Shown here: piece after piece, positions 1 through 64,000 of the stretch
Layout: every line of letters starts with the position of its first letter
How positions within the stretch are numbered: position 1 is the stretch's first letter
DNA from: Candidatus Limnocylindrus sp.
GTDB taxonomy: Bacteria > Chloroflexota > Limnocylindria > Limnocylindrales > Limnocylindraceae
Direction: 5' to 3' (one strand)
Length of the DNA: 64,000 bases
Assembly: GCA_040397215.1 (NCBI GenBank)
Contig: JBBAWK010000002.1
The notes under the pieces: generated by a model
Seen by the model: the letters and a program-made list of their open reading frames with translations, nothing else
What the model was told of the DNA's origin: nothing
Database searches by the model: none
Program-made: the position numbers and the translations under genes

Positions 1-992
1 CGGGGACCGCACCAGGGGCCGACCAGCGTCTGGCACCAGAGAAGTTAGAGAACGCGCGCAACTTCATGAACAAACTCTGGAACGCCGCACGCTACGTGCT
101 TGGCGCGCGACCCGTTGAGGCAACGGGAGAGCGGCCCTCGGCTGCCGATGCGCATGCAGCGGCGGGGGAGTTCGGCACCTGGATGGTGACGCGCCTCAGC
201 GCCGCGGTGGATGACGTCGACCGTGCCCTTGGGCAGTACGGCTTCTCTGAAGCGTCGCAGCGCATCTACGACGCAATCTGGGCGGAGTATTGCGACCAGG
301 CGATTGAGATTGCCAAGGTGACACTCGCCGACGAGACGCGACCGGCGGCGGAGCGCACCGCCGTCTGGTGGACGCTCGTCGACTCGCTCGATGATCTCTT
401 GCGCCTGCTGCACCCTATTGCGCCATTCATTACGGAAGGGATCTGGGAGGCGCTCCCGCGACGCGCAAACGATCCTGGACTCTTGGCGACAGCGGCCTGG
501 CCGGCGCGGCATGCCGCTTCGAGCAGCGCAGTGAGCAGCATTGACCAGTGGCTCGACCTCGTGCGCGAGGTACGCGCGGCGCGCACCATCGCAAAGCTTC
601 CCGCTGGTGCGTGGATCCCACTGACTGTTGCAGCACCACCACCACTCGCGACATCGGGCGAGGGGCTGCGCTCCGCGATTGAGCGGCTGGCGCGCGTGCG
701 ACCACTCACCATTCAGGCTGTACTTCCGACCGAGGGTGAGGGACTCCTCGTTGTGGCGGGCACACTCACCGCGCGACTTGAGCCGCCGCAGGCCGATGCC
801 GCAGCGCTTGATGCCGATCGCGCCCGACGCGAGCGCGACCTTGTCGCCGCGCAGGCACAACTGGCGGCCGCGGAGGCCCGCCTCGCCGATCCGTCATTTA
901 CGGGGAAGGCGCCAGCTGCCGTGGTCGCAGGCGCAGAGCGCCGCGTTGCCGAACTGCGCGACGAGATCGCGCGCCTGGAGCGAGGCTCCTAA
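1..992 (+). CDS. valS: valyl-tRNA synthetase, C-terminal part (5' end lies outside the window)
   Basis: The frame is open from base 3 with no stop. It contains the RNF(M)NKLWNA anticodon-binding motif and the C-terminal coiled-coil (AQAQLAAAEARLADPSF) typical of ValRS. Confidence 0.85.
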   Translation, partial: GTAPGADQRLAPEKLENARNFMNKLWNAARYVLGARPVEATGERPSAADAHAAAGEFGTWMVTRLSAAVDDVDRALGQYGFSEASQRIYDAIWAEYCDQAIEIAKVTLADETRPAAERTAVWWTLVDSLDDLLRLLHPIAPFITEGIWEALPRRANDPGLLATAAWPARHAASSSAVSSIDQWLDLVREVRAARTIAKLPAGAWIPLTVAAPPPLATSGEGLRSAIERLARVRPLTIQAVLPTEGEGLLVVAGTLTARLEPPQADAAALDADRARRERDLVAAQAQLAAAEARLADPSFTGKAPAAVVAGAERRVAELRDEIARLERGS

Positions 993-1255
993 TGCCGTTC
1001 TACGACTACCTCTGCGCGAAGTGCGGCGCCACCGTTGAGGTGCTGCACGGCCTTGATGAGCAGCAGGCTCGGACCCACGAAGATTGTGGCGGGACGCTCG
1101 AGCGACAATTCTCTGCGGCGAGCGTGCACTTCAAGGGGAGCGGCTGGGCCAAACTCGATCGCCGCAGCGGTGGCTCGGGTGGCTCGGGTGGCTCGGGCTC
1201 CTCGGATGCGCCTGCGAGCACGCCAGCCCCAGCCCCAAAGGGCGACGCGAAGTAA
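992..1255 (+). CDS. FmdB-family zinc-ribbon protein (putative regulatory protein)
   Basis: The N-terminus MPFYDYLCAKCG...C(25)GG with CxxC pairs is characteristic of the FmdB zinc-ribbon family. The start overlaps the valS stop (TAATG). The C-terminus carries a GGS-repeat linker. Confidence 0.7.
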   Translation: MPFYDYLCAKCGATVEVLHGLDEQQARTHEDCGGTLERQFSAASVHFKGSGWAKLDRRSGGSGGSGGSGSSDAPASTPAPAPKGDAK

Positions 1256-1287
1256 GCGATCTCCCTAATCGGGTAGGCTTCCTCGCA

Positions 1288-2721
1288 ATGAGTATCAACG
1301 CTGACTCCTCGCGAACCCTTGCTGGCACTCCCGCCGCTGACGCGACCCCAGCCGTTGCAGAACTCGACACCATCGTCTCGCTAGCGAAGCGCCGCGGCTT
1401 TGTCTACCCGAGCTCCGAGATCTACGGCGGCATCAACGCGGTGTGGGACTACGGCCCTCTCGGCGTAGAGCTGAAGAACAATGTGAAGCGAGCCTGGTGG
1501 CGCAGCGTGGTGCAGCAGCGCCATGAGGTGGTCGGGCTTGATGCTGGCATCCTGATGCACCCACAGGTGTGGAAGACCTCCGGCCACGTCGGCTCTTTCA
1601 GCGATCCACTCGTTGAGTGCACCGCCTGCAAGCGTCGCTACCGCCTCGACGAACTCCCAGGAACCGGCGACCTCACGACCACCCAGCTCGCCGATGCCGA
1701 GATCGTTAGCAAGATGGGCCTGAAGTGCCCCGATTGCGACGGCTCGCTGACGGCCCCGCGCCGATTCAACCTGATGTTCAAGACCTTTATGGGCCCTGTG
1801 GAGGATAAGGCCGCGGTTGTCTACCTTCGCCCCGAGACGGCGCAGGGCGCCTACGTGCAGCACAAGAACGTTCGCGATTCGTCGCGCAAGAAGATCCCGT
1901 TCGGCATCGCACAGATCGGCAAGTCATTCCGTAACGAGATCAGCCCAGGAAACTTCGTCTTCCGCATGCGCGAGTTCGAGCAGATGGAGCTGCAGATGTT
2001 CGTACGCCCCGACGAGGCCGCCACTGCGGCATTCGAGGAGTGGCTGCCCCGACGACTTGAGTGGTACAAGTCCTACGGCGTTTCGCCAGAGCGACTGCGC
2101 GTGCGCGAGCATGCCCCCGACGAGCTGGCCCACTACGCCAAGCGCGCCATTGACGTCGAATACCGCTTCCCGTTCGGCTGGAAGGAGCTGGAGGGGATCC
2201 ACAACCGTGGTGACTTCGACCTCTCGCGCCACGCCGCTGAGAGCGGCGAGAGCCTCGACTACTTTGACCCTGCTACCGAGACCTCATTCACCCCATGGGT
2301 GGTTGAGGCCGCAGCAGGCGCAGACCGCGCCGCCTTCACATTCCTGATCGACGCCTACCGCGAAGAGATGGTGCGTGACGAGAAGCGCGTCGTCCTCTCG
2401 CTGCATCCAGGGCTGGCGCCATACAAGGTGGCGGTGCTGCCGCTCCTTAAGAAGCGCGACGACCTCGTTGAGATGGCACATCGCATCCGTGACGGCCTCT
2501 CTCGTGAGTTCACCGCCGTCTACGACGACACCGCCGCCATCGGTAAGCTGTATCGCCGGCAAGATGAGATCGGCACGCCGTGGTGCATCTGTGTCGACGT
2601 TGACTCCATGGATGACCACGCCGTGACGGTGCGCGATCGCGACACGATGGAGCAGGAGCGCGTCAGCGCCGATCGACTTGAGGAGTTCTTCCTCGCGAAG
2701 TTGCGCGCCTCGCGCCCTTAA
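1288..2721 (+). CDS. glyQS: glycyl-tRNA synthetase (class II, alpha2 type)
   Basis: The N-terminus LAKRRGFVYPSSEIYGG...WDYGPLG and the class II motifs place it in the dimeric GlyRS family. The ATG at 1288 is in frame with the longer ORF 1084..2721. Confidence 0.85.
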   Translation: MSINADSSRTLAGTPAADATPAVAELDTIVSLAKRRGFVYPSSEIYGGINAVWDYGPLGVELKNNVKRAWWRSVVQQRHEVVGLDAGILMHPQVWKTSGHVGSFSDPLVECTACKRRYRLDELPGTGDLTTTQLADAEIVSKMGLKCPDCDGSLTAPRRFNLMFKTFMGPVEDKAAVVYLRPETAQGAYVQHKNVRDSSRKKIPFGIAQIGKSFRNEISPGNFVFRMREFEQMELQMFVRPDEAATAAFEEWLPRRLEWYKSYGVSPERLRVREHAPDELAHYAKRAIDVEYRFPFGWKELEGIHNRGDFDLSRHAAESGESLDYFDPATETSFTPWVVEAAAGADRAAFTFLIDAYREEMVRDEKRVVLSLHPGLAPYKVAVLPLLKKRDDLVEMAHRIRDGLSREFTAVYDDTAAIGKLYRRQDEIGTPWCICVDVDSMDDHAVTVRDRDTMEQERVSADRLEEFFLAKLRASRP

Positions 2722-3533
2722 ACCTCAGTCGAACCGGTTGGCTGCTTGCCGGCCGGCCAGTAGAGCTCCTTATGGATCGCCCCTTCAGGTAGGCCGTAGG
2801 CTGCAAGCTCAAGCTCGGCTGCCACGATCATCTCGGGATTTCCGCAGAGATAGGCAACCGCCTGACTTGCGTTGACGCCACGATCGCGCAGCGCGGACTG
2901 AATGATGCTCTCGACGCGGCCGGTGAGGCCAGTCCAGCCAGCATTGAGCGGGTCCGCGGGTCGCGAGATTGTTGGAACGTAGGTGGCCGGATACGACCCA
3001 CTCTTCTCCCACCCCTCAATCAACTCGCGGTAGCCGATGTCGCTGACATAGCTCACACCATTGAGGTAGATCGCACGTCGTGGGGCACCGTCGTCGGCGA
3101 GGGTGCGCGCCATGCTGACGAAGGGCGCGATCCCTGTTCCCGATGAGACGTAGATCTGCAGGCGCGTGTCGGCAGACTCCATCGTGAACTTCCCCTTCGG
3201 CGCGAGCACGCGCAGTCGATGCCCCACCGGTAGGGCGAAGACGAGCGGGGTGAACGCGCCACCACGCACGTAGCGGAGGTAGAGTTCATAGCCTCCATCG
3301 ATTGCGCGGGCCGAGGAGGCAACGGAGTAGGGGCGCTGCACGAACTTCTCGCCCACTTTCACACCGATCGTCACGTACTGGCCGGGCTCAAATGGGGTTG
3401 GCACCCCGTCGGGCTTGATCCAGACGCGGGCGAGCGTGTCGGTGTCGTCGATACGTGCCGCGAGGGTGGCGTTATAGGTGGGGTCGTCGGCAAGGATGCC
3501 GAACGAGGAGGGGGTAGCTGCCGTCTCTGCCAT
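2718..3533 (-). CDS. ferredoxin-NADP(+) reductase-like FAD/NAD(P)-binding oxidoreductase
   Basis: It carries the RPYSVAS (RxYS) FAD-binding motif and a GTGIAPF NAD(P)-binding motif of the FNR superfamily. Its stop overlaps the glyQS stop, in a convergent arrangement. Confidence 0.75.
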   Translation of the reverse strand: MAETAATPSSFGILADDPTYNATLAARIDDTDTLARVWIKPDGVPTPFEPGQYVTIGVKVGEKFVQRPYSVASSARAIDGGYELYLRYVRGGAFTPLVFALPVGHRLRVLAPKGKFTMESADTRLQIYVSSGTGIAPFVSMARTLADDGAPRRAIYLNGVSYVSDIGYRELIEGWEKSGSYPATYVPTISRPADPLNAGWTGLTGRVESIIQSALRDRGVNASQAVAYLCGNPEMIVAAELELAAYGLPEGAIHKELYWPAGKQPTGSTEV

Positions 3534-3715
3534 GGGGCCTCCTCACGGTTGGTGCGACGATGAGCGTCGCCGTTGCATGGAAGTGTAGGGGAGGGGGCGT
3601 GCGGGTGCCTTGGCGCTGGGGAGGGGCTGGCTGCTATTCTGCGACCAATAGCGCTTGACACTCACGGGCAACTGCTTTGCCCGATCACGAAATCACAGAG
3701 GAGGTCTCCCCACCG

Positions 3716-5629
3716 ATGGCTTCCGGGAGCGTTGCTGAGATCAAGAGCCGACTCGCCGTCGCCGACGTCGTTGGCGAGACGGTCGTGCTGCGCAAAGCGG
3801 GCGCTGCCTTCAAGGGCCTCTGCCCGTTTCATGGCGAGAAGACCCCCTCATTCGTTGTCACACCTGCCCGTGAAACCTGGAAGTGCTTCGGCTGCGGCAA
3901 GGGGGGCGACATCTTCACCTTCGTCATGGAACGCGACAGCCTGCCGTTCGGCGAAGCGTTGACCCAACTCGCCGCCAAGGCTGGCGTGACGATCGACGAT
4001 CGCAGTCGCGCCGAGGATGCGCGCAAGGTGCGACTCCGCGATGTGCTTGAGGGTGCAGTGAGCTTCTATCACGCCATCCTCACCGTGCACGAGCTCGGAC
4101 GCCCTGCACTCGACTACTTGCATTCGCGTGGATTCACCGACGAGACGATCGAGGCGCAGCGACTCGGCTGGTCACCAGATTCTTGGGACGCCTGCTCGAA
4201 GGCGCTCGCTGCGAAGCGCGGTGCAACACCCGCCGAGCTTGCCGCCGTCGGCCTCACCACCGAACGCGATGGTGGTCGTGGCGCCTATGACCGCTTTCGC
4301 GCGCGCGTGATCTTTCCGATCCGCGACGCGAATGGGAAGATAACCGGACTCGGTGGTCGCCTCCTCCCCGAAGATGACAAGCGCGGCGACCGCGGTCCGA
4401 AGTATTTAAACAGCGCAGCGACGGAACTCTTCGACAAGTCGCGCACCCTCTATCTCATCGATAAGGCGAAGCCCGCGATGCGCAGGAGCGGCACCGCGGT
4501 GCTCGTTGAGGGATATACCGACGCACTGATGGCGCATCAGTCTGGCTTCACAAACGTTGTCGCGAGCATGGGAACGGCACTGACTCCTGCGCAGGTCGCG
4601 CTCCTCCTGCGCTACGGATCGAAGATTCTCTTGGCGTACGACGTTGATGCTGCTGGAGCGAAGGCGGGCGCATTCGGAGCTACCGAACTGCTGCGACTCG
4701 TGACCGAGCTTGGTAGCGCCGATGGCGGACCATCGCTCGTTGATGTGGGGATCGTGCGCCTCCCTGACGGGAAAGATCCCGACGAAGTCGTTCGCGACCA
4801 ACCAGAAGCGTGGCGCGCCGCAACGGAGCAGCCGATTCCGGTGGTGGAGTACCTCATCGACACCCACGCTCAGGCACATGACTTAAAAGACCTTGGCGGT
4901 CGCAAGCGTGCTATCGACGGGATCAAGCCAATCCTTCGTAGCCTTCGTGACCCAATTGTTCGCGATGGCTACATCTCTGCGGCTGCACGGCGCATCGGCG
5001 TCGACGAGAACTCAATTCGTGAGGCGATGATCCAGCGCGGCGCTGAGACGGCCCGCGCAGAGAGCCGCATCTCGGCGGATAGCGTGCGCGCCGCCGACGC
5101 GGACGGTGACATCGACTCCATCCTTGCCGGGGTAACGCCCCCCGAGGCCGAGCTGCTCCGACTCCTTATTGCGGCGCCTGCCGAGCGGCTCCGTGTGCGC
5201 GACGTGCTTGTCGACCAGCTCTTCACGAGCGGATTGGCGCGCTCACTCTGGCGCGGACTCCGTGCGGCACTCGACAGTGCGCTGGAGGCGGGGGCGGCCG
5301 TTGATGCTCTGGAACGGCTACCCGTTACGATTGAGGGCGAAGAGCGCCGTCTGGCCCAGGCACTCTCCGAACGCCTTGGGGCCACCGTTGAGTTCACGCG
5401 AATCCGGATCGGTATTGATCAGACCGTCTTGCGGCTGGAGGCTGATCGCCTTGAAGAGGCGATGGCCTGGTCGCGCAGTGAGATTGCCGAGGCGGAGCGA
5501 GAGGGCGATGCCGCTCGTGTTCGGGCCCTCATGGAGGCAGAGCGAGATCTAGGACAAATGCGGAAGGCGCTCGACCGACGCTTCTTGGCGTCGGGAGTGC
5601 TCACAGCGGCAAAGGGGGGGAGCAAGTGA
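3716..5629 (+). CDS. dnaG: DNA primase
   Basis: It has a CHC2 zinc finger ([11 protein letters not shown]...CFGCG), a TOPRIM region and a C-terminal helical domain. An AGGAGG RBS lies 12 nt upstream of the ATG at 3716; the track ORF begins at TTG 3677. Confidence 0.85.
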
Positions 5630-7770
5630 CGAAGGCGAAGCAGGTAAGCAAGGTGACCGTGGGCACGCCCGTAAAGGCGACGCCAGTGAAGGCCGCTGCA
5701 AAGCCCGTCGCTAAGGTCGCCCCAAAGCCCGTCGTAAAGCCGACGGCGAAGGTCGCCGCGAAGCCCGCCGCCAAGCCGGTTGCAAAGCGCGGAACTCTCA
5801 CAACTTCAAAGCCCGCTGCAAAGTCAGTCGCCAAGGCCGCCCCAAAGCCTGCTGCAAAACCGGCTCCGAAGAAGTCCGTGCCAACAAAGGCCGTCGCGAA
5901 GAGTTCAATCAAGCCAGCGGCGAAAAAAACCGCTGCGCCGATCGCCAAGGCAAAGCCGGTCGCTAAGGCTGCGCCAGCGAATGGGAAGAAGCCCGTTGTC
6001 GTAGTCGTTGCGAAGGGCAGGACCGTTGCACGCGCTTCACTCGCGGCATCACCTGCGTCAACTGCGAAGTCGAAGGGCGAAAAGCCAAAGGCAGAGAAGA
6101 CTAAGAGCGAGAAGCTGGCACCTGCCGGAGCAGCCGCCCCCGCAAAGGCGCAGGGAAAACTCGCAAAGGGGAAGGCGGCGGCCGGCCCAACTGCAAAGCT
6201 TGACGGCGTCGCTGAGCCTGGCGCGGCCGATCTCGCCGAGATTGAGGTTGATGGCGTCGAGATGCTCAGCCCAGAGGCGGCCGCTGCACTCCTTGTTGCT
6301 GAGGTTGCCCCAGAGGCACCGAAGCCTGAAGTTGCTGAGCCAGTTGCGGAGTCAACAGGCGTTGACGATCCGGTGCGCATGTACCTCAAGGAGATTGGTC
6401 GCGTTGGGCTACTCACCGCCGAAGAGGAGGTCGTTCTCGCCAAGATGATTGAGCTCGGCGAGCAGATGGCCGATGAGCCGTGGAAGGCTGTCTACAACCT
6501 GCATCAGTGGACCTATCACGAGACGGAACTCAAGACGCGCAAGAAGAAGGAGTGGTACCGACTTGATCCGGCGCTCGCTGCGAAGGCGCACGCCACCAAT
6601 GCCGAAGCGATCGGTGCGTGGGTTAAGGGGCATCACGTGCACGAGTGCAAGGTCACCGGATTTGATAAGGCCTCGCGAGAAGTGGCGGGCGAGACCGCCA
6701 AGAAGAATCTGATGATTGCGAAGAGCCTCGTGAAGTCGTTCAATGAGCCGAACCGACGAAACCTTGCAGCAAAGACGGCGGAGATGATCGACTTTGCCTT
6801 CCAAACAGTGGGAACTGGCGACATGGAGAGCCGTGACAACGGTGTGCTCCAGAAGCTCTTCCTCTGGGCCCGCGACGAGATCGCCTGGCCAGCGCTGGAG
6901 ACCTGGATTGCCCAAGGGAAGCACATCGCCACGGATGGGAAGGACTGGATCCGCGAGGCGGGTTGGGATCCCGAGAATCCAGCACTCGGCAAGCTGCGCG
7001 GACGTGAAGGCTACGTCGTGCAGCTCGGCTGGCGCGGACGCGAGGAGCTGACCAAGGCGAACCTGCGCCTCGTCGTCTCCATCGCCAAGAAGTACATCGG
7101 TCGCGGCATGAGCTTCTTAGACCTGATCCAGGAGGGGAACATCGGACTGATTCGCGCCGTTGAGAAGTTTGAGTACATCAAGGGCTTCAAGTTCTCGACC
7201 TATGCAACGTGGTGGATCCGCCAGGCGATCACGCGAGCGATCGCCGATCAGGCGCGAACGATCCGCATCCCGGTGCATATGTATGAGCAGCTGAATCGCC
7301 TCACCCGCGTCCAGCGCCAGCTCTTCCAGGAGCTTGGCCGCGAAGCGACGGATGATGAGATCGCCAAGGAGCTCACCAAGGTCACCGAGTCGGAGGTGAC
7401 CGCAGAGCGCGTGCGCGAGATGCGCAAGGTGAGCCAGGAGCCGGTCTCCCTCGAGACGCCGATCGGCGAAGAGGAGGACAGCCATCTCGGCGACTTCATC
7501 GAGGACAAGTCGGCGAAGAAGCCGGACGAGGCGGCGAACAGCCAGCTGCTCTCCGAGCAGATCGTCGCCACGCTGGAGTCGCTCAGCCTCCGCGAGCAGC
7601 GGGTGCTCAAGTTGCGCTTCGGCCTGGAGGATGGGCGGCAGCGCACCCTGGAGGAGGTCGGAGCGGAGTTCAACGTGACGCGCGAACGCATCCGCCAGAT
7701 CGAGGCGAAGGCGCTGCGCAAGCTGCGCCACCCATCGCGAGCACGCAAGCTGCGCGACTACCTCGACTAG
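5626..7770 (+). CDS. rpoD: primary RNA polymerase sigma-70 factor with a ~200-aa Lys/Ala/Pro-repeat N-terminal extension
   Basis: Regions 1.2, 2 ([19 protein letters not shown]...[15 protein letters not shown]), 3 and 4 are conserved. The GTG start overlaps the dnaG stop (GTGA). The N-terminus is made of AKP(V/A)AK repeats. Confidence 0.9.
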
Positions 7771-7842
7771 GGGGATCGTGCGGCGGGGAGGAGCCGCGGC
7801 CCTCCCTGCTAATATTCCGCTCGCGGCAGAGGCCGCGGTCAT

Positions 7843-7917
7843 TCCGGCGTAGCTCAGTGGTAGAGCGGGCGGCTGTTAACCGCCATGTCGTAGGTTCGAA
7901 TCCTACCGCCGGAGCCA
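7843..7917 (+). tRNA. tRNA-Asn (anticodon GTT)
   Basis: It folds as a cloverleaf: acceptor TCCGGCG/CGCCGGA, D-arm GCTC-AGTGGTA-GAGC, anticodon arm GGCGG-CTGTTAA-CCGCC, T-arm GTAGG-TTCGAAT-CCTAC. The 3' CCA is encoded. Confidence 0.85.
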
Positions 7918-7945
7918 GCACCTAACGGGAGAGTGGAGGGCGCGA

Positions 7946-8314
7946 ATGGTTGCAACCGGACTCAGCGAGAGCCCTCAGGCCTACCGTACGAAGTTGCTTG
8001 AGCAGAGCGACAGCAAGATCGATGCCTGGGCCACCGGCTCGCTGCGTGACATGGCGAAGCGCAAGGGGATCGTCGCCGTCATCCGCGAGTTCTCCCACTC
8101 GGCACATCTCGATGAAGATGGTCTTGCTGGCGCATACACGCTCGGTGGCGGCCCGGCCGCAACGATGGGGCGTGACGCTGAGGGGCAACTCCTTCTCCCT
8201 GCGGTGGGCCTCTGGTGCCTCGTCCCCGGCCTGCGCACGGTAGATCCGAAGGGGAGTCGTGAGCGACTCGTCGCCTTCCTCGTAGCGACCTTCGAAGAGG
8301 TCGTCTACATCTAA
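7946..8314 (+). CDS. hypothetical protein (122 aa)
   Basis: The ORF begins 28 nt after tRNA-Asn with a GGAGGG RBS 6 nt before its ATG. I recognise no family for it. Confidence 0.5.
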   Translation: MVATGLSESPQAYRTKLLEQSDSKIDAWATGSLRDMAKRKGIVAVIREFSHSAHLDEDGLAGAYTLGGGPAATMGRDAEGQLLLPAVGLWCLVPGLRTVDPKGSRERLVAFLVATFEEVVYI

Positions 8315-8324
8315 CTTTGGTCGG

Positions 8325-9368
8325 CTACTCCGACTTCTGGCGCAAGATCGCGGCGAGGTTATCGAGCTTATTGCGCGCGATCAGCAGCCACTTCGCCATG
8401 TTGGCGCGATCCGTTTCACTGAGTGGAGTCCCCAACTCTGGCTGATCAATCTCATGCAGAACCAACGCGAGCGCGTCGATTGAACTTGCGAGGCTGTCGC
8501 GGGCGTTAGTTAACGCCGCGTCTGACGCTGACGCGATGGCTGCCGCTTGTGTGGAGACTGGCGCCGAGGCGCTCGCCACGGGCTGCTTCGCCGCGGCAAT
8601 GATCGGCCGCTCGTTTGGTGAGGCAAACGGGAAGATCGACGGTGCGACGACCTCTGGTGCGGGGGATGGCTCGGGGCGTTCGTCGCGGACAACACTCTTG
8701 AGGCGGGCGAGGGAGAGCTCGCCGCGCATCACCTGTGCCGCCAGTTCACTTCGTCGTGCCGGATCGGTGATCTTCATCAACTCATAGGCGTGGCTGATCG
8801 TGTCGGAGCGCTCCGCGACGAGGGCGCGGATGTCGGCCGGTGCATGCATCAGGCGGAGCCGATTTTCGACGTAGCCCTTGTCCTTGCCGATGCGTTCGGC
8901 CAGCTTGCGAATGCTGTAACCGAGTTCGCTCGTCATGCGCGCGAAGATCGCCGCCTCATCGAGTGGGGAGAGATCCTCACGCTGCAGGTTCTCGATGATT
9001 GCAACCTCAAGGGCGATCTCATCGCTCATCGCCTCAACGATTGCAGGAATCATCGGCAGTCCGAGTGAGAGCACGGCGCGCCAGCGACGTTCGCCGGCGA
9101 CAATCTCGTAGGAGCCCGGCTCGGTTGGGCGCACGATGATTGGCTGCAGCACCCCATGCTCACGAATGCTGGCGGTGAGCTCATCGATCGCCAGTGGAGG
9201 GAGTGCGAGGCGGGGCTGCTTAGCGTTGACCGTCACGCGATCGACCGCGATCTGTCGCACCGAGCGGTCACCGTGGGCGCCCTCGGGTGGGAGGAGCGAG
9301 AGAATGGCGTCGTCAAACTCCTGCCCGCTGGCCTCGGAGCCGCCCGTTGGCTGCTTCCCTTTCGGCAT
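8325..9368 (-). CDS. ParB/Spo0J-family CTPase-type DNA-binding protein (orphan, no parA partner)
   Basis: It has the ParB N-terminal domain with the GERRWRA CTP-binding motif and an HTH region ([22 protein letters not shown]). The start MPKGKQ sits behind an AGAGGAGG RBS; the track ORF over-extends the N-terminus. Confidence 0.75.
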
Positions 9369-9493
9369 GCTGCCTCCTCTGTTCGCTTCGTGCGCCTTGC
9401 GGCTCACCGTTTCGCCGCATCGTACCGCGCGAGCGGTGTGGGAGAATCGTGCGGAGCGAAGTGCCCGGAACGGGCCAGGTAAGGGAGGTGAGC

Positions 9494-11095
9494 GTGGGTA
9501 AGGAGCAGGGGCGCGACGCCGCGCGCCACACGACCACCTCAGGCGCACCCCTTGATGCCACCTACGGTCCAAACCCATCCCGCGACGCCGCCGCAGAGAT
9601 CGGTGCACCAGGCTACTTCCCGTACACGCGCGGCGTGCAAGAGACGATGTACCGCGGCCGCCTCTGGACGATGCGCCAGTACGCCGGCTTCTCGACGGCA
9701 CGCGAATCCAACGAGCGATATCGCTACCTCCTGGAGCAGGGCCAAACGGGACTCTCGGTCGCCTTCGATCTACCGACGCAGATGGGCTACGACTCCGACG
9801 CGCCAGAGGCGGAGGGCGAGGTCGGTCGCGTGGGTGTTGCGATCGACTCCATCGCCGACATGGAGACGCTCTTCCAGGGGATCCCACTCGACAAGGTCTC
9901 AACCTCGATGACGATCAACTCCACCGCGCCGATCCTGCTGGCGCTCTACGTAGCGATTGCCGAGCGACAGGGGGTGTCACGCGCCGAGCTCTCGGGAACG
10001 ACGCAGAACGATCTCCTCAAGGAGTACATCGCTCGCGGAACCTACATCTTCCCGCCCGAGCCATCGCTGCGACTGATCACTGACGTCTTTGAGTGGTGCG
10101 CCACCGAGCTGCCGAAGTGGAACACGATCAGCATCTCGGGTTATCACATGCGCGAGGCGGGGGCGACCGCCGCGCAAGAGCTTGCCTTCACCTTCGCCGA
10201 CGCGATCGCCTATGTCGACGCAGCGATCGCACGTGGCCTTGAGGTTGACGCCATTGCGCCGCGCCTCTCCTTCTTCTTCGCCGCCTGGACCGACATCCTC
10301 GAAGAGGTGGCGAAGTTCCGCGCCGCACGCCGAATCTGGGCACGCATCATGCGCGATCGCTACGGCGCAACGAGTGAGAAGTCGCTCCTCTGTCGCTTCC
10401 ATGTGCAGACCGCCGGCTCCACCCTCACGGCACAGTCCATTGACAACAATGTTGTTCGCGCTGCGTATCAAGCCCTCGCTGCCGTGCTTGGCGGCGCGCA
10501 GAGCCTGCATGTCAACGGCAAAGATGAGGCCCTCGCCCTCCCGACCGAAGCGTCGGCGCGCCTCGCCCTGCGCACGCAGCAGGTGCTCGCCCACGAGGCT
10601 GGCGTCGCAGGAACCGTTGATCCGCTCGGTGGCAGCTACGCCGTGGAGGCGCTCACCGATCAGGTTGAGCGCGACGCCCTCGCCCTCATCGCCGAGGTTG
10701 ACCGTCTCGGCGGCATGGTCGCCGCGGTTGCCGCAGGCTTCCCGCAACGCGCGATTCAAGATTCGGCGTACGCCTATCAACGAGAAATTGAGAGCGGCGA
10801 GCGCGTGATCGTGGGCGTGAATCGATTCGTCGACGAAGAGGTCGAGACGCCAGCCATTGCCCGCATTGACCCGGCCCGCGAGCGGGAGCAGGTTGCTGAG
10901 CTCCAGGCATTCCGCGCGGGGCGTGATGCCGCGACCGCAACCGCCGCCATCGCCGAGGTGATCGCCACGGCGAAAGGGAGCGCCAACATGATGCCGCCGA
11001 TCCTGGCCGCCGTGAAGGCCGGCTGCACCGTTGGTGAGATCAGCGCCGCCCTACGCAGCGTGTGGGGCGAGCACCGCGAGGCGATGGTCCTATGA
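9494..11095 (+). CDS. methylmalonyl-CoA mutase, catalytic (large-subunit N-terminal) domain; the B12-binding domain is not fused
   Basis: The MCM substrate-binding TIM-barrel signatures are present ([26 protein letters not shown]). It is 534 aa and ends before the cobalamin-binding domain. The GTG start follows a GGAGG RBS. Confidence 0.8.
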
Positions 11096-11559
11096 GTCTC
11101 CCCGTGCGCGGTCGCATTCACCACGTCGCCTCGGTAGTTCGCGACATTGACGCAGCGATTGACTTCCATACGCGCGTGCTCGGGCTGGGGCTCGAGCAGG
11201 TTGCCGAGGTGCCATCGCAAGAGGTGCGCATCGCCTTCCTCACCGCAGGTGACTCCAAGATTGAACTCGTCTCGCCAACGAATGAGACGAGCGGCGTCGC
11301 GCGCTTCCTCGAGTCGAAGGGGGAGGGGTTCCATCATCTCTGTTTAGAAGTTTCTGACATCGCTGCGGAGCTCACCACACTTGCCGCTGCGGGGGTTCAA
11401 ATGATCAACGCAGAGGCGGTCGCTGGCGTTGAGGGACCAGTCGCCTTCTTGCATCCGAAGAGCTGCAACGGTGTGCTGATTGAGTTGATCGAAGCGCCTG
11501 GCGGCCCTGCGTGGACGAGGCTCGGATTCGGCGCTCCAGGGGAGCTGCGGATTCGCTAG
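11092..11559 (+). CDS. methylmalonyl-CoA epimerase (VOC/glyoxalase family)
   Basis: It has the VOC fold with HH...E...H...E metal ligands. Its ATG overlaps the mutase stop, and it sits downstream of MCM. Confidence 0.75.
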
Positions 11560-11562
11560 CGC

Positions 11563-12462
11563 TTAGCGCTTCGTGTACCCGGCCTCAATCAAGAGTCGTG
11601 GCAGTTCGGTCGGCGAGGCGGCCACCTTGAACCCGGCGGCCTCCAGTGCAGCGATCTTGTCGATCGCTCGGCCCGATGCGCCAGAGACGATCGCCCCGGC
11701 GTGCCCCATGCGGCGACCCTCAGGTGCGGCGCGTCCGGCGATGAAGGCGACACGTGGCAGGTGCTTCAGGTGTTCGCCCGCCCATGCGGCGGCCTCCTCC
11801 TCCGCGGATCCGCCGATCTCGCCGATTAGTACGAGTGCGCGCGTCGCAGGATCCGCAGCGAAGAGCTCAAGTGCGTCACGGAAGGTGGTGCCGATGATCG
11901 GATCGCCACCGATGCCGAGGCAGGTGGACTGACCGATGCCAGCATCGGTCATCGACTGCACCGCCTCGTAGGTCAGCGTTCCGGAGCGGCTCACCACGCC
12001 AACGTCACCAGGTAAGTGAATGGAGGCGGGGATGATGCCGATCTTTGCGCCAAGCCCGTTCACGCCTGGCGTTGTTGCGCCTGGGCAGTTCGGTCCGATC
12101 AGTCGCGCGCCATGCTGCTGCACCACAGCGAGGGCGCCGACCATGTCGTGCACCGGGATCCCCTCGGTAATGCAGAAGATCGTCTTGATGCCAGAAGCGG
12201 CTGCTTCGGCGATGGCATCTGCAGCGCCCGCCGCAGGAACGAAGATGCAGCTGGTGTTTGCGCCGGTCTTCTCGACCGCTTCGCGAACGGTGTCAAAGAC
12301 GGGAACGGTGCCGTCGAGGCCGAGCTCGCCGCCGCGACCTGGCGTGACGCCCGCAACGATCTTGGTGCCATAAGCGGCCATCTGACCGGCGTGGAAGCCG
12401 CCCTCACGTCCGGTGAGGCCTTGCACTACGAGTCGGGTGTGCTGATCAACGAGAATGCTCAC
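11563..12462 (-). CDS. sucD: succinyl-CoA synthetase alpha subunit
   Basis: It has the CoA-binding Rossmann fold and the phospho-His loop (SRSGTLTYE...GHAGAI). Confidence 0.9.
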
Positions 12463-13634
12463 TTGCCGCCTCCTGCTGTGGCAAGGGCCACAGCCTTCTC
12501 GGCCGCCTCGTCGAGGCTTGCTGCAGTTTCAAATCCGCCTTCACGTAGCAGTACGGCGGCCTCTGCCGCATTCGTGCCAACGATGCGCACGACCATCGGC
12601 ACGATGCGCTCCTGTTGCGCGCGCGCCTCGATGAGTCCCTTCGCGACCTCGTCGCCGCGCGTGATGCCGCCAAAGATGTTCACAAGGATTGCTTTCACTC
12701 CCGCATCGGCAAGGATGATGCGCATTGCGGCCGCAACCTTATCGGCGCGAGCACCGCCACCAATGTCGAGGAAGTTTGCTGGCGTGCCTCCAGCACGGGT
12801 CACGAGGTCGAGCGTCGTCATGGCGAGTCCGGCGCCGTTCACCATGCAGCCGATGCTGCCATCAAGTCGGATGTAGGAGATCCCCTGCTCGCGCGCCTCG
12901 CGGTCGATCGGATCCTCGCTGTCGGCATCGCGCCATGCGGCAAGGTCAGGGTGACGATCGAGTGCGGAATCATCCAACGTCATCTTGGCGTCGAGGCAGA
13001 CAAGTTGCTCACCGCCTGGAAGCTCGGGCGCTGGTACCACGGCGAGCGGATTCACCTCGACGAGATCGGCGTCGCTCTCACGTGCAATCTTTACGAGCCC
13101 GGCGGCGATCACGCAGAACTGCTTCAGCAGTTCACCGCGCAGACCAATGCCGAATCCGAGGCGGCGCGCTTGGAACGGGAGCAGGCCACCGTGTGGGTGC
13201 GCAACTTCTCGAACGATCGCGGCCGGATCCTTTGCGGCGACCTCTTCGATCTCCATGCCACCAGCGGCGGATGCCATGACGAGAACGCCGCGCGTAGTGC
13301 GATCGATCAGTGCGGCGAGATAGATCTCGCGGATGATCGTGGAGGCTGGCGCAACGAGCACGCGTCGCACGGGAAGGTCCTTGATCGTGAGGGCGAGAAT
13401 TGCTGCGGCGGTGGCCTCGGCCTCTGCCGCGCTCGCGGCGAGCTTGACCCCGCCCGCCTTCCCTCGTCCGCCGACGAGGACCTGGGCCTTAACCACGACC
13501 TGTGCGACCCCAGAGGCGATGAGGCGCTCAGCGATGGCGCGGGCGCCCGCGGCGGTAGTGGCCACGTCGGCATCGGGGACGGGGAGGCCGGCTCGAAATA
13601 AGAGTTCTCGGGCTTCAGCCTCGTGTAGCTTCAC
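12459..13634 (-). CDS. sucC: succinyl-CoA synthetase beta subunit
   Basis: It has an ATP-grasp fold with N-terminus [21 protein letters not shown] precedes the GTG start. Its stop overlaps the sucD start. Confidence 0.85.
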
Positions 13635-13782
13635 TTCGCCTCCGCATGGTCCGTGGTGGGTTCCTCCCCGCTGTAACAGGGGGTAGTGTACGCGGGCAGA
13701 CTTCAAGCGTTGCGGCTAGGATTTGGGGGGCACAATCGTCAGGATTTCAACGCCCTGATTGGGAGTAAGGAGGGGTTTACAC

Positions 13783-14196
13783 ATGACCCAAGGATCTAGC
13801 CCACTCGCCTCTCCGCAGAAGCTTCGAAACTACCCAGCATATCGCGGCGGGGAGGGGATGGTCGCCTGGGCCTTCCATCGAATCTCAGGCATTGGCGTAT
13901 GGGCCTTCATCGTCTTGCACGTATTTGACATTTGGTTGATTGGGGCTAATCCCGCGCTCTATGACCAACTGGGCAAAATTTATTCAAGCGCGCCTGGCCG
14001 TGTGATGGAGACCCTCCTAGGAGCGGCGTTGTTTTATCACGCCCTCAACGGCATGCGCATCGTCGTCATGGACTTCTGGCCTGCGCTGACGATCTTTCAC
14101 CGTGGACTGTGGCGAGCTGTTTGGGTCACCTTCTTTATCTTTGGCCTACCTGGCGCGTACATCATCCTGAAGCCTATCTGGGAGATGGCATCATGA
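13783..14196 (+). CDS. sdhC: succinate dehydrogenase cytochrome b subunit
   Basis: It is a small three-TM haem-binding protein placed first in an sdhCDAB arrangement. Confidence 0.75.
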   Translation: MTQGSSPLASPQKLRNYPAYRGGEGMVAWAFHRISGIGVWAFIVLHVFDIWLIGANPALYDQLGKIYSSAPGRVMETLLGAALFYHALNGMRIVVMDFWPALTIFHRGLWRAVWVTFFIFGLPGAYIILKPIWEMAS

Positions 14197-14582
14197 GCGC
14201 TCAAAAGTATTCACTCTCCGGCCGTCCGCGCCCGACAGGGTCGCGCGCTGATCTCTACGTCTGGCGGGCGGTGCGAATCACTTCAATTGCGCTCTTTGTA
14301 TTGGCGCTTGCGCACTTCTCGATCACGCACTTCGTCTACGAGGTTGGTGACCAGAGTGCAGAGTGGGTCCGCCAGACTCGTTGGAACTCGATCCCCCTCC
14401 GTGTGCTGGACTGGGGCATGTTGATGACTGTGTTGGTGCATGGGTTCCTTGGCATGCGAACGGTCATGCAGGACTACGTCCCCTCGCGCATTAGGCGGGG
14501 GTCGCTCATCGGCCTTTACGTCATTGCGCTTCTGCTATTCGTACTTGGCACCCAGGTCATTGCGACCCTACCGATGCGTTAG
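14193..14582 (+). CDS. sdhD: succinate dehydrogenase hydrophobic membrane anchor
   Basis: Its ATG overlaps the sdhC stop (ATGA). It is a three-TM protein. Confidence 0.7.
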   Translation: MSAQKYSLSGRPRPTGSRADLYVWRAVRITSIALFVLALAHFSITHFVYEVGDQSAEWVRQTRWNSIPLRVLDWGMLMTVLVHGFLGMRTVMQDYVPSRIRRGSLIGLYVIALLLFVLGTQVIATLPMR

Positions 14583-14590
14583 GGGGACAT

Positions 14591-16372
14591 ATGGCTAGTG
14601 CGCTACGAGCAGAGGTTGGGCAGATTGACGTTGACGCGATCGTGGTCGGCGCGGGTGGCGCTGGCCTTTGGGCCGCGCTTGAGCTTGCACGCGAAGGAAT
14701 TCCAACCGCCGTACTGACCAAGCTCTATCCGACCCGCTCGCATACCGGTGCTGCGCAAGGTGGGGTCTGCGCGGCACTCGGCAACGTTGAAGAGGACCAC
14801 TGGGAGTGGCACATGTTTGACACGATCAAGGGTGGCGACTACCTCGCCGATCAGGATGCGGCCGAAGTGCTCGCGCGTGAGGCGATCCCCGCGGTGATTG
14901 AACTGGAGCGCATGGGCCTTCCGTTTAATCGCACTCCTGACGGCAAGATTGATCAGCGTCGATTTGGAGGACATACACGCAATTACGGCGAGGGACCGGT
15001 GCGTCGTAGCTGCTACGCCGCAGACCGCACTGGGCACATGATCCTGCAAACGCTCTACCAGCAGTGCATCAAGGCGGGGGTCAAGTTTTATGACGAGTAT
15101 CACGTTGTCGATCTGGTCTTCGAAGGGGGCGAGGCGGACAAGGGAGGGCGCTGCTCTGGGGTTGTTGGGTACAAGATCGCCGACGGTTCGCTCCATGTGT
15201 TTCGTGCGAAGGCGGTGCTGCTCGCCACAGGTGGGTACGGTCGCGCGTGGCGCGTAACGTCAAACGCACACTCATTGACCGGTGATGGGATGGCACTCGC
15301 TTGGCGGCATGGCGTGCCACTCCAGGATATGGAGTTCTACCAGTTTCATCCGACCGGCATTGTCGGTACGGGAATTCTCTTGAGCGAGGCGGCGCGAGGT
15401 GAGGGAGGCTACCTCATCAATGATGCAGGGCAGCGATTTATGGAGTCTTACGCTCCGAAGTTGATGGAGCTTGCGCCGCGCGACATGATCTCACGTGCGA
15501 TCTATCAGGAGATCCGTGAGGGTCGAGGGATCGGGGGAAAAGACTACATCCATCTTGACGTGAGACACCTCGGTCGAAAGGTGATTGAAGAGAAGCTCCC
15601 CGACATCACCGAACTTGCTCGCATCTATCAGGGCGTAGAACCGATCAGCGAGCCAGTCCCGGTTCAGCCAACCGCGCATTACGCCATGGGAGGCGTTCCG
15701 ACAAATCTTGAGACTGAGGTGCTCGCCGATGCTCGTGGCAACGTTGTGCCTGGGCTCTTTGCCGCCGGCGAAGTCGCCTGCGTAAGCGTGCACGGGGCGA
15801 ATCGCCTGGGGACCAACTCCCTCGTCGACCTGTTGGTGTTCGGCAAACGTGCCGGGATCCGTATGGCCCAAGTTTGCAAGAGCACCCCGATGCCCGGCTC
15901 AACAAGCGGGGCCGAGCGAGCCGTCCGCGAAGAGCTCCTCGCCCTGAGCACGCGCCCATCTGGGGTGCGCCCGGCGGAGATTCGCCGTGAACTCGCCGCC
16001 CTGATGATGGACAACGTCGGCGTCTATCGCGACGAGGCCCTCCTTGGCGCCGCGGTAATGGGGATCGCCAAGTTGAAGGGGGAGTACGCCAACGTGCGCG
16101 TGGAGGACACCGGGAGCGTCTTTAATACCGACCTCCTTGAGGCGCGCGAGCTCGGCTACCTGCTAGACACCGCGGAGGCGACAGCCGTCTCCGCCTACGC
16201 ACGAACAGAGTCACGTGGTGCGCACAGCCGTGAAGACTTTCCAGAGCGAAACGACGCTAAGTTCCTAGCGCACACTCTGGTCTGGCAGGGGAGCAATGGT
16301 GCACCAGCCACGAAGCTAGACTACAAACCCGTCACGATTACCAAGTTTGAGCCGAAGGCGAGGGTTTACTAA
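14591..16372 (+). CDS. sdhA: succinate dehydrogenase flavoprotein subunit
   Basis: It has the FAD GxGxxG motif (VVGAGGAG), the covalent-FAD His region (RSHTGAAQGG) and the active-site RxxxH signature. Confidence 0.92.
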   Translation: MASALRAEVGQIDVDAIVVGAGGAGLWAALELAREGIPTAVLTKLYPTRSHTGAAQGGVCAALGNVEEDHWEWHMFDTIKGGDYLADQDAAEVLAREAIPAVIELERMGLPFNRTPDGKIDQRRFGGHTRNYGEGPVRRSCYAADRTGHMILQTLYQQCIKAGVKFYDEYHVVDLVFEGGEADKGGRCSGVVGYKIADGSLHVFRAKAVLLATGGYGRAWRVTSNAHSLTGDGMALAWRHGVPLQDMEFYQFHPTGIVGTGILLSEAARGEGGYLINDAGQRFMESYAPKLMELAPRDMISRAIYQEIREGRGIGGKDYIHLDVRHLGRKVIEEKLPDITELARIYQGVEPISEPVPVQPTAHYAMGGVPTNLETEVLADARGNVVPGLFAAGEVACVSVHGANRLGTNSLVDLLVFGKRAGIRMAQVCKSTPMPGSTSGAERAVREELLALSTRPSGVRPAEIRRELAALMMDNVGVYRDEALLGAAVMGIAKLKGEYANVRVEDTGSVFNTDLLEARELGYLLDTAEATAVSAYARTESRGAHSREDFPERNDAKFLAHTLVWQGSNGAPATKLDYKPVTITKFEPKARVY

Positions 16373-17080
16373 ATGGCTTCTGCTACACAGGTTGAGCTCA
16401 AGATCCAGCGATATGATCCGGAGCGCGACAGTGAGCCGCACTGGCAAACGCTGACGGTTCCGGTGGAGCCTATGGATCGCGTGCTTGATCTGCTCACGCG
16501 GGCAAAAGAGCTCTTCGATGGCTCAATCACCTTCCGTCGCTCTTGCGCGCACGGTGTCTGCGGCTCTGACGCTCTGCTGATTAATGGTCGTAATCGGCTC
16601 GCCTGTAAGTTGCGAGTAGAAGCGTTGGGGCGAACGATCACGGTGGCCCCACTCCCAGGCCTGCCGATCGTCAAGGACCTAGTCGTTGATATGGAGGAGT
16701 TCTTTGAAAAATTCCGCTCCGTACAGCCGTATCTTGTGGCAGCACCAGTTGAGGGTGACGGTGAGCGGATTCAGAGTGAAGAGCAGCGCGATCGCTATGA
16801 CGATACGACCAAGTGCATCCTCTGTGCGGCATGTACAACTTCGTGCCCAAGTTTCTGGGCGCAACCAGAGTACGTTGGCCCCGCGGCGATCGTGAACGCG
16901 CACCGTTTTATCTTTGACTCGCGTGATGAGAACGCCGATACACGCTTGGACATCTTGTCTGACGAAAATGGCGTGTGGCGTTGCCGCACCACCTTCAATT
17001 GCGTGGAAGCTTGCCCACGCGGCATCAATATCACGAAGGCGATTCTTGAGGTTTCCTCCGCAATTAGCGCACGGCGGTAA
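16373..17080 (+). CDS. sdhB: succinate dehydrogenase iron-sulfur subunit
   Basis: It has 2Fe-2S (CxxxxCxxC), 4Fe-4S and 3Fe-4S cysteine clusters (CILCAACTTSCP, CVEACP). Confidence 0.9.
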   Translation: MASATQVELKIQRYDPERDSEPHWQTLTVPVEPMDRVLDLLTRAKELFDGSITFRRSCAHGVCGSDALLINGRNRLACKLRVEALGRTITVAPLPGLPIVKDLVVDMEEFFEKFRSVQPYLVAAPVEGDGERIQSEEQRDRYDDTTKCILCAACTTSCPSFWAQPEYVGPAAIVNAHRFIFDSRDENADTRLDILSDENGVWRCRTTFNCVEACPRGINITKAILEVSSAISARR

Positions 17081-17082
17081 CG

Positions 17083-18393
17083 TTGTCGATTCGGTCGTAC
17101 ATCATTCGTACCGATGGAGCGTGTCGGGGGAACCCTGGGCCAGCATCTATCGGTGTGGCTCTCTATGACGCTTCGCTACCGGGGTCCGATGATCCTGACG
17201 CAATGCCCATCGCCTCGATCTCTGCAGCGATCGGCACAACTACGAATAACGTCGCAGAGTGGCGTGCCGTGGTGGCTGCGATTGACTTCGCTGCCGAGCT
17301 CGGCGCGCGTGAAATTGATCTACTCCTGGATAGCAAGCTCGTGGTTGAGCAGCTCCAGGGTCGCTGGCGTGTGCGAGACGCCAAGCTCGCCCCGCTCTGC
17401 GATGAGGCCCTAAGGGGGCTGACGCGCTTTGCGCATTGGAGTGCACGCCATGTGCCGCGCGCACTGAACGGTCGTGCCGATTCACTCGCTAATGAGGCGC
17501 TTGATCGCGCGCTGCGCGGCGGGCCAGCCTGGGTCGCTCGCCGTCCGCAAGACTTAGTCCCCGCCACGGCGACTGCTATCCCTGGCTCCGATTCTTCTGC
17601 TACTGCGGCGACGCGTATCACCGTGCTCGGTTCAGGGGCGAGCCGTGGCGTGCCGCGTGTCGGTTGTCGCTGCGGGGTCTGTCTTTCACGCGATCAGCGC
17701 AACCGCCGTCTGCGCAGCTCGGTACTCGTGGAGTGGCTCGACGGTGTCACTGAGCGCGGCGTCATCATTGATCCCGGGATGGACCTGCGCCTGCAGGCGC
17801 TGCGCCATGGTGTCACTCGACTTGATGGTGCGCTGGTCACCCACATTCATGTTGACCACAGCGGTGGGATTGACGAGTTGCGCGCCTATACCGATGCGCA
17901 AGATGTTGTACTGCCGATCGGCGCAGGCGAAGCGACCGCGGATGAGCTGCGAAAGCGCTGGGAGTACGCGGTTGATGGACGAACGGCACCTGGCTCGGGA
18001 ATCCCTGCGCTGCAACTCGTTGCGTCGGATCGCGAGGTAACGATCGCGGGCCGCTCATTTCAGGCGATCCACATCGTTCACGGGAAGCGCCCGGCTCACG
18101 GTTGGCGGAGTGGGGGATTCGCCTATCTGACCGACGTTAGCTCGGTTCCGGCGGCATCGCGCGACCTTCTGGGCGACCTTGACCTACTGATCGTTTCGGC
18201 GCTGCGCGATCTGCCGCACCCAACGCACCAGACCGTGGACGAGGCGTTGGAGCTGATTCGAGCGGTTGCCCCACGTCGGGCGCTCCTCACCCACCTTGAT
18301 CACGACCTCGACTTTGAGGATCTGGCGGCCCGCCTCCCTGCTGGGGTTGCCCCCGCCTTTGACGGGCTCGTCGTAGAGGTTCCGGCGCGCTAG
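17083..18393 (+). CDS. rnhA: fusion protein: N-terminal ribonuclease HI domain + C-terminal MBL-fold (PhnP/PqqB-like) metallo-hydrolase domain
   Basis: Residues 1-150 carry the RNase H signature (IRTDGACRGNPGPA...E...D...RADSLAN). The second half has LGSGASRGVPRVGCRCGVC followed by the HxHxDH motif (THIHVDHSGG). The TTG start lies 2 nt after the sdhB stop. Confidence 0.75.
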   Translation: MSIRSYIIRTDGACRGNPGPASIGVALYDASLPGSDDPDAMPIASISAAIGTTTNNVAEWRAVVAAIDFAAELGAREIDLLLDSKLVVEQLQGRWRVRDAKLAPLCDEALRGLTRFAHWSARHVPRALNGRADSLANEALDRALRGGPAWVARRPQDLVPATATAIPGSDSSATAATRITVLGSGASRGVPRVGCRCGVCLSRDQRNRRLRSSVLVEWLDGVTERGVIIDPGMDLRLQALRHGVTRLDGALVTHIHVDHSGGIDELRAYTDAQDVVLPIGAGEATADELRKRWEYAVDGRTAPGSGIPALQLVASDREVTIAGRSFQAIHIVHGKRPAHGWRSGGFAYLTDVSSVPAASRDLLGDLDLLIVSALRDLPHPTHQTVDEALELIRAVAPRRALLTHLDHDLDFEDLAARLPAGVAPAFDGLVVEVPAR

Positions 18394-18402
18394 ACTGCCG
18401 AT

Positions 18403-18748
18403 CCGGCGAGATGGCCGGACGGCCGCGTCGCCCCTTCGGGGGCGTCGAGGAAAGTCCGGGCTCCGAGGTGTAAAGGCAGCGGGTAACGCCCGTCCGCCGT
18501 AAGGCGCGGACTAGTGCCACAGAGACGAGTCCACCGCAGAGCTTCGGCTCAGCGGTGGGGTGAAACGCGGCAAACTCTGCCTGGAGCAAGGTCGAATAGG
18601 GAGGCATTCCAGTCGCTTGCGGCTGGACCGGCGCACCGCCGGGACCTCCGGGTTGACCGCTAGAGCCCCCGAGCAATCGGGGGTCGAGATGGATGGCCGT
18701 CCCCCCGCAAGGGGGACAGAACCCGGCTTACAGGCCATCTCGCCGGAC
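18403..18748 (+). ncRNA. rnpB: RNase P RNA, bacterial type A
   Basis: The universally conserved blocks are present: GAGGAAAGTCCGGGCTCC (P4 5' strand), GGTAACGCC, AGTGCCACAGAGA, GGGTGAAA, GGAGCAAGGTCGAATAGGG and ACAGAACCCGGCTTA (P4 3' strand). The P1 helix pairs CGGCGAGATGGCC with GGCCATCTCGCCG, and P3 is a UUCG hairpin. Confidence 0.9.
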
Positions 18749-18855
18749 TCCTACCCGTGCTCGATTCGTGCTTGGCCGCCCTCAAACCCTCTCACGTCAG
18801 ACCTGCCCATGGGCCCCCTTGACAGGGGCGAATGGTGGGGGCAAGATGTACTCAA

Positions 18856-18885
18856 GTGGTTCTAAGTGGGGGAAGGTGGGGTAAC
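18856..18885 (+). promoter_or_regulatory. putative MraZ operator: three 10-bp direct repeats AGTGGTTCTA / AGTGGGGGAA / GGTGGGGTAA
   Basis: GTGG(G) direct repeats at 10-bp periodicity lie 35-60 nt upstream of mraZ, matching the known MraZ-box architecture. A further GTGGGG copy lies upstream at 18834. Confidence 0.6.
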
Positions 18886-18918
18886 ACCTCCCATTGGGCC
18901 GCGGCGGAGGGTGTACTG

Positions 18919-19347
18919 GTGTTTACCGGCGAATATCGTCATGCCATCGATGGGAAGGGACGCGTTGCCGTCCCCGCGCGCTTCCGAGCGCAGCTCGATG
19001 AGGGGGCCTTCGTCTCCCGTTGGCTCGACAACTGCCTCGCGATCTTCCCGCGCGCCGCGTGGGATGACCTCGCCGCTCGCGTCGCCGCCCTGCCAACCGG
19101 CAACGCCACCGCCCGTGAATTCGCCCGCTTCCTCTTCGGCAGCGCCTTTGAAGTAGAGCTCGACGCGCAGGGCCGCCTCCTCCTGCCTGCAACGTTGCGA
19201 ACCTGGGGGCAGCTCGACGCTGAAGCGATGGTCGTTGGCGCACGCGATCACGCCGAAATCTGGACACCGAAGCGCTGGGATTCGTATCGCGGCGGCATGG
19301 AGTCTTCTGACGCTCTCGCCGCGCAACTCGAGGAGCTCGGCTTCTAA
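18919..19347 (+). CDS. mraZ: transcriptional regulator MraZ
   Basis: The N-terminus VFTGEYRHAIDGKGRVAVP has the duplicated SpoVT/AbrB-like MraZ fold. A GGAGGG RBS precedes the GTG start. It is the first gene of the dcw cluster. Confidence 0.85.
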   Translation: MFTGEYRHAIDGKGRVAVPARFRAQLDEGAFVSRWLDNCLAIFPRAAWDDLAARVAALPTGNATAREFARFLFGSAFEVELDAQGRLLLPATLRTWGQLDAEAMVVGARDHAEIWTPKRWDSYRGGMESSDALAAQLEELGF

Positions 19348-20306
19348 TGGCAACGGGTGCGACCCTCCATCGCCCCGTCTTACTGACTGAACTGCGCGGC
19401 GCGCTGGCGGTGCGCCCAAACGGCACCTATGTCGACGCCAACCTCGGTGGTGGCGGACACGCCGAAGCGGTGCTTGAAGCCTCCGGGCCACGCGGACTCC
19501 TTCTCGGTATTGATGCGGATGGTGGCGCGATCGCGATGAGTCGGGTGCGACTCGCTCGCTTCGGCGACCGCCTCTCCACATTCCACGGGAGCAGCACACA
19601 CCTCGCGCGTGCCGTTACCGATGCCGGCTTCAGCGAGGTTGACGGCGTCTACTTCGATCTCGGGCTCTCCTCCGATCAGCTCGTTGACCGCGAACGCGGA
19701 TTCGGCATTCGCGCGGGTGGCCTCCTTGACCTGCGCTTCGACACACGCACCGGTGAATCGGCGGCTGAGCTGGTTGCACAGGCGAGCGCGGCCGAGCTTG
19801 AGCAAATCTTCCGCGACTATGGTGAAGAGCCTCACGCGGCGAAGATTTCGCGGGCCATCGTTGCAACGCGTGTGAGTGCGCCGATCACCACCGCAGAGGG
19901 ACTCGCCGCACTCGTGGAGCAGAGTGTGCCAAAGCGCTACGGCCCACCATCACGGATTCATCCAGCGACGCGCGTCTTTCAGGCGCTGCGCATTGCGGTC
20001 AACGACGAACTCACCGCCCTCAGCACGGCGCTTGCCGCAGCGATCGCCGCACTTTGCGTCGGTGGGCGTATTGTTGTCCTTACGTATCACTCCCTTGAAG
20101 ATCGCATTGTGAAGCAGGCGTTTGCTGCCGCGGCGCGCGTCTGCATCTGCCCGCCGCGTGTTCCCGTCTGCACTTGCGCAAGCCAGGCAACGCTGCGCCT
20201 CATTAACAAGCACCCCATCACCGCAAGTGAAGAGGAGATTGCTGCAAACCCACGAAGTCGCAGCGCTAAGCTTCGAGCGGCAGAGCGACTAGAGCGTGCA
20301 GCATGA
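19347..20306 (+). CDS. rsmH: 16S rRNA (cytosine1402-N4)-methyltransferase
   Basis: It has SAM-binding motifs (YVDANLGGGGH, DLGLSSDQL). Its ATG overlaps the mraZ stop. Confidence 0.9.
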   Translation: MATGATLHRPVLLTELRGALAVRPNGTYVDANLGGGGHAEAVLEASGPRGLLLGIDADGGAIAMSRVRLARFGDRLSTFHGSSTHLARAVTDAGFSEVDGVYFDLGLSSDQLVDRERGFGIRAGGLLDLRFDTRTGESAAELVAQASAAELEQIFRDYGEEPHAAKISRAIVATRVSAPITTAEGLAALVEQSVPKRYGPPSRIHPATRVFQALRIAVNDELTALSTALAAAIAALCVGGRIVVLTYHSLEDRIVKQAFAAAARVCICPPRVPVCTCASQATLRLINKHPITASEEEIAANPRSRSAKLRAAERLERAA

Positions 20307-20845
20307 CCACGATCGGCCGCTCAATCCGGGGCGCACAGTTAGTGACACCACCGTATCAGCCACGAATCTCCGACAGCCGAGCCGCCGCTGCGGTGCGACA
20401 GCGTATCGCAATTCAAAACGCCTTCCGACCGATGAGCGCCGCCGTAGGAACTGGCTCAATTCGCGTCGGCACGCGGCCCGCCCCAGGAACGCCCGTAGCG
20501 CGTACGGCGGTGATCCCGGGTGCCGCTCCGCGTGGGCGCATCGGCGTCTCTTCATGGAACGCGGTGGAACGCCACGGTGGCCTCAGCGCCAAGCTCGGCT
20601 CGTGGCTCATGCCGACCGCCGTCCTCTTTGGCGCCTTCTTTTTTTTGACCATCCTATCAATCGAGATCGCGACGTCGAGCGCCAAGGTGACCACCCTGAT
20701 CGATGAGCAGACGCGGCTCATGGAGGAGATTCGCGTCGGCGAGACAGATATGAGCCGACTCGGTCGTGAGCCAGCGGTACGCCGACGCGTGACCAGCCTC
20801 GGCGTTGTGCAACTAGCGGACCCACTTGTTGTGGAGGTCCGCTAG
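20303..20845 (+). CDS. ftsL: cell division protein FtsL-like (single TM plus coiled coil)
   Basis: It sits between rsmH and ftsI. It has one TM helix (LMPTAVLFGAFFFLTILSI) followed by a coiled-coil segment. Its ATG overlaps the rsmH stop. The long cytoplasmic N-terminus makes the start uncertain. Confidence 0.6.
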   Translation: MTTIGRSIRGAQLVTPPYQPRISDSRAAAAVRQRIAIQNAFRPMSAAVGTGSIRVGTRPAPGTPVARTAVIPGAAPRGRIGVSSWNAVERHGGLSAKLGSWLMPTAVLFGAFFFLTILSIEIATSSAKVTTLIDEQTRLMEEIRVGETDMSRLGREPAVRRRVTSLGVVQLADPLVVEVR

Positions 20846-22765
20846 ATGGCGCCCGATCCGCGGACCGTGCGAACCGACTCGCGCCTCCGTGCCAATTTCG
20901 TCACGCTCGTACTTATTCTGATTGCTACCGTCTGTGTCGCACGACTCGGCTATTGGCAGGTTGTTGCTCGCGATCGACTGCTTGATGCGGGTGCCGCCCA
21001 GTTGCGGACCACCGTCACAAACGAGCCCATTCGGGGCACCATCACGGACCGCACCGGTGCCGTCGTGCTGGCCACAACGGTGCTGCGCCACCGCATCCTC
21101 TCCCAAGGGGCGGCTCGCTCAGCGGCAGATCGGGCATCGACCGCTGACGCGCTGGCTACGGCACTCGCCTTGAGCCCGTCGAACGCCACAAAGGTGCGCG
21201 CCGTGCTTGAGTCTGGTCGTAAGTGGGCCGTGCTCCTCCCAGCGCTCGATGATGCTCAGACGGACATCGTGCGAGGGGAGATCGCAGCGGATCGCGTGCG
21301 CGGGGTAACCCTCGAAGAGGTTCGGGTTCGCCTCTATCCTCAGCCAGGCGGCGGTGTGGGTACGACGCTTGCGAGCCACATCCTCGGATTCGTCAATTCA
21401 GATGGGAGTGGTCAGTACGGCCTTGAGGAGTATTACAACGAGCAGCTCGCCGGTGCAGCGAGCGTCAGCACAACGGTACGCGGCACCGATGGTCAGCTAG
21501 TAACGACGCAGGTAACCACAGGTCGAACCCCATCAAACCTGCAGCTCTGCATTGACGCCACGTTGCAAACCCTGGTTGAGCAGGAGGTTGCGACGGCTGG
21601 GATCGCCGATGATGCCGAATCAGTAAGCGCGATCGTGATGAATCCGTATACAGGCGCGATCATCTCCTCAGCCTCATGGCCCTCCTACGATGCCAACAGC
21701 TTCGGCGTGACCGCCGCGCGCGACCCAAGCCGCTTCCTTAATCCAGCAACGACTAGTGTCTATGAGCCTGGATCGGTGATGAAGGCGATCACCTCTGTCG
21801 CTGCATTGGAGTCAGGCCTTTATACGCCGACGACCACCATTCAAGACGATGCGCTACTCACGCTCGACAATGGTGCGACCAAGGTGCGTAACTCTGACCA
21901 CAAGTCAAAAGGCTCCATGACGCTCACCGCGGCGCTCGCTTGGAGCCGCAACATCATCTTTAGCAAGGTTGGCCTCTCACTCGGCAGCAACGCACGTGAG
22001 GCTGCTGCGCGTCTCTACGGCACGTGGCTGCGGTTTGGATTCGGTGGCAAGACCGGGATTGACGTTGTGGGAGAGAGCCAGGGCTTGGTGAACGATCCAG
22101 CCGATCGTCGATGGCGCGAGATTGATGTCGCAAATGCCTCGTTCGGACAGGGTGTTGGAACGACGCTCATGCAGCTTGCTGTTGCCTATTCGGCGCTCGT
22201 GAACGGCGGTGTGCTGGTGCGCCCACGTCTCGTGGAATCTGTAGACGGTGTCACCATCCCAATCACCGTTCGCGGAACGGCGACCACCCCTGATGTTTCG
22301 GCGCAGATGGTGCGCATGACGAGCCAAGTTACGAAGAGCGTGCCCTTCTACGCCAAGTTGACCCGCATGGATGGGTACGCCCACGGCGGGAAAACTGGAA
22401 CCGCGCAGATCTGGCTGAAGGACGCCGACGGTGGTAAGGGTGCGTGGGACTTTGAGCATTACAACTTCACCTTCGTTGGTTGGGTCGGCAAGACTGCGCC
22501 GGAGTACGTCATCGCAATCTCCATTCGCCGAGGAACTCCGGTCACACAGCGACAAGGTGCGATCGTGAATCGCATCGAGTCCTTTGAGCTCTTTCGCCGA
22601 GTAGCGCAAGACCTCATCTCCGTGTACAACATTCCCCCCGCCGTTGCGGCTGCAGCTGGCGGCTTGACTCCCCCCACCCACCCCGGCGCGCCGGAACCCT
22701 CCGCTCCGGTTATGCCGGCGGTGGGTGGGGATCTACCAACCTTCCGCAGCGTGAGGCGTGGCTGA
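20846..22765 (+). CDS. ftsI: peptidoglycan D,D-transpeptidase (class B PBP)
   Basis: It has the SxxK (SVMK), SxN (SRN) and KTG(T) motifs of class B PBPs. The N-terminal TM anchor is present. Confidence 0.9.
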   Translation: MAPDPRTVRTDSRLRANFVTLVLILIATVCVARLGYWQVVARDRLLDAGAAQLRTTVTNEPIRGTITDRTGAVVLATTVLRHRILSQGAARSAADRASTADALATALALSPSNATKVRAVLESGRKWAVLLPALDDAQTDIVRGEIAADRVRGVTLEEVRVRLYPQPGGGVGTTLASHILGFVNSDGSGQYGLEEYYNEQLAGAASVSTTVRGTDGQLVTTQVTTGRTPSNLQLCIDATLQTLVEQEVATAGIADDAESVSAIVMNPYTGAIISSASWPSYDANSFGVTAARDPSRFLNPATTSVYEPGSVMKAITSVAALESGLYTPTTTIQDDALLTLDNGATKVRNSDHKSKGSMTLTAALAWSRNIIFSKVGLSLGSNAREAAARLYGTWLRFGFGGKTGIDVVGESQGLVNDPADRRWREIDVANASFGQGVGTTLMQLAVAYSALVNGGVLVRPRLVESVDGVTIPITVRGTATTPDVSAQMVRMTSQVTKSVPFYAKLTRMDGYAHGGKTGTAQIWLKDADGGKGAWDFEHYNFTFVGWVGKTAPEYVIAISIRRGTPVTQRQGAIVNRIESFELFRRVAQDLISVYNIPPAVAAAAGGLTPPTHPGAPEPSAPVMPAVGGDLPTFRSVRRG

Positions 22766-24249
22766 TGGGTCTTTCAGCAGCAGCACGAACGGTTAGCGGG
22801 CCCCTCGCCACATCGGGCCACGAACTTGCCAGCATCCTGGGCGGCACGCTGATCGCTGATGGCACGCAGGCGATCCGCGGCTGCGCGGTCGATTCGCGCC
22901 TTGCCACTGCAGGTCAACTGTTCCTCGCCCTCCCGGGTGAACGAACGCACGGTCTCCACCATGCAAGTGAGGCGCTGCGCGCGGGCGCGACAGCCATTGT
23001 CCTTGAGGGGGGAGAGGCAACTTCAGAAAGTCGACAGATTTTGGCCGAGGTTGAGCTGGCGGTACGAGCGACGGGTGCTTCGCTGATCAGTGTCGAGGAG
23101 GGGCGTGTTGCCCTCAGCCGTGCGGCAACGGAGTGGCGCAACCGCTTCACGCTCGAGGTGATCGGAGTGACTGGCTCTGTGGGGAAGACCACGACAAAGC
23201 AGCTTATCGCCGCCGCCCTTGGGGGTGAGTCGGCCGGCTGCGCCGCCACCCCAGGGAACGCCAACAACGAGATCGGGCTGCCCATGTCGCTGCTCAATCT
23301 CCCCGACGGAACTGTGCGTTACGTCGCCGAGATGGGGATGTACGTCGAGGGTGATATCCGGGCGCTCTGCACCCTGGCGCGCCCCCGCATCGGTGTGGTG
23401 ACCGCCATTGATGCCGTGCACGCCGAACGGGCAGGGGACCTTGATGCCATCGAGCGCGGCAAGGGTGAGCTCGTTGAGGCACTCCCCCCTGAGGGCTGGG
23501 CTGTACTCGCCGCCGACGACCTCCGTGTCGCTCGTCTCGCCACGCGAACATCGGCGCGTAGCGTTACGGCCGGCCACGCTGCGACCGCCGATGTTCGTAT
23601 CGTTGATGCGGTACTCGATGAAGCGTCGGGCCACACCGCTGTCACGTTGCAGATCCGCACTGAATCGGTACGCGTTGATCTGCCGCTCTTTGGGCTTCAC
23701 TTCGCCAAAGCGGCGGCGCTCGCTATCGCCGTTGCAGATCTCTGCGGGATCGCCCCAGGTGAGGCTGCGGCCCGTCTCGCCACCGTGCAGCTTCCATCTG
23801 GGCGCGCCACGGTACGGATGATGTCGGGCATTCGAGTGATTGATGATGCGTACAACGCTGCACCCACCAGCATGGCAGCGGCGCTGACAACGCTTGCAGC
23901 CTGCCGCCCACACCGCTTTGCGGCGCTGGGTGCCATGGGGGAGCTCGGGGCATATTCTGGCGACGCCCATAACGCCGTTGGACACGCCGCTGCAACGAGC
24001 GGGCTTGAACTGTTGATCGTGTTTGGAGCCGAGGCTGATGGCATTGCCGAAGGGGCGCGGGCGGGCGGTATGCCGATCGAGAAGATCATGCGCCTGAGTA
24101 GTGACGAAGCTGGCATTACCGCCGCCGTTGGACTCTTGGGCGACATGGCGGCGTCGGGCGACACTATCTTGGTAAAGGCATCGCGCTCGGTAGAGCTGGA
24201 GCGATTAATCGGTGGGCTCGCCACCCGCTGGATTGAGGAGGCGAAGTGA
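22765..24249 (+). CDS. murF: UDP-N-acetylmuramoyl-tripeptide--D-alanyl-D-alanine ligase
   Basis: It has the Mur ligase P-loop (GVTGSVGKTTTK), the DDAYNAAP motif diagnostic of MurF, and a C-terminal GDTILVKASRS. It lies directly upstream of mraY. Confidence 0.8.
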   Translation: MGLSAAARTVSGPLATSGHELASILGGTLIADGTQAIRGCAVDSRLATAGQLFLALPGERTHGLHHASEALRAGATAIVLEGGEATSESRQILAEVELAVRATGASLISVEEGRVALSRAATEWRNRFTLEVIGVTGSVGKTTTKQLIAAALGGESAGCAATPGNANNEIGLPMSLLNLPDGTVRYVAEMGMYVEGDIRALCTLARPRIGVVTAIDAVHAERAGDLDAIERGKGELVEALPPEGWAVLAADDLRVARLATRTSARSVTAGHAATADVRIVDAVLDEASGHTAVTLQIRTESVRVDLPLFGLHFAKAAALAIAVADLCGIAPGEAAARLATVQLPSGRATVRMMSGIRVIDDAYNAAPTSMAAALTTLAACRPHRFAALGAMGELGAYSGDAHNAVGHAAATSGLELLIVFGAEADGIAEGARAGGMPIEKIMRLSSDEAGITAAVGLLGDMAASGDTILVKASRSVELERLIGGLATRWIEEAK

Positions 24250-25217
24250 TTGCCATTGTTCAGGCGCTCGTGCTCGCATTCGCCTGTGTCTTCGTGCTGA
24301 TGCCGGCTTACCTTCGCATCTTGAAGTACGCAGGGTTTGGCAAACGCGTTCGACGAGAGTTTGGCCCTGAGTGGCACATCGTCAAAGAGGGGACACCGAC
24401 GATGGGTGGGCTCCTGCTCACTGGAATTGTAATCGTGCTCGCGCTCCTCCTCGATGTAGTTGACGCCTCTACCTACGCCGTCCTTCTTGCACTGCTTGGA
24501 GTCACCCTTCTGGGCGCGTTTGATGATTGGCTGAATGCGCGCACCGGCGATGGCATCTCAGCGCGACAGAAGGTACTCTGGCAGACTGGGGTGGCAATCA
24601 TCTCGGCCATCTATCTTCAGCAGCACTTCGCCTTCTCGTCACTCGTCGTGCCCTTTGTTGGCGAGGTACCGATCGCACCAATCCTGTGGATCGCCGTCGC
24701 CGTGGTTGCCATCGTCGCGACAAGCAACGGCGTGAACCTCACCGACGGCCTCGACGGGCTTTCTGGTGGAACCATGACCTTCGCATGGATCAGCTATATG
24801 GTGATCGCGCTCCTCAACGCTCCAGGACAGGTTAATCTTGCGATCGTCTGCGCACTGATCGCGGGCGCGCTGGTTGGCTTCCTCTGGTTCAATGTGCATC
24901 CAGCGAGCGTGATCATTGGTGATGCTGGCGCACTCGGATTCGGCGCCGCACTCGCAGTCACAGGGCTGGTGACCGGCCACGTGCTGCTCCTGCCGCTCAT
25001 CGGCATCATCTTTGTGGTTGAGACCGGCTCAGTCATCCTGCAGGTGGCGAGCGTCAAGCTCACCGGCAAGCGCATCTTCTTGTTCACGCCGATCCACCAC
25101 CACTTCGAGCGGCTCGGCTGGGCGGAGACGCAGATCACCTTCCGCTTCTGGATCATCGGTGCGATTGGTGGCATCCTCGGCATTGTCACCTTCCTTGCTA
25201 CACGAGCGCAAGGATGA
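24246..25217 (+). CDS. mraY: phospho-N-acetylmuramoyl-pentapeptide transferase
   Basis: It is a polytopic membrane protein with the MraY signature (NGVNLTDGLDGL, HHHFE). Its GTG start overlaps the murF stop. Confidence 0.9.
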   Translation: MIAIVQALVLAFACVFVLMPAYLRILKYAGFGKRVRREFGPEWHIVKEGTPTMGGLLLTGIVIVLALLLDVVDASTYAVLLALLGVTLLGAFDDWLNARTGDGISARQKVLWQTGVAIISAIYLQQHFAFSSLVVPFVGEVPIAPILWIAVAVVAIVATSNGVNLTDGLDGLSGGTMTFAWISYMVIALLNAPGQVNLAIVCALIAGALVGFLWFNVHPASVIIGDAGALGFGAALAVTGLVTGHVLLLPLIGIIFVVETGSVILQVASVKLTGKRIFLFTPIHHHFERLGWAETQITFRFWIIGAIGGILGIVTFLATRAQG

Positions 25218-26770
25218 GTGGCGACGGCCTCACCCTGAACGATCTTGAGGCGCCAGCCATTGCGGCGGGGAGCCTGCGCGAGCGAAACGTGCTGATCCTT
25301 GGCGGCGGGCGCACTGGCCAAGCAGCTGCCGCATTTGCCGCTGGAGCGGGTGCGAGTGTGACGGTCCACGACACAGACACCATGGAACGAGTGGTCGGCG
25401 CTGCCGAGGCTTTCGCTGGCAGCGCAATTCGTACCTCGTTCGGCGATGCCGAGAACCTGGCGCCGCTGCTCGCCGAGGCGGATCTCGTTGTGCATAGCCC
25501 CGCGGTAACGCTCGGATTCCCTACGGTGCACCCCGCCATTGAGCGCGACCTTCGCGCCTTTGCAGCTGGGTCGATCCCGCTCGTCGGAGAGAGTGGCATT
25601 CGTGGTCCAGTGCTGATCAGTGAGCCGGAGTGGGCACTTCGCCTCTTGGGCAACCGTTGGCGTGTTGGCGTGACGGGGACGAAGGGGAAGAGCACCACCA
25701 GCAACCTGATCGCGACGATTCTGGCGCGAGACCCTTCACACCCGGTAGAACTCGGCGGAAACAACGGGAAGCCACTGATCGGACGCGCGGCAACACTCCC
25801 AGCGGATACACGTGTCGTGATCGAGCTGTCAGAGCTGCAGCTCCCATCGCTCCACTCGGCTGTTGATGTTGGTGTGTTCACGAACGTGACCGTTGATCAC
25901 CTCGATCGGCATGGCAGCGTTGGTGCGTACCGCAGTGTCAAGCGACTCCTCGCAGATCGCATCGCTGATGACGGCGTCATGGTCGTTAACCTTGATGACC
26001 CAGTGGTCGCCGCGTATGGAGGAATCGGACGCGTTGAGATGGTCGGGTATCGCCTCAGCAGCCCAATCCCAGGCGGGGTCGGGATTGTTGGTGGCTGGAT
26101 CGTTGCCGCTGGGGTTCTGCGCGCCCCGCAATTTGGTGGCGGCGTTGCTGCGACCGGTCCTGGTGGGCGCATCATGCCGGTCGGCGAGATTGCACTCCCC
26201 GGCGAACATAGCGTGAGCAATGTGCTCGCCGCCGTCAGCGTGGCACTCATTGCGGGGGTGGCACCAGACGCAATCCGGAGCGCAGTAGGATCGTTTACCG
26301 GCATTCCGCACCGACTCGAGACGGTTGCCGTGGTCAACGGCATTCGCTACGTGAACGATTCACAGGCGACGCAGCCAGACGCGGTTGCCGCTGCAGTTCG
26401 ATCGTTCCCAAAGCCCCTGGTCCTCATTGCTGGCGGGCGAAGCAAGGGGCTCGACCTGACTGACCTGGCGCCGATTGTTGCCGAACGCTGCTCCGCCGTC
26501 GTGGTGATGGGTGAACTTGCCGATGAGCTCGAGGCCCTCTTCCGCAGTGCAGGCCTCCAGCGCATTGAGCGCGCGACGAGTGTGGAGAGCGCGGTAGAGG
26601 TGGGAACCGGCCTGGCGCACGAGATCGGCACCCCGAGCACAGATGGGATTTGCGCAACGCTGCTGCTGAGCCCGATCGGTTCAAGCTTTGATATGTATAA
26701 CAACCCCTTCGGCGCACGTGGAGAGGCGTTCCGCTCCGCGGTCCTTGCGCAGGTTGAGGTCGCACCATGA
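25214..26770 (+). CDS. murD: UDP-N-acetylmuramoylalanine--D-glutamate ligase
   Basis: It has a Rossmann N-terminal domain (ILGGGRTGQAAA), the Mur ligase P-loop (GVTGTKGKSTT) and a C-terminal domain. Its ATG overlaps the mraY stop. Confidence 0.85.
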   Translation: MSGDGLTLNDLEAPAIAAGSLRERNVLILGGGRTGQAAAAFAAGAGASVTVHDTDTMERVVGAAEAFAGSAIRTSFGDAENLAPLLAEADLVVHSPAVTLGFPTVHPAIERDLRAFAAGSIPLVGESGIRGPVLISEPEWALRLLGNRWRVGVTGTKGKSTTSNLIATILARDPSHPVELGGNNGKPLIGRAATLPADTRVVIELSELQLPSLHSAVDVGVFTNVTVDHLDRHGSVGAYRSVKRLLADRIADDGVMVVNLDDPVVAAYGGIGRVEMVGYRLSSPIPGGVGIVGGWIVAAGVLRAPQFGGGVAATGPGGRIMPVGEIALPGEHSVSNVLAAVSVALIAGVAPDAIRSAVGSFTGIPHRLETVAVVNGIRYVNDSQATQPDAVAAAVRSFPKPLVLIAGGRSKGLDLTDLAPIVAERCSAVVVMGELADELEALFRSAGLQRIERATSVESAVEVGTGLAHEIGTPSTDGICATLLLSPIGSSFDMYNNPFGARGEAFRSAVLAQVEVAP

Positions 26771-28092
26771 GCCGACTCGTGCGACAGCCGGGCGTAATGT
26801 GCACCCCTGGAGCTCGCCCGGCTAACGGCGGGGCACCACAGCGAATCGGCTCTGCGCGCCAACGCATCGCGAGCGCGCTACGGATTGAACGTCCGGGCGA
26901 AGATATGGCGATCCTCTTCCCCGCAGTGGTCCTCGTGGGGATTGGGGTGTTGATGGTCTTCTCCGCCTCGGCGATGAATAGCCTGATCACCAATGACGAT
27001 GCGTACGGTGCGGGTGGCAAGCAGTTCGTCTACGCAATCATCGGCTTTTGCTTTATGTATTTCTTCTCTGCTGCCGATTACCGTCGCTGGCGCTCATTCG
27101 CGCCACTCGCCATGATCATCTCGATTGTCCTCCTGATCGCTGTGATGATCCCTGGAGTTCCCACCGAGGCTGGCCTTCGACGCTCGCTTTCAGTCGGACC
27201 GATCAGCATCCACGTCGCTGAGGCGGCGAAGTTCTCCCTGATCATCTTCCTGGCTGATTTTCTCGCTCGGCGAGGTCACGAGGTCGGAAAGAAGTTCGAG
27301 ATGATGCTCTCGCCACTCTTGGCGATCGCGCTCTCTGTCGGCTTGGTACTTGTCGAGCCAGATCTCGGCACCGCGTCGATTCTCGGCCTGGTCGGGTTCT
27401 CGCTGCTCTTTGTCGGGGGCGTCCCACTGCGCTGGGTGCTGGTGCCGGGGGTTGGGGCGGCAGCGTTCGCCATCGCCCTGATGTTCGCTAATGGATATCA
27501 GGCCGCCCGCCTCGGCGGGTTCAGCGACCCGTTCTCTGATCCAACCGGCACCACCTATCAGACGCTGCAAGGCTTGATCGCGATGGCAGTCGGCGGGCCA
27601 CTCGGCTCGGGGCTCGGCTCTTCTCAGCAGCTGGGTGGGATCAATATTCCGTATGCCTGGAACGACTACATCTTTGCGGTGATTGGCGAGGAGGCTGGCC
27701 TGCTCGGCATGCTCATAGTGATCGCGGCCTTCTTGGCGATCGCCCTCCGCGGCCTGCGCACGGCACGTCGCGCCCCCGACACCTACGGCGCACTGCTGGC
27801 AACGGGCATCGTGGTCTGGATCTCTGGGCAGGCGTTCGTGAATATCGCGGTAGTGCTTGCCCTGCTCCCAGTGACCGGCGTGCCGCTCCCGCTGGTCTCC
27901 CAGGGTGGCTCTTCACTCATAGTGCTGATGGCAGCAATTGGGCTGCTCCTCTCGGTGTCGCGTGAGACGATGGATCCAAGCCAAGCAGGAGGTAGTGATG
28001 CGCGTGCTAATCGCGGGTGGCGGAACGGGGGGGCATCTCTTCCCCGCGTTCGCCGTAGCTCGTACGGTTCGCCAGCTCCACTCCGACGCTGA
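26767..28092 (+). CDS. ftsW: peptidoglycan glycosyltransferase FtsW (SEDS family)
   Basis: It has about 10 TM segments and SEDS motifs (GGSS near the C-terminus). Its ATG overlaps the murD stop. The 3' tail overlaps murG by 95 nt. Confidence 0.8.
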   Translation: MSRLVRQPGVMCTPGARPANGGAPQRIGSARQRIASALRIERPGEDMAILFPAVVLVGIGVLMVFSASAMNSLITNDDAYGAGGKQFVYAIIGFCFMYFFSAADYRRWRSFAPLAMIISIVLLIAVMIPGVPTEAGLRRSLSVGPISIHVAEAAKFSLIIFLADFLARRGHEVGKKFEMMLSPLLAIALSVGLVLVEPDLGTASILGLVGFSLLFVGGVPLRWVLVPGVGAAAFAIALMFANGYQAARLGGFSDPFSDPTGTTYQTLQGLIAMAVGGPLGSGLGSSQQLGGINIPYAWNDYIFAVIGEEAGLLGMLIVIAAFLAIALRGLRTARRAPDTYGALLATGIVVWISGQAFVNIAVVLALLPVTGVPLPLVSQGGSSLIVLMAAIGLLLSVSRETMDPSQAGGSDARANRGWRNGGASLPRVRRSSYGSPAPLRR

Positions 28093-29101
28093 GATCAGCT
28101 GGCTCGGCGGCGCACGTGGCGTCGAGTCGCGCCTTGTTCCAGAGGCGGGATACCCGTTGACGCTCTTGGCCGCCCCAAGTCTGCGACCAAGCGGCGCCGG
28201 TCTGGTTGCGACCGCGCGTGATGCCGCCAAGCTGCTCTGGTCGATCCCACAAGCGATTCGCCTGATCCGTCGCGTGCGACCCGACGTGATCTTCTCGACT
28301 GGCGGCTACATCGCCATTCCTACGTTGATCGCCGCGTGGCTCACGCGCACGCCGAGCCTCCTCTGGGAGGGGAACGTGCAGGCAGGCCGATCGAACACTC
28401 TCGTAGCGCCGCTTGCCACGCATCGTGCCGTTGCCTGGAGAAAAACTGCGGAGCGCGCACCATGGAACGGCAGTGAGACAACGGTGACCGGCACGCCGAC
28501 GCGCGAATTAACCATTGATCGCACGATAGCCCGAACCGCACGCGGGCTTACCGAGAGCGGTCAACTCCTCTTGGTGTTTGGCGGCTCGCAGCGCGTTCGT
28601 CGCTTTGAGACGGCCCTCGACGGTGCGCTATCAACGCTGCTCACCGGCTGGAGCGTCCTACATGTGGTTATGGATGGCCTCCCCGATGCGGAGCGCCGGC
28701 GAGCGAGCCTCCCTGCGGAGCTTCGTGGCCGCTACCTGCCCGTCGAATTCCTGGGCGGGGGAGAAATGGAGGCGGCACTCGTCTCCGCAGATTTGATGCT
28801 CGGACGCGCCGGTGCATCGAGCATTGCTGAGGCTGCCGCCACTGGGCTCCCTGCCATCATCGTTCCGTACCCATTTGCCGGCGGCCATCAACGCGCGAAT
28901 GCAGAGGCCGCCGCAGCGGCTGGTGCTGTAACCCTCATCAACGATGAGGATTTGACCTCCGAACGCCTCCTCGCGGCGGTTGCCGACTATGCGACTCCAG
29001 CACAGCGCGCTGCAGCGGCGCGTGCCGCTACAACACTGGCGCACCCTGACGCCGCAGCGGTGATTGCACACAAACTGTTGCAGCTGGGCGGTCGGGGATG
29101 A
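27998..29101 (+). CDS. murG: undecaprenyldiphospho-muramoylpentapeptide beta-N-acetylglucosaminyltransferase
   Basis: The N-terminus is MRVLIAGGGTGGHLFPA. An AGGAGG RBS lies 6 nt upstream of the ATG at 27998. The track ORF beginning at 27938 has an over-extended N-terminus. Confidence 0.85.
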   Translation: MRVLIAGGGTGGHLFPAFAVARTVRQLHSDAEISWLGGARGVESRLVPEAGYPLTLLAAPSLRPSGAGLVATARDAAKLLWSIPQAIRLIRRVRPDVIFSTGGYIAIPTLIAAWLTRTPSLLWEGNVQAGRSNTLVAPLATHRAVAWRKTAERAPWNGSETTVTGTPTRELTIDRTIARTARGLTESGQLLLVFGGSQRVRRFETALDGALSTLLTGWSVLHVVMDGLPDAERRRASLPAELRGRYLPVEFLGGGEMEAALVSADLMLGRAGASSIAEAAATGLPAIIVPYPFAGGHQRANAEAAAAAGAVTLINDEDLTSERLLAAVADYATPAQRAAAARAATTLAHPDAAAVIAHKLLQLGGRG

Positions 29102-30057
29102 GCGAGGTGCACACGCATCAGACGTGGGCCGATGCCGAGGTTGCCGCCCGAGAGCTGGAGCGTCGACTCAGCTTGAAGGTGCTGCGCAACGAGCCACTCG
29201 CCGAACACACCACGATGCGTGTCGGTGGCCCCGCCGACCTCATGGTCACCATTCGCGATCGCTTCGCCCTGCGCGGGCTGGTTCGCCTCGCTGCGTCACG
29301 CGGCTGGCCACTGCGCATCCTTGGGCGCGGGAGCAATGTGGTGGTGGGGGACGCTGGCATGCGTGGCATCGTTGCCCTCAATCGCAGCGCGGGGTACGAC
29401 GTCGATCAGGCTGCGGGGACGATCTCCTTCGATTCAGGGGTCCCCATGGCGAAGGCGTCGACGATTGCCGCCGAGGCGGGGCTCACCGGGCTTGAGTTCG
29501 CCCTCGCCATCCCTGGGAACATCGGCGGTGCAATCTGGGCCAATGCAGGTGCGCACGGCGGCGAGATGGCCGCGATCACCTCCTCCATCACGCTCCTTCG
29601 CGCAGATGGTTCTGAAGCGGAGATCTCTATCGCTGACGCCGCGTTCAGCTACCGCGAGTCGAGATTCAAGCGTCCAGAGGGGAGCGGCGAAGTGATCCTG
29701 GGGGCGAGGGTCGCCCTGACACCAGGCGAGCCAGAGCTGATCAAGTCGCACCTCGAGGAGATCCGCCGCTGGCGTCGTGAGCATCAGCCGCTCGGCATCC
29801 CGAGCGCTGGCAGCGTCTTCCGCAATCCCCCAGGCGAGCTGAGCGCAGGCGCACTCATTGAGGCTGCGGGGATGAAGGGGGTGCGAGTTGGCGGTGCAGA
29901 GATCTCCGAGATGCACGCCAACTGGATCCTCAACCGCGGGGGAGCAACCGCAGCCGAGATCCGCGCGCTGCACGACACCTGCCGCGATACGGTTCATGCA
30001 CAGTGCGGGATCACCCTCGCCACCGAGATCGCCTTCATCGGGGAATCCGCCGCATGA
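29098..30057 (+). CDS. murB: UDP-N-acetylenolpyruvoylglucosamine reductase
   Basis: It has an FAD-binding PCMH domain (RVGGPADL) and the MurB C-terminal domain. Its start overlaps the murG stop. Confidence 0.85.
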   Translation: MSEVHTHQTWADAEVAARELERRLSLKVLRNEPLAEHTTMRVGGPADLMVTIRDRFALRGLVRLAASRGWPLRILGRGSNVVVGDAGMRGIVALNRSAGYDVDQAAGTISFDSGVPMAKASTIAAEAGLTGLEFALAIPGNIGGAIWANAGAHGGEMAAITSSITLLRADGSEAEISIADAAFSYRESRFKRPEGSGEVILGARVALTPGEPELIKSHLEEIRRWRREHQPLGIPSAGSVFRNPPGELSAGALIEAAGMKGVRVGGAEISEMHANWILNRGGATAAEIRALHDTCRDTVHAQCGITLATEIAFIGESAA

Positions 30058-31178
30058 GTAGCCACAGTGAGCTCCCACCAGTCCTTGTGCTCTTCGGCGG
30101 GAGGAGTGCGGAGTCAGATATCTCCACGATCTCTGGAACCGCGATCGCCGCCGCGCTGCTCGATGCCGGCCTAACAGTCACCCAGGCACATATCGCACAA
30201 GATGGTTCGCTCCGCCCGCTCCCGGCGGGACATCGTCGCGGCGAACTCTCTGGTGGCGCATATACGGATCTCACCGCGCCAGCACTCCGTGGCACACAGC
30301 CAATGGCGCTCGCTACGTATCTTGAGAGCGTTACCGCATCGGCACCATCAACGATCGTTGTCCCTGCGCTGCATGGACCGGGCGATGAAGATGGCACGAT
30401 CGCCGCAGCGGCTGCGGCGGCGGGGCTGAACTATGTCGGTGACACCCCCGCAGTCGCCGCCCTCGGCATGGACAAGCCGCGCTTCAAGGCGCTCGCGCGC
30501 GAAGGCGGAGTAGCGACGCTCCCTGAGCTCGTCATCGCCCAACGCGAATGGTCATCAGAACGGGAGCGCGTACTCCGCACCGTCGCTGCATTTGCAGAAG
30601 AGCACACATCGTCGGGGGCACTGATCGGTAAGCCTGTCGCACACGGGTCATCCATCGGCATGAAGATCGCGCCCACGTCAGCCGATTGGGCAGATGCGAT
30701 TGACGAGGCGTTGTGCTTTGGCGATCGCGCGATGCTCGAGCCGTACCTTGAGCGTGCCCGCGAGCTAGAGATTGCTATTCTCGAGCGCACGAACGGATCG
30801 GTGCAGGCATTCGGCCCTGGCGAGGTGTTCCCCGGCCGTGAGTTTTACGATTACGACGCCAAGTATGCGCCAGGTGTCTCGCGCACCACGACGTCAAGCG
30901 ACCTGCCACCGGCTCTGGCAGATGAGATGCGCGCCGCCGCCGTTGCGCTCTTCACCGCCGCCCATAGTCGTGGCCTCGCACGCATGGACTTCTTGATGGC
31001 GCGGAGCGGCGAACGCGCCGGCCACTGGTACCTCTCAGAGGTGAATACCTTCCCTGGCTTCACGCCGATCTCGCTCTTCCCCGCACTAGTAATGGCGGGT
31101 GGCTCGAGCTTTACGGAGTTGTGCGTTGAGCTTGTCGCTGCGGCGGCGGCGCGTCCTGCCTCGCGTAGCGCGCAATGA
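30054..31178 (+). CDS. ddl: D-alanine--D-alanine ligase
   Basis: It is an ATP-grasp enzyme with N-terminus VLVLFGGRSAESDIS. Its ATG overlaps the murB stop (ATGA). Confidence 0.85.
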   Translation: MSSHSELPPVLVLFGGRSAESDISTISGTAIAAALLDAGLTVTQAHIAQDGSLRPLPAGHRRGELSGGAYTDLTAPALRGTQPMALATYLESVTASAPSTIVVPALHGPGDEDGTIAAAAAAAGLNYVGDTPAVAALGMDKPRFKALAREGGVATLPELVIAQREWSSERERVLRTVAAFAEEHTSSGALIGKPVAHGSSIGMKIAPTSADWADAIDEALCFGDRAMLEPYLERARELEIAILERTNGSVQAFGPGEVFPGREFYDYDAKYAPGVSRTTTSSDLPPALADEMRAAAVALFTAAHSRGLARMDFLMARSGERAGHWYLSEVNTFPGFTPISLFPALVMAGGSSFTELCVELVAAAAARPASRSAQ

Positions 31179-32269
31179 GCGATCGCAGATCATCGACAGG
31201 GGATCGCGGGCAGCATCGCGGTGCAGGCGCACGACCATTCGCTCCCGGTGAGGCGCCGCCCGGCCTACGCCCTGGGCTTGGCGGAAGCCGTCGGCGCGCT
31301 GGCGTGACGCCAGTCAGAGGCTCCGCGAATCGGCACCCGAACGAAGAGCCTGGCGCGACGTCGGGGCGAGGTCCAATTCTCACCCCAGGGGCAGCGGCTC
31401 GGCTGCGCCCGATTGCCCTCGGCGCACTCTTGGTGGCGGCGTTCCTCCTACCTCCGGTGGTTGCGCGCGCCAGCCTCACGACGGTCGGTCACATCTCAGT
31501 CGTCGGCGCCCTGCTCCTTGATCCCGAGGCGGTGATCGCGGCTGCAAACATCCCGATCGGCAGCAGCCTCCTTGGCGTGAACCTCCGCGCCGCAGAGGAG
31601 GCGGTGGCGGCGCTGCCGCTCGTCGCTGCTGTGCGGGTCAGCGCTGGGCTTCCTGATGGGATTCAGATTCGAGTGCGCGAGAAGTCGCTCCTGCTGCGCT
31701 GGCAGATTGGCGAACTGGCCTACGCCGTCACCGATAGCGGCGAACTCCTTGGGAGCATTGACACGCTCGATCTGGCGCCGACGGCGGCAGCCGAACTTGC
31801 GGCGGCCCCTCTTCTCTACGACGATCGCGTGCAAAGCTCACTCCTTACGGTTCGGCAACTCACGGCAACTGAGCTCGATGTGGCCACGCGCCTCGCCTCC
31901 CTGACGCCGGCGGACCTTGGCACTGGTGCCACCACCCTGACCCTCCGCCTCATCAGCGATTTCGGCTTCGTGGTGGAGGCCGTCGGGCCATCAATTGAGT
32001 GGCATGCAGTCTTCGGCATCTACTCCGCCACCATTCGCCCAACCAGCATGATCCCGGGCCAGGTTCGACTGTTGCGCAGCCTGCTCGCCGGACGGGAGAC
32101 GCGGATCGGTTGGGTGATCCTCGCCGACGACCAGGCTGGTACCTACACAGCGAAGGGTGTGCGACCGCCGCCACCATCCGTGGGTCCAAGTCCCAGCCCT
32201 AGCACTAGCCCCAGCTCGACCCCCCCTGATCCATCGCCAAGCCCCGCAGCCCCCACGGTGAGCCCGTGA
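31175..32269 (+). CDS. ftsQ: cell division protein FtsQ/DivIB with a Pro/Ser-rich C-terminal tail
   Basis: It has a single TM and POTRA domain in the position between ddl and ftsA. The C-terminus is PPPPSVGPSPSPSTSPSSTPPDPSPSPAAPTVSP. Confidence 0.7.
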   Translation: MSDRRSSTGDRGQHRGAGARPFAPGEAPPGLRPGLGGSRRRAGVTPVRGSANRHPNEEPGATSGRGPILTPGAAARLRPIALGALLVAAFLLPPVVARASLTTVGHISVVGALLLDPEAVIAAANIPIGSSLLGVNLRAAEEAVAALPLVAAVRVSAGLPDGIQIRVREKSLLLRWQIGELAYAVTDSGELLGSIDTLDLAPTAAAELAAAPLLYDDRVQSSLLTVRQLTATELDVATRLASLTPADLGTGATTLTLRLISDFGFVVEAVGPSIEWHAVFGIYSATIRPTSMIPGQVRLLRSLLAGRETRIGWVILADDQAGTYTAKGVRPPPPSVGPSPSPSTSPSSTPPDPSPSPAAPTVSP

Positions 32270-32349
32270 TGGTGCAGATATGGCGTGGCGTTCGGGTGAG
32301 CAGGGGTATGATGAGCAAGATGAGCGCACAGTGTGGAGGGGGCAACTAA

Positions 32350-33591
32350 ATGGCAGAAGAGCGCTACACAACGATCGCCGCGATTGATATCGGCACTTCG
32401 AAGGTTTCGTGCGCAATTGCGCACATTGGTGGCGAGAATGGCTCCATCAGCGTCATTGGTAAAGGGACCTACGCGAACCAAGGGATGCGCAAGGGAGTTG
32501 TCACCGACATCGAAAAGACGGGCGCCGCAATCCGCGCCGCTGTTGACGCCGCCGAGCGCCTCTCCGGATATCACATTGAACACGCCACCATTACGATCTC
32601 TGGTGCCCATGTGCTCGGCCAGAACACGAGCGGCCAGGTTGCTGTCGCCAACCCCGATCGTGAGATTCGCGATGACGATGTCGACCGTGTCCTTGAAGTC
32701 TGCCGTGCGATCGAGGTGCCAAACTCCCGCATGCTGCTCAACGTGCTTCCCTCGTCGTACATCGTGGATGGCCAAGAGGGGATCCAGCAGCCTCGTGGCA
32801 TGATCGCCTACCGACTTGAGGCACGTGCCCACCTCATCACCGCGGGCAGCACCGCAGTGCAGAATCTTGAGAAGTGCGTGCAGGCTGCCGGCATCGCCGT
32901 TGACGACTACGTCCCCGCCTCACTCGCAGCCGCCGAACTGACGTTGACCGAAACGGAGCGCGAGCTGGGGACAGTCCTCGTTGATATCGGCGCAGAGACC
33001 TGCGATATCGCGATCTTCCACCAGAACGCTGTGGTCTATACGGCGGTCCTGCCAATCGGCGGCGCATTCATTACTCGTGACGTGGCGATTGGGCTCAAGA
33101 CGAGCCTCCTTGCCGCCGAAGAGCTGAAGATGACCTATGGCACCTGCGACCCGCGCACCGCCAGTGACGCGGAGCAATACAACGTTCCCGACGAGCCAGC
33201 CGGTCGGCGCATTGGCCGACTCGAGCTCGCCTACATCATCGAGCCACGCATGAGCGAGATCTTTGGTCTGGTCGCTGGCGTGATCGCCAAGGCGGGTCAA
33301 GAGGTGACCAGCGCAGGCGTTGTCTTGACCGGCGGCGGGGCGCTGCTTCAAGGCGTCGAGGCTCTTGGGCGTGAGATCCTGAACGCGCCCGTTCGCGTTG
33401 CATCGCCAACTGGTCCAATTCTGGGGATCCTCGACGAGTTTCGCGGGCCTGGCCAGGCAGCCGTGCTCGGCCTCTTCTCGTGGGTCGCTCGCGGCCTGGA
33501 TGAGGCGGGGATTGCCGAGGAGCCAGAAGCAGGATTCGTAGGGCGCCTGTTCGGTGGGGCGCGCAACCTAGTTGGTCGCATTCGGGGGTAA
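32350..33591 (+). CDS. ftsA: cell division protein FtsA
   Basis: It has the actin/HSP70-like ATPase fold (AAIDIGTSKVSCA, DIGAETCDIA). Confidence 0.9.
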   Translation: MAEERYTTIAAIDIGTSKVSCAIAHIGGENGSISVIGKGTYANQGMRKGVVTDIEKTGAAIRAAVDAAERLSGYHIEHATITISGAHVLGQNTSGQVAVANPDREIRDDDVDRVLEVCRAIEVPNSRMLLNVLPSSYIVDGQEGIQQPRGMIAYRLEARAHLITAGSTAVQNLEKCVQAAGIAVDDYVPASLAAAELTLTETERELGTVLVDIGAETCDIAIFHQNAVVYTAVLPIGGAFITRDVAIGLKTSLLAAEELKMTYGTCDPRTASDAEQYNVPDEPAGRRIGRLELAYIIEPRMSEIFGLVAGVIAKAGQEVTSAGVVLTGGGALLQGVEALGREILNAPVRVASPTGPILGILDEFRGPGQAAVLGLFSWVARGLDEAGIAEEPEAGFVGRLFGGARNLVGRIRG

Positions 33592-33711
33592 CCCAACCCG
33601 CCGTGAATTGCGGGCGGGGCGCTGCTACACTTCGCGGGTTCGGCGGGAGGGCGTCGTCTGAACGGGGCTTGCCCCGGGCGGCGCAGAGTCGAGGCAACAG
33701 GTCCGGAGGGC

Positions 33712-34923
33712 ATGGAGTCGATGGCAGCGCAAACTGAGAATTTCGCGCTCATTCGTGTCGTCGGTGTCGGCGGCGCAGGGTCCAACGCCGTCAACCGCAT
33801 GATTCGCGCCGAGCTCCTTGGCGTGGAATTCATCGCCGTGAACACCGATGCCCAGGCGTTGGTGAAGTCTCACGCCCCAACCCGCATCCGTATTGGTGAT
33901 GGGATCTCTCGTGGCCTCGGCGCCGGCGGCGACTCTGCTGTAGGCGAGCGTGCCGCCCAAGAAGACATTGAAAACCTGCGCGCCGCCCTTGAGGGCTCTG
34001 ATCTCGTCTTTGTGACCGCCGGAATGGGCGGTGGCACCGGCTCGGGTGCAGCCCCTGTTGTTGCGAAGATCGCCAAGGAGATGGGGGCCCTCACGATCGG
34101 CATCGTCACCAAGCCGTTCGTCTTTGAGGGGAAGCGACGTGCCGCAGTTGCTGAGGCGGCCGCCAACGAGCTGCGCAAGCATGTCGACACGCTCATCGTC
34201 ATTCCAAACGAGCGACTCCTGAGTGTCGTGAGCCGCCAGACCTCGATGGAAGATTCATTCCGCATTGCCGACGATGTGCTTCGCCAGGCGGTCAAGGGCG
34301 TCAGCGATGTCATCACGGTGCCCGGAATCATCAACCTCGACTTCGCCGATGTGCGCTCGATCATGCGCGACGCTGGATCCGCACTCATGGGTATCGGTCG
34401 TGCCAGCGGCGAGAACCGAGCCACCTCTGCAGCCGAGATCGCCATTGCATCACCACTCCTCGAGGTCGACATTCAGGGCGCTACGGGCGTGCTGATCAAC
34501 GTTGCCGCTTCGGCCACCGTCACACTCCACGAAGTCAACGAGGCGATCAACCACATCACCGCGCGCGCAGACGACGAGGCGAACATCATCTTCGGTACTT
34601 CGCTCGACGAGTCGCTCGGCGATGAGATTCAGATCACCGTGATCGCAACAGGATTCTCAGCGGATCGACAGAGTTCGACCTCCAGCCCGCGCGCCCCATA
34701 CCGAGCGACCGATAGTGGCGCCTGGAGCCTGCGTGACGACGGCGTCGCCGTGCAGGAGGCTCCGACAGGGAGCCTCACGTACACCCCCACACCTGAGGCG
34801 ACCCCAGTTGGCCGTGACGAGGCCGACCAGGCACCTCTGCCAGTCGCTCCGCAGCCAGAAGAGGTCGACTTAAGCGATCTTGAAATCCCGGCCTTCCTGC
34901 GTTCGCGCAACCGCAACTCCTAG
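33712..34923 (+). CDS. ftsZ: cell division GTPase FtsZ
   Basis: It has the tubulin signature GGGTGSG, GVGGAGSNAV, a T7 loop, a variable linker and the C-terminal peptide DLEIPAFLR. Confidence 0.95.
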   Translation: MESMAAQTENFALIRVVGVGGAGSNAVNRMIRAELLGVEFIAVNTDAQALVKSHAPTRIRIGDGISRGLGAGGDSAVGERAAQEDIENLRAALEGSDLVFVTAGMGGGTGSGAAPVVAKIAKEMGALTIGIVTKPFVFEGKRRAAVAEAAANELRKHVDTLIVIPNERLLSVVSRQTSMEDSFRIADDVLRQAVKGVSDVITVPGIINLDFADVRSIMRDAGSALMGIGRASGENRATSAAEIAIASPLLEVDIQGATGVLINVAASATVTLHEVNEAINHITARADDEANIIFGTSLDESLGDEIQITVIATGFSADRQSSTSSPRAPYRATDSGAWSLRDDGVAVQEAPTGSLTYTPTPEATPVGRDEADQAPLPVAPQPEEVDLSDLEIPAFLRSRNRNS

Positions 34924-34945
34924 TTGCTGGGGGTAACCCCAGGCG

Positions 34946-35650
34946 ATGCTGAGCGGCGCCGACCTCACCACCCGCTATCGCGAGCTATTGGCGCGCGTGC
35001 TCGTCGCCGGTCCTGCCGAACTCATGGTGGTCACGAAGGGTGTTGCCGCTGAGCAGATCGCGGTTGTCGTAGACGCTGGATGCACCCTCTTCGGTGAGAA
35101 TCGCGTGCAAGAGCTTGAAGCGAAGCGCGCCGCCGTTGCGGCTCTGCGACCCACTGCGAATCTCATTTGGGTGCTGATCGGCCCGCTGCAGTCAAACAAG
35201 GCACGACGCGCGATGGAGGCTGCGGACCGCATCGCCACCGTGGGGAGCGTTGACCTTTTGGAGCGCATCGCCGCACTCGCCACCGAGCGAGCCAAGACGA
35301 TCGAGATCGCGCTCCAAGTGAATGTGGACGAGGATCCGGCCAAATCTGGTTTCACCCCCGAGGGCCTGCGAGCGGCACTTCCCGCCATCGCCGCAACCGT
35401 CAAAGGCGCCCCGATCCGCTTGGCCGGGCTCTTCACGGTGGGGAGGTTCACTGCGGGCGGGGAGGCGGCTCGCCCAACCTTCGCCCAATTCCGAACACTC
35501 GCAGCAGAAGTCGACGCCAACGCGCAGGCCCTCGGCCTTGCCCTTGGGCCGCTGCGTTCCGCTGGGATGAGCGGCGATTTCGAGGTGGCGATCAGTGAGG
35601 GTTCTACCGAGGTGCGGGTGGGGAGCGCGCTCTTTGGCCCGCGCGGGTAG
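34946..35650 (+). CDS. yggS: YggS-family pyridoxal-phosphate homeostasis protein
   Basis: It has an alanine-racemase-N-like TIM barrel, and the usual gene order ftsZ-yggS-yggT is conserved. Confidence 0.8.
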   Translation: MLSGADLTTRYRELLARVLVAGPAELMVVTKGVAAEQIAVVVDAGCTLFGENRVQELEAKRAAVAALRPTANLIWVLIGPLQSNKARRAMEAADRIATVGSVDLLERIAALATERAKTIEIALQVNVDEDPAKSGFTPEGLRAALPAIAATVKGAPIRLAGLFTVGRFTAGGEAARPTFAQFRTLAAEVDANAQALGLALGPLRSAGMSGDFEVAISEGSTEVRVGSALFGPRG

Positions 35651-35659
35651 GCTATAAGC

Positions 35660-35914
35660 ATGCCGTTTTCGTTGATCACCGCCGTTGACCTGGTCTTCCA
35701 GACCCTTTGGTGGGTGATCTTAGGACGCGTGCTGATCTCGTGGTTTGACCCGGCAGCCAACGGTCGACTCTCGCGCATCCTCTATGACATGAGTGAGCCA
35801 ATTCTCGCCCCAGCCCGACGCATCCTGCCGACATTCGGTGGCGTGGACTGGTCGCCACTCGCCACCATGATCGTGCTGAACCTACTCCGCGACGTGATCG
35901 TCTCGAACCTGTAG
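35660..35914 (+). CDS. yggT: YggT-family small membrane protein
   Basis: It is an 84-aa two-TM protein with the YggT signature, located downstream of yggS. Confidence 0.7.
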   Translation: MPFSLITAVDLVFQTLWWVILGRVLISWFDPAANGRLSRILYDMSEPILAPARRILPTFGGVDWSPLATMIVLNLLRDVIVSNL

Positions 35915-35942
35915 GAGCGAACCTAGTAGAATCTGCGCCCGA

Positions 35943-36018
<76 letters not shown>

Positions 36019-36064
36019 ACCCAAGTTGTATAGTCCGAGCGTGAGCCCACTAACGCCGAATCCG

Positions 36065-37066
36065 ATGCCACTCTCCACGCCGTATCCCGACTCGCCACGT
36101 CGCGCGCCACTCGGTACTCGTGCAAAGCCGCTTCCTCTCATCATTGATTGCGACCCCGGGCACGATGATGCCATGGCCATCGCGATCGCCATTGCTCGAC
36201 CTGAACTGAATCTGCTTGGCGTCACGGTAGTTGCGGGGAACTCAACCCTGCCGAACACCTTCCTGAATACCCGGCGGGTACTCGCGTTGTTGGGCGCCCA
36301 CGATATGCCTGTTGCGGCCGGTGCTGCCGTGCCGCTTGTGCGACCGCTCTTCACCGCGGCATATGTTCACGGGGAGTCGGGCCTTGAGGGGGCAGACCTT
36401 CCAGAACCCGCAGGCCGCTTGCACGAGGCTGGCGCAGTCGATCTGATTGCAACGCTCCTTGCTGCTGCACCAGATCCAGTTGTCTTAGCGCCGCTCGGGC
36501 CGCTTACGAATGTTGCCCTGTTCATCCAGGCGCACCATGAGCTGGTATCAAAGATTGCGCATATCTCGTGGATGGGTGGGGCGATCGGCGAAGGGAACGT
36601 TACGAGCGCGGCAGAGTTCAACGTCTACGTCGATCCAGATGCTGCCGCTGTCGTATTCGCAAGCGGGATCCCGATCACCATGGTCGGTCTTGATGCCACC
36701 CATCTTGCCAAGATGGGGGCCGCCGAGCGGGCGCGCCTTGAGGCGACTGGAAACCGGGCCGGGCGCGTCTTCTCTGATCTGCTTGGCTTCTTTGAGGTGT
36801 TTTATCAAGAGCGTTATGGATGGGATTACTGCGCAATCCACGACGCGGTTGCAGTGGCGCACCTGGTAGACCCTGAACTCGTTGCCGTAGTGCACGCCGC
36901 CGTTGACATCGAACTCGCTGACCTTCAGCGCGGCAGGACAGTGGTGGATTGGTTCCCCGATCGGCTACGTGATCGTGGACGCGCCGCCTCAGTCGACGTA
37001 GCCATAGGGGTTGACTCTGCTCGTTTTGCGGACCTGCTCGTGGATGTGATCGGACAATTCGAGTAG
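36065..37066 (+). CDS. nucleoside hydrolase (IU-NH family)
   Basis: The N-terminal calcium/ribose-binding motif IIDCDPGHDDAMAI (DxDxxxDD) is present. The track ORF at 35984 overlaps tRNA-Val, so the ATG at 36065 was chosen. Confidence 0.8.
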   Translation: MPLSTPYPDSPRRAPLGTRAKPLPLIIDCDPGHDDAMAIAIAIARPELNLLGVTVVAGNSTLPNTFLNTRRVLALLGAHDMPVAAGAAVPLVRPLFTAAYVHGESGLEGADLPEPAGRLHEAGAVDLIATLLAAAPDPVVLAPLGPLTNVALFIQAHHELVSKIAHISWMGGAIGEGNVTSAAEFNVYVDPDAAAVVFASGIPITMVGLDATHLAKMGAAERARLEATGNRAGRVFSDLLGFFEVFYQERYGWDYCAIHDAVAVAHLVDPELVAVVHAAVDIELADLQRGRTVVDWFPDRLRDRGRAASVDVAIGVDSARFADLLVDVIGQFE

Positions 37067-37069
37067 CAG

Positions 37070-39766
<2,697 letters not shown>

Positions 39767-39931
39767 GGGCCCTCCCCTCTATTGCGCGCGGCCGCTGCTG
39801 CGTCGCCACACGTGGCATTAGGGTAGCGCCCCCGCGCTTGGGCAGCGCGCCGCCGCTGCGGAGGCTACCATCGGCTCCACTGCGGGTACGGCCCCGGCCG
39901 CCCGCCCATCGGTTAGGTGAGGGAGCAGCGC

Positions 39932-40366
39932 ATGGGAGTGACACGCCGCAGCGCAATGTCGGCTGGGGGCCTCGTCATTAGGGGTGTGGGGGGTAGACCA
40001 GAGATCGTGATTGGGCGCCGTCGTCGAGAGCGCGACGGCTTCATCTGGTCACTCCCGAAGGGGACCCCTGAAGAGGGTGAGACCCGGGAGGATACGGCGC
40101 TTCGCGAGGTGCGCGAAGAGACGGGCCTTGAGGTGCAGATTCTCTCGTATTTTGATGCGATTCACTACTCGTTCACGCGCGGCGGGGAGCGCATCGACAA
40201 AACGGTGCACTACTACCTGATGGAAGCGATCGGCGGTTCGTTCGATCAGTGGGATCACGAGTTCGATGAGGTGCGCTGGGTACCGATGGAGGAGGCGATT
40301 GCCCTCCTGGACTTTCAAACAGAGTGCGGCCTTGTCGAGCGCGCCTACGCGGCCCTCGCCGCATAG
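39932..40366 (+). CDS. NUDIX hydrolase
   Basis: It has the Nudix box G(x5)E(x7)REVREETGL. The start is ambiguous: GTG 39917, ATG 39932 or ATG 39956. Confidence 0.75.
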   Translation: MGVTRRSAMSAGGLVIRGVGGRPEIVIGRRRRERDGFIWSLPKGTPEEGETREDTALREVREETGLEVQILSYFDAIHYSFTRGGERIDKTVHYYLMEAIGGSFDQWDHEFDEVRWVPMEEAIALLDFQTECGLVERAYAALAA

Positions 40367-40468
40367 GCGATCCGTGCGGGCGGGTGGCTCCGCCACAAAA
40401 GTGCACGGCAAACCCTTATCCTGTGGGGAGATCGGCACCCGCCGATCCACGAGAGTGTGAGAGGGGAG

Positions 40469-42403
40469 ATGCCGATGCATCGAAGCCTGAAGATCCTTGC
40501 GGCAGCTCTCTTGGCGGCAACCCTGTTATCCGGCTGCGCGATCATCTCCGGTCGCACCCTGCAGGTTGGAATCGTCGGTGAGCCCGCCGGCCTAGAGCTC
40601 GCCTATTCCGACGATGCGTCCGCCCTCGTTGGCTCCATGGTCCACGTTGGCCTTTACCGCGCCGATGCTGCGTTCGCGCCAACCCCAGTGCTCGCCGATG
40701 GCGACGCTTCGAGTGCGGCAGGCGGCACGAAGTGGCGCGTCACCCTGCGCTCAGGGCTCACCTTTCACGATGGATCGCCACTTACCACCGATGATGTGAT
40801 CTTTAGCTATGAACTTGCAGCCTCCACGCGCTGTCCGCTTGTGAGCGACATTTGCGCCGTGGTTGGGAATCACCTGGCCTCAGTGGAGGCGGGGGCCGAT
40901 GGTGCGCTCACGTTCACCTTGAAGTCGCCTTGGGCACCCTGGCAGACGCGCGGACTCACCATCCCCATCCTCCCCAAGGCCACCCTCACCGCATCACTGG
41001 CACGACTCCAAGCCAAGGTGCAAACGGCAGATCGCAATGCGGTCTCCCTGACCCGCGAGAACATTGCCGCCGATATTGACGGCGGCGGATGCGCCGCCTC
41101 GGGGGGGGCAAACTGCACTTATGCATCGCGCGTTACCGAGTTGGAGCGCACCCTTGCCGACGCTGGCCTCGATCTGCCAGACCCACGCGGCTATCCGCAA
41201 CTCAGCAGCGCTGGCGAGCCGACGGGGAGCCGCGACGACGAACAGTACGCACGAGCGCTCTACGTGCGGCTGGCTGCGCTGGAGGGACTCCTCCTCGCAC
41301 CAACTGAGGGGCAACTCGGCGCCGCGTTCCCACTTCTTGACGTACAGAGCTCACCTGTCGGCGCGGGACCGTACGAATTCGTGGAGCGCGTGCCCGGTGC
41401 CTTCGTGCAGCTCGCCGCTTTCAAGGGGTTCGCCCTTGGCGCGCCGCCCATGTCGGGCATGACACTGACGGTCTTCGCATCGCCCGCCGGTGTGGTGAAG
41501 GCCTTTCAGGGGAGCTCGATTGATTGGGCCCCTGACCTTCGAGCCGCAGATGTAGCTGGCCTGAACGTCAGCGACGATGCCACGCTGCTCCATACAGCGT
41601 CGCTCCGCGGCTACAACTACCTTGCGTTCAACACACGAGAAGGGCGCCTCTTCGCCAGCAGCGTTACCCGCCGAGCCCTCGCCTCGTGCGTCGACCTGCC
41701 AGCAATCATCACAGGCGCAACAGATGAGACAGGGATCAAGATCTCTAGCACCGTGGCGCCTACCTCGTGGGCGGCTGAGAACCCTGCCGCAGCAGAGGCC
41801 ACGCGCGATGTTCCTGGTGCGCGCGCCGCACTTATCGCCGATGGATGGGTCGCAGGTCAGGATGGAGTCTTCGCTCGCGGTGGTACGCGACTTGAGGCGG
41901 AAATCATCGTTCGTGAGGGTCAGGTTATGCGAACCCGTGCGGCCCAACTGATCGTTGACCAGGTTGCTGAGTGCGGTATCGCACTCACCGTCGCCGAACT
42001 TCCGTTCACCACGGACATCGCGCCAAGGCTGCGCTACCCAAACGACTTTGATCTTTATCTCGGCGCGTGGCAGTGGAGCCTTGATCCCGATGACTCGGAT
42101 ATCTTCGCCTCCAGCGCCTGCCCAACCGAAGGGGCACCTGCTGGGAAGAACTTCGTGTGCTGGTCGAGCTCGGGCGTCGATCAGCTCCTGGCCCAAGGAT
42201 TATCAGCTGGGAGCGTTAGCGCTCGCGTTGGTATCTACGCCACCCTTCAAGCGCTTCGACGGAGTGAGCGACCGTATCTCCTCCTCTGGGGGGATCCCTC
42301 TTATGCGCTGCTTCGGAACCGCTTCACCTGGGCGACTAAAACAGCAGATGTGCAAAGCCCGTTATACGCGTGGGCAATCCAGACGTGGGACTTGCAAAAG
42401 TAG
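40469..42403 (+). CDS. ABC transporter substrate-binding lipoprotein, family 5 (peptide/nickel/opine type)
   Basis: It has a signal peptide with a lipobox (LLSGCA) and the SBP_bac_5 fold. No permease or ATPase genes lie adjacent. Confidence 0.75.
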   Translation: MPMHRSLKILAAALLAATLLSGCAIISGRTLQVGIVGEPAGLELAYSDDASALVGSMVHVGLYRADAAFAPTPVLADGDASSAAGGTKWRVTLRSGLTFHDGSPLTTDDVIFSYELAASTRCPLVSDICAVVGNHLASVEAGADGALTFTLKSPWAPWQTRGLTIPILPKATLTASLARLQAKVQTADRNAVSLTRENIAADIDGGGCAASGGANCTYASRVTELERTLADAGLDLPDPRGYPQLSSAGEPTGSRDDEQYARALYVRLAALEGLLLAPTEGQLGAAFPLLDVQSSPVGAGPYEFVERVPGAFVQLAAFKGFALGAPPMSGMTLTVFASPAGVVKAFQGSSIDWAPDLRAADVAGLNVSDDATLLHTASLRGYNYLAFNTREGRLFASSVTRRALASCVDLPAIITGATDETGIKISSTVAPTSWAAENPAAAEATRDVPGARAALIADGWVAGQDGVFARGGTRLEAEIIVREGQVMRTRAAQLIVDQVAECGIALTVAELPFTTDIAPRLRYPNDFDLYLGAWQWSLDPDDSDIFASSACPTEGAPAGKNFVCWSSSGVDQLLAQGLSAGSVSARVGIYATLQALRRSERPYLLLWGDPSYALLRNRFTWATKTADVQSPLYAWAIQTWDLQK

Positions 42404-42409
42404 CAGCCG

Positions 42410-43309
42410 ATGAGACGCAGAGTGCTCGCCCTCGCGCAAATTGCCCCAGCGCTTGGTGACCTCGTGCACAACTTCGCCGTGCATCAAGCGAAAATCGCAG
42501 AGGGCCGTGCGGAGGGCGCCGACATTGTGATCTTCCCTGAGCTCAGCCTTACCGGGTATCAACTGCAAGACCTCGCACCTGAGGTTGCGATGCGACGCAG
42601 CGATCCGCGACTGCAGGAGCTGGCGGCGCTGACGAGCGGCGGCCCCTCTGCGGTTGTCTCATTTGTTGAGTCGACCGATGACCATCGACTCTTCGCCGCC
42701 GCCGCCCTACTAGAGGGTGGTGAGGTGCGACATGTGGCGCGCAAGTGCTATCTACCAACGTACGGACTCTTTGATGAGCGGCGTTTCCTCGCGGCGGGCG
42801 ACGCAATCCGCGCGACCCGGGTGACCCTTGGTGGATCAGCGGTTCAGGGCGATGTCGGAATCGGCATCGGCGTCTGCGAGGACTTCTGGCATCCAACGCT
42901 GCCGTCAATCCTTGCGCAGGACGGAGCCGAGCTCCTCATCAACGTGGCGGCGGGGCCAGCGCGCGGTGCGAGCGTGGATGCCGATCAGGGGCTCGGCTCC
43001 GCAGCATCCTGGGGCACCCTGCTTCGTGCGACCGCGGCGCTCACGACCTCCTATGTTGCCTTCACCAACCGGGTCGGCGTCGACGAGTCACTTATCTTCT
43101 GGGGTGGCTCGCGCGTGATCGGGCCCGACGGTGTCGTGCTCGCAGAGGCGCCGCTCTTCGAAGAGGCGCTCCTCTTGGCCGAGATCGATCTTGACGAGGT
43201 GGCACGCGCCCGCAGCGCACTCCCACTCCTGCGTGATGAGCGTCTGGAGCTGACGCGCCGCGAATACGACCGCATCATCGCCACCCGCGCCGGCCTCGAG
43301 GAGGCATAG
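42410..43309 (+). CDS. carbon-nitrogen hydrolase (nitrilase superfamily); likely the glutaminase subunit of NAD synthetase
   Basis: It has the Nit-fold catalytic triad context (E...K...C, in GVCEDFWHP). It sits immediately upstream of nadE. Confidence 0.7.
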   Translation: MRRRVLALAQIAPALGDLVHNFAVHQAKIAEGRAEGADIVIFPELSLTGYQLQDLAPEVAMRRSDPRLQELAALTSGGPSAVVSFVESTDDHRLFAAAALLEGGEVRHVARKCYLPTYGLFDERRFLAAGDAIRATRVTLGGSAVQGDVGIGIGVCEDFWHPTLPSILAQDGAELLINVAAGPARGASVDADQGLGSAASWGTLLRATAALTTSYVAFTNRVGVDESLIFWGGSRVIGPDGVVLAEAPLFEEALLLAEIDLDEVARARSALPLLRDERLELTRREYDRIIATRAGLEEA

Positions 43310-43317
43310 GCAACCTA

Positions 43318-44181
43318 ATGAGAGGCGAGAGCGGTAGTGCACCTCACGACGAACTCGCGATTGACCCCGAAATGGTCGCGGCCATGTGCCGCTCCTTCAT
43401 CACCTCGCACGTGGCGAGCACCGGCGCCGAGCGAGTTCTCCTCGGCCTCTCCGGCGGCATTGATTCCGCGCTGGTTGCCTACCTGACCGCCGCAGCCATC
43501 GGCGCAGATCGTCTGGTGGCTGTGCTGATGCCAACCGCGGCGTCATCGCCCAACTCGAGGGCTGATGCGGAGGCGATCGTGAGCGACCTCGGCTGCCAGA
43601 GCGAACTGATCTCGATTGAGGCTCCGTTGGCGGCACTCATCGCGAACCTGCCCGCGGGCGAGAGCGTAACCCCAGTGCGTCGGGGGAATATAGCGGCGCG
43701 ATTGCGAATGATCACGCTGTATGACCGCTCCGCCGTGCACCGTGGGGTAGTGGTCGGCACGGGGAACAAGAGCGAGATGCTGATCGGCTACTCCACGATC
43801 TTCGGCGATGCCGCCTCGGCATTCAACCCAATCGGCGATCTGTACAAGGCGCAGGTGCGCGAGCTATCACGCCACCTCGGCGTACCGACGCAGATCATTG
43901 AGAAGGCACCGAGCGCCGATCTTTGGCCGGGTCAGACCGACGAGGGTGAGGGTGGATTTGATTACCCAACCCTTGATCGCGTGCTCTACCGCATCGTTGA
44001 CCGTCGCCTTCCGCTTGAGGACGTGATTGCGGAGGGCTTTGATCGCGAATTTGTCTTACGGGTGAGTGAGATGATTCGTCAATCGGAGTTCAAGCGCCAG
44101 ATGCCGCCAATCGCAAAGGTTGGGGGGCGGAGCAGTGGGAGCGACTATCTCTACCCTCGGCGGCGCCCGAAGATTGACTGA
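43318..44181 (+). CDS. nadE: NAD(+) synthetase (synthetase domain only)
   Basis: It has the PP-loop ATP pyrophosphatase motif GLSGGIDSALVAYL and the NadE fold. It is 287 aa. Confidence 0.85.
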   Translation: MRGESGSAPHDELAIDPEMVAAMCRSFITSHVASTGAERVLLGLSGGIDSALVAYLTAAAIGADRLVAVLMPTAASSPNSRADAEAIVSDLGCQSELISIEAPLAALIANLPAGESVTPVRRGNIAARLRMITLYDRSAVHRGVVVGTGNKSEMLIGYSTIFGDAASAFNPIGDLYKAQVRELSRHLGVPTQIIEKAPSADLWPGQTDEGEGGFDYPTLDRVLYRIVDRRLPLEDVIAEGFDREFVLRVSEMIRQSEFKRQMPPIAKVGGRSSGSDYLYPRRRPKID

Positions 44182-45085
44182 CGACCTGCGCGGCGGCGGC
44201 GCAACGCTTGGGGCGTTGCATATCGTCTCCACCCCGATCGGTAATCTCGCCGATCTCACGCCGCGCGCAGCGGCAGTGCTTCGCGAGGTTGGACTGATCG
44301 TTGCCGAAGACACGCGTGTCTCTCGCCCGCTCCTCGCTAGCATTGGCGTCCAGACAGAGGTGACGGCCCTTCCAGGTTTTGATGAGGCCGACCGAGTTGC
44401 GCCGATCATCGCCCGGCTGCAGTCTGGCACCGCTGTCGCGCTCATCAGCGACGCTGGCACGCCACTAATTAGTGACCCAGGGGGAACGCTCGTTGCCGCT
44501 GCCGTCGCTGCAGGGATCCGCGTGATCCCTATCCCCGGCGCATCCGCACTACTCGCGGCGGTCGTCGCAGTGGGCGTCACCTCCCCACGCTGGTCATTTG
44601 AAGGTTTCCTGCCGCGCAGTGGCGTTGACCGCACGAAGGTACTCGGTGCGATTGCGGCTGATGAGCGCGGCACCGTGATCTATGAAGCGGGGCCGCGTGT
44701 GGCCGCGACACTGGTCGATCTGGCGCGCGTGTGCGGCGACGACCGCGTGGGAGCAATCTGTCGAGAGCTCACCAAGTTGCATGAGGAGATTCGCCGTGGC
44801 ACCCTCGGCGAGCTCGCAGCGGCGGTGAGCGCTGGAGAGATTGATGCGCGCGGTGAGTTCGTCATAGTTGTCGGTGCGCAGGCGGCTGCGGATCTACTTA
44901 GCACCAATGATCCCGAGGGCCCTTATGCGGCAGCACTCGAACTTGTGGGGCGCGCTGTGAAGGCGGGTGAGTCGCGCAGCGCGGCGATCCGACGTATCGC
45001 CACTCTGTGGGGGCTTGAGCGTCGACGCCTCTGGAACCTCGCCCATGACGACGCGGCGCCAGAGAGCGTCGACGACGAGCGCTAG
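44174..45085 (+). CDS. rsmI: 16S rRNA (cytidine1402-2'-O)-methyltransferase
   Basis: It has the tetrapyrrole-methylase fold with the N-terminal motif LHIVSTPIGNLADLT. The start is uncertain: TTG 44174 abuts the nadE stop, while the track ATG at 44120 overlaps nadE by 62 nt. Confidence 0.75.
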   Translation: MTDDLRGGGATLGALHIVSTPIGNLADLTPRAAAVLREVGLIVAEDTRVSRPLLASIGVQTEVTALPGFDEADRVAPIIARLQSGTAVALISDAGTPLISDPGGTLVAAAVAAGIRVIPIPGASALLAAVVAVGVTSPRWSFEGFLPRSGVDRTKVLGAIAADERGTVIYEAGPRVAATLVDLARVCGDDRVGAICRELTKLHEEIRRGTLGELAAAVSAGEIDARGEFVIVVGAQAAADLLSTNDPEGPYAAALELVGRAVKAGESRSAAIRRIATLWGLERRRLWNLAHDDAAPESVDDER

Positions 45086-45477
45086 GCGCGAACTGGCGCG
45101 ATCTCCTCGCCGTACTCGGCCTCACCGAGATCAGTCGGCTCTGACCCTTGTGCCACCGGGTCACCGGACTGCGGCTTTGGACCGAGGAATTCCAGGCGAT
45201 TAACGATCACCTCGGTCATCCAGCGGCGCGACCCTTCGCTCTCCCACTCGTGGGTCTTAAGGCGGCCGTCGATGCTCACCAGCGAGCCGGCCTGCAGATG
45301 GGCGGCGGCAATCTCAGCGAGCTTCTCCCAGAAGACGAGGCGATGGAACTCCGTGCGCTCCTCGCCGCCGCGGAAGTCATGGGTTGCGACGCTCCCCACC
45401 GCGACCTTGGAGCCTGAGGGGAGCGTTTTCAATTCGACGGGCTTGGTGATCCTGCCAGCGAGCATGACCTTGTTCAT
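45082..45477 (-). CDS. ssb: single-stranded DNA-binding protein
   Basis: It has an OB-fold with N-terminus MNKVMLAGRITKPVELKTLPSG. A GGAGG RBS lies 6 nt upstream. The tail is acidic. The track ORF extends about 42 codons too far upstream. Confidence 0.8.
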   Translation of the reverse strand: MNKVMLAGRITKPVELKTLPSGSKVAVGSVATHDFRGGEERTEFHRLVFWEKLAEIAAAHLQAGSLVSIDGRLKTHEWESEGSRRWMTEVIVNRLEFLGPKPQSGDPVAQGSEPTDLGEAEYGEEIAPVRA

Positions 45478-45612
45478 TGCGCCTCCTTGTGCGGCGGCGG
45501 CCCGGATCACGTGACCCGCAGGAGCCGTACGCCTGCTCTGGCACCCTCCCACGGTGCGGATACTGCGGGCGTATCGCGCTGGGGTCGCGCTCTTCTGCGA
45601 CAATCGCCGACG

Positions 45613-47238
45613 ATGCGGTACTTCCTAACAACGGCCATCGCGTATGCCAATAACAAGCCTGGCCTGCACACGCTCTATGAGGTGATCGGCGCCGATGCCA
45701 TCGCCCGTTGGCGCCGCATGCGCGGCGACGAGGTGCGCTTCCTGACGGGCACGGACGAGTACTCGGTCAACATCGCCGCCCGCGCCGCAGAAGAGGGGGT
45801 GACACCGAAGGCCTTCGTTGACGCCAAGGTTGCCCTCTTCCAGGCGAGCGAGGCGCAGCTGCTGATTAGCCCCGACCGATTCATTCGCACCACCGACGCC
45901 GACCACACCCTCGCCGCGCAGGAGATGGTCCGACGCTCGTTTGCCGCAGGAGATATCTACGTCGGCAGCTATGAAGGCTGGTACTGCCCGAACGAAGGGT
46001 TCCGCAACGCCGATGACGTGGTGAAGGAGGGCGACAAGACCGTCTGCCCCAACCATCCAGGCATCCCGCTGCAGTGGCTCACCGAGCGCAACTGGTTCTT
46101 TAAACTCAGCGCCTACCAGGAGCGTCTTGAGGCCTGGTTGACGCAGGATCCATCGCCAGTTCAGCCCGAATATCGTCGCAACGAGATGCTCGGCTTCGTG
46201 CGACAGGGGCTGGAAGATTTCTCGATTAGCCGCGAAGGGGCAACGTGGGGGATCCCATTCCCAATCTACGAAGATGGGAGTAGCGCACTGAGCGCGACTG
46301 GCGAAGGCGATCCAACGGCGGGGACCATCTACGTCTGGTACGACGCGCTGATCAACTACCTCACTGGTGCTGGCTTCCCGGCGGAGCCTGCTGGGTCGCC
46401 ATGGTGGCCGGCCGATCTACACATTATCGGCAAGGACATCAATCGATTCCACTCCGTGTTCTGGCCGGCGATGTTGTGGAGCGCCGGGCTTGAGGCGCCG
46501 AAGAAGATCTGGGTGCACGGTTGGCTCCTCTCCAGCGGCGAGCGCATGAGCAAGAGCCGCGGCAACTTCCTCGATCCAGATGATGCGGTCGCTGCACTTG
46601 GCGCTGACGGGGCACGCTTCGTTGCGCTGCGCGAGGTGCCCTTTGATCGCGACGGCGACGTGAGCTGGGACTCCATCATTCGTCGCTACAACTCCGAACT
46701 CGCCAATGATTTTGGGAACTTAGTCAATCGCGCGACGACGCTGGCGAGCCGCGCCTTCACCGATGCGCCGCTCCCGCGCCCGGCTGCCGCATCAACCCTC
46801 GGTGCTGCTTGGGAGGAGACGCGACGCGAGGCGATCGCGGCGCTCGAGCGCAATGCACTGCATGAGTGGCTCGGTGCGCTCTGGGGCTTCGTCGGCGTGG
46901 CAAACAAGTTCGTCGATACCGAAAAGCCGTGGGAGCTCGCGAAGGCAGCAAAGCTGGGTGACGCCGCCGCTGAGGAGAAACTCCGCGGCGTGCTTGGCGA
47001 TCTACTCGAGTCGTGTCGCCTTATCTCCCTCTATGCAGGGCCGGTGATGCCCTCTATCGCCGCAAAGATCTGGACGCTGCTTGGTCGCAGCTGGCCGTAC
47101 GACGCGAACGGGCACAACGGTCCGTCGCTCGATGAGATCGGCGCCTGGGGGGCACTAGGCGCGACTGGACCACTCGGCGCACCAGAGCCACTCTTCCCAC
47201 GACTAGAGGCTGATGCGCTCGATGCCGCTGCTGACTGA
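45613..47238 (+). CDS. metG: methionyl-tRNA synthetase
   Basis: It has class I HIGH-type and KMSKS (MSKS) motifs, and a zinc knuckle is absent or short. The N-terminus is MRYFLTTAIAYANNKPGLH. Confidence 0.9.
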   Translation: MRYFLTTAIAYANNKPGLHTLYEVIGADAIARWRRMRGDEVRFLTGTDEYSVNIAARAAEEGVTPKAFVDAKVALFQASEAQLLISPDRFIRTTDADHTLAAQEMVRRSFAAGDIYVGSYEGWYCPNEGFRNADDVVKEGDKTVCPNHPGIPLQWLTERNWFFKLSAYQERLEAWLTQDPSPVQPEYRRNEMLGFVRQGLEDFSISREGATWGIPFPIYEDGSSALSATGEGDPTAGTIYVWYDALINYLTGAGFPAEPAGSPWWPADLHIIGKDINRFHSVFWPAMLWSAGLEAPKKIWVHGWLLSSGERMSKSRGNFLDPDDAVAALGADGARFVALREVPFDRDGDVSWDSIIRRYNSELANDFGNLVNRATTLASRAFTDAPLPRPAAASTLGAAWEETRREAIAALERNALHEWLGALWGFVGVANKFVDTEKPWELAKAAKLGDAAAEEKLRGVLGDLLESCRLISLYAGPVMPSIAAKIWTLLGRSWPYDANGHNGPSLDEIGAWGALGATGPLGAPEPLFPRLEADALDAAAD

Positions 47239-48076
47239 CGCACACGGGCACTTGCAGGCCGATCGCTTTAACGATGACTACCAGCAGGTATCTGAGCGCG
47301 CACGCGATGCGGGAGTGGTCCGACTCCTGATTCCGTCGTACGGCATCGAGAGCTCTGTGGGTGCCTTTCGGATCGCTCCAGATCTGCCGTGGGCAGATCT
47401 TGCGATTGGCATTCATCCGTACACCGCCGTTACCGATGCTCCAGGGCGAGCAGCGCTGCTCGCGCGGGCGACCGACCCTCGCGTGGTGGCCATTGGCGAG
47501 ACTGGTCTCGACACGAAGCGTGACTTCGCGCCGCTCGCGGATCAGATCGAAAACCTCGAGGCGCACATCGATGCTGCAGCGGCACTGGGCAAGCCGCTGA
47601 TCCTGCACTGCCGATCGCTCGGTGATGGTGACGAGGCACAGCGCGAGCTCCTGGCAACGCTCAAGCGCTCAGCGATCGGCGCGCCTGGTGGCGTGACGGC
47701 GTTCGGTGGTCGCGCTCCATTTGTTTTGCACAGCGCCTCAGGGAGCGCCGCCTATGTAGAGGAGGCACTCGCGCTTGGCGGGGCCATCTCCATCTCGGGG
47801 CTCGCCTTCCGCCCCGAGGAGTCGGCGACGGGGGAGTGGGTCACGCTGATCCCACGCGATCGACTTCTGACCGAAACCGACGCGCCGTGGCTGACCATGC
47901 CGGGGGCACCAGATCCGCACCGCAATGAGCCGGCGAACGTTGCCCTGACGTTGGCGTGGATCGCGGAGCGTCGCGGCGAGCCGATTGAGCCGCTCGCTCG
48001 TGCCATTGCGGAGAACTTCGACCGCATTTTTCCACGCGGGAGCGGCGCTCCTCCACGCTTGGAGTTGGCACTCTAA
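47222..48076 (+). CDS. tatD: TatD-family metal-dependent deoxyribonuclease/hydrolase
   Basis: The N-terminus is MPLLTDAHGHL (the HxH metal site). It occupies the conserved position downstream of metG. Confidence 0.8.
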   Translation: MPLLTDAHGHLQADRFNDDYQQVSERARDAGVVRLLIPSYGIESSVGAFRIAPDLPWADLAIGIHPYTAVTDAPGRAALLARATDPRVVAIGETGLDTKRDFAPLADQIENLEAHIDAAAALGKPLILHCRSLGDGDEAQRELLATLKRSAIGAPGGVTAFGGRAPFVLHSASGSAAYVEEALALGGAISISGLAFRPEESATGEWVTLIPRDRLLTETDAPWLTMPGAPDPHRNEPANVALTLAWIAERRGEPIEPLARAIAENFDRIFPRGSGAPPRLELAL

Positions 48077-48091
48077 GCCCTCGAGTGCTAA
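48065..48091 (+). promoter_or_regulatory. CIRCE operator (HrcA binding site) upstream of groES
   Basis: The sequence TTGGCACTC-N9-GAGTGCTAA has a single mismatch to the consensus TTAGCACTC-N9-GAGTGCTAA. It lies about 75 nt upstream of the groES ATG. Confidence 0.8.
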
Positions 48092-48165
48092 CATCTCCGC
48101 ACGTGCCTCGCGCGCAGGCACAAGTGTTCAGGGGCGGCACACCCGCCCACAAGGAGGTTCTACCG

Positions 48166-48465
48166 ATGGCCAAGAAGGCAGCACTCCGACCCCTCGGCGA
48201 CCGCGTCGTCGTGAAGCCAGTCCCCCGCGATGAGAAGACTGCCAGCGGCATCATCCTGCCCGACACGGTGCAGGAGAAGCCACAGGAGGGCGAAGTCGTC
48301 GCTGTTGGACCAGGCCGCATTCTTGATGACGGGAAGCGCGAGCCGATTGACGTGATGGTGGGCGACCGCGTCCTGCACGCAAAGTATGCCGGCACCGAAT
48401 TCAAGATCGATGGCGATGAGTTCCTCATCGTTGGCGCCAAGGACATCTTGGCCGTCATCGACTAA
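48166..48465 (+). CDS. groES: co-chaperonin GroES
   Basis: It is 99 aa with N-terminus [18 protein letters not shown]. An AAGGAGG RBS precedes it. Confidence 0.95.
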
Positions 48466-48499
48466 TTCCACGAAGGCCCAAGTAACCCAACGTAGATAG

Positions 48500-50140
<1,641 letters not shown>

Positions 50141-50159
50141 CACCTACCTCGCACCTAGT

Positions 50160-50200
50160 GAAGAGGACTCTCGGCGGGGCCGAGGGTCCTCTTCGTTTTT
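50160..50200 (+). terminator. Rho-independent terminator of groESL
   Basis: A 15-bp GC-rich stem (GAAGAGGACTCTCGGC-GGGG-CCGAGGGTCCTCTTC) is followed by a TTTTT run 20 nt after the groEL stop. Confidence 0.8.
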
Positions 50201-50235
50201 CGTGGGCGGAGGGTGGCGGGCGGTAGAATACTCGG

Positions 50236-54977
<4,742 letters not shown>

Positions 54978-54986
54978 GATTCCCGC

Positions 54987-55292
54987 ATGAGTGACCTAAC
55001 CCGTGCCGAAGTAGAACACGTCGCCGCACTGGCACGCCTCGGCCTCACCAGCGATGAGTTGGGGAAGCTTCAGGGTGATCTGAACCTGATCCTCGAGCAG
55101 TGGGCGCACCTCGCCGACGTTGACACCTCGAGCGTGCCGCCAAGCGCACAGACGATGGTCCAGGCGATGCCGCTGCGTGACGACGTCGCTGAGCCCTCTC
55201 TCCCCGTTGACGATGCCCTCCAGAACGCACCAGCGCGGAGCGGCGACTTTGTGCGCGTGCAGGCGATTCTCTCCGAGGAGGCCGACGGATGA
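54987..55292 (+). CDS. gatC: Asp/Glu-tRNA amidotransferase subunit C
   Basis: The N-terminus is MSDLTRAEVEHVAALARL. It is about 100 aa and precedes gatA. Confidence 0.85.
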   Translation: MSDLTRAEVEHVAALARLGLTSDELGKLQGDLNLILEQWAHLADVDTSSVPPSAQTMVQAMPLRDDVAEPSLPVDDALQNAPARSGDFVRVQAILSEEADG

Positions 55293-56836
55293 GCGGGGAG
55301 GGCCTCCGCCGCGCAACCGCAACAGAGCTTCGTGCCGGATTCCAATCGGGTGCCGCAACCTCGCGCGCCGCCACCGACGAACTCTTTGCCGCCATTGAAC
55401 GAGAGGATGGCGTCCTTGGCGCATGGCTCCATCTTCGGCACGAAGAGGCGCGCGCGGAGGCCGATCGCGCTGATGCGCGCTACGCAGCCGCACGTGCCGC
55501 TGGTGCCGCGGCGCTCAACGAACTCCCGGCACTCCTTGGCGTCCCCGTTGCACTGAAAGATCTCGTCAACCTCACCGGAACGCCCACCACTGCGGGCTCG
55601 CGAATCCTGGAGGGGTACATCAGCCCCTACGACGCAACCATCGCTGCGCGGCTGAAGGAGGCGGGTGCAGTGATTCTTGGCAAGACCAACATGGACGAGT
55701 TTGCGATGGGATCATCGACCGAGTTCTCGGCATACAAGAAGACGGTGAATCCGTGGGACATTGATCGCGTGCCGGGCGGATCGTCGGGCGGATCCTCCGC
55801 CGCTGTGGCCGCGTTCCATGCCCCGCTCTCCATTGGCACCGATACGGGTGGCTCCATTCGTCAGCCCGCCAGCCTCACCGGCATTGTCGGCATGAAGCCG
55901 ACCTACGGTCGTGTTTCGCGCTACGGCATCGTTGCTTTTGCATCATCGCTCGATCAGGTCGGGCCATTTGCGCGCACGGCGCAGGATGCAGGGCTCCTGC
56001 TGCACACAATTGCTGGTGTCGATGCGCATGATGCCACCAGCTCGCGTAGTCCGCTTGATGCGGCGCTGCTGAGCCTCCCGAGCGGTGATGCTGCGGCGTC
56101 CGCCATTCGCGGCAAGCGATTTGCCCTGCCGAAGGAGTACTTCGTTACTGGCATGGAGGCTGGTGTTGAACGCGCTGTGCGCGATGCGGTTGCGGCGCTT
56201 GAGGCTGCAGGCGGGATCGTCGAAGAGGTCAGTCTCCCAACTACGGAGCATGCGCTCGCGACCTACTACATCGTTGCGCCAGCAGAGGCTTCAGCAAACC
56301 TTGCCCGTTACGACGGCATTCGCTACGGCGCATCAACGCACGGCGGTGGAGATCTGCTGAACGGCTACCTCGAGACGCGCGGCCGTGGGTTTGGCCCAGA
56401 GGTACGACGACGCATCATGTTGGGCACCTACGCACTCTCCGCCGGCTACTACGACGCCTATTACGTGAAGGCGCAGAAGGTGCGCACCCTCATCGCGCGC
56501 GACTTTGATCGCATCTGGGCGGCGGGCTTCGACGCCATCGTTGCGCCGACGAGCCCACAGGTCGCCTGGAAGTTCGGCGCCAAGATGAGCGATCCGGTCT
56601 CCATGTATCTCGCTGACGCCTGCACCCTGCCAGCGAACATGGCAGGCCTTCCCGGGGTGAGCATCCCGTGCGGCCTCTCCGAGAACCTTCCGGTGGGGCT
56701 GCAGCTGATCGGTAAGGCGTGGTCCGAAGCCGAACTGCTCAGCATCTCGGCCGGCTATGAGGCGCTCACGGCAACAGCAGCATGGCGCGCGATGGCGCCG
56801 CATGATCTCGCCAAGCTCGGTGGAGGTGCGGCGTGA
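55289..56836 (+). CDS. gatA: Asp/Glu-tRNA amidotransferase subunit A (amidase)
   Basis: It has the amidase signature GGSSGGSSAAVAA and Ser-cisSer-Lys triad context. Its start overlaps the gatC stop. Confidence 0.92.
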   Translation: MSGEGLRRATATELRAGFQSGAATSRAATDELFAAIEREDGVLGAWLHLRHEEARAEADRADARYAAARAAGAAALNELPALLGVPVALKDLVNLTGTPTTAGSRILEGYISPYDATIAARLKEAGAVILGKTNMDEFAMGSSTEFSAYKKTVNPWDIDRVPGGSSGGSSAAVAAFHAPLSIGTDTGGSIRQPASLTGIVGMKPTYGRVSRYGIVAFASSLDQVGPFARTAQDAGLLLHTIAGVDAHDATSSRSPLDAALLSLPSGDAAASAIRGKRFALPKEYFVTGMEAGVERAVRDAVAALEAAGGIVEEVSLPTTEHALATYYIVAPAEASANLARYDGIRYGASTHGGGDLLNGYLETRGRGFGPEVRRRIMLGTYALSAGYYDAYYVKAQKVRTLIARDFDRIWAAGFDAIVAPTSPQVAWKFGAKMSDPVSMYLADACTLPANMAGLPGVSIPCGLSENLPVGLQLIGKAWSEAELLSISAGYEALTATAAWRAMAPHDLAKLGGGAA

Positions 56837-58017
56837 GTGATTTCGCAAAGCGCGCACTTGCTGATCGTGTTCACGCGGTGTCGCCCTCTGGTATCCGACG
56901 CTTTTTTGACATCGCCGCAACGATGAGCGACGTGATCAGCCTCGGCGTGGGGGAGCCCGACTTCGATACCCCACCGCACATCATTGAGGCCGCTGTGGCG
57001 AGCCTGCGCGCCGGACGCACCCACTACACCTCGAACTACGGAACGATTGAGCTTCGCCGCGCTATTGCCGCGAAGATTCAGGAGCGCTCAGGCGTGAGCT
57101 ACGACCCAGAGAGCGAGATCATCATCACGGTCGGCGCCTCTGAGGCTGTCGATCTTGCCGTTCGCGGGGTCATCGGTACGGGCGATCGCATCGTGCTGCC
57201 AGAGCCCTCGTACGTTGCCTACCTCCCTGCGGTCGTCTTTGCGGGTGGTACCGCCGTACCGGTGGCGACGAGCGGCAGCGACAACTGGCGCCTGCACCCC
57301 GATGCCGTAGATTCCGCGGCGGCCAGCGCCAAGGCGCTCTTCCTCGGCTATCCGGCGAACCCAACGGGGGCCACCCTCGACGAGCCAACCCGCGAGGCGC
57401 TCGCCAAGATCGCCGTGGCACGTGATCTGCTGGTGATTAGCGATGAAATCTATGACCGACTCGTCTACGAGGGGCCGGCGCACCGCGCAATGTCGGCCTA
57501 CCCAGGGATGCGCGAGCGCACCATCCTGATCGGCGGCTTCTCGAAGTCGTACGCCATGACGGGGTGGCGCGTCGGCTTCCTCTGTGCGCCAAAGGAGATC
57601 GTTGCGGGCTTGGTCAAGATCCACCAGTACGCGATCATGAGCGCGCCAACGATTGGGCAGGATGCAGCCCTTGAAGCGCTCACGAACGGCGAGCCAGCGC
57701 TCGAAGAGATGCGCGCCGCCTACGCGCGACGTCGCACCATCGTGCTCGATGGCCTCGCCGCCCTAAACCTGCCGACGGGCGCACCGCAGGGCGCCTTCTA
57801 CGCCTTCCCCGACATTCGCTCCACAGGGCTCACCGACGAACAGTTCGCCGAGCGCCTCCTCACCGAGGAGCGCGTTGCTGTGATCCCAGGCTCCTCGTTC
57901 GGGGCCAGCGGCGTTGGCCACGTGCGCATCTGTTACGCCACGTCGGAAGAGAACCTACGCGAGGCACTTGTCCGCATCGGTCGGTTCGTTGCCAAGGCAC
58001 GCGGGGTGGCGGTATGA
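56833..58017 (+). CDS. class I/II pyridoxal-phosphate-dependent aminotransferase (aspartate aminotransferase-like), embedded in the gatCAB operon
   Basis: It has a fold-type I PLP enzyme with the PLP lysine context (GGFSKSYAMTGWRVG). Its GTG start overlaps the gatA stop, and its stop overlaps the gatB start. Confidence 0.8.
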   Translation: MSDFAKRALADRVHAVSPSGIRRFFDIAATMSDVISLGVGEPDFDTPPHIIEAAVASLRAGRTHYTSNYGTIELRRAIAAKIQERSGVSYDPESEIIITVGASEAVDLAVRGVIGTGDRIVLPEPSYVAYLPAVVFAGGTAVPVATSGSDNWRLHPDAVDSAAASAKALFLGYPANPTGATLDEPTREALAKIAVARDLLVISDEIYDRLVYEGPAHRAMSAYPGMRERTILIGGFSKSYAMTGWRVGFLCAPKEIVAGLVKIHQYAIMSAPTIGQDAALEALTNGEPALEEMRAAYARRRTIVLDGLAALNLPTGAPQGAFYAFPDIRSTGLTDEQFAERLLTEERVAVIPGSSFGASGVGHVRICYATSEENLREALVRIGRFVAKARGVAV

Positions 58018-59447
58018 CCTGGCATGCGGTGATCGGCATTGAGGTGCACGTGCAGCTCCGCACGGTGACGAAGATGTTCTGCCCCTGCGCGATTCCGGCC
58101 GAGGGCGACCTGCCAAACAGCAAGACCTGCCCAACCTGTCTCGGGCTCCCTGGCGCACTTCCAGTGCCGAACCGGGCCGCGATCGAGAAGGTGCTTGCCG
58201 TTGGTGCCGCGATCGGTGCCGCCGCGCCGGCCACCACGATCTGGGATCGCAAGAACTACTTCTACCCAGATTTGCCGAAGGGGTATCAGATCAGTCAACT
58301 TGACTTCCCGCTCGCTGAGCATGGAACCATTGAGGTCACGACGAGCGCCGGAACGAGTCGCGTGCGCATTCGCCGCGCCCACCTGGAAGAGGATACGGCG
58401 CGCTTGCGTCACGAAAAGGGGGGTGACGGGAAGCGCTCCAGCCTCATCGACTACAACCGATCGGGTGTCGCGCTCCTTGAGATCGTGACCGAACCAGACA
58501 TTCGCGACGCGGAGACGGCCCGACGCTACGCCGAAGAGCTGCGCCTCCTGCTCCGCACGATCGGTGCCGCCGATGCGGAGATGGAGAACGGGCAGATGCG
58601 CGTCGAGGCGAACGTCTCGATCCGCCCAAGCGAAGATGCACCGTTTGGCACGCGCACCGAGGTGAAGAACATGAACTCTTTCCGGTCGGTGGAGAAGGCG
58701 ATCGCCTTTGAGATTGCGCGGCAGGCCAAAGTCCTTGAGTCGGGCGGAACGGTCACGCAAGAGACGCGCGGCTGGGATGAGTCGAGCGACAGCACCTACA
58801 CGATGCGCGCGAAAGAGAACTCGCACGACTATCGCTACTTCCCTGAGCCTGACCTGCCACCACTTTCGATCGAGCCAGCCTGGTTGGCTGGCATTGTTGC
58901 GAGCATCCCAGAGATCCCATCGGCGCGGCGAGCACGCTATGTGGAGCAGCTCGCGCTCTCCGAATATGACGCCGCCGTTCTTGTTGGGGAGCCACGTGCC
59001 GCTGCGCTCTTCGAGGCGTCACGCGCTGCGGACGCAACGATCGACGCGAAGACGCTCGCAAATTGGGTGACGGGCGAGTATCTCCGAGCAGCAAACGAGG
59101 GGGCTGCCGAACCAGATCCGGTCCAGTTCGCCGCGCTGATCGGGGCTGTTTCGCACAAGGAGATCAACGGCACCACAGGGAAGGAGCTCTTTGCCGAACT
59201 ACTCGGCGGCAGCTTCGATGTGCGCGCGGCGATCGCCGAGCGCGGCCTCGGGCAGATTAGCGACGACGGTGCATTGAAGAAGCTCGCAGCCGAGGTACTC
59301 GCCGCGAATCCGCAGGCGCTCGCCGACTGGAAGGCGGGGAAGCAGCAGGCGATCGGCTTCTTGGTTGGCCAGGCGATGAAGGCGAGCAAGGGGCGTGGGG
59401 ATGCAGCCCAACTTGGAGCTCTCTTCAAGGACCTGCTGGACGCCTAA
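58014..59447 (+). CDS. gatB: Asp/Glu-tRNA amidotransferase subunit B
   Basis: The N-terminus is WHAVIGIEVHVQL, and it has a GatB/YqeY C-terminal domain. Confidence 0.92.
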   Translation: MTWHAVIGIEVHVQLRTVTKMFCPCAIPAEGDLPNSKTCPTCLGLPGALPVPNRAAIEKVLAVGAAIGAAAPATTIWDRKNYFYPDLPKGYQISQLDFPLAEHGTIEVTTSAGTSRVRIRRAHLEEDTARLRHEKGGDGKRSSLIDYNRSGVALLEIVTEPDIRDAETARRYAEELRLLLRTIGAADAEMENGQMRVEANVSIRPSEDAPFGTRTEVKNMNSFRSVEKAIAFEIARQAKVLESGGTVTQETRGWDESSDSTYTMRAKENSHDYRYFPEPDLPPLSIEPAWLAGIVASIPEIPSARRARYVEQLALSEYDAAVLVGEPRAAALFEASRAADATIDAKTLANWVTGEYLRAANEGAAEPDPVQFAALIGAVSHKEINGTTGKELFAELLGGSFDVRAAIAERGLGQISDDGALKKLAAEVLAANPQALADWKAGKQQAIGFLVGQAMKASKGRGDAAQLGALFKDLLDA

Positions 59448-59720
59448 GTGCTCGACCTCGTTCGACTCTTCGTGGGCGGCATTGGTATCGCGGGGTTTTT
59501 CTATCTGGCACGTCGACTCCCACCTCTGCTCCGAGCGCGAACGGAGTGGGCGAACCGCGTCGGCGCAGCAACGCGCTATGAGGCGTGGCGCGGCACACCC
59601 GGGAGCGGCCCCGATCTTGCCGATCGTCTTGAGGGTGAACTCATCGTCAATCGCCTGCGCCGCCTGACGGGCGTTGGCATTGCTGCGGCCGCAGGAATCC
59701 TGCTCGCCCTGTTGACCTAG
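59448..59720 (+). CDS. hypothetical small membrane protein (90 aa, two predicted TM helices)
   Basis: The GTG start lies immediately after the gatB stop. It has hydrophobic N- and C-terminal segments. No family is recognised. Confidence 0.4.
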   Translation: MLDLVRLFVGGIGIAGFFYLARRLPPLLRARTEWANRVGAATRYEAWRGTPGSGPDLADRLEGELIVNRLRRLTGVGIAAAAGILLALLT

Positions 59721-60553
59721 TCTCCGTACGCTGCGTCAGGGAGCGGGAGGCTCCACGCGGTGGCGGCAGCCCCCGCCGCCTGTCCGGCGGCGACGGACTC
59801 ACCTAATGAGGCACCAGCCTGGTGCGCCAACAAGAACGCTGCGATAAAGGCATCCCCACACCCGATGGTGCTCCCCGCCACAGGGACTGCCACGGTGGGA
59901 TAGAACGTCTCGGTCTGTTTCTCACCGTCAACGACTAGGACCCCCTGCGCCCCAAGTGTCACGACGGCTACCTTCCGAGCATCGAGAACGAAGCGGCGCA
60001 CCTCTGCGAGTGACGCGTCCTCGCGTGCGCCGGGCCAGCCGATAAAGGCGAGATTAATGTGCACCAACGTCTCGCGGAAGCGCTCCGGCGTGTAATGGCG
60101 AAACCCAAGGAAATCGGCACTGACCATCACATGTTCAAGGTGCCCAGACGATGAGAGGCGTTCCAGCTCGTCAATGGCTCCTTCGACGAGGACGGTATGC
60201 CAATGGGTTGCAGTAGCAAGCGAGGCCAGCTCTTCTGTGGTGCAGTGCACCAACTCCCACACGCCCTCAATGTAGTTGTCCATCTGGGGTTGGCGGTCTG
60301 CTCCGATACGGATATCGATGGAGGAGCTCTCTCCAGGCGCGACGAGGGACGCAGGGAGATGCGGAATCTCATTGCGCTGAAGGAACTCCACGAACAGGTC
60401 CTGGTCGCTCGAGCCGATCCGCGTCTGGAGGAGGAACTCTTTGCCGGCAGCCGCCCAGTGGTACGCCATGTTCAACACTCCTCCACCTGGGAGGGTGCGG
60501 CCGCTCTCGAGATAGCGATCGCGACTCGCGGTGCCGAAGAGGATGCTTGTCAC
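59717..60553 (-). CDS. PfkB-family carbohydrate/nucleoside kinase
   Basis: It has an N-terminal GG motif (LPGGGVLNMA) and the C-terminal GCGDAF anion-hole motif of the ribokinase superfamily. Confidence 0.75.
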   Translation of the reverse strand: MTSILFGTASRDRYLESGRTLPGGGVLNMAYHWAAAGKEFLLQTRIGSSDQDLFVEFLQRNEIPHLPASLVAPGESSSIDIRIGADRQPQMDNYIEGVWELVHCTTEELASLATATHWHTVLVEGAIDELERLSSSGHLEHVMVSADFLGFRHYTPERFRETLVHINLAFIGWPGAREDASLAEVRRFVLDARKVAVVTLGAQGVLVVDGEKQTETFYPTVAVPVAGSTIGCGDAFIAAFLLAHQAGASLGESVAAGQAAGAAATAWSLPLPDAAYGD

Positions 60554-61296
60554 AGCCCCGCAAGCGGCGCGGATCGGTCGTCACCAGAGGCGAGGAACCG
60601 ATCTAGGCGCACCTCTACAACTTTGCTCGACTGCCAGAACGCCTCAATGGAGAGGTGGCCACATCCTTCGTCGTGATACCACTCGCGTCGCCCAGGGACT
60701 GAGCTGATCAGTGCCGGATCGTGCGCGGGCACGACCGCCGGGTTGAGTAGGTACCCAGGGGAGAGGGGATCACGGATCTGCAGCAGCCCGTCGCCGCGGA
60801 AGCCGCTGGCTCGCGGCGCGGTCACACGCTCACCGGTGCCAAAATCGAGAAGTTCTACGGTCTCATCTGGTGTTGCCGTAACCGTTGGCCAGGCGGGATT
60901 GTCAACAAGTTCGGCAATGACGCGCCGCACCGAAATGTCTTGGTAGTGGTTCATAGCGGTGTGCGGCTGCTCGTAATCGTTGTCGTAGACGTTGGTCGGA
61001 TTGTCGTCGTACACGTTGCCGCAAGCCTCTACCAAGAAGTTCACCAGATCAGGCCGGTCGTGCAGGTAGCGTCGATATGCCTCTTCGTACTCGAGGATGG
61101 CTACGGCTCGCGGCACGATCTCGCCTCGCACGAGGTGCGAGATCCGCCAGCCATCTGTGCCGAAGCGCTCGTTGAGGAGTGCGTTCCAACGAGCCTTCTC
61201 GGCGCCAGAGAATCCCGGTAGTCCGACGGGGATCCAGATTTGTGACATGCGCTTTGCGGTCTCTGCGGGTAGGAGCGCTACCCAATTGGTGGTCAT
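60550..61296 (-). CDS. hypothetical protein (248 aa), translationally coupled between a CoA-binding protein and a PfkB kinase
   Basis: It overlaps both neighbours by 4 nt. It has a conserved-looking HDEGCGH segment. No family is recognised. Confidence 0.5.
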   Translation of the reverse strand: MTTNWVALLPAETAKRMSQIWIPVGLPGFSGAEKARWNALLNERFGTDGWRISHLVRGEIVPRAVAILEYEEAYRRYLHDRPDLVNFLVEACGNVYDDNPTNVYDNDYEQPHTAMNHYQDISVRRVIAELVDNPAWPTVTATPDETVELLDFGTGERVTAPRASGFRGDGLLQIRDPLSPGYLLNPAVVPAHDPALISSVPGRREWYHDEGCGHLSIEAFWQSSKVVEVRLDRFLASGDDRSAPLAGL

Positions 61297-61823
61297 GCCG
61301 AGGCTCGGGTGTTTGGGCCAGAGATGCCGAGACGCGGCATCTCAATGGCGGGGCAACGGTCTTGTACGAACAGCATGGATGCCTCGTTGGCGATCTGCGC
61401 AGCGGCCGGGCTAATCACTCCAAGCTGAAGCCAGAGTCCACCTGCACCAATCGCGACGGCCTCGCGTGCAATCTCCTCGCACTCCTCGGAGCGCCGAAAG
61501 ACATCAACGAGATCGATCCGCTCGCCAACTGGGAGTGAGACGGCAGCGGCACTCAGCGTTGGGAAGCAGGGGAGGCCCGCCACCCCGTCGCGCAGCGCCT
61601 CTGGCATTGGGTTGATCGGGAGGATCTGCCAGCCAGCTGCGGCGAGTGTGCGCAGGACGCCGTGGGAGGGGCGGTCTGGGCGCGGGGAGGCGCCGACGAC
61701 CGCAATGGTGCGACTCTCCGTCAGCATGCGGCGCATGAGCGCGTCCACTGCGGCGGGATCTGGGGCGCCCCCTTCGGCGGCCTCAATGGCTGCCCGTAGT
61801 CGTGCGCGTTCCTGCTCATCCAT
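61293..61823 (-). CDS. CoA-binding domain protein (YccU-like)
   Basis: It has a Rossmann-like CoA-binding fold with IAVVGASPRPDRPSHGV...ILPINP. It is the first gene of a three-gene minus-strand operon. Confidence 0.7.
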   Translation of the reverse strand: MDEQERARLRAAIEAAEGGAPDPAAVDALMRRMLTESRTIAVVGASPRPDRPSHGVLRTLAAAGWQILPINPMPEALRDGVAGLPCFPTLSAAAVSLPVGERIDLVDVFRRSEECEEIAREAVAIGAGGLWLQLGVISPAAAQIANEASMLFVQDRCPAIEMPRLGISGPNTRASA

Positions 61824-61849
61824 AGAGGGATAGTACGCCGATCGCTAGA

Positions 61850-64000
61850 CTGCCCCACGTGAGCGCCAAGCCTGACTTTACGCACCTCCACGTCCACAGC
61901 GAGTTCAGCCTGCTCGACGGCATGAGCAATCTGGAGGCGCTGATGGAGGAGACGAAGCGCCTCGGGATGGACTCCATTGCCCTCACCGACCACGGGGCTC
62001 TCTATGGCGCGGTTCAGTTTGTGCAGGCGGCGAAGAGGCACGGGATCAAGCCGATCATCGGCGTCGAGACGTATGTCGCTCGCCGTGGCATGCGGGACAA
62101 AGAGGGGAAGGCTGACCAGCAGCCGTTTCACCTGATCGCCCTTGCGACGAGCGGAACCGGCTATCGCAATCTTTGCCGTGTGGTGACGGACGCGCATCTG
62201 GATGGGCTCTACTACAAGCCACGTACCGACCACGAGCATCTTGCTCGGCATGCAGAGGGCCTTGTCGGACTTTCTGGATGCCTGAATGGCGAGATTGCCC
62301 GAGCACTGGAGGTTGATGACTGGGAGCATGCGCGAGCCCTCGCCGGGAAGTACGGCGAAATCTTTGGGAAGGGGCGCTTCTTCCTCGAGGTGCAAGATCA
62401 CGGCCTCCCCGAGCAGCGTCGCCTGAACGAGCAACTCTTCCGCCTCGCCCCCGAAGTTGGCCTCCCGCTCGTGCTGACAAATGACCTGCACTACGTGCGC
62501 GCAGATCAGCGCGATGCACACGATGTGCTCCTCTGCATCGGTACGGCGAGCAACCTCGAGACACCGGGTCGCATGAAGTTTGGCTCTGGCGATTTCTACC
62601 TGAAGTCACCAGAGCAGATGGCGGCACTCTTCCCCGATCGCCCGGAACTGCTCAAGAACACACGTCTCATCGCTGAGATGGTGGACTTCAACCTCGAGCT
62701 CGGCACAACGCGCGTCCCGGACATTGAGGTGCCGGCAGGAGAGAACGTCGAGAGCTGGTTGACGAAAGAGGCCGAACGAGGGCTTGCGCGCCGGTTCGGC
62801 ACGCCAAGCGACGCGGCGCGCGCGCGCCTCGCCTACGAACTCGATGTGATCATCAAGATGGGTTATGCAGCCTACTTCCTTATCGTTGCGGACTTCGTGC
62901 GATTTGCGCGAGAGCAGGGGATCGCCACCACCTGCCGAGGCAGTGCCCCTGGGTCTATCGTGACCTATGCGCTTGGCATTACCCCCGTGGATCCGTTGCA
63001 CTATGAGCTGCCATTTGAGCGGTTCTTGAACCAAGACCGCGTCACCATGCCAGATATTGATATTGACTTTGAAGATGGTCGCCGTGACGAGGTGATCAGC
63101 TACGTCTCACAAAAGTATGGCGAAGACCGTGTCGCCCAGATCATCACCTTCGGCACGATGGCGGCGCGCGCCTCCATCCGCGACGTTGGGCGTGTGCTTG
63201 GCAAGAGCTACAGCGAAGTTGACCGCATTGCGAAGTCCGTGCCTGCGCAACTGAACATCAGCCTGGCCCAGGCAAGAAAGTCTCCAGAGTTTGCGGGGTA
63301 CGCCGATGGCACGGAGTACAGCCAACTTATCGGCCTTGCCGAACAGCTGGAAGGGGTTGTGCGAAACGCCTCAACCCACGCGGCCGGCGTGGTGATCAGT
63401 CGCGAGCCCCTGACCGAGATCATGGCCCTCCAGCGTGCGACGAACTCTGAGGGGGTCATGACGCAGATCGAGATGCACGGGGTGGAGGCGCTCGGCCTGT
63501 TGAAGTTTGACTTCCTCGGCCTGGCAAACCTCACGATCCTCCGAACGGCGGTGGATCGTATTCGAGAGACACGCGGCATTGAGATCGACCTCGACAAGAT
63601 TCCGCTGGACGACGCGAAGACGTTCGCCTTGCTCGCCTCAGGCGAGACGACCGGAATCTTCCAGCTTGAGTCGCCCGGCATGCGCCGCTATATCAAGGAG
63701 CTGCGACCAACGAGCGTCTATGACCTTGCCGCCATGGTCGCCCTCTATCGACCGGGTCCAATGGCGAACATCCCGACCTACATCCGTCGTAAGCACGGCC
63801 AGGAGGCGGTGACCTATCTGCACCCCCTCCTTGAGCCATTCCTCAAGCGAACGTACGGCGTCTTCGTGTACCAGGAGGACATCATGGCCGCGGCCTCTGC
63901 GCTCGGTGGATTCTCGGGCCCGAAGGCGGACACGCTGGGATACGCGGTGCGCAAGAAGAAAGAGGATGTCCTTGCGGGCTTGAAGCAAGAGTTCATCACG
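61850..64000 (+). CDS. dnaE: DNA polymerase III alpha subunit, N-terminal part (PHP and palm domains); the 3' end lies outside the window
   Basis: The PHP motif FTHLHVHSEFSLLDG is present, followed by the polymerase core (GIATTCRGSAPGSIVTYALGITPVDP, MPDIDIDF). The frame is open to the window end. It is missing from the ORF track because it has no stop in the window. Confidence 0.9.
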   Translation, partial: MPHVSAKPDFTHLHVHSEFSLLDGMSNLEALMEETKRLGMDSIALTDHGALYGAVQFVQAAKRHGIKPIIGVETYVARRGMRDKEGKADQQPFHLIALATSGTGYRNLCRVVTDAHLDGLYYKPRTDHEHLARHAEGLVGLSGCLNGEIARALEVDDWEHARALAGKYGEIFGKGRFFLEVQDHGLPEQRRLNEQLFRLAPEVGLPLVLTNDLHYVRADQRDAHDVLLCIGTASNLETPGRMKFGSGDFYLKSPEQMAALFPDRPELLKNTRLIAEMVDFNLELGTTRVPDIEVPAGENVESWLTKEAERGLARRFGTPSDAARARLAYELDVIIKMGYAAYFLIVADFVRFAREQGIATTCRGSAPGSIVTYALGITPVDPLHYELPFERFLNQDRVTMPDIDIDFEDGRRDEVISYVSQKYGEDRVAQIITFGTMAARASIRDVGRVLGKSYSEVDRIAKSVPAQLNISLAQARKSPEFAGYADGTEYSQLIGLAEQLEGVVRNASTHAAGVVISREPLTEIMALQRATNSEGVMTQIEMHGVEALGLLKFDFLGLANLTILRTAVDRIRETRGIEIDLDKIPLDDAKTFALLASGETTGIFQLESPGMRRYIKELRPTSVYDLAAMVALYRPGPMANIPTYIRRKHGQEAVTYLHPLLEPFLKRTYGVFVYQEDIMAAASALGGFSGPKADTLGYAVRKKKEDVLAGLKQEFIT

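Follow-up and report, generated by a model that had tools for sequence, protein, structure and literature searches.

Lysine-rich N-terminal extensions on primary sigma factors have already been described for M. tuberculosis sigma-A, Streptomyces HrdB and B. pertussis RpoD. Lysine repeats were noted in the latter two and are enriched in DNA-binding proteins, and the lysine repeats of TopA bind DNA and stabilise the enzyme-DNA complex (PMC5714199). In M. tuberculosis, the 205-aa disordered extension of sigma-A raises steady-state transcription about 100-fold, and the disordered region alters the response to CarD and RbpA (PMC11888270). Deletions of 42, 92 or 132 residues from this protein are tolerated and deletion of 179 residues is lethal; without its first 132 (basic) residues, sigma-A shows normal promoter DNA binding, transcription and complementation, the acidic 132-179 segment is essential, and phosphorylation of the disordered region at S57, T69 and T71 has a regulatory effect (PMC10011835). 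Outside the sigma factors, KPAA peptides and the C-terminal domain of AlgP bind DNA in vitro, and AlgP, which carries 25 KPAA and 7 KPVA repeats, is found at polyphosphate granules (PMC9239181). In PhaF, the lysines of a C-terminal domain that contains 22 KPAA repeats mediate binding to RNA (PMC12818456). In our search of the literature, we found neither an experiment that directly tested a sigma tail for DNA binding nor a described lysine-repeat tail on RpoD in Chloroflexota. Here, we describe such a tail in Ca. Limnocylindrus, a freshwater Chloroflexota bacterium of the class Limnocylindria, as a fresh example of a known, still poorly understood feature. The published tails on primary sigmas had been overlooked in the initial annotation of this DNA.

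The gene lies in a window of 64 kb, meaning the whole stretch of DNA that was analysed, and its features are listed in Table 1. The stop codon of dnaG and the GTG start of rpoD overlap as GTGA, and this dnaG-rpoD synteny (macromolecular synthesis operon) has an identical junction in 15 relatives. Together with the NCBIfam model TIGR02393 RpoD_Cterm, which scored above its cut-off (381.2 bits vs 354), the synteny confirmed the product as a housekeeping sigma-70. The unusual N-terminus and the lineage-specific non-conserved region (NCR) kept the full-length equivalog models below their cut-offs. Sigma-70 regions 1.2, 2, 3 and 4 were all present and in order (E = 2e-14 to 4e-24), with the Pfam match for region 2 spanning residues 477-545. 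The long insert that had been predicted ahead of the sigma-70 core was recovered as the gap of about 190 aa between Pfam regions 1.2 and 2; it is common to two homologues (P0124 and P0127) and its dN/dS is ~0.03, compared with 0.015 for the core. Of these two homologues, P0127 carries a tail as well as region 1.1, and P0124 lacks both. Only sigma domains were found in the rpoD product, an HU (Bac_DNA_binding) fold being absent. The closest 120 homologues of the protein showed 69-94% identity, and most of them shared its N-terminus and had lengths of 700-754 aa. Scanning the rpoD region for promoters, terminators and Rfam families revealed nothing relevant.

Table 1. Features of the rpoD locus and of its product, in window coordinates.
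Feature	Position	Strand	Basis
dnaG (DNA primase), context gene	3677..5629	+	Pfam Zn_ribbon_DnaG, DNAG_N, Toprim, DnaB_bind; ORF list
Shine-Dalgarno-like GGGGGGGAG	5614..5622	+	sequence; 3 nt upstream of rpoD GTG
rpoD/sigA, primary (group 1) sigma-70, 714 aa	5626..7770	+	ORF call, Pfam, NCBIfam
Basic low-complexity tail, residues 1-191	5626..6198	+	composition, K periodicity, dN/dS
Most regular tetrapeptide run, residues 23-54	5692..5787	+	K periodicity; overlaps Tandem Repeats Finder arrays
Conserved island KRGTLTTSK within tail, residues 54-62	5785..5811	+	conservation in relatives
Second tetrapeptide run, residues 63-83	5812..5874	+	K periodicity
RASLAAS, akin to KRGTLTTSK island, residues 136-142	6031-6051	+	
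Conserved acidic module, residues 192-247, at sigma region 1.1 position	6199..6366	+	dN/dS, clade conservation
Sigma region 1.2, residues 248-280	6367..6465	+	Pfam PF00140, E = 2e-14
Lineage-specific non-conserved region (sigma NCR), residues 281-470	6466..7035	+	gap between Pfam domains
Sigma regions 2, 3, 4 (promoter-recognition core)	7036..7767	+	PF04542, PF04539, PF04545; TIGR02393
Antisense shadow ORF, 280 aa, Gly/Ala/Phe-rich, not a gene	5601..6443	-	codon-position overlap, broken in relatives

The initial annotation had proposed a Lys/Ala/Pro repeat domain at the N-terminus, and our analysis bore this out for about 190 residues with periodic lysines. Residues 1-191 contain 28% Ala, 23% Lys and 15% Pro, and their 43 K, 3 R and 3 D/E give a net charge of about +41, or +0.23 per residue. 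The first 120 residues are free of D/E altogether (A 28%, K 23%, P 15%, V 12%; net +29), and the net charge is +12 for residues 121-200, +41 for residues 1-200 and -12 for residues 201-250. Lysine autocorrelation in the tail reached z = 5.2, 4.9 and 4.0 at lags of 4, 8 and 12 residues (vs 5000 shuffles), and 20 of the 45 K-K gaps were exactly 4. The repeat unit is accordingly a tetrapeptide, xxxK, encoded by 12 nt and represented by four KPAA, three KPVA and variants of these, and not the hexapeptide-type AKP(V/A)AK or PKPAAK put forward before. Regular repeats are confined to roughly the first 115 residues, and residues 121-191 are basic yet irregular. The island that interrupts the repeats is conserved across the close clade as KRGSLATS, and distant clades carry SLA(T/V)-type motifs at different positions. 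AlphaFold2, run on a 39-sequence alignment, predicted residues 1-215 to be without secondary structure (pLDDT ~30) and a helix at residues 216-225; because the model was poor throughout (mean pLDDT 44.7), the assignment of disorder derives mainly from composition. The composition is also compatible with a polyelectrolyte coil. None of the other ORFs in the window carries such a tail.

Searches with the tail alone matched no family in Pfam or NCBIfam, HC2 included, and phmmer against PDB sequences returned nothing below E = 0.03; full-length M. tuberculosis sigma-A and HrdB were present in the PDB set, and neither was returned at E <= 10. Against 5.8 billion proteins, the tail gave one match, in a search whose word index is swamped by low-complexity candidates. 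No relation to H1, HU, Hc1 or AlgP was thus demonstrable, and because no sequence homologue of the tail could be detected, its likeness to H1, HU and AlgP is one of composition and periodicity only, which is as far as the earlier label 'histone H1/HU-tail-like' can be carried. A strongly basic N-terminal block occurred in 26 of the 117 nearest sigma representatives, and in almost every case an acidic stretch separated it from region 1.2; Anaerovibrio SigA and one metagenome-assembled RpoD of Clostridia/Bacilli are among the named examples. Another Lys-tailed sigma (P0171) showed a sub-threshold match to HC2 (PF07382).

Comparison with relatives revealed a tail that is kept in frame. The GTG start and the Shine-Dalgarno site of rpoD were conserved in 15 species-level genomes, the N-terminal residues of the tail were conserved among relatives, and the 25 nt preceding the start matched exactly in 13 of 15 relatives, with 1-3 base differences in the remaining two (L011, L017). 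All 53 distinct indel blocks in the nucleotide alignment were multiples of 3, and frame 1 was free of stops in all 16 genomes, with 1-14 stops in the other forward frames; the repeats were neither frame-shifted nor missing in the relatives. Differences accumulated at third codon positions (937 vs 486 and 325), and dN/dS of the tail against 15 relatives was ~0.24, a value that for the repeat region depends on an uncertain alignment. Taken together, these comparisons show that translation of the tail begins at the GTG at 5626. Trypsin-based proteomics is blind to the tail because of its lysine every four residues.

The tail region also yields a conserved-looking ORF on the opposite strand. This ORF shares its third codon positions with rpoD, and stops in the antisense frame would require Tyr, His or Gln codons in the tail, which are nearly absent there. 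Of 16 genomes, 14 keep the ORF open and two (L013, L017) interrupt it; at 0.30, its dN/dS mirrors the sense value of 0.24. Substitution periodicity and frame-preserving indels failed as a discriminator, since the shared third codon positions prevent them from separating sense from antisense. Based on the stops in L013 and L017, the conserved rpoD start and the continuity with the sigma core, the antisense ORF is a compositional shadow, in agreement with its earlier dismissal as spurious.

At the DNA level, Tandem Repeats Finder detected weak arrays only (5665-5777; periods 12, 24 and 15; scores 44-71; 62-85% match). The 15-21-nt repeats described in the initial annotation therefore stand only in part: a weak period-15 array exists, but repeats of 18-21 nt were not found by this program and the true unit is 12 nt. 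Among relatives, tail length changes by whole repeat blocks, and in some of them, such as L021 (72 nt x2.9, 96% identity), the tail-encoding sequence carries fresh tandem duplications, showing that the tail is lengthened or shortened through tandem duplication or loss of repeat blocks. The earlier suggestion of a repeat number that varies by slippage agrees with this block-wise variation and the fresh duplications, but not to the extent of a high-frequency slippage locus, for which the window's own DNA repeats are too degenerate. A hypermutable simple-sequence contingency locus was rejected on the low match and scores of the window's arrays. The fresh duplications in relatives represent evolutionary turnover and no switch. 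The tail was present in all 33 Limnocylindria genomes with a complete N-terminus, at 112-285 aa and a net charge per residue of 0.18-0.24 (medians of 46 K, 1 R and 2 D/E). What selection maintains is charge density and lysine periodicity, not sequence. The region furthermore breaks assemblies and thereby leads to truncated gene calls. Shorter homologues were considered as tail-less variants (e.g. P0087, 660 aa); the one checked proved to be an assembly artefact, with a scaffold gap exactly at its 5' end.

Behind the tail, an acidic module (residues 192-247) is kept across all Limnocylindria clades with a dN/dS of ~0.03. This strongly conserved part of the N-terminus had been overlooked before. 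The module shares with canonical region 1.1 (PF03979) the position directly before region 1.2; it is acidic and without detectable profile similarity to region 1.1. Pfam gave no region 1.1 match in the window protein at E <= 0.1, and a local HMM matched none of 121 Limnocylindria sequences, even at E <= 10. The same local HMM found region 1.1 retained behind the tail in 18 of the 26 other Lys-tailed sigmas. A degenerate region 1.1 was tried as an identity for the acidic module and rejected: hhalign gave a probability of 2.8% and aligned only 12 residues with 'Y..L...GIEVV', and the local HMM finds nothing.

We give about even chances to the reading that the rpoD product begins with a disordered polycationic tail, followed by an acidic module that replaces region 1.1, with the tail serving as a modulatory electrostatic contact to DNA. 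Residues 1-191 would then form an intrinsically disordered, polycationic extension of KPAA/KPVA-type tetrapeptides, and the acidic module would stand in for the folded region 1.1 that is undetectable in this lineage. By analogy with the acidic 132-179 segment of M. tuberculosis sigma-A, the module might do a region-1.1-type job in RNA polymerase, either as an occupant of the DNA channel or as an initiation module. The lysine tail may project from the enzyme and make sequence-independent electrostatic contacts with promoter-near DNA or the nucleoid, which would raise the local concentration and the rebinding of sigma or holoenzyme and so tune the kinetics of initiation and recycling. Such a tail would be modulatory and not essential, like the sigma-A/HrdB extensions and the tails of TopA, HupS/HupB, AlgP and PhaF. 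DNA tethering, as suggested initially, is plausible. The data on M. tuberculosis sigma-A, the closest case studied, argue against an essential tether, in that any tether is not essential there.

The tail could instead act inside the protein or enzyme, as an entropic or electrostatic mask of the acidic module or of acidic surfaces on sigma or RNA polymerase, or as a platform for modification by phosphorylation or acetylation. We regard this as unlikely: the basic block (+41) adjoins the conserved acidic module (-12) and holds recurrent (K/R)xGSLATS-type islands, and M. tuberculosis sigma-A offers a precedent in both its phosphorylation sites (PMC10011835) and its altered response to CarD and RbpA (PMC11888270), yet a charge of +41 against -12 is far in excess of what neutralisation needs, and the serine/threonine islands lack positional conservation across clades.

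As KPAA repeats also bind RNA in PhaF and associate with polyphosphate in AlgP, DNA is not the sole candidate ligand. The tail might bind a polyanion other than DNA, either RNA (nascent transcripts or specific mRNAs) or polyphosphate, the latter sequestering or relocating sigma as it builds up in starvation. The repeat type indeed matches that of PhaF and AlgP, with K at every fourth residue and both KPAA and KPVA, the former protein binding RNA by its KPAA domain (PMC12818456) and the latter residing at polyphosphate granules (PMC9239181). However, the tail has only four perfect KPAA units vs 22-25 in PhaF/AlgP and no sequence homology to them, neither the window nor the relatives contain a pointer to RNA or polyphosphate, and the sigma context places the tail beside DNA, which makes this ligand choice decidedly improbable.

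We attach little credence to the tail as a tolerated low-complexity expansion without a function of its own, produced by replication slippage in a GC-rich gene. Its low sequence conservation, frequent whole-block indels and fresh tandem duplications in relatives are what such an expansion would leave, and M. tuberculosis can do without the basic part (PMC10011835). On the other side, the tail occurs in every one of the 33 genomes with a complete N-terminus and is unique among the proteins of the window, charge density is constant despite 2.5-fold length variation, D/E are nearly absent even though one GC-favoured transition turns K into E, K:R is ~46:1 in a 64% GC genome, and dN/dS is ~0.24. 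An untranslated tail with the real start downstream, e.g. at Met213 or Met252, has next to nothing in its favour beyond GTG being a weaker start codon than ATG, and is already contradicted by the comparative data, from the conserved N-terminal residues, GTG and Shine-Dalgarno site to the frame-keeping indels, the lack of stops and the purifying selection with third-position excess; Met252, moreover, falls inside region 1.2.

Lysine-rich disordered extensions on primary sigmas are common: about one-fifth of the sigma representatives nearest to this one carry them, and Actinobacteria, Firmicutes and Proteobacteria supply named cases in addition to Chloroflexota. The Limnocylindria offer a clean natural experiment, with 33 species in which length varies 2.5-fold and sequence turns over, while charge density, lysine spacing and the adjoining acidic module are constant and are therefore the parameters for experimenters to vary. 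The tail by itself opens no new mechanism, and the organism is uncultured. A long shot would be that the bipartite disordered module replaced region 1.1 and that the KPAA-type tail is a polyanion sensor (polyphosphate/RNA and DNA), through which the availability or location of sigma tracks polyphosphate or nucleoid state. If true, global transcription control would be built into sigma itself, and the constant charge density over variable length would be the selected parameter.

Among known systems, the tails of AlgP and PhaF and the C-terminal tail of H1 likewise space their Lys four residues apart, with Pro/Ala/Val filling the gaps (KPAA, KPVA), are likewise predicted to be disordered and polycationic, and vary in repeat number among strains or species (PMC9239181, PMC12818456). 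In contrast to these tails, which are C-terminal on nucleoid- or granule-associated proteins, the Ca. Limnocylindrus tail is N-terminal on a sigma factor, and compared with AlgP and PhaF it is much more degenerate and without profile matches. Actinobacterial topoisomerase I, HupS/HupB and B. pertussis RpoD share a K(1-2)-(neutral)3-5 pattern on DNA-transaction proteins of GC-rich bacteria, and function of the lysine repeats has been demonstrated only for TopA and HU-type proteins, for no sigma. M. tuberculosis sigma-A and Streptomyces HrdB likewise have an extension of 200-odd residues before region 1.2 of a housekeeping sigma, consisting of a basic Lys/Ala-rich part and then an acidic part, without a canonical folded region 1.1. 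They belong to another phylum, have no detectable sequence similarity to the Ca. Limnocylindrus tail and lack the 190-aa NCR insert, whereas the Ca. Limnocylindrus repeat is a regular Pro-containing tetrapeptide. The likeness to the actinobacterial extensions is therefore analogous, not demonstrably homologous. The deletion data for M. tuberculosis sigma-A (PMC10011835) are paralleled by selection in Limnocylindria, which is relaxed on the basic part and strict on the acidic part.

Because the rpoD product combines sigma-70 domains with an NCBIfam RpoD_Cterm score above the cut-off (381 vs 354) and with a dnaG neighbour, itself backed by six primase domains (Pfam/NCBIfam profile searches), it is a primary-type sigma factor in the classical dnaG-rpoD arrangement. 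Upstream of the rpoD GTG lies GGGGGGGAG. Ca. Limnocylindrus and its close kin belong to the Limnocylindria, a class of Chloroflexota, and are uncultured bacteria of fresh water. On the minus strand at 8325-9902, a 525-aa ORF appears ParB-like, by eye only, in its C-terminal two thirds; its first ~170 residues are Arg/Ser/Pro-rich and probably an over-extension 5' of the real start.

Coordinates of features in the window and of tail duplications at two loci of relatives (L021, L003)
Feature	Position	Strand	Remarks
dnaG	3677..5629	+	stop overlaps rpoD start (GTGA)
antisense ORF	5601..6443	-	exists, shadow of rpoD
rpoD	5626..7770	+	714-aa ORF, GTG start
sigma-70 region 1.2	residues 248-280		Pfam
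sigma NCR	6466-7035 (residues 281-470)		~190 aa, lineage-specific, between regions 1.2 and 2
sigma-70 region 2	residues 477-545		Pfam; regions 3 and 4 downstream
tRNA-Asn(GTT)	7843-7917	+	73 nt 3' of rpoD stop
RNase P RNA class A, bacterial	18407-18746	+	231.7 bits, full length
tRNA-Val(CAC)	35943-36019	+	farther 3' in window
L021 duplications	3900-4111 and 4316-4359		inside rpoD tail
L003 duplications	2110-2289		48- and 60-nt units x2.2, inside rpoD tail

In 15 species-level relatives, rpoD kept its start codon and the Shine-Dalgarno site before it, and its product the N-terminus (V/M)TKAKQVSKV. In the nucleotide alignment of the region encoding the basic Lys/Ala/Pro tail (residues 1-191), all 53 distinct gap blocks were multiples of three, and frame 1 was free of stops in 16 genomes, compared to 1-14 stops in the other forward frames. 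Differences from the window fell mostly on third codon positions (937 vs 486 and 325). Shorter N-termini were present in 8 of the 120 closest database proteins; in the sole short homologue traced (P0087), a scaffold gap precisely at the dnaG/rpoD junction cuts the gene, and the tail runs on in frame 5' of the called start. At this locus (L046), a run of N at 1295-1393 accompanies the truncated 660-aa call, and the repeat region seems to hamper both assembly and gene calling. Thus, comparison with relatives pointed neither to a start downstream of the repeats nor to absent or frame-shifted repeats, the two outcomes that would have spoken against the initial reading.

The antisense ORF, dismissed as spurious in the initial annotation, is indeed a shadow ORF. 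Stops in its frame would require Tyr, His or Gln codons, which are nearly missing from the tail, and it is therefore open in 14 of 16 genomes; it is broken in two relatives (L013 and L017), while the sense frame is never broken. As its third codon positions coincide with those of rpoD, it mimics purifying selection (dN/dS = 0.30, a mirror of the sense frame) and its frame survives all indels, making it a trap for gene finders relying on conservation.

Residues 1-120 are composed of 28% A, 23% K, 15% P and 12% V, carrying a net charge of +29 with zero acidic residues, followed by +12 in residues 121-200 and -12 in residues 201-250. Lysine autocorrelation in the tail peaked at lags 4, 8 and 12 (z = 5.2, 4.9 and 4.0) with depletion at the remaining lags, and 20 of 45 K-K gaps were exactly four residues. 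Because of this lag-4 periodicity, the unit is a tetrapeptide xxxK (KPAA x4, KPVA x3 and other variants) and not the hexapeptide suggested initially. In the DNA, Tandem Repeats Finder reported weak arrays only (5665-5777; periods 12, 24 and 15 nt). The tail feature itself is confirmed, with its repeat unit and DNA period corrected. No second ORF of the 64-kb window carries a comparable segment.

dN/dS was ~0.24 for residues 1-200, ~0.03 for acidic residues 201-247 and ~0.015 for the core. The length of the basic part ranged from 112 to 285 aa among the 33 Limnocylindria genomes whose N-terminus is complete, with net charge per residue constant at 0.18-0.24 and the four-residue K spacing kept. 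Its sequence is replaced fast among relatives, and lasting islands are only clade-specific, such as KRGSLATS. A motif, (K/R)x(G/A)(S/T)LA(T/V)(S/T), recurs in the tail (window 5785-5811 and 6031-6051; relatives L020, L021, L029, L030 and L032) at positions varying between clades, and may be a linear motif or phosphorylation site. Tail length shifts by whole blocks of 12, 24, 36, 48 and 60 nt, and also of 15, 27 and 39 nt. Fresh tandem duplications in L021 (2.9 copies of a 72-nt unit, 96% identical, and 2.9 copies of a 15-nt unit, 100% identical) and L003 are direct evidence of this growth mode. Together, these observations indicate that repeat number varies by duplication or slippage over evolutionary time, as suggested initially, and not as a fast switch, the window's own repeats being too degenerate.

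The acidic module (residues 192-247, ...ESTGVD) is nearly invariant in all clades, down to ~60% overall identity, and occupies the usual place of region 1.1. Region 1.1 itself went undetected: the window protein had no Pfam match to it (PF03979), a local HMM made from canonical region 1.1 (20 sequences) matched 0 of 121 proteins from Limnocylindria with the threshold relaxed to E <= 10, and hhalign of region 1.1 against the module gave a probability of only 2.8%. Pfam domain positions bore out the long insert between regions 1.2 and 2. This NCR (dN/dS ~0.03, and 0.03 together with region 1.2) is rated as strongly constrained as the core, and is common to two database sigma factors, the tail-less P0124 (60% identity) and P0127 (48% identical), which combines a Lys tail with canonical region 1.1.

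Searched alone against Pfam, NCBIfam, PDB sequences and 5.8 billion proteins (one hit in the last), the tail had no detectable homologue; its H1/HU-like character therefore lies in composition and periodicity, not homology. A sub-threshold match to Pfam HC2, the chlamydial histone H1-like protein, was seen in another lysine-tailed sigma factor (P0171, residues 16-100; E = 3e-7, 31 bits vs cut-off 40), whereas the window's tail lacks any HC2 match. Among the best 149 representatives at 50% identity from 1.84 billion proteins, region 1.2 could be identified behind 60 or more N-terminal residues in 117, and 26 of these carried a basic N-terminal block (60-residue window, net charge >= +10), with an acidic stretch behind it in nearly every case. 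This basic-then-acidic N-terminus is a recurrent architecture, with members such as Anaerovibrio lipolyticus SigA and metagenome-assembled RpoD of Clostridia/Bacilli; canonical region 1.1 is retained behind the tail in 18 of the 26, including P0127. Both HrdB of Streptomyces and RpoD of B. pertussis are on record as carrying lysine repeats (PMC5714199). A lysine-rich sigma extension is already known as a kind of feature, the Chloroflexota example is new, and the main value lies in the comparative dataset and the annotation caveat.

On the most likely reading, the N-terminus would be a disordered module in two parts that replaces or extends region 1.1: the acidic module would have an initiation-critical role inside the polymerase, and the lysine tail would touch DNA through non-specific electrostatic contacts, tuning association and recycling. 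The initial interpretation is partly supported. In vitro, KPAA tetrapeptide tails of AlgP bind DNA; they also associate with polyphosphate granules (PMC9239181), and those of PhaF bind RNA (PMC12818456), so RNA or polyphosphate could, less probably, be the ligand instead. As a further rival, the tail might be an intramolecular regulator or modification platform; the M. tuberculosis sigma-A extension is phosphorylated (PMC10011835). Neutral expansion is the last rival. The basic part holds medians of 46 K, 1 R and 2 D/E across the 33 genomes. K to E is one GC-favoured transition and window GC is 63.7%, yet D/E and R are nearly excluded, which argues that selection for a lysine polycation, not drift, shapes the tail.

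For the bipartite reading, the closest parallel comes from M. tuberculosis sigma-A and its disordered extension of 205 aa, where loss of 42, 92 or 132 residues is tolerated, loss of 179 is not, and the acidic 132-179 segment is critical (PMC10011835). On these data, and by analogy, any real DNA tether would be non-essential. The deletion phenotypes parallel the selection pattern described here, relaxed in the basic and strict in the acidic part, supporting an acidic/basic division of labour.

Follow-up and report, generated by a model that had tools for sequence, protein, structure and literature searches.

An open reading frame in the 64,000-nucleotide stretch of Candidatus Limnocylindrus DNA analysed here (the window) seems to join an RNase H to a metallo-β-lactamase (MBL) fold hydrolase, and it ends just before rnpB, the gene for the RNase P RNA. 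The locus raises the question of whether this is a genuine fusion, what each half does, and whether the two halves, or the fusion and rnpB, work together.

The reading frame, its neighbours and its relatives

The fusion gene (17083..18393, plus strand) encodes 436 aa, starts with TTG, ends with TAG and has no internal stop codon. Its assignment draws on the open reading frame, the domain matches and full-length homologues. A single frame with both domains is what the sequence-only reading had proposed; Pfam matches both domains, and the motifs that the reading quoted are all present: DGACRGNPGPA (with D11), GRADSLAN (with D133), LGSG...GCRCGVC (with C195, C197 and C200) and HIHVDH (aa 254–259). 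Upstream on the same strand lie sdhA (14591–16372) and sdhB (16373–17080), for the flavoprotein and Fe-S subunits of succinate dehydrogenase. Both were assigned from their reading frames and from Pfam: their syntenic counterparts in related genomes carry FAD_binding_2/Succ_DH_flav_C and Fer2_3 domains, respectively. The fusion gene starts only 2 nt past the sdhB stop codon and is therefore probably in one operon with sdhA and sdhB. Downstream, rnpB (18407..18746, plus strand, bacterial class A) matches the Rfam model RF00010 with 231.7 bits (gathering threshold 100) over model positions 1–367 of 367. The position of the fusion gene directly upstream of rnpB is thus borne out by Rfam, but the gap first given as 10 nt is 13 nt.

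Two adjacent genes merged by a frameshift or a chimeric assembly would give the same picture, and this explanation is effectively refuted. More than 100 full-length fusions come from independent ENA, JGI, NCBI and Logan assemblies, contigs of 0.5–3.5 Mb and 31 fetched loci carry the fusion, and the linker varies in length while the frame is always open. We found no evidence in favour of an artefact; a few short contigs (P0040, P0048) pair the MBL half with other N-terminal domains.

Conservation in related genomes, the obvious check on such a fusion, is extensive. The homologues with both domains reach down to approximately 45 % identity and measure 436 to 495 aa; those closest to the protein of the window have 436 aa and 100 % query coverage. 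In the 31 fetched loci, both domains are on the same strand and in the same order, with rnpB downstream. All fusion homologues that carry an organism name are from Limnocylindria/Chloroflexota. Among 1.84 billion representatives, the full-length fusion makes up only two clusters at 50 % identity, so the pairing is as unusual as it had first seemed. We found no description of an RNase H–MBL fusion in the searchable literature; the domain architecture is new and of modest interest. One protein, P0220, has a context that resembles a mobile element (GmrSD, IS605, Y1 transposase), which is irrelevant to the question of the fusion.

In a tree with the 30 closest stand-alone representatives, the fused MBL domains form one clade with a bootstrap support of 94 of 100, which points to a single fusion event. 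In a neighbour-joining tree of the RNase H domain (150 aa, without support values), the fusion-bearing genes do not form one clade; the MBL tree is the more informative of the two. The fusion would have arisen once, in an ancestor within Limnocylindria, when an MBL gene was captured between the RNase H gene and rnpB.

Two predicted catalytic domains on a disordered linker

The N-terminal half is an RNase HI domain with its catalytic residues intact. This type 1 RNase H domain comprises aa 5–146 (17095..17520, plus strand) and belongs to the archaeal-type subfamily of RnhC/Rv2228c. Two Pfam families match over aa 6–139: RVT_3 (PF13456; 59.4 bits, gathering 21.6) and RNase_H (PF00075; 36.7 bits, gathering 25.8). 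The domain also matches 3HST, the N-terminal domain of Rv2228c, with 98 bits and 42–43 % identity. The AlphaFold2 model of the domain, with pLDDT values of 85–97, superposes on 3HST and 4E19 with TM scores of 0.91–0.93 and an rmsd of 1.5–1.9 Å (Foldseek). The four catalytic carboxylates of the DEDD set (D11, E59, D83 and D133) are all present. D11, E59 and D83 are invariant in alignment A1, and D133 is conserved in at least 90 %; in an alignment of 116 sequences, D11 is never substituted, and E59, D83 and D133 are substituted twice each.

The C-terminal half (aa 178–433; 17614..18381, plus strand) is an MBL-fold domain of the PhnP family, and by Pfam, PDB matches and Foldseek it is closest to Fpd-type diphosphatases. 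Lactamase_B_2 matches aa 227–404 with 92.2 bits (threshold 27). Near its start is a Cys-x-Cys-x-x-Cys motif (C195, C197 and C200; 17665..17682, plus strand) that all 30 aligned fusion proteins share and that aligns with GCDCAVC of 6B9V. In PhnP of E. coli, the equivalent cysteine motif forms a structural zinc site. The metal-binding motif HxHxDH follows (H254, H256, D258 and H259; 17842..17859, plus strand), and H333, D351 and H404/H407 are further conserved candidate ligands. H254, H256, D258, H333, D351, H379, H382, H404 and H407 are invariant in the family alignments. A loss of the metal ligands was thus not found: HxHxDH and the distal His/Asp/His are there.

The fourth residue of the motif behaves differently. 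H259 is a histidine in 41 of 41 close homologues, the clade to which the protein of the window belongs, whereas in the more distant fusion clade Ala, Ser, Thr or Val takes its place in 74 of 75 members. Since that clade lacks the last histidine of HxHxDH, the chemistry of the MBL half may not be uniform across the fusion family. The same substitution could mean that the MBL half is degenerate or repurposed, for example to regulate by binding metal or nucleotides, or to serve as a scaffold on which the RNase H dimerises. The faster evolution of the MBL half, which is 46–48 % identical between the two clades against 62–71 % for the RNase H half, fits such a role. However, the canonical ligands are complete in all sequences of the window's clade, and every other ligand and the cysteine motif are invariant in both clades, which is unexpected for a dead site. 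We regard a degenerate MBL half as very improbable.

Family membership was judged by curated profile cut-offs. The first assignment of the MBL half, as PhnP/PqqB-like, holds for the branch of the superfamily and the metal ligands, but not for orthology to either protein. The equivalog of PhnP proper (TIGR03307) scores 68 bits against 272.25, over the N-terminal segment only, and PqqB (TIGR02108) scores 19.2 bits against 245. E. coli PhnP (phosphoribosyl 1,2-cyclic phosphate phosphodiesterase; PDB ID: 3G1P) and PqqB share with the MBL half the branch and the N-terminal Cys-rich motif; yet the identity to PhnP is only 22 %, the sequence match is confined to aa 178–268, and the Foldseek TM score is 0.74–0.76. 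There is no phn operon context, and no phn or pqq genes are near the fusion gene, whose neighbours are sdhCDAB and rnpB. RNase Z (TIGR02651) was also rejected (24 bits against 292.95; Foldseek identity 14–18 %), as was the anti-Pycsar protein Apyc1 (PF23023; 20.1 bits against 50, over a stretch of 30 residues around HxHxDH). Two profiles represent related families in which membership was rejected, the GPMC-system MBL (NF038231; 234.9 bits against 360) and PRK02113 (202 bits against 386).

The best solved match is 6B9V, with 181 bits over aa 178–432, a TM score of 0.91 and 37–38 % identity, and its PDB label reads “new diphosphatase from the PhnP family”. It is the FAD photoproduct diphosphatase (Fpd) of Koribacter versatilis (Beaudoin et al. 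2018, Biochem J 475:261). In the alignment, the MBL half shares with Fpd the Cys-x-Cys-x-x-Cys and HxHxDH motifs as well as the His and Asp ligands further along the chain. Fpd differs in being a stand-alone protein of approximately 260 aa, and at approximately 37 % identity its orthology to the fused domain is uncertain. This enzyme reportedly cleaves FAD photoproducts, FAD and ADP-ribose in an Mn-dependent manner. At such an identity, Fpd would not fix the substrate of the MBL half, and the PhnP family includes cyclic phosphodiesterases.

The other nearest solved relatives of the C-terminal half are structures of the “beta-lactamase-like protein” of Brucella melitensis (3MD7, 3PY5, 3PY6 and 3QH8). 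3MD7 and 3PY5 match with 165–169 bits, and 3QH8 and 3MD7 have TM scores of 0.85–0.86 (Foldseek). This protein also stands alone, without an RNase H domain, and we know of no published function for it. It was crystallised with AMP (3QH8) or GMP (3MD7) bound, which suggests nucleotide-type ligands for the subfamily.

A related MBL protein (45 % identity) has an FAD synthetase domain (FAD_syn) after the MBL domain, an observation that speaks for the explanation favoured below. We considered a functional link between the MBL half and the FAD-containing SdhA and rejected it. The synteny of sdh and rnh is also found at three loci (L034, L035 and L121) with an RNase H that lacks the MBL domain, so the adjacency to sdh does not support such a link.

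Between the two domains is a linker of approximately 20 aa (approximately aa 156–177; 17548..17613, plus strand), delimited by AlphaFold2 pLDDT and alignment. It is rich in Ala, Ser, Thr and Pro, has no conserved columns and varies in length. The pLDDT falls below 50 at residues 158–173, as for a disordered segment. The model of the whole protein has a mean pLDDT of 87.5 and a pTM of only 0.60, and it shows no sign of an inter-domain interface. The low pTM and the disordered linker are consistent with the absence of fixed packing between the domains.

The rnh–rnpB neighbourhood and a predicted promoter of rnpB

The adjacency to rnpB is a trait of the RNase H gene that is much older than the fusion and common to several phyla. 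A stand-alone RNase H gene lies directly upstream of rnpB in seven loci from genomes and in dozens from metagenomes. The order rnh then rnpB, on the same strand, is seen in Chloroflexota and in Actinomycetota-like and Deltaproteobacteria-like genomes. At one locus (L126) an RNase H with a His_Phos domain is followed by rnpB 20–58 nt on, a range that arises because the starts given by Rfam and nhmmer differ. At L126, L081, L096, L073, L130 and L131, a CT398_CC/Zn_ribbon_9 gene precedes an RNase H gene of the same subfamily, which is followed by rnpB. The upstream neighbours vary by lineage (sdhAB or dnaG-rpoD-tRNA-DUF164), and rnh then rnpB remains constant.

A related neighbourhood, dnaG-rpoD-(NIF3)-DUF164 Zn-ribbon-rnhA, was described earlier (Pereira et al. 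2011, PMC3372290). A figure legend of that paper places rnhA beside DUF164 and, in Borrelia, rnpB downstream of DUF164, and the rnhA–rnpB linkage is not discussed there. In Limnocylindria, the upstream partner is sdhCDAB and not DUF164, and only rnh then rnpB is kept. Our literature search found no relevant description of Rv2228c together with rnpB.

The adjacency had been taken as a sign of a possible functional link to RNA processing. Such a link would mean that the fusion gene shares a transcript with rnpB and that its product works at the rnpB locus or on the RNA made there, for example by removing R-loops or trimming the precursor; rnpB is a highly transcribed, GC-rich gene for a structured RNA. 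The recurrence of rnh then rnpB in three phyla-type groups, despite the differing upstream neighbours, argues for this, and among the loci examined rnpB was never found upstream of rnh or on the opposite strand. A simple scan of 14000–19500 likewise found no terminator-like sites, and therefore none between the two genes. Several observations point the other way. Among distant family members, 27 of 38 informative loci lack the linkage, and Rfam confirmed this at 9 loci whose flanks were long. In mycobacteria-like genomes, 3–6 kb of unrelated genes separate rnh and rnpB, and at the M. kansasii locus (L045) no rnpB was found within 10 kb, so the linkage has loosened in some mycobacteria. The MBL domain is not part of the linkage, which is also found with stand-alone RNase H and RNase H/His_Phos genes across the three phyla. 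The order can also be historical, a remnant of the dnaG-rpoD-DUF164-rnhA housekeeping neighbourhood. With the −10 box described below, these observations make a role of the protein at rnpB quite improbable.

A simple scan of 14000–19500 found no sigma-70 consensus promoter, and it was replaced by a comparative search for the −10 box, anchored on rnpB, across junctions. Of 70 distinct junctions, 63 have a TANNNT hexamer 12–21 nt (mode 16–17) ahead of rnpB, compared with 1.9 % of control windows. In the window, the hexamer is TAGACT (18391..18396, plus strand), a predicted −10 box by comparative conservation, and it opens with the TAG stop codon of the fusion gene. Transcription of rnpB is predicted to start at approximately 18403–18406. 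The sequence TTGACG at 18359–18364 was rejected as a −35 box, because at 26 nt it is too far from the −10 box. From the conserved hexamer we infer that rnpB is transcribed from its own promoter, with the −10 box at the fusion stop codon. The earlier proposal of co-transcription with rnpB is not needed to explain the adjacency, though read-through from the sdh operon into rnpB may occur.

Independent or coupled activities

The explanation that we favour, with somewhat better than even confidence, is a bifunctional protein of two enzymes with independent domains, in which the MBL half acts on a small nucleotide-type molecule and rnpB has its own promoter. The protein would be a “beads-on-a-string” enzyme. 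Its predicted RNase H, which shares a subfamily with mycobacterial RnhC/Rv2228c and with RNase HI of Halobacterium, would cut the RNA strand of RNA:DNA hybrids. The disordered linker of approximately 20 residues would tether it to a predicted binuclear-metal MBL hydrolase of the PhnP family, whose nearest characterised relative is the Mn-dependent FAD-photoproduct/ADP-sugar diphosphatase Fpd. The most likely substrate of the MBL half is a small nucleotide-type molecule, in which it would break a phosphodiester or phosphoanhydride bond, and not polymeric RNA. The fusion gene would be transcribed as the final gene of the sdhCDAB operon, and rnpB from a promoter of its own, with a −10 box (TAGACT) that overlaps the fusion stop codon.

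The closest analogue is mycobacterial RnhC (Rv2228c/MSMEG_4305), an RNase HI/CobC-like acid phosphatase (NCBIfam PRK07238, NF005567). Its RNase H is of the same subfamily (3HST; 98 bits, 42–43 % identity, TM 0.91), and both proteins have the architecture RNase H, variable linker and C-terminal phosphoesterase. In RnhC-related contigs, the gene is also upstream of rnpB on the same strand, directly at L126 and 3–6 kb off at L046 and L047. The two differ in the C-terminal domain, which is His_Phos_1 in RnhC and an MBL-fold hydrolase of the PhnP family in the fusion. They differ also in upstream context (NIF3-DUF164 against sdhCDAB) and in phylum (Actinomycetota against Chloroflexota). Membership of the fusion in PRK07238 was rejected, with 135.7 bits against 326 over profile positions 3–190 of 378 and no His_Phos_1 by Pfam. 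The two domains of mycobacterial RnhC function independently of each other in vivo, and by analogy the two activities of the fusion are probably independent as well.

The sequence-only reading had instead suggested coupled cleavage of hybrids and processing of ends. In a refined form of this scheme, the RNase H incises hybrids or embedded ribonucleotides, and the tethered MBL domain clears 2′,3′-cyclic-phosphate or 3′-phosphate ends, or acts as a nuclease on the same substrate. Blocking ends of this kind could come, for example, from spontaneous or topoisomerase-type cleavage at ribonucleotides. PhnP of E. coli hydrolyses 2′,3′-cyclic nucleotides in vitro, and the MBL half has the PhnP fold and metal sites. 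RNase Z/ELAC enzymes are among its more remote structural neighbours (Foldseek). The same RNase H lineage independently acquired His_Phos at the same position, and the fusion has been kept under selection down to approximately 45 % identity. However, the products of RNase H are 3′-OH and 5′-phosphate ends, so it does not create the cyclic-phosphate end that the MBL domain would need, and its products are not a substrate of the second step. The MBL half has as its closest relatives a small-molecule diphosphatase and proteins whose crystals contained mononucleotides, hydrolases of small nucleotides and not processors of RNA ends, and the RNase Z score is far below its cut-off (24 against 293 bits). 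The disordered linker, the model without sign of an interface, the dissociation of the RnhC domains and the altered metal site of the larger fusion clade also argue against it. We consider the coupling that was first proposed unlikely.

That the same RNase H lineage has twice captured a C-terminal phosphoesterase could hint at functional coupling rather than chance, and this counts against independent domains. It may be that an rnpB-anchored RNase HI lineage, with the capture of His_Phos in Actinomycetota and of the PhnP-family MBL in Limnocylindria, represents a real two-step pathway together with a DUF164-rnh-rnpB module; we hold this to be distinctly unlikely. In such a pathway, recognition or incision of the hybrid by the RNase H would be followed by a step of the second domain, which would tidy up 2′,3′-cyclic-phosphate or 3′-phosphate ends, or break down a nucleotide by-product, at lesions that stem from ribonucleotides. 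If true, the cross-phylum DUF164-rnh-rnpB order would be an undescribed module tying RNase H to RNase P RNA biogenesis or R-loop control.

The finding does not overturn the current understanding. It adds a second independent RNase HI–phosphoesterase fusion beside the much-studied mycobacterial RnhC, and comparison of the two lets one ask whether such fusions reflect functional coupling or neutral accident. It documents that, in at least three phyla, genes of this RNase H subfamily immediately precede rnpB. Limnocylindria are an abundant freshwater lineage, and for a protein of theirs whose present annotation goes no further than “MBL fold metallo-hydrolase” or “phosphoribosyl 1,2-cyclic phosphate phosphodiesterase” there is now a working hypothesis, an Fpd-like nucleotide diphosphatase. 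The position-conserved −10 box of rnpB is useful for annotation and for mapping transcription starts in uncultured, compact genomes.

Architecture and spread of the fusion

The fusion gene is an ORF at 17083-18393 on the plus strand, with a TTG start, 436 codons and a TAG stop. Pfam places a type 1 RNase H domain at residues 6-139 (RVT_3, 59.4 bits; RNase_H, 36.7 bits) and a metallo-beta-lactamase fold (MBL) domain at residues 227-404 (Lactamase_B_2, 92.2 bits). The sequence-only reading had put both domains in one ORF; the ORF and the Pfam matches bear this out, and all the motifs it quoted were found. The stop codon of sdhB (16373-17080, plus strand), itself directly preceded by sdhA (14591-16372, plus strand), lies 2 nt before the start of the fusion gene. 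Downstream on the same strand is a full-length rnpB, the bacterial class A RNase P RNA gene, at 18407-18746 (Rfam, 231.7 bits; gathering score 100). The earlier placing of rnpB directly downstream holds, with one correction: the gap from the fusion-gene stop codon is 13 nt and not 10 nt.

At 11563-17080, sucD/sucC on the minus strand is followed by a divergent sdhC-sdhD-sdhA-sdhB, the junctions of which overlap or span 1-9 nt. Beyond sdhB come the fusion gene, rnpB and an mraZ-rsmH-ftsL-ftsI division cluster (gene orders assigned by synteny with relatives). The synteny of the block from sucD/sucC to the division cluster is kept throughout Limnocylindria relatives at ~50% protein identity. Upstream of mraZ (18819-18885), a TTGACA hexamer precedes GTGG(G) repeats, three at 10-nt spacing (~18856, 18866 and 18876) and one at ~18836, which resemble the MraZ-binding TGGGN repeats of E. 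coli.

Searched against 5.8 billion proteins, the fusion matched more than 100 full-length two-domain proteins, with identity down to ~45%; organism names, where present, are Candidatus Limnocylindrus or Chloroflexota. When one genome per species was scanned, 25 genome loci carried the fusion, from Limnocylindria or unclassified Chloroflexota MAGs save for a few generic or evidently mislabelled titles, and Candidatus Limnocylindrus sp. EUL_349 matched at 99% identity. The fusion is kept in related genomes, a check the earlier reading had proposed. Searched exhaustively with HMMER, 1.84 billion representatives at 50% identity yielded only two full-length fusion clusters (P0019 and P0089), which confirms the pairing as unusual, alongside hundreds of stand-alone MBL proteins 250-280 aa long (36-51% identity). 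The fusion is genuine and conserved, and it is phylogenetically narrow. Its architecture is apparently undescribed and makes a second type of fusion between RNase HI and a phosphoesterase; public labels read only 'MBL fold metallo-hydrolase' or 'phosphoribosyl 1,2-cyclic phosphate phosphodiesterase'.

In a neighbor-joining (NJ) tree with the 30 closest stand-alone representatives, the MBL domains of the two fusion clades (the window's own and a more distant one) cluster together in 94 of 100 bootstraps, which points to a single fusion event. The corresponding NJ tree for the short RNase H domain, drawn without support values, does not decide between one event and more. On short contigs (2-3.4 kb), two MBL halves 93% and 68% identical to the window's (P0040 and P0048) are attached to other N-terminal domains (Response_reg, PF22548); these joins may be assembly chimeras or real rearrangements.

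Likely chemistry of the two halves

Among solved structures, the RNase H half is closest to the Rv2228c N-terminal domain from M. tuberculosis (3HST, 98 bits), Halobacterium RNase HI (4E19) and the metagenomic LC11-RNase H1, with TM scores of 0.88-0.93. The four catalytic carboxylates (D11, E59, D83 and D133) are kept family-wide in the alignments. Between the two fusion clades this half is 62-71% identical, against 46-48% for the MBL half. Because of the retained carboxylates and the slower divergence, we read the N-terminal half as a predicted active RNase HI, probably a housekeeping one. In L048/L049, the Rv2228c domain has a 70% identical RNase H relative, also of this subfamily, in mobile-element or phage-like surroundings (FtsK-like, GmrSD, IS605 OrfB, Y1 transposase), so mobile DNA carries the domain as well.

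Profile and structure comparisons place the C-terminal half on the PhnP branch of the MBL superfamily. That part of the earlier PhnP/PqqB-like assignment stands. Orthology to PhnP (68 bits, cut-off 272), PqqB (19 bits, cut-off 245) or RNase Z (24 bits, cut-off 293) was rejected, the scores being far under the cut-offs. The best NCBIfam matches, a GPMC-system MBL profile (235 bits, cut-off 360) and PRK02113 (202 bits, cut-off 386), are also under theirs. The closest solved structure is 6B9V from Koribacter (181 bits, TM 0.91, 37-38% identity). It is titled 'a new diphosphatase from the PhnP family' in the PDB and cited as the FAD-photoproduct diphosphatase of Beaudoin et al. 2018. A Brucella melitensis protein (3MD7/3PY5/3QH8) follows at 165-169 bits, and its crystals contain GMP or AMP. 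The Koribacter enzyme reportedly depends on Mn and hydrolyses FAD photoproducts, FAD and ADP-ribose, and is said to have almost no cyclic phosphodiesterase activity. In a related MBL representative (P0262; 45% identity) the domain is followed by a fragment of an FAD synthetase domain (FAD_syn), which fits the proposed tie of this subfamily to FAD metabolism. Other stand-alone-type relatives are fused to GNAT acetyltransferases (P0248/P0296) or a calcineurin-like phosphoesterase (P0282).

Conservation of the metal ligands had been set beforehand as a test of the MBL half. Every canonical ligand (H254, H256, D258, H259, H333, D351, H404/H407) is present in the window protein, as is the Cys195/197/200 motif. 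The last histidine of HxHxDH (H259, window 17857-17859) is His in 41/41 close homologues. In the more distant clade (homologues P0044-P0120) it is Ala, Ser, Thr or Val in 74 of 75 fusion proteins, with all other metal ligands invariant. This replacement suggests that the metal-2 site is remodelled there.

In an AlphaFold2 model each domain is confident (mean pLDDT 87.5), the linker at 158-173 falls below a pLDDT of 50, and the whole-model pTM is only 0.60. The linker has no sequence conservation, and its length varies among homologues. RNase H products carry 3'-OH and 5'-phosphate ends, so the enzyme makes no cyclic-phosphate end for a PhnP-like partner. This speaks against end-processing by the MBL domain tied to RNase H cleavage, as the sequence-only reading had proposed; such coupling is a minority possibility and has no support from the comparative evidence. 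The only studied analogue is mycobacterial RnhC (RNase HI with a CobC-like acid phosphatase), the activities of which are separable in vivo. One study put the fixation of that fusion down probably to drift, and in another the phosphatase domain by itself accounted for its rifampicin and pigmentation phenotypes. Because of this analogy and the small-molecule character of the nearest MBL relatives, it is most likely that the two domains act independently.

The rnh-rnpB linkage

Wherever a fusion locus extends far enough past the fusion gene, rnpB lies 3' of that gene in the same orientation, mostly directly after it (~17 nt in close relatives). In a soil-type relative (L001/L002, 6344-6997) a GDSL-lipase gene is inserted between them; the tight junction is therefore not obligatory. 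At 7 genome loci of other Limnocylindrales/Chloroflexota MAGs, a stand-alone RNase H without the MBL domain, 57-64% identical to the window's, is upstream of rnpB. A metagenome scan with the RNase H-domain alignment added 80 loci, none with the MBL domain. Of the 67 informative loci, 36 had rnpB downstream in the same orientation, and none had it upstream or on the opposite strand. The frequency was 20/23 at ≥55% identity to the window's RNase H, against 11/38 below 48%. An Rfam check upheld positive and negative rnpB calls alike.

Genes 5' of rnh vary by lineage: sdhAB in Chloroflexota and a DUF164 gene (CT398_CC/Zn_ribbon_9) in others, in some of which dnaG-rpoD-tRNA precedes the latter. The (dnaG-rpoD-tRNA)-DUF164-RNase H-rnpB order occurs on Deltaproteobacteria-like and Actinomycetota-like contigs (L130, 3904-6155; L131, 4273-6181; L081, 7033-8898; L126, 7300-9549); relatives of one such group carry Deltaproteobacteria/Pseudomonadota MAG labels. 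L126 has the RnhC architecture (RNase H plus His_Phos), with rnpB coming directly after it, 20-58 nt on (range by placement tool); two mycobacteria-like genomes have rnpB on the same strand as rnh, 3.4-5.6 kb downstream. What stays constant is thus the order rnh, then rnpB. Judged by these gene orders, the adjacency is a trait of the RNase H gene and not of the fusion; between rnh and rnpB, Limnocylindria gained the MBL domain by insertion and Actinomycetota the His_Phos domain. A figure in a 2011 paper (PMC3372290) draws rnhA beside DUF164 and, for Borrelia, puts rnpB on the downstream side of DUF164; the paper makes no comment on an rnhA-rnpB link. The cross-phylum linkage is apparently not discussed in the literature searched.

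A scan of 14000-19500 detected no consensus sigma-70 promoter and no intrinsic terminator. When the search was anchored on the rnpB 5' end (junctions from the window and L007-L129), a TANNNT hexamer was found in 63 of 70 non-identical junctions, compared with a rate of 1.9% in control windows taken from those loci. It starts 12-21 nt before rnpB, mostly 16-17 nt, and takes the forms TAGACT, TAGAAT, TACAAT and others, the first two being commonest. In the window the candidate -10 hexamer is TAGACT (18391-18396, plus strand), the TAG of which is the fusion-gene stop codon, as in close relatives; transcription starting ~7 nt past it would begin where helix P1 begins. Most simply read, rnpB would be served by a -10-type promoter of its own, placed inside the end of the upstream gene. 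Given the conserved hexamer, the co-transcription of fusion gene and rnpB suggested earlier is not required, and read-through from the sdh operon may still reach rnpB.

By these comparisons, the overall mechanism first proposed, coupled cleavage and end processing functionally tied to rnpB, is not supported. The more intriguing remainder is the cross-phylum rnh-rnpB linkage and the repeated capture of phosphoesterase domains at that position.
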